From the NCBI GenBank assembly GCA_049472355.1, contig JBLIRP010000026.1:1-14610 (forward strand): a stretch of DNA of 14,610 nt, in the 5' to 3' direction. The stretch is from a bacterium. GTDB lineage: Bacteria > SZUA-182 > DTGQ01 > JAFGSM01. The notes beneath the pieces are model-generated. The model was given only the letters and a program-made list of their open reading frames with translations, made no database searches and had not been told where the DNA came from. Positions 1 to 14,610 of the stretch are shown piece by piece (within the stretch, counting starts at the first letter, position 1; each line of letters starts with the position of its first letter). The position numbers and the translations under genes were made by a program.

Positions 1-86
1 GTTTTTGCCGCCACCCTTTTTGCCGCACCGTTTTTTACCCTCCCCGGATTCCGTCTTTCCTTCAATCTCCTCACATATGTATCCAT
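1..86 (-). CDS. possible 5' end of a divergent gene running off the left edge (MDTYVRRLKERRNPGRVKNGAAKRVAAK...)
   Basis: ATG at 86-84 and open frame to position 1. Only 28 codons are visible, with no recognisable motif and no clear RBS. Confidence 0.2.
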   Translation of the reverse strand, partial: MDTYVRRLKERRNPGRVKNGAAKRVAAK

Positions 87-413
87 AGATCCTGAGCCTT
101 CATGTCGTATCCTGTCAGGCACCTGAATGCCGCACCGGTTAGCGCAACGAAATCCCAAAGCCGCTTTTGTCAAATTTCCAGTAATCGGTCAATATATTGT
201 AAGAAAGGTAAGGGTAACTGAGTAGCTCCGCTTCGCTCCGCCTGACGAAGTCTTGTTTGACCCCTCGCGCAAGAAATGGAGCAATTAGGGCTTCCAAGAA
301 TTTCAACCAATAAAATCAAAATAATATAGATTGAACCCACCCGATCTTTTCGACACCCTGAACACTTACGCCCCCTGTAAGGAATACGCTGCATTTCCCC
401 CTGAAACTTCTCA

Positions 414-443
414 TTGACAGGGATTGTGATTATTTGATAGAAT
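414..443 (+). promoter_or_regulatory. sigma70-type promoter of the redox operon
   Basis: TTGACA (414-419), 18-nt spacer, TAGAAT (438-443), with an extended -10 TG at 435-436. It lies about 140 nt upstream of the ATG at 582. Confidence 0.7.
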
Positions 444-476
444 CAATTGTAAGAAACTCAACGAGTTATATATTTT

Positions 477-498
477 ATCATCATGATTTCAAGATGAT
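477..498. promoter_or_regulatory. near-perfect 22-bp palindrome, candidate operator
   Basis: ATCATCATGA-TT-TCAAGATGAT, arms 9/10 complementary, located just downstream of the predicted transcription start. Confidence 0.4.
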
Positions 499-581
499 GG
501 ACCCAATGACCGCTCCGATGCCTCTACAATCATATCGGGGAGGCATGGGGGTCCACTGAATCCTTAGTGAAGGAGTGCACC

Positions 582-1106
582 ATGAAGAAGGTCATCTACC
601 TGGATATCGAGAAATGCCTGGGATGCAGAAGCTGTATCTTTGCCTGCGCTGTGGAACACTCCACGTCGAAGAACAGGATCGAGGCAGTATCCGAAACACC
701 CCGGCCCAAGGCGCGGCTCCACATGGTGGTCGCTGAAGGGACCGCCGTACCCCTGCAGTGCCGTCACTGCGAGGATGCGCCGTGCGTCGCCGTGTGCCCG
801 ACCAGGGCGATCGAAAAGCTCGGTCCTCAGGAGCCGGTGATCATCCATGAGAGAAGGTGCATAGGATGCACCTTCTGCATGGTTGTGTGTCCGTTCGGTG
901 TCATATCCCTGTCCAGCGAAGGCAGGGCTGCCGTCAAGTGCGACCGATGCGTGGAGCGCGAGCAACAGGGAAGGCTCCCCGCATGCGTCGAGGCGTGCCC
1001 GACCGGCGCCCTTCAGTTCCTGAGCATCGATGAAATCAACGAGAAGAAACGAGACCGGGCCGCAAGGAAGGAATTGGCTGCCCTGGCAGAGGCGGAGAAG
1101 CTGTAG
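582..1106 (+). CDS. 4x[4Fe-4S] electron-transfer protein, HycB/HydN/CooF (DmsB-fold) family
   Basis: Motifs CLGCRSCIFAC, CRHCEDAPCVAVCP, CIGCTFCMVVCPFG and KCDRC...PACVEACPTGAL, plus a basic C-terminal helix (KKRDRAAR). RBS AAGGAG at 570-575 favours ATG 582 over GTG 567. Confidence 0.9.
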   Translation: MKKVIYLDIEKCLGCRSCIFACAVEHSTSKNRIEAVSETPRPKARLHMVVAEGTAVPLQCRHCEDAPCVAVCPTRAIEKLGPQEPVIIHERRCIGCTFCMVVCPFGVISLSSEGRAAVKCDRCVEREQQGRLPACVEACPTGALQFLSIDEINEKKRDRAARKELAALAEAEKL

Positions 1107-1114
1107 TTCTTTCG

Positions 1115-1152
1115 GGAAGGCCCTCCAGCCGCGGATCGCATCAGGGTCTTCC
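1115..1152 (+). other. intergenic stem-loop without U-tract
   Basis: GGAAGGCCCT (1115-1124) pairs with AGGGTCTTCC (1143-1152), 10 bp including one G-U. Confidence 0.4.
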
Positions 1153-1188
1153 ACCGCCGTGCACATTCTCCGTATTGGGGGGAATATT

Positions 1189-1446
1189 GTGATCGAGGTA
1201 ACCGTATGCGTCGGCAGTTCGTGCCATATTAAGGGTTCCAGGAAATTTATCGAACAGCTCAACAAGCTGATTGCCGAGTATAAGCTGGAGGATATGGTAT
1301 CGCTCAAGGGCTCCTTTTGCCTCGAACACTGCGGCGAAGGTTTCAACTGGAAGATCGGTGATACCTTATATAGCTGCAAGGACATTCACGAGGCGGAACG
1401 AATCTTCCGTGAAAAGGTTATAACCCCCTTGACAGGAAAGGAATAA
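1189..1446 (+). CDS. small thioredoxin-like [2Fe-2S] ferredoxin (NuoE C-terminal-like, HfsA-like)
   Basis: VCVGSSCHIKGS...GSFCLEHC (CX4C...CX3C). GTG start at 1189 after a G-rich RBS at 1177-1183. The stop overlaps the next ATG (TAATG). Confidence 0.85.
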   Translation: MIEVTVCVGSSCHIKGSRKFIEQLNKLIAEYKLEDMVSLKGSFCLEHCGEGFNWKIGDTLYSCKDIHEAERIFREKVITPLTGKE

Positions 1447-3116
1447 TGCCCCTTATAACGACCACCCCTTCCCATTGCAGGGATTGCTACAAATGCCTGC
1501 GATCCTGCCCGCTCAAGGCAATAAGGATCTGCAAGGGGGCGGTGCAAATCGAGGAAAGCCGCTGCATCTTCGACGGGCGGTGTATCACCTTTTGCCCCCA
1601 GGGCGCCATCCAGGCGGTCGGGGAGGTGAACAGGGTAAAAAAATACATCCGTGCAAAGGGACGGGTTATCGCAAGCCTGTCTCCCACCACAGCCCTGGCC
1701 TTCGGGGGGAACCCCGAAGGGATCACGGACGCGTTCATGAAACTGGGATTTGCAGGGGTGGAATATATGGCGGACGCCGGTGCCGCCATGGTCAGGGAAT
1801 ACGAGCGGGTACTACCCGGTCTTGCTCGGCCGGTCATCTCCTCTCACTGCCCCGCCGTCTGCGAACTGATGGAGAAATACTTCCCCGAGGCATTGAATCA
1901 TCTTGCACCTGTAGCCGACCCTGCAGTATGTCACGCACGCATCATCAAGTCACGGGAAGAGGGGCCCTGCCGAGTGATCTACGTCGGTCCGTGCCTTGCC
2001 CAACGGCTCCGGGAGGGAGAGGACCTTGACGCAGTGCTGACACTGCTCGAGGTGGAAAACTGGTTTGTGGAGGAGGGGATTGAGATTTCGCCCCTATCCA
2101 TCGAAAACCGCAAAAAGCAGCGTCTGGGTTCTGCTGGGGCGCTTGCGGTTTCCGGGGGGTTGCTCTCATCGCTCAATCTCAAGGAGTCGATTGCCGGGGG
2201 CAGGAGCATCTCCCTTTCAGGGTTGGAGGATTGTATCAAATTCCTGAAAAATCTTCCTTCCGAGGAATCCGGTCTTGAATTTGCGGATCTCATGGCATGC
2301 CCCGGCGGATGTATCAACGGCCCCTTTCTGCGGACAAAGCAGGACACCGTAAGCAGGCGATTCGCCCTTGCCACGGGCGTCGTCCATGCGCCGGAGTCAC
2401 TTGTCGTAGCGGCGGACCTTACACGGAAGCCGCGGCCCAGGCCGTTCGTGCCCCCGAAAACGAGCCAGGAGGAGGTCAACTACGTGCTGCGCCACCACAC
2501 CAGTCACCTCGATTGCGGCATCTGCGGCTACGACAGTTGTCTCCAGAAGGCGAAGGCCGTGTGCGAGGGGATGGCGGATGTGGAGATCTGCGTGCCCATG
2601 ATACGAACACAGGGGCAGGAGACCCTTTCCATCCTGGAATACACCCCGAATGGGGTGGTGCTCGTGGATACGGGCACCAGGATACGTTTTGCAAACCCCT
2701 CGTTTTACCGCATGTTCAAGTGTGAAGGGGAAAACGTGCTCGGGAGGCCGGTCGCCGATTTCATCCATACCGATTGCTTCGAAGAGGCCATCAAGAGCGC
2801 CAAGAGCACCAATTTCAAGAGAAGCATCCCGGAATTGGGGGTGAGTTTTCGGGCGTGCATCTTTCCGATCACGGGAGAGGCGCTCTTTTGCGGTATCCTG
2901 AATGATATCTCCGAGGAGGAGGAGGCCCGGCAGGAATTCGTGAAGGTGAAGGACGAAACCCTTCAAAGGGCCCAGGAGGTCATCGGCCGCCAGATGAAAA
3001 CAGCCCAGGAGATAGCGGGACTGCTCGGTGAGACCACTGCGGAAACCAAGGTGCTGCTCGTCAAGCTCATGAATCTTTTTGAGGAGAAGGAAACACCGGG
3101 TGATGTTCTTCTATGA
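1446..3116 (+). CDS. sensory [FeFe]-hydrogenase-like protein (group C, HydS/HfsB-like): 2x[4Fe-4S], H-cluster-fold domain, FeS domain, PAS
   Basis: N-terminal CRDCYKCLRSCP and CIFDGRCITFCP; L1-like ISSHCP, L2-like GPCLAQ, L3-like DLMACPGGCING; CGICGYDSC...C FeS motif; PAS (TPNGVVLVD...FANPSF); family-typical tail QMKTAQEIAGLLGETTAETKVLL. Confidence 0.88.
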   Translation: MPLITTTPSHCRDCYKCLRSCPLKAIRICKGAVQIEESRCIFDGRCITFCPQGAIQAVGEVNRVKKYIRAKGRVIASLSPTTALAFGGNPEGITDAFMKLGFAGVEYMADAGAAMVREYERVLPGLARPVISSHCPAVCELMEKYFPEALNHLAPVADPAVCHARIIKSREEGPCRVIYVGPCLAQRLREGEDLDAVLTLLEVENWFVEEGIEISPLSIENRKKQRLGSAGALAVSGGLLSSLNLKESIAGGRSISLSGLEDCIKFLKNLPSEESGLEFADLMACPGGCINGPFLRTKQDTVSRRFALATGVVHAPESLVVAADLTRKPRPRPFVPPKTSQEEVNYVLRHHTSHLDCGICGYDSCLQKAKAVCEGMADVEICVPMIRTQGQETLSILEYTPNGVVLVDTGTRIRFANPSFYRMFKCEGENVLGRPVADFIHTDCFEEAIKSAKSTNFKRSIPELGVSFRACIFPITGEALFCGILNDISEEEEARQEFVKVKDETLQRAQEVIGRQMKTAQEIAGLLGETTAETKVLLVKLMNLFEEKETPGDVLL

Positions 3117-4245
3117 ATTCGCAGCGGGGCAGATCTCCAAGTCACACGAGGAGCTGTGCGGAGACAGCGTGGCATTCTCCTCTCACCACAACGATGTCAC
3201 CATGGTGCTCTCGGATGGATTGGGAAGCGGTGTCAAGGCGAATATCCTGGCGACGCTTACCACCCGCATGCTCACCTGCATGCTGGACAATGGACTGCCC
3301 CTCAGGGAGGTGGTAAAAACCGTCACCGAGACCCTGCCGGTGTGCAAGGTACGGCGGCTGGCGTACAGCACCTTTTCCGTAGCCCAGCTTTTTTCGGACG
3401 GCGAGGGCCGTTTGGTGGAATTCGACAGCCCGTCGGCCTTTGTTTTCAGGGGCAACAACCTTCAGGATCTCAACTGGGAACTCATTTCCATCTCCCAGAA
3501 GAATATACGGGCATGCAATCTGAAATTGCACACCGGAGACTGGCTCGTATTCGTCTCCGACGGGGTTATCAGCGCCGGGATCGGTGGGCTCTATCCCCTC
3601 GGGTGGGGCTGGGACCAGGTGGCGCACTACCTGGCGAATCATCTCGCTGAGCCGGTATCCGCCCAGGAGGTCGTGAACGCCACCCTGGAAACGGTGAGCA
3701 GCCTGTATGCGGGCCCACCCGGTGACGATGTGACCGTGGCCATCATCAAGGTGCGCCACAAGCGGTTCCTGACCATTTTGTTCGGCCCGCCCCTTAATCA
3801 ACAGGAAGATCCGATAGTCGTTGAAGACCTCATGAACGCCGAGGGACGGCGGGTGGTGTGCGGCGGCACAACGGCGAACATCGTGGCCCGGCACCTGGGC
3901 AAGGAACTCTCGGTGGATCTGGGCACCATGACCGAGGATGTTCCTCCCCTGGGACATATCGACGGCATCGACCTGGTGACCGAAGGGGTGCTGACGATGA
4001 CCCGCCTGGTGACGATGCTCCAGAAGGGGCTCACCGCAAGTTCCCGAAGGTTCCAGGTGGACAGCTCAAGCGCCTTGCTGAGGCTGCTGGAGGAGGCGGA
4101 CAGCATCAGGCTCCTGGTTGGACAGGCAAAGAACCCTGCACATCAGGACCCGAACCTTCCCGTGGAGATCAAGACCGAATTGGCACGAGAGCTCCAGGAT
4201 TACCTCATCAAGCGGAACAAGGAGTGTTCGATAGAATACTTTTGA
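3103..4245 (+). CDS. SpoIIE/PP2C-family Ser/Thr protein phosphatase (HfsC-like)
   Basis: EELCGD, LSDGLGSGVKANIL, VSDGV and GDDVTV metal-binding motifs, plus a C-terminal VVCGGTTANIVAR...LVTEGVLT domain typical of hydrogenase-linked phosphatases. Overlaps the upstream gene; the start could be GTG 3100. Confidence 0.88.
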   Translation: MFFYEFAAGQISKSHEELCGDSVAFSSHHNDVTMVLSDGLGSGVKANILATLTTRMLTCMLDNGLPLREVVKTVTETLPVCKVRRLAYSTFSVAQLFSDGEGRLVEFDSPSAFVFRGNNLQDLNWELISISQKNIRACNLKLHTGDWLVFVSDGVISAGIGGLYPLGWGWDQVAHYLANHLAEPVSAQEVVNATLETVSSLYAGPPGDDVTVAIIKVRHKRFLTILFGPPLNQQEDPIVVEDLMNAEGRRVVCGGTTANIVARHLGKELSVDLGTMTEDVPPLGHIDGIDLVTEGVLTMTRLVTMLQKGLTASSRRFQVDSSSALLRLLEEADSIRLLVGQAKNPAHQDPNLPVEIKTELARELQDYLIKRNKECSIEYF

Positions 4246-4260
4246 TAAAAGGGGATGTGC

Positions 4261-4821
4261 ATGAAAAAGGATAACGGTACCACCAAAAAACGCCCGACCA
4301 AAACAAGTACGGCCGGCACCACGGAGGGCCCTTCACAGCTTGTAGATCGCCTTCTGGATCGCTACAACCGGAAAAGGGGGATGCTGATACCCATCATGCA
4401 GGACATACAGGAGGAATGCCAGTACCTTCCCGTGGATGTCCTCAAGGAGCTCTCCCTGCGCATGGAGGTCCCCCTCAGCCAGATATTTTCCGTGGCCACC
4501 TTCTACGCCATGTTCCGCCTGGCGCCTCCCGGGGAGCACCAGATCACCCTGTGCATGGGAACGGTGTGCTTTCTGAAGGGTGCGGGCAAGGTGGCCGAGG
4601 CCATACAGCGTGAATTTTCCGTAGAGGCGGGGGGCACCAGCCCGGACCGGAAGTTCACCTTTAAGCCGGTAAACTGCGTGGGTGCATGTGCCCTGGCCCC
4701 GGTCATGATCGTCGACGGGACCTATTACGATGCGGTCACCCCTGAGTCGGCCATCGACATTCTCCATGACGTGGCCGGAGGAAAAAAATCCGCGCACGAC
4801 GCTTCGTCCGAGGGGGAATAA
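4261..4821 (+). CDS. nuoE: NuoE/HydC-like [2Fe-2S] subunit
   Basis: LIPIMQDIQE, VATFY, CMGTVC...NCVGACALAP. RBS AGGGGA at 4250-4255 favours ATG 4261. The symbol denotes homology, not membership of complex I. Confidence 0.9.
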   Translation: MKKDNGTTKKRPTKTSTAGTTEGPSQLVDRLLDRYNRKRGMLIPIMQDIQEECQYLPVDVLKELSLRMEVPLSQIFSVATFYAMFRLAPPGEHQITLCMGTVCFLKGAGKVAEAIQREFSVEAGGTSPDRKFTFKPVNCVGACALAPVMIVDGTYYDAVTPESAIDILHDVAGGKKSAHDASSEGE

Positions 4822-4836
4822 CCAGATGGTTCAGGA

Positions 4837-4859
4837 TGCCCCTCCTGTTGTGAGGGGCA
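4837..4859 (+). other. intergenic stem-loop without U-tract
   Basis: TGCCCCTC / GAGGGGCA perfect 8-bp stem with a 7-nt loop, between the nuoE-like and nuoF-like genes. Confidence 0.45.
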
Positions 4860-4884
4860 CCGGGATTCTAACAGAAAAGAGGGA

Positions 4885-6759
4885 ATGGCATTGAGTACTG
4901 CAACAGCACGGTTACAGAGCGTTCAGGCACTGAAGGAATACGGAAAATCGCTCAAAAGGGGCAAAACCGGGAAGGAAAAGGTGGTGCGGGTGTGCATCGG
5001 CACCGGCTGCCAGGCAAAGGGATCCATGGAGGTACTGAAGGCATTCCAGGACGCGCTCAAGGAGATGGGCACCTCCAGGGTCAGGATCGAGACCAAGCGA
5101 ACGGGGTGCCACGGCCTCTGCGAGCTCGGTCCGATAGTGGTCGTTGATCCTGGCGAGATCATCTATCTCCGGGTGCAGCCCTCCGACGTGCCGGAGATCT
5201 TCAGGGAAACCGTCATGCTGGGGCATGTGGTGGAGCGTCTGCTCTACGAAACGACAGCCGAGGGAGCGAGGGCGAAGACCCCCATGGAGATCCCCTTCTA
5301 CAATCTCCAGAGGCGCATCGTGCTCGCCCTCAACGGGGTGATCGACCCCACCAGCATCGATGACTACATCCTCCAGGAGGGTTATGAGGGGATGGCCACG
5401 GCGCTCACCACCATGCAGCCCGATGAGATCATTGATTGGGTGGAGCGTTCCGGCCTCAGGGGCAGGGGGGGAGGAGGGTTTCCCACCGGCCGGAAGTGGC
5501 GCACCTGCCGCCGGACCGGACGCGAGCCCCGCTACGTGATCTGCAACGGGGATGAAGGGGACCCCGGCGCCTTCATGGACCGCTCCATCATGGAGGGCAA
5601 CCCCCACGCGGTGATCGAGGGGATGATCATCGGTGCCTATGCGGTCGGCGCCCATGAGGGATTCATCTACGTGCGCCACGAGTATCCCCTGGCAGTCAAG
5701 CACCTCACCATGGCAATCGCCCAGGCAAAGGAGATGGGCCTCCTCGGCGAGGACATCCTGGGTACCGGATTCAACTTCGACATCACCATAAACCGGGGAG
5801 GAGGCGCATTCATCTGCGGTGAGTCAACGGCACTCATGGCCTCTCTGGAGGGGAGAATCGGAGAGCCAAGGGCCAAGTACGTGCACACCGTGGAATACGG
5901 TCTCAACGACTGCCCCACGGTGTTGAACAATGTGGAGACCTGGGCGACCGTGCCCGCCGTCATCCGCAACGGCCCGGATTGGCTTTCCTCCATAGGCACC
6001 GACCGGAGCAAGGGCACCAAGGTGTTCAGCCTGGTGGGCAAGGTGAACAACACGGGGCTGGTGGAGGTGCCCATGGGGATGACCCTGCGGGAGATCATCT
6101 TCGGCATCGGCGGCGGGGTGCAAGGCGGCCGCCCCTTCAAGGCGGTCCAGACCGGCGGTCCGTCGGGGGGCTGTCTTCCCGAGTCGCTCATAGATCTCCC
6201 GGTGGATTTCGATCGCCTCACCGAGGTGGGTTCCATGATGGGCTCCGGCGGTATGATCGTCATGGACGATACCACCTGCATGGTCAACGTGGCCAAGTAC
6301 TTCCTGAATTTCCTCAGGCAGGAGTCCTGCGGGAAGTGCACCCCCTGCCGCGAGGGCATCGCCCAGATGCTCCACATCCTGCAGCGCATTACCAAGGGGC
6401 AAGGGGAGTCGGGAGACATCGAAATGCTGGAGGGACTGGCCGAGCTTCTGGCTGATTCTGCGCTCTGCGCCCTGGGAAAGACCGCAGCGAACCCGGTGCT
6501 CTCCACCCTGAGGTACTTCCGCAACGAGTATGAGGAGCACATCCGCGAAAGGCACTGCCCGGCCCTGGAGTGTCCGGGGTTATTCCGTTTCGAGATCCAG
6601 GAGGACCTCTGCAAGGGGTGCGGCATATGCCTCAAGAAATGCCCCATGGACGCCATCAGCGGGGAGAAGAAGAAGCCCCACGCCATCGACCAGGAGAAAT
6701 GCACCCAGTGCGGTGTATGTTTTGCAAAGTGTCCCTTTTCTGCAGTCATAAAGATATAA
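4885..6759 (+). CDS. nuoF: NuoF/HydB-like FMN, NAD(P)H-binding subunit, long form with N-terminal [2Fe-2S] and C-terminal 2x[4Fe-4S]
   Basis: CIGTGC...[59 protein letters not shown]...[26 protein letters not shown] and [12 protein letters not shown]. Confidence 0.93.
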
Positions 6760-6773
6760 CCTTGGAGAGGAGT

Positions 6774-7568
6774 ATGCCGACAATTACCATTGATGACAAG
6801 ACGTATAACGCCGATACCGGAGAGACGATCCTCGAGGTCGCCATACGGGAGGGGATCTGGATTCCAACCCTCTGCTACCATCCCTCGCTCACCGGTTACG
6901 CATCCTGCCGACTCTGCCTGGTGGAACTCGACCGCGGCGATTGGCGGCAGATCGTCACCTCATGCAACTATCCCATTCGTTCGGATATACGCGTGTGGGT
7001 GAATTCGGAGCGCGCCATGCAGGCGCGCAAGGGGGTCATGGAGCTCCTGCTCGCCCGCTGCCCGGAGAGCGAGTACATCAAAGAGCTCGCCGAGCGCATG
7101 GGGGTGCAGGGTACACCCTATCCCAAGGTAACGGAGGCCCAGAGGAATTGCATGCTGTGCGGTCTGTGCACCAGGGTGTGCGCCGAGGTGATCGGCCAGT
7201 CGGCCATCAGTTTTTCCGGTCGCGGTGTGGAGCGTGTGGTATCAACGCCCTTCCAGCTTGCCTCGGATGCCTGCATCGCCTGCGGCGCCTGTGCCGCGGT
7301 CTGCCCGGTGGGAACCATACAGATCCGAATGCACGAAAACGAGATCGAGATCTCACCTTTCAAGTCCCGGGTGCCCGTTCCTCGCTGCATGGAATGCGGG
7401 GAGCCCCTGGTCAGTGCAAAGGTGGGTGAAAGGGTGCTTGAACTGCTTGCGCAAAAATTCCCCGAAGAGAACAAGGAACCCCTCCGGGATGCAGTCATGC
7501 TCTGTCCGGTATGCCGGCGTAAAAAGGTCGCCGGGGGATTGAGCTTTGCCTGCAGGGAGTTGAAATAG
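6774..7568 (+). CDS. NuoG/HydA N-terminal-like FeS subunit (HytD-like): [2Fe-2S] + 2x[4Fe-4S] + C-terminal CxxC...CxxC domain, no catalytic domain
   Basis: IPTLCYH...CRLCLVE...TSC; CMLCGLCTRVC; CIACGACAAVCP; CMEC...CPVC. RBS GGAGAGGAG just before ATG 6774. Confidence 0.87.
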   Translation: MPTITIDDKTYNADTGETILEVAIREGIWIPTLCYHPSLTGYASCRLCLVELDRGDWRQIVTSCNYPIRSDIRVWVNSERAMQARKGVMELLLARCPESEYIKELAERMGVQGTPYPKVTEAQRNCMLCGLCTRVCAEVIGQSAISFSGRGVERVVSTPFQLASDACIACGACAAVCPVGTIQIRMHENEIEISPFKSRVPVPRCMECGEPLVSAKVGERVLELLAQKFPEENKEPLRDAVMLCPVCRRKKVAGGLSFACRELK

Positions 7569-7590
7569 CCGTCTGAAACAAACAGGGATG

Positions 7591-10032
7591 CTATGAAGAG
7601 ACCTCCGCGACGATGGGGGAAAGCTGTTCCTCAACGTAGCGGATAAAATCCTTTATAAGGGATTCGAGTTGCCGGAGGTGCCTTTCCGCATCCTCGAATT
7701 TCTTGTCCACGCCCATCTTTTCCAGCTTCAGCGCCAATTTCGTTATCTCCCATACTCGAAAGTTCGACAGGGTCCCCCCCAGGCTATGGGCGGCGCGCTG
7801 GAGACCCTCCGGGTCCCTGGCGATGATGGATGTTCGTATCCGTTCCACCTGATTCGGATAGGTTTCCACGAAGATCATGAAGATCTCCTTGAACAGTTCC
7901 GTATCCCCCTCGAAATCACCGGTGATGGTCCGGATATCAAACTCCATTTCCTTCGTCCCGATGACGGCGGATACCCTTTCGCGCGACAGTACCTGGTCAA
8001 CCTTGAGGAGAAGCTCATCCATGTTGATCGGTTTTGCCAGGTAATCATCCATCCCCGCGGCCAGGCACTTCTCCTGGTCACCCTTCATGGCATGCGCCGT
8101 CATGGCGATGATGGGCAGGTGTTCGCCTGATCGCTTCTCCATTTCCCTGATATATCGTGTTGTCTCCAATCCGTCCATAACCGGCATCTGGACATCCATG
8201 AATGCCAAGTCGAAGCCGAGTTCCCTGAGGATTTCGAGGGCCTCCTGTCCGTTTTTTACGATGTGCACAAGATGCCCCTGCTTTTCAAGGAGCGTCTGTA
8301 TGAACTTCTGATTTACCGGATTATCCTCGGCAAGAAGGATGCGCAAACCTTCCCCCGTGCCGTCGGTGCGATCATCCTTCATGCAATCGGTTTTTACCGG
8401 CTCACCCTGTGCCGGTTTCTTCTCCAGTACGGTCAAAATCGTATCAAGAAGCTCGTAAGGTTTTATCGGTTTGACAAGATTGGTGAAAACCCCGAGATCC
8501 TGGCAGGGCCCCTTCTTTTCCCTCCGGACGTACGAAGAGAGCAGAATGATCCTGGTGTCCCTCACCAGCCGGTTCCTCTTTATACGCTGGCATATCTTGG
8601 ATACGTCCGTGCCGGGAATCAGCGTATCGAGCAGCATGACATGATAGGGTCCCCGGTTTTTGGCGGCGCCTTCCAGCGCAGCCAGGGCACTCTGACCATC
8701 ATGGGCCTCACCGTACCCGAGCCCCCAGGGAGAGACAATATCACCAATAATTTTCCGGCAGGTGTCGTTATCATCGACAATCAACAGGCGTATGCCCTGA
8801 AGCGTGATCGTCTCGGCCCTCCTGGCTGCCTTTCTCTGCGTAGAGGGGAGAAGGAATCTGATCGAAAAATAAAACGTGCTCCCCTTCCCTACCCGGCTTT
8901 CCACCCATATCGTGCCCCCCATGATTTCCACGAGACGCTTTGAAATGGTGAGACCTAATCCGGTGCCGCCGAATCGCCTGGTGAAAGAACCATCGCCCTG
9001 CCGGAAACCTTCAAAGATTGCCTCCATCTTTTCCGGAGGGATACCAATGCCGTTATCCGATACGGAGAAATGGAGCGTCGCCGATTCCGTATCCTTTGCC
9101 TCAACCTTACAATGAATGAGCACCTCGCCCTTGTCCGTGAATTTAAAGGCATTGGAGCCCAGATTGATGACGACCTGGCGCAATTTTCCCGGGTCACCCA
9201 CCAGAAAATCAGGGACCTCGGGATCGATGGAGTAGAGGAGCTCCAGCCCCTTTTCATGGGCCTTGACGGCCAATATGTCCACCGCGGCCTCGATGGTCTG
9301 GGGAAGGTTGAAGTCAACGTTCTCCATCTCCAGATGCCCTGCCTCAATCTTGGAGAAATCGAGGATCTCGTTGATGATATTCAAAAGGGAATCCGCCGAA
9401 TCCCTAACGATTTCGAGATAATCACGCTGTTCATCGGTAAGCGGGGTGTCCAGGGCAAGGCGGGTCATCCCGATGATTCCGTTCATCGGTGTGCGGATCT
9501 CATGCGACATATTGGCCAAAAACTCACTCTTGGCGTTATTCGCCGCTTCCGCCTCCTGCTTAGCCGTGAACAGCTCCTGCGCCCGCTTTTCAAGCTCTGT
9601 GTATGCACGGTGCAGTTCGGCATCCCTCTTTTCTATCTGGTTCAACATCTCGTTAAGATTCCCCACCAGGAATCCCAACTCGCCGCTTGTATCACCCGGC
9701 ACCCGGATGGAATAATCACGCCCCTCGGAAACCGCCTTCGTGATATGCGCCAATTCCACGAGCGGCCTTGAAATCATTCGCTGCATAAAGGTCCCTACAG
9801 GGAGGGCCAGCATAGTAACAAGGAGCAACAAAACGCCAACCAGCGGTACGTAAAAAAGCATGGATGTATGAATGGCACCCTGGAAGGTAATCAGATCATG
9901 GATGACCATACAGGCAAGCACAGAGATCAGCAATATGCTGCTCGTAAGGATGATAAGCAAAACGATCTTTTTTCGTATCGACAAGGTTCTCACAGACGGC
10001 ATTCTCTCTCTTTGTTCCATGGACCGTTTCAC
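7591..10032 (-). CDS. hybrid sensor histidine kinase (2 TM-HAMP-HisKA-HATPase-REC-REC-Hpt)
   Basis: [16 protein letters not shown]-box; [16 protein letters not shown] and GGTGLGL; two receiver domains (VDDN...LLD...KP; AEDN...MDVQMP...KP); Hpt AAHSLGG. The start may be ATG 10020 or 10002. Confidence 0.93.
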
Positions 10033-10458
10033 TCAAGGAGCACATTGACAACGGAGGACATGTCTCTCCTCTTCATTTGAGAAAAACAATTCTCTATAAT
10101 AAATCGTCCTTTTTGACCATTTTTATCAACCTTACAGGCATGACACCCCTCACTTCTTCATATTATTTTGAGTCAACAGCAAAGAAGGCGCCGGTCGCAG
10201 AGGGCTGAAGTCGCTCTTCCCCTCAGTCCGCATTCCACAATTTTCAGGATAGTGAGCATATCGTGTAATTCCTGTGTGTTGTCACCTTCCGGGTATTATC
10301 CGATATCTGTAATGAAATGAATCATCGCGGGGCATATGAATATCTCATCAGATCTCCCCCTGGATGCCTTCCTGTTTAAGATCGTATCTTAATTGATCAT
10401 TTATCAGTGATTGCAATCCGGTGGTAAAAAAATTTGTGAGAAGTTGTATCCCTCCCCT

Positions 10459-10487
10459 TTGTACAATGTATTTTTTTGGGGTATAAT
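10459..10487 (+). promoter_or_regulatory. distal sigma70-type promoter upstream of mucR-like gene
   Basis: TTGTAC (10459-10464), 17 nt, TATAAT (10482-10487). Confidence 0.45.
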
Positions 10488-10620
10488 GCACTATTAAAGA
10501 TGCTGGATTTCCACTTATTTTTTTCTTTTGGATTTACCGTATCTCATTCTCTCTGAATGAAATTTGTAACTTGCTATTATCATCCGGCGGCTGTTTTTAT
10601 TTTTTTTATACTTCAGGCTG

Positions 10621-10648
10621 TTGACAAATTGATTAATATGCTTATCAT
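10621..10648 (+). promoter_or_regulatory. proximal sigma70-type promoter upstream of mucR-like gene
   Basis: TTGACA (10621-10626), 16 nt, TATCAT (10643-10648), in AT-rich DNA. Confidence 0.5.
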
Positions 10649-10782
10649 AGTAATATACTCATGCCTCAATACAACGAGGAGAATAATCACGAGAGATAAT
10701 CGTTGCCTTTTTTAATGGGCATATAGCCCATGTCAACTAAATTCTACTCAAACACCTAACCCTTTCCATGGAGGACAAAAAC

Positions 10783-11229
10783 ATGGCAAAGACACTATTG
10801 GAAATGGCTGCTGAAATCGTTACAGCCCAGGCGTCAAACACACAGATGTCTTCAGAAGAGGTAAGTGACGCACTCAAAAGATTATTTGTCACTCTCAAGG
10901 ATATCCGGGATAAAGAGGAGGGCAGCTATCCCGCCCTTGAACCGGGATCCACGGAAAAGGGGCAGTTACCCCTTGCGCCTAAAGACTCCATACAGAGAAA
11001 TAAGATTGTGTGCCTTGAGTGCGGCAAGGAATTCAAACAGCTCTCCAAGTCGCATCTGAGATCCCATGATCTCACCCCCAAGGAATACAAGAAGAAACAT
11101 GGGCTGCGAACCGGTCAGGCACTGGTGGCAAAATCCTTGACAGCGAAAAGGAGGAAGCTGGCAAAGGAGAAGAAACTGGGCAACAAGCTCGCTGAATACA
11201 GGAAAAAGAAGGCAGCGGGCAAGGCCTGA
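10783..11229 (+). CDS. mucR: Ros/MucR family zinc-finger transcriptional regulator
   Basis: LLEMAAEIVTAQAS N-terminal helix; SIQRNKIVCLECGKEFKQLSKSHLRSHDLTPKEYKKKHGL...LVA. RBS GGAGG at 10770-10774 favours ATG 10783. Confidence 0.88.
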   Translation: MAKTLLEMAAEIVTAQASNTQMSSEEVSDALKRLFVTLKDIRDKEEGSYPALEPGSTEKGQLPLAPKDSIQRNKIVCLECGKEFKQLSKSHLRSHDLTPKEYKKKHGLRTGQALVAKSLTAKRRKLAKEKKLGNKLAEYRKKKAAGKA

Positions 11230-11264
11230 GATGATTCTTTAGGGATTCCGATGCCATTCCGCAT

Positions 11265-11927
11265 ATGAGAATCATTGCCTTCGGAGACATCCACGAGCAT
11301 ACCGATCACCTCTCTGCAATAGAGGATCTTCCCCGTGCGGACTGTGTTGTCATCACAGGGGATTTAACCAATACCGGCGGTATCGAAAGGGCAAAGATGG
11401 TTATCGATCACGTGCGACGATACAATACCGCCGTCTTTGCCCAGGCAGGCAATTTCGACAGGAGAGAGGTGGAATCCTTTCTTCAGGGACTCGGAATCAG
11501 TATCCACGGAAACGGTATTATTCAAGGAACAATTGGAATATTCGGGGTGGGGGGATCGAACCCCACCCCCTTCAACACCCCGAACGAGTTCGCGGAACAT
11601 GAGATACATTCCCTTATCCTTCAAGGATACCGCACAGTGAAGGATGCCCCCTGCACGCTCTTTGTCCCCCACGCACCTCCCTACGACACGGCGGTCGACA
11701 TGGTGAGAAGCGGAGAGCACGTCGGCAGCACGGCGGTAAGGGAATTTATCGAACTGTATCAACCCGATGTCTGTGTCACCGGACATATCCACGAAGGAAA
11801 GGGGGAGGACAGAATAGGGAGGACCCATGTAGTGAATCCCGGGCCGTTGGCTCAGGGGGGATACGTTGAATTAATCGAGGGGAAGACAGGCGTTGAGGCA
11901 CGATTAAGACAGGTCCGGGGGAAGTGA
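11265..11927 (+). CDS. calcineurin-like metallophosphoesterase
   Basis: GDIH, ITGDL, AGNFD, HAPP and TGHIHE motifs; C-terminal VVNPG. Confidence 0.9.
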   Translation: MRIIAFGDIHEHTDHLSAIEDLPRADCVVITGDLTNTGGIERAKMVIDHVRRYNTAVFAQAGNFDRREVESFLQGLGISIHGNGIIQGTIGIFGVGGSNPTPFNTPNEFAEHEIHSLILQGYRTVKDAPCTLFVPHAPPYDTAVDMVRSGEHVGSTAVREFIELYQPDVCVTGHIHEGKGEDRIGRTHVVNPGPLAQGGYVELIEGKTGVEARLRQVRGK

Positions 11928-12005
11928 GGAAGGCTGGCGAATGTTTTCATGTAACCTGTTGACGGTATGTCTTATTTCAGATTTACGTGTGGGAAAGGAT
12001 GGCTG

Positions 12006-12275
12006 ATGAGTATATCAATTCAAAAACCGAACAGGGAAGAGGTCGAAAAAAGAGGAATCTGCGACTGGCCGATCTGGGAAAAGGGCGTTTCACGCTTCGA
12101 CTGGTATTATGATTCCACCGAGGAGTGCTATATCCTGGAAGGATCGGTTGAGGTGACAACCAAGGATGGTGAGACGGTGCATTTCGGCGAGGGTGATTTC
12201 GTGACCTTTCCCCAGGGTTTATCATGTACATGGAATATAAAAAAACCGGTCAGGAAACATTATAATTTCAGATAA
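12006..12275 (+). CDS. small cupin (DUF861/Cupin_3-like)
   Basis: WPIWEK...FDWYYDSTEECYILEGSVEV...GDFVTFPQGLSCTWNI...KHY. RBS AAGGA about 7 nt before ATG 12006. Confidence 0.85.
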   Translation: MSISIQKPNREEVEKRGICDWPIWEKGVSRFDWYYDSTEECYILEGSVEVTTKDGETVHFGEGDFVTFPQGLSCTWNIKKPVRKHYNFR

Positions 12276-12751
12276 TTGATCCGGCTCACGTGGCGCGGGC
12301 GGGCATATCTGCCCTGACGATGCAATGTCACCATGAGGACTGCTGACAATCCGTTACATTTTTTGCACCTACCCCTGCTCGCATTATAAAGGATGAATCG
12401 CACTGCCCCGTTGAAACCTCCTTTCAGTCTTCTTTTCCACTTCTTCAATGACGGGGGCGAGGCTCGTACGCACATGATGTCCGCTGCGCACCATGGCCCG
12501 GCTATTCCGCTGTGCAGGGGAAAAGAGTAATAAAATGCAACAATATACCGTCTTTAATGATGAAATCGACATCACGAAATGTTCGCCATGTAATTTCCGC
12601 GCATGAAGGGACCTTTTGAATACATGACCTTTCTCGCTTGATTATGCTGCCTCTCTTGACAGTATCGTTTATTTCATGCGGTGATCATTACAATGCGTGA
12701 CGGATTCCCTTTCATACATTCGTAAGGGTGTCAAAAAAGGGGGGGTGACGG

Positions 12752-12768
12752 CTGGACATTTCATTGCA
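12752..12768 (+). promoter_or_regulatory. possible sigma54 (-24/-12) promoter
   Basis: CTGGACATTTCATTGCA: GG-N10-GC with the TGG and TTGCA flanks intact but the CAC core mismatched. About 44 nt upstream of ATG 12812. Confidence 0.4.
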
Positions 12769-12811
12769 AACTTCTTCAACGCAATGAGGTCTCATAGATT
12801 GGGGGTAGACC

Positions 12812-13423
12812 ATGAGTAAAAAAACCTTGATCGATAAAAGATTTATTGTACCGCTTTTCGTCTGTGTGCTGTTCCTGCCGCTGGTCGCTTCCGCCGGGGG
12901 GCACGGAGGTATGTCAATGGGGGGGTATTCCGGACAGACCATGGGTGCGACGAATTACGGGTATGGATCATTTTCCCCTTCGTACAATCAGGCGGCCTGG
13001 AACATGGGCTCCCTTGGCCTTTATTCGAGCGTTCCCTTTTCGTCTCTTGGCTACGGATCATTATCCTCCGGGTATGGATCAGGATACTCATCATATCCGA
13101 TCACCTCTCGATTCGGAAGTTTCACGAGTCCTTCATATGGGATGTCTTACGGGTCGGCTCTAAGTGGTTATGCCCCTGGATATGGTTACGGATACACGTG
13201 GGGTGGTTCAATGGGAGGAGGCTTGATGGGGAGCGGCTCGATGGGGGGAAGTTCAATGGGGGGAAGCGATTCTGACTCCGGTTCCGCGTCATTTTCCATG
13301 TCCGGGTCCGGCGCTTCATGGGGTTCTGATCGCACAGGGGCCTCTTACTCGGGTCAGCCGTTTTATGGTTCCTTTCCGATGCTGAATCCCTTGATGTACG
13401 GTTTTTTTGTCGGGTGGATATAA
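12812..13423 (+). CDS. exported Gly/Ser/Tyr/Met-rich low-complexity hypothetical protein
   Basis: Sec-type signal peptide (basic N-region, hydrophobic core, ASA cleavage after residue 28), G-rich RBS, 203 codons with a consistent compositional bias. Confidence 0.72.
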   Translation: MSKKTLIDKRFIVPLFVCVLFLPLVASAGGHGGMSMGGYSGQTMGATNYGYGSFSPSYNQAAWNMGSLGLYSSVPFSSLGYGSLSSGYGSGYSSYPITSRFGSFTSPSYGMSYGSALSGYAPGYGYGYTWGGSMGGGLMGSGSMGGSSMGGSDSDSGSASFSMSGSGASWGSDRTGASYSGQPFYGSFPMLNPLMYGFFVGWI

Positions 13424-13524
13424 CAAGGGGTTATTCGGCATTTTTGAAAATGGGTGGGGATGCCCCTTAATGGCTTCTTTCTTTGGAAGGGTGAGGGACA
13501 CATTGTATCCGGGGAGGGATCACG

Positions 13525-14610
13525 CTATCCGACTACCCTCATCCATTCCTCCATGGTGGTAATCCCCTGTTTGACCTTTGCAAGCGCATTTTCCCGAAGG
13601 ACCTTGAGCCCCAGTTCCTCAGCCTTCACCTGTATTGTGAGGGGGGATTCCCTTTGGATGATCATCTCGCGGATCTCGTTCCACATGGGGAGCACCTCGT
13701 AGATGGCAAACCTTCCCCGGTAGCCGGTGTCATAACATTTCGGGCAACCCTTCCCTGCGTAAAATGTATCCCGGGATAACTTCTGACCCATCCATTTGAG
13801 GTAGTCCAGGTACATGTCCGGGGGCTTTGTCTCCTGCCTGCAAGCAGGGCAGATCTTTCGCATCAGCCTCTGGGCGATGATCAAATCGACCGAGGTGGCC
13901 ACCAGGAAGGGCTCTATCCCCATCTCCACCAGCCTGGTGATGGTCTCCACCGCACTGTTGGTGTGCAGGGTGCTCAGCACCAGATGCCCGGTAAGGGCGG
14001 CCTTCACCGCTATCTGCGCGGTCTCCAGGTCCCGCATCTCCCCCACCATGATCACATCGGGGTCCTGCCTCAGGAACGATCGCAGGGCACGGGCAAAATC
14101 CAGGCCGATGGCGGGATTCATCTGAAACTGGTTGATGCCGTGTATGTTGTACTCCACAGGGTCCTCCGCCGTATTGATGTTCCGGGTCCCGTCGTTCAGC
14201 TTCTGGAGCATCGAATACAGGGTGGTGCTCTTCCCGCTCCCCGTCGGGCCGGTGACCAGGATCATCCCCTTCGATTTATACATGGCCCCCATGAGGACCT
14301 TCATATCCTCGCCCTTCATCCCCAGCTTGCTGATGTCCATCTGCAGATTCGATTTGTCCAGCAGGCGCAGCACCACCTTCTCACCAAAACCTCCAGGAAA
14401 GACGGATACCCGGAAATCGATGCACTTCCCCTCCACCTTGATCCTGAACCGCCCGTCCTGCGGAAGCCGCCTTTCGGAGATGTCCAGCCGCGACATCACC
14501 TTTATCCGGGAGGTGATCCCGTTGCGGTATTTGAAGGGCGGCCTCATGGCCTGGATGAGCGAGCCGTCCACCCTGAACCGCACCCGCACCTCGTCCTCGT
14601 ACGGCTCGAT
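13525..14610 (-). CDS. pilB: type IV pilus assembly / T2SS ATPase (PilB/GspE), 5'-truncated by the window edge
   Basis: The frame stays open to 14610 (IEPYEDEVRVRFRVDG). ERRLPQDGR, Walker A GPTGSGKST, Asp box TAEDPVE, Walker B IMVGEMRD, His box LSTLHTN, Zn motif CPAC...CPKC. PilB versus GspE is not certain. Confidence 0.9.
   Translation of the reverse strand: MEPYEDEVRVRFRVDGSLIQAMRPPFKYRNGITSRIKVMSRLDISERRLPQDGRFRIKVEGKCIDFRVSVFPGGFGEKVVLRLLDKSNLQMDISKLGMKGEDMKVLMGAMYKSKGMILVTGPTGSGKSTTLYSMLQKLNDGTRNINTAEDPVEYNIHGINQFQMNPAIGLDFARALRSFLRQDPDVIMVGEMRDLETAQIAVKAALTGHLVLSTLHTNSAVETITRLVEMGIEPFLVATSVDLIIAQRLMRKICPACRQETKPPDMYLDYLKWMGQKLSRDTFYAGKGCPKCYDTGYRGRFAIYEVLPMWNEIREMIIQRESPLTIQVKAEELGLKVLRENALAKVKQGITTMEEWMRVVG

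Follow-up and report, generated by a model that had tools for sequence, protein, structure and literature searches.

A Type-2 BfuABC Operon with a Polyferredoxin Adaptor and a Hydrogenase-like Sensor Set, a Candidate Electron Partner of CODH

Results

The operon described here combines a Type-2 BfuABC core with a polyferredoxin adaptor and a three-gene regulatory set, and on balance we favor the interpretation that the core docks via the adaptor on the CODH of a CODH/ACS encoded elsewhere in the genome. The domain make-up, the short BfuA without clusters A3 and A5, the conservation of the gene order and the lack of HydA and HydEFG in the genomes that hold the operon were all observed directly. 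The same holds for a Lys-to-Gln change in the pocket of the hydrogenase-like protein and for the placement of homologous cassettes in CODH/ACS operons.

Gene Arrangement and Transcription

The window, i.e. the complete stretch of 14,610 bases that was analyzed, makes up all of contig C68 from a MAG with 87.5% completeness. Seven plus-strand genes (582–7568) are packed tightly, with spacings of 83, -1, -38, 9, 63 and 14 nt. The first encodes a polyferredoxin resembling CooF, HycB and WorS (582–1106, 174 aa; Pfam Fer4_11, E 3.7e-21) and is followed by a gene with a GTG start for an HfsA-like small thioredoxin-like [2Fe-2S] protein (1189–1446, 85 aa; weak match to Pfam PF01257). The stop codon of the latter overlaps the start of the HydS-like gene (1446–3116) in the sequence TAATG. 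The HydS-like gene in turn shares a 38-nt overlap with the gene of a PP2C phosphatase of the SpoIIE/RsbU type (3079–4245; Pfam SpoIIE, 2.6e-16), and the genes for BfuC, BfuB and BfuA complete the series. A convergent gene for a hybrid histidine kinase lies on the minus strand (7591–10032), 22 nt past the stop of the BfuA gene. The sequence-only reading had described a seven-gene operon bounded by a promoter at the left and this kinase at the right, in a window without a catalytic enzyme, and both descriptions were borne out. Pfam searches detected no HydA, FDH, CODH or hydEFG within the 14,610 bases.

A promoter-like site (414–443, plus strand; TTGACA-18 nt-TAGAAT with a TG extension) is sigma-70-like, with 11 of 12 consensus positions matched. 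It is the sole strong promoter match 5' of the polyferredoxin gene and sits in the only upstream intergenic stretch; the promoter scan overall returned 3 sites against 3.0 expected from shuffled sequences, i.e. no excess. Contigs from two RNA libraries spanned bins 557–7238 only and left bins 300–556 uncovered, and they start 3' of the promoter-like site. The HydS/PP2C, BfuC/BfuB and BfuB/BfuA junctions were bridged by such contigs. The best DNA holder and both RNA runs belong to one study. Contigs of RNA libraries may include DNA, and we take those seen here as a hint of operon expression.

The Bfu Core and Its Adaptor

The BfuC, BfuB and BfuA genes constitute a Type-2 BfuABC core, predicted from its sequence features to be bifurcating. 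BfuC (4255–4821, 188 aa; Pfam PF01257, 4e-46) is a NuoE/HydC-like [2Fe-2S] subunit. BfuB (4885–6759, 624 aa) is a NuoF/HydB-like subunit that has the FMN/NAD(H) domain, an N-terminal [2Fe-2S] and two C-terminal [4Fe-4S] clusters, so that both subunits show the features expected of Type 2. BfuA (6774–7568, 264 aa) is short and resembles WorA, HytD and a short NuoG, with Fer2_4 and two [4Fe-4S] clusters. As defined by Schut et al. (2022, PMC9304861), Type 2 comprises Bfu enzymes whose BfuA is without A3 and A5. The BfuA of the window carries A1 ([2Fe-2S]) together with A2 and A4 ([4Fe-4S]), and is without the His-ligated A3 and without A5. In alignments with WorA and with relatives (A2), LLLARxPES replaces the HxxxCxxC motif of A3, and the Cys set, including the four cysteines near the C terminus, is invariant; PF10588 had no Pfam match in the window.

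Among solved structures, BfuB matched WorB best (9mqx_B, 812 bits, residues 31–621), ahead of NiFe-HydB (770 bits) and FeFe-HydB (751–754 bits). BfuA matched WorA best (9mqx_A, E 7.4e-35, end to end), and BfuC matched HydC (8a6t_C, 3.5e-37) and WorC (9mqx_C, 2.1e-32). The polyferredoxin has 16 invariant cysteines for four [4Fe-4S] clusters (alignment A3) and matched HycB3 (3.1e-28) and HycB4 (6e-25) of HDCR as well as WorS over its full length (9mqx_E, 1.7e-24). Type-2 clusters also encode subunits for the third substrate, of which the window holds the polyferredoxin adaptor only. In the description of WorABCSL (PMC12318220), a short WorA without A3 carries a zinc site of the Cys4 type, and its C-terminal helix recruits the polyferredoxin WorS. 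Docking of the core through the HycB-like subunit has a solved precedent here.

The Hydrogenase-like Protein and Its Neighbors

The HydS-like protein belongs to group C and has the M2f architecture as defined in PMC8163306. It consists of an F-cluster domain with two [4Fe-4S] clusters, an H-domain (Fe_hyd_lg_C, E 3.5e-33), a PF04060 Fe-S domain with the motif Cx2Cx4Cx16C, a PAS domain and a conserved C-terminal helix. Together with the adjacent PP2C gene, this is the architecture of group C3. The motifs SSHCP, GPCLAQRLRE and MACPGGC retain all four cluster cysteines, whereas the lysine conserved in group C3 (MPCxxKxxE/GPCxAKKxE) is replaced. We take this lysine of the MPCxxKxxE motif to be Lys358 in CpI numbering, with a function in the H-cluster pocket. 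Its equivalent was Gln in 6 of 21 aligned HydS proteins (the window protein and its orthologues), Glu in 3 and Met in 1; all 11 ordinary group C proteins have Lys. Judged by these sequence features, the metal site that binds hydrogen has probably been lost, and the protein would hold Fe-S clusters only, without the [2Fe] subcluster.

In the comparison with locus L012, the H-domain had a dN/dS of 0.147, and the PAS domain with the C terminus one of 0.034. The H-domain is therefore under purifying selection, yet it is the least conserved domain of the protein and evolves about 4 times faster than the PAS half. Purifying selection and the retention of the four cysteines argue that the H-domain does something, possibly with an unusual cofactor. 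The PAS domain contains clade-specific cysteines that are common to the PAS-only proteins of CODH-linked cassettes.

The HfsA-like protein has the pattern Cx4C...Cx3C, in which C7, C12, C44 and C48 are invariant (alignment A6), and is 47–55% identical to the product of a 90-aa gene at the equivalent position in CODH-linked cassettes. The PP2C phosphatase has a conserved C-terminal alpha/beta domain of about 155 aa. Mean column identity in its alignment (A5) is 77%, and its AF2 model (pLDDT 80.6) matched 5ucg_A with a Z score of 23.6 over residues 7–228.

Occurrence in the Phylum

The gene order without hydA was looked for in other genomes, a check proposed in the sequence-only reading. Of 20 phylum genomes, 4 had the identical seven-gene order with a short BfuA, among them the window genome (87.5% complete). 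The other holders are G009 (97% identity, 97% complete), G008 (75% identity, 63% complete) and G012 (77% identity, 98% complete), and their terminal genes encode 264–270 aa. The holders represent two families of the order and have differing downstream neighbors; the genes flanking the operon in G012 differ.

That reading also named two ordinary explanations, namely a recent deletion of a hydA carried in the operon by close relatives, and a hytA or hydA with maturases elsewhere in the genome. Neither was found: the relatives of 75–97% identity keep the short terminal gene, and HydA, HytA and HydEFG were detected in none of the four holders. The recurrent gene order, the different flanks in G012, the 3398 relatives of BfuA with similar length and the absence of the H-domain (PF02906) from the best 120 longer relatives argue together against a recent deletion. 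In the window genome PF02906 was found in the HydS-like gene only. Across the phylum it was likewise confined to HydS-like genes, of two types (554–584 and 680–684 aa), with no group A hydrogenase. HydG did not exceed the cut-off in any of the 20 genomes, nor did HydE or HydF in the four holders; in the controls, the HydEFG searches were positive in 2 of 14 genomes (Thermotoga and Bacteroides). The loss of the Lys358 equivalent and the missing maturases support the earlier proposal of a repurposed hydrogenase-fold sensor.

Genomic Association with CODH/ACS

We compared 80 metagenome loci with a BfuA 50–76% identical to that of the window. A CODH (30 loci) or ACS gene (32 loci) was located within 700 nt 3' of BfuA in 62 of them, and CODH directly 5' of HycB in 12. 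By Pfam, CODH/ACS genes were present in 41 of 47 informative loci; 6 had no such neighbors. The window HycB is 41–60% identical to the HycB genes adjoining CODH in these loci, compared with only 34% for the Fe-S subunit linked to AOR in its own genome. In 28 of the 30 loci that reach HycB, the sensor is PAS-only, without H-domain or F-domain, and the whole Bfu core is kept.

Within the phylum, G012 holds a cassette of the window type about 11 kb from CODH and convergent with an FTHFS-FDH-ACS-CODH cluster, and in G008 CODH and HydS share one contig. CODH is not close to the cassette in the window genome or in G009. The window genome has its CODH/ACS operon on a separate contig, C138, where the genes directly 5' of CODH already include one that is NuoF-like and one that is Nfn/Stn-like (1172 aa); the window itself lacks the CODH gene that Codh-Bfu would carry within or next to the bfu cluster. 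In the BfuB tree the window lineage forms part of an unresolved four-way split with CODH-linked clades and is not nested within them. Co-occurrence with CODH is uninformative, since the Prismane (CODH/Hcp) family was found in all 20 phylum genomes and the cassette in 4. It is the wide distribution of the cassette family and its embedding in CODH/ACS loci (62 of 80) that narrow the likely partner to CODH. The proposal that the operon is a stand-alone electron module for an enzyme encoded elsewhere is supported to this extent, with docking and regulation as predicted properties.

Discussion

If CODH is the partner, electrons would pass from it through the adaptor to A4, A2 and A1 of BfuA and on to BfuB/BfuC. 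CO oxidation would thereby be coupled to a reduction of NAD+ and ferredoxin at the same time, and in the reverse direction NADH and reduced ferredoxin could jointly drive CO2 reduction at a low steady-state CO concentration. The HydS-like protein would signal the redox state to PP2C through a PAS domain rich in Cys and through its conserved C-terminal helix.

The module may instead serve another enzyme encoded elsewhere. One candidate is the tungsten/molybdenum AOR on contig C95, which would make it a Wor-Bfu divided between two loci; others are the selenocysteine FDH on C138 and an enzyme from the 12.5% of the genome that is unassembled. The solved proteins closest to BfuA and BfuB are WorA and WorB, the genome's one AOR adjoins a WorS-like Fe-S gene, and AOR is present in all four operon holders. 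In 9MQX, WorS units chain into a nanowire (PMC12318220), so that an extra adaptor could extend the chain. However, AOR occurs in 12 of the 20 phylum genomes, of which 8 lack the cassette, and tblastn with the AOR of the window genome as query found none in the 80 metagenome loci. The low identity between the window HycB and the AOR-linked subunit also speaks against AOR, and the FDH genes have their own NuoE/NuoF partners. We regard a partner other than CODH as unlikely. The PAS-only cassettes bear on a further interpretation, in which there is no catalytic partner and BfuABC plus adaptor would connect the HydS-like protein's Fe-S clusters with the pools of NADH and ferredoxin, so that the whole cassette would be a redox-poise sensor with PP2C as its sole output. 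These cassettes keep the Bfu core without the H- and F-domains, a bifurcating enzyme of ~130 kDa would be a costly sensor, and Cys14 of the F-cluster domain is missing in 3 of 7 close orthologues. Such a sensor is rather improbable on these grounds, although four genomes hold a complete operon that includes no catalytic enzyme, and the metagenome loci L094, L103, L104 and L106 hold the full cassette away from CODH/ACS. The N-terminal F-cluster domain of the HydS-like protein, of a kind that accepts electrons in true hydrogenases, and the purifying selection on the H-domain would also fit this role.

The HydS-like protein could also be a working H2 sensor or a slow hydrogenase, i.e. a HytA-like third subunit whose maturases are unassembled or non-canonical, which would make the complex a Type-2 FeFe-Bfu. 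The four H-cluster cysteines, the M2f architecture and the PP2C neighbor are all retained, TmHydS and TamHydS are described as active without the usual proton path (PMC8163306), and the polyferredoxin scores highest against HycB3 and HycB4 of the hydrogenase-carrying HDCR. Given that HydE, HydF and HydG are missing from all four holders, two of which are 97–98% complete, and HydG from the whole set of 20 genomes, we consider this very improbable. Further points against it are that the Lys358 equivalent is lost only in the window clade and its nearest neighbors, and that the H-domain evolves so much faster than the PAS half.

It is debated how low-potential electrons for CO2 reduction are obtained and balanced in the Wood-Ljungdahl pathway, and the entry of NADH into this balance is unsettled. 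A regulated BfuABC, encoded within CODH/ACS operons in many uncultured lineages, would directly couple CO/CO2 to NAD(H) and ferredoxin. The window lineage is in addition a natural experiment on sensory hydrogenases: its HydS-like protein, with an altered pocket and no maturases, stands beside sister cassettes that keep only the PAS half. On this evidence the conserved signaling unit seems to be the PAS half together with PP2C, which offers a way into the question of what is controlled by group C3 systems. More speculatively, and with low probability in our judgment, an H-cluster-free hydrogenase fold wired by its F-clusters into a bifurcating, CODH-linked chain might gauge the electron supply of the Wood-Ljungdahl pathway (redox poise or CO). 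It would then switch the enzyme or its genes via the dedicated PP2C, with the C-terminal domain of the phosphatase as a docking handle on the NuoG-type complex.

The sequence-only reading had considered the system undescribed, which is not wholly the case, as the cassette belongs to the published Type-2 Bfu kind (PMC9304861). One of the closest systems is Codh-Bfu, predicted by Schut et al. (PMC9304861), with BfuABC, a short BfuA, CODH and Fe-S subunits, and CO as the proposed third substrate. The published record that we found for it is limited to a prediction from four Firmicutes sequences (PMC9304861). Those cases fall in BfuB clade 49 and have the CODH genes between bfuB and bfuA, whereas the relatives found here are in CODH/ACS (Wood-Ljungdahl) operons with PAS and PP2C genes, and the window copy stands apart from CODH. 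HytA-E/FdhA of Clostridium autoethanogenum (FdhFeFe-Bfu), as described in PMC9304861, shares a short BfuA (HytD), a HycB-like subunit (HytE) and NuoE/NuoF-like subunits (HytC/HytB). However, HytA and FdhA are encoded neither in nor beside the window operon, and an H-cluster subunit such as HytA with FdhA, or the HfsD of hfsABCD, was not detected. WorABCSL of Acetomicrobium mobile (Wor-Bfu, PDB 9MQX, PMC12318220) has, according to its description, a short BfuA that is without A3 and whose C terminus has a Cys4 site and a tail, a BfuB with the full set of accessory clusters, a BfuC, and a small four-cluster polyferredoxin that joins the core to the catalytic subunit. The window operon differs in having no WorL (AOR) gene, with no AFOR domain in the window, and in the three regulatory genes between adaptor and BfuC; the neighbors of its relatives are CODH/ACS rather than AOR. 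The phosphatase-linked HydS of group C3 (TmHydS, HfsA-HfsB-HfsC, and BfuT of BfuTABC/BfuABCT), as presented in PMC8163306 and PMC11406978, shares the order [2Fe-2S] protein, HydS, PP2C, located 5' of bfuC-bfuB-bfuA. In contrast to these systems, the window BfuA has no H-domain and the operon-holding genomes no HydEFG, and the HydS-like protein has Gln at the Lys358 equivalent and clade-specific cysteines in its PAS domain.

Organization and Conservation of the Cassette

The window makes up the entire contig C68 of the metagenome-assembled genome G000 (3.49 Mb, 148 contigs, 87.5% complete). By Pfam, the seven forward-strand genes of the cassette encode a HycB-like polyferredoxin with four clusters (582-1106), an HfsA-like, thioredoxin-like [2Fe-2S] protein of 85 aa with a GTG start (1189-1446), a HydS-like protein of 556 aa (1446-3116), a SpoIIE/PP2C phosphatase (3079-4245), the NuoE-like BfuC (4255-4821), the NuoF-like BfuB with an N-terminal [2Fe-2S] and two C-terminal [4Fe-4S] sites (4885-6759), and the 264-aa BfuA with one [2Fe-2S] and two [4Fe-4S] motifs (6774-7568). 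Consecutive genes are separated by 83, -1, -38, 9, 63, and 14 nt, negative values denoting overlaps. A near-consensus sigma-70-like site lies upstream at 414-443, and a hybrid histidine kinase gene that is convergent with the cassette starts 22 nt past its last stop codon. Pfam and the sequence itself thus bear out the seven-gene operon, upstream promoter site, and convergent kinase described in the sequence-only reading.

Two metatranscriptome libraries yielded contigs at 95-100% identity over 21 and 19 of 30 bins, all within 557-7238, and three gene junctions were bridged by them. The study behind both libraries also supplied the best DNA holder, and the DNA run covers the cassette flanks as well. 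This is a weak hint that the cassette is transcribed as a unit. The uncovered parts (300-556, 7239-8000, and gaps within the operon) were not taken as transcript ends, of which missing RNA contigs are no evidence.

The region downstream (7591-14610) begins with the hybrid histidine kinase on the reverse strand, with HAMP, two receiver matches, and Hpt. It also holds a Ros/MucR regulator (10768-11229), a metallophosphoesterase (11265-11927), an EutQ-like cupin (11967-12275), and, on the reverse strand, a T2SSE/PilB-like ATPase (13525-14589). GC content drops to 41-46% near 9500-11500. The kinase is kept at L012, the locus of the 97% relative, and not at a further locus, L011.

Orthologues of the terminal gene, bfuA, were sought in one genome per species and in the 20 genomes of the phylum set. 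They were found in three phylum genomes, G009, G008, and G012, at 97, 75, and 77% identity, respectively, as open frames of 270-324 aa. L012 and L011 carry the identical seven-gene set in identical order, so the arrangement without hydA recurs in other genomes. G012 belongs to a different family of the same order, and its cassette has different neighbors on both flanks, which excludes a recent deletion or a misassembly as the origin of the enzyme-less operon. Misassembly is also contradicted by two independent contigs of 37 and 357 kb that carry the same gene order.

Absence of Hydrogenase Machinery and State of the HydS-like Sensor

The sequence-only reading had noted that hydA and hydEFG are missing from the window; the same was found for the genome. 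The only PF02906 match in G000 is the HydS-like gene itself. Across the phylum, matches occurred in 6 of 20 genomes and were of two types only, HydS-like proteins and a histidine-kinase fusion of 678-684 aa. No HydG scored above the curated cut-off in any of the 20 genomes, and neither HydE nor HydF did so in the four cassette holders, among them G009 (97% complete) and G012 (98%). As a positive control, Thermotoga maritima and Bacteroides thetaiotaomicron passed the HydEFG cut-offs among 14 control genomes. The kinase fusion, a second hydrogenase-like sensor, combines an F-domain, a partial H-domain, PF04060, HisKA, and HATPase_c. It is encoded in G009 (C37; L034:1240-3276), G010 (C58), and G011 (C24), none of which has HydEFG; no copy turned up in G000.

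The HydS-like protein carries two [4Fe-4S] motifs, an [FeFe]-hydrogenase H-domain, a PF04060 Fe-S motif, and a PAS domain. This is the M2f architecture of the group C "sensory" hydrogenases, namely F-cluster domain, H-domain, Cx2Cx4Cx16C, and PAS (Land et al., PMC8163306). The protein was aligned with 20 homologues chosen from 70 found. The four cluster cysteines are invariant in all 21 proteins. The position of Cys299 in the proton path is not kept and reads SSHCP. At the lysine of the GPC[LI]AKKxE motif (Lys358, CpI numbering), 11 of 11 ordinary HydS keep Lys; the window's protein and five close orthologues carry Gln, three proteins carry Glu, and one carries Met. An active H-cluster requires Lys358, the residue to which a cyanide ligand of the [2Fe] subcluster is bound.

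Across the close orthologues, conservation of HydS is lowest in the H-domain (49-81% identity, compared with 68-95% for the PAS domain and 82-98% for the C-terminal helix), and F-cluster Cys14 is missing in three of seven. Against the 97% relative, dN/dS was 0.147 for the H-domain and 0.034 for the PAS half; judged from these sequence comparisons, constraint on the H-domain is relaxed, not gone. The same ratio against L011 was discarded because synonymous sites were saturated and the ungapped pairing was invalid. Because of the changes in the pocket and H-domain together with the missing maturases, a HydS-like protein with Fe-S clusters only is the most likely state, and we regard the sensor as probably degenerate and free of an H-cluster.

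In the PAS region (2571-3116; HydS residues 376-556), Cys426, Cys444, and Cys482 are conserved, and Cys471 is an addition of the window clade. The three conserved cysteines are common to the PAS-only proteins of CODH-linked cassettes and absent from ordinary HydS. At the C-terminus, the LLGETTAETKV helix is invariant in these PAS-only proteins and in Firmicute HydS as well.

The phosphatase ends in an alpha/beta domain (residues 229-388; 3763-4245) with invariant VCGGTT, VPPL, DLxTEG, and NPAHQxPxLP motifs. VIA-align with the whole PP2C model retrieved molybdopterin-oxidoreductase-type alpha/beta domains (NuoG 7awt_G, Z 10.4; FhcB, 9.5; several FDHs, 6.9-8.8). Modeled alone, the domain reached a pLDDT of 89.4; Foldseek with this model gave no match at E <= 0.001, only generic flavodoxin-like matches, and the ESM Atlas matches were unnamed proteins of ~150 aa. 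The modeled resemblance to a NuoG/FDH-type domain may serve as a lead only. Complex prediction pairing the PAS half of the HydS-like protein with PP2C scored 0.03 against a mark of 0.32, which speaks neither for nor against an interaction.

A Probable Type-2 Bifurcating Core with a Polyferredoxin Adaptor

The best match of BfuA among solved structures was WorA from the WorABCSL complex of Acetomicrobium mobile (9mqx_A, 247 aa; E 7.4e-35), aligned end to end. For BfuB, WorB scored best (812 bits), ahead of NiFe-HydB (770) and FeFe-HydB (751-754). The HycB-like protein matched HycB3 and HycB4 of HDCR first, followed by WorS over its full length. The BfuA alignment contains invariant cysteine sets for clusters A1, A2, and A4; the His-ligated A3 motif is replaced by LLLARxPES, and the C-terminal CxxC...CPxC is invariant. 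WorA likewise lacks A3, and a Cys4 zinc site takes the position of the A5 cluster of other BfuA proteins; the C-terminal helix of WorA recruits the polyferredoxin WorS, and electrons pass along S4-A4-A2-A1 into the bifurcating BC core (PMC12318220). The window's BfuA has the same cluster make-up as WorA. A short BfuA of exactly this make-up defines Type 2 of the electron-bifurcating Bfu family, in which extra subunits supply A4 with electrons (Schut et al., PMC9304861).

A short BfuA could also arise by truncation of HydA, as the remnant of a broken hydrogenase. This origin was rejected on the short orthologues in the phylum genomes, on the very large short-BfuA family (of 4137 candidates, 3398 with 145-462 aa at E <= 1e-15), and on the 120 best longer relatives. 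In the latter the BfuA-like part is fused to an HdrA-like, FrhB-like, or polyferredoxin body; none exceeds 55% identity, and none has an H-domain. On sequence grounds, the BfuC-BfuB-BfuA trio is very probably a Type-2 Bfu core rather than a broken hydrogenase.

Linkage of Related Cassettes to CODH/ACS Operons

Metagenome contigs were scanned with the BfuA alignment, and 80 loci of 585 confirmed relatives (50-76% identity) were kept. They were annotated by tblastn with the seven window proteins and the CODH/ACS proteins of G000, and by Pfam on flanking genes. The order HycB, HfsA-like, PAS protein, PP2C, BfuC, BfuB, BfuA was found in 28 of 28 loci that reach HycB and have the sensor; 2 of the 30 loci reaching HycB lack both PAS and PP2C. 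In these cassettes the PAS protein matches no more of the HydS-like protein from the window than residues ~380-550, and an H-domain occurred in none of the 30. Conserved between the window and the CODH-linked cassettes are the small [2Fe-2S] protein, the PAS half (54-58% identity), and PP2C (77% mean column identity).

Among the 80 loci, CODH followed BfuA within 700 nt at 30 and ACS at 32, and CODH directly preceded HycB at 12. CODH/ACS-cluster genes were present in 41 of the 47 loci with enough flanking DNA and absent from 6. Two layouts were observed, CooC-HycB...BfuA-CODH-ACS-AcsC-RACo-CooC-AcsD-AcsE and CooC-CODH-HycB...BfuA-ACS-.... At L104 (882-2779), a full cassette lies away from CODH/ACS, ~2 kb downstream of genes for a [NiFe]-hydrogenase large subunit and HycI protease.

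In G012 the cassette is convergent with an aminotransferase-FTHFS-cNMP regulator-Sec-FDH-NuoF-NuoE-ACS-CODH-AcsC-AcsD-AcsE-CooC cluster, its CODH ~11 kb from BfuA. In G008, CODH and the HydS-like gene share one 20.7-kb contig. No linkage was seen in G000 or G009. The single CODH of G000 lies on contig C138 in the order CdhD, NuoF-like, 1172-aa Nfn/Stn-like protein, CODH, ACS. In this operon (L047:3525-19992) the NuoF-like protein has 594 aa, and the 1172-aa gene has a Fer2_4/GltD/molybdopterin-like, Nfn/Stn-type composition; genes for a 1040-aa NuoF-GltD fusion and a selenocysteine FDH lie farther along.

A BfuB tree (43 rows, quick search) united all cassettes (100*) and placed the window lineage, two CODH-linked clades, and the PAS-less pair in one unresolved split, without nesting the window lineage inside the CODH-linked clades. 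Co-occurrence over the 20 phylum genomes was uninformative for both AOR (12 of 20) and CODH (20 of 20).

Proposed Function and Comparison with Known Systems

By analogy with solved relatives, the FMN of BfuB would be the site for NAD(H) and the C-terminal clusters of that subunit the site for ferredoxin, and the third electron pair would enter or leave the short BfuA at A4 via the four-cluster adaptor. The adaptor gene adjoins the CODH gene in most relatives. If the module works in the manner of Wor-Bfu (WorABCSL), CO oxidation would drive joint reduction of NAD+ and ferredoxin; run in reverse, it would feed CODH with electrons drawn from NADH and reduced ferredoxin together, with ACS holding CO low. 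The sequence-only reading had proposed docking on an enzyme encoded elsewhere; that CODH is this partner in the window's organism we rate at even chances. PP2C, the HfsA-like protein, and the sensor, be it HydS-like or a PAS protein, would form a conserved unit for regulation. The Cys-rich PAS domain and the Fe-S clusters make a redox signal its probable input, and its output would be dephosphorylation of some target by PP2C.

The cassette would work like Wor-Bfu and Codh-Bfu, but these have a catalytic subunit in the cluster, which the window's cassette lacks. Codh-Bfu was predicted by Schut et al. from four Firmicutes sequences with CODH between bfuB and bfuA (PMC9304861); it is the sole printed counterpart found by the literature search, and the supplementary tables of that paper may list such clusters. 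The cassette is built like the HydS-PP2C-BfuCBA clusters of group C3, in which the sensor of C3-type Bfu clusters has been named BfuT (PMC11406978). In contrast to group C3, the window's lineage lacks three defining features, namely a catalytic hydrogenase, the maturases, and the lysine in the cluster pocket.

G000 has six NuoF-family genes in total. It also encodes two proteins of ~400 aa in which an N-terminal response-regulator receiver is fused to a short BfuA-like body with 44-45% identity to the window's BfuA (C85:19-1230, reverse strand, locus L046; C61, L049:7244-8449, forward strand). The C85 gene is preceded by a NuoF-like gene and a Fer4_11+NuoE fusion, and many of the 20 phylum genomes have comparable frames of ~400 aa. 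A Bfu subunit under phospho-regulation, as these fusions may represent, would be unusual.
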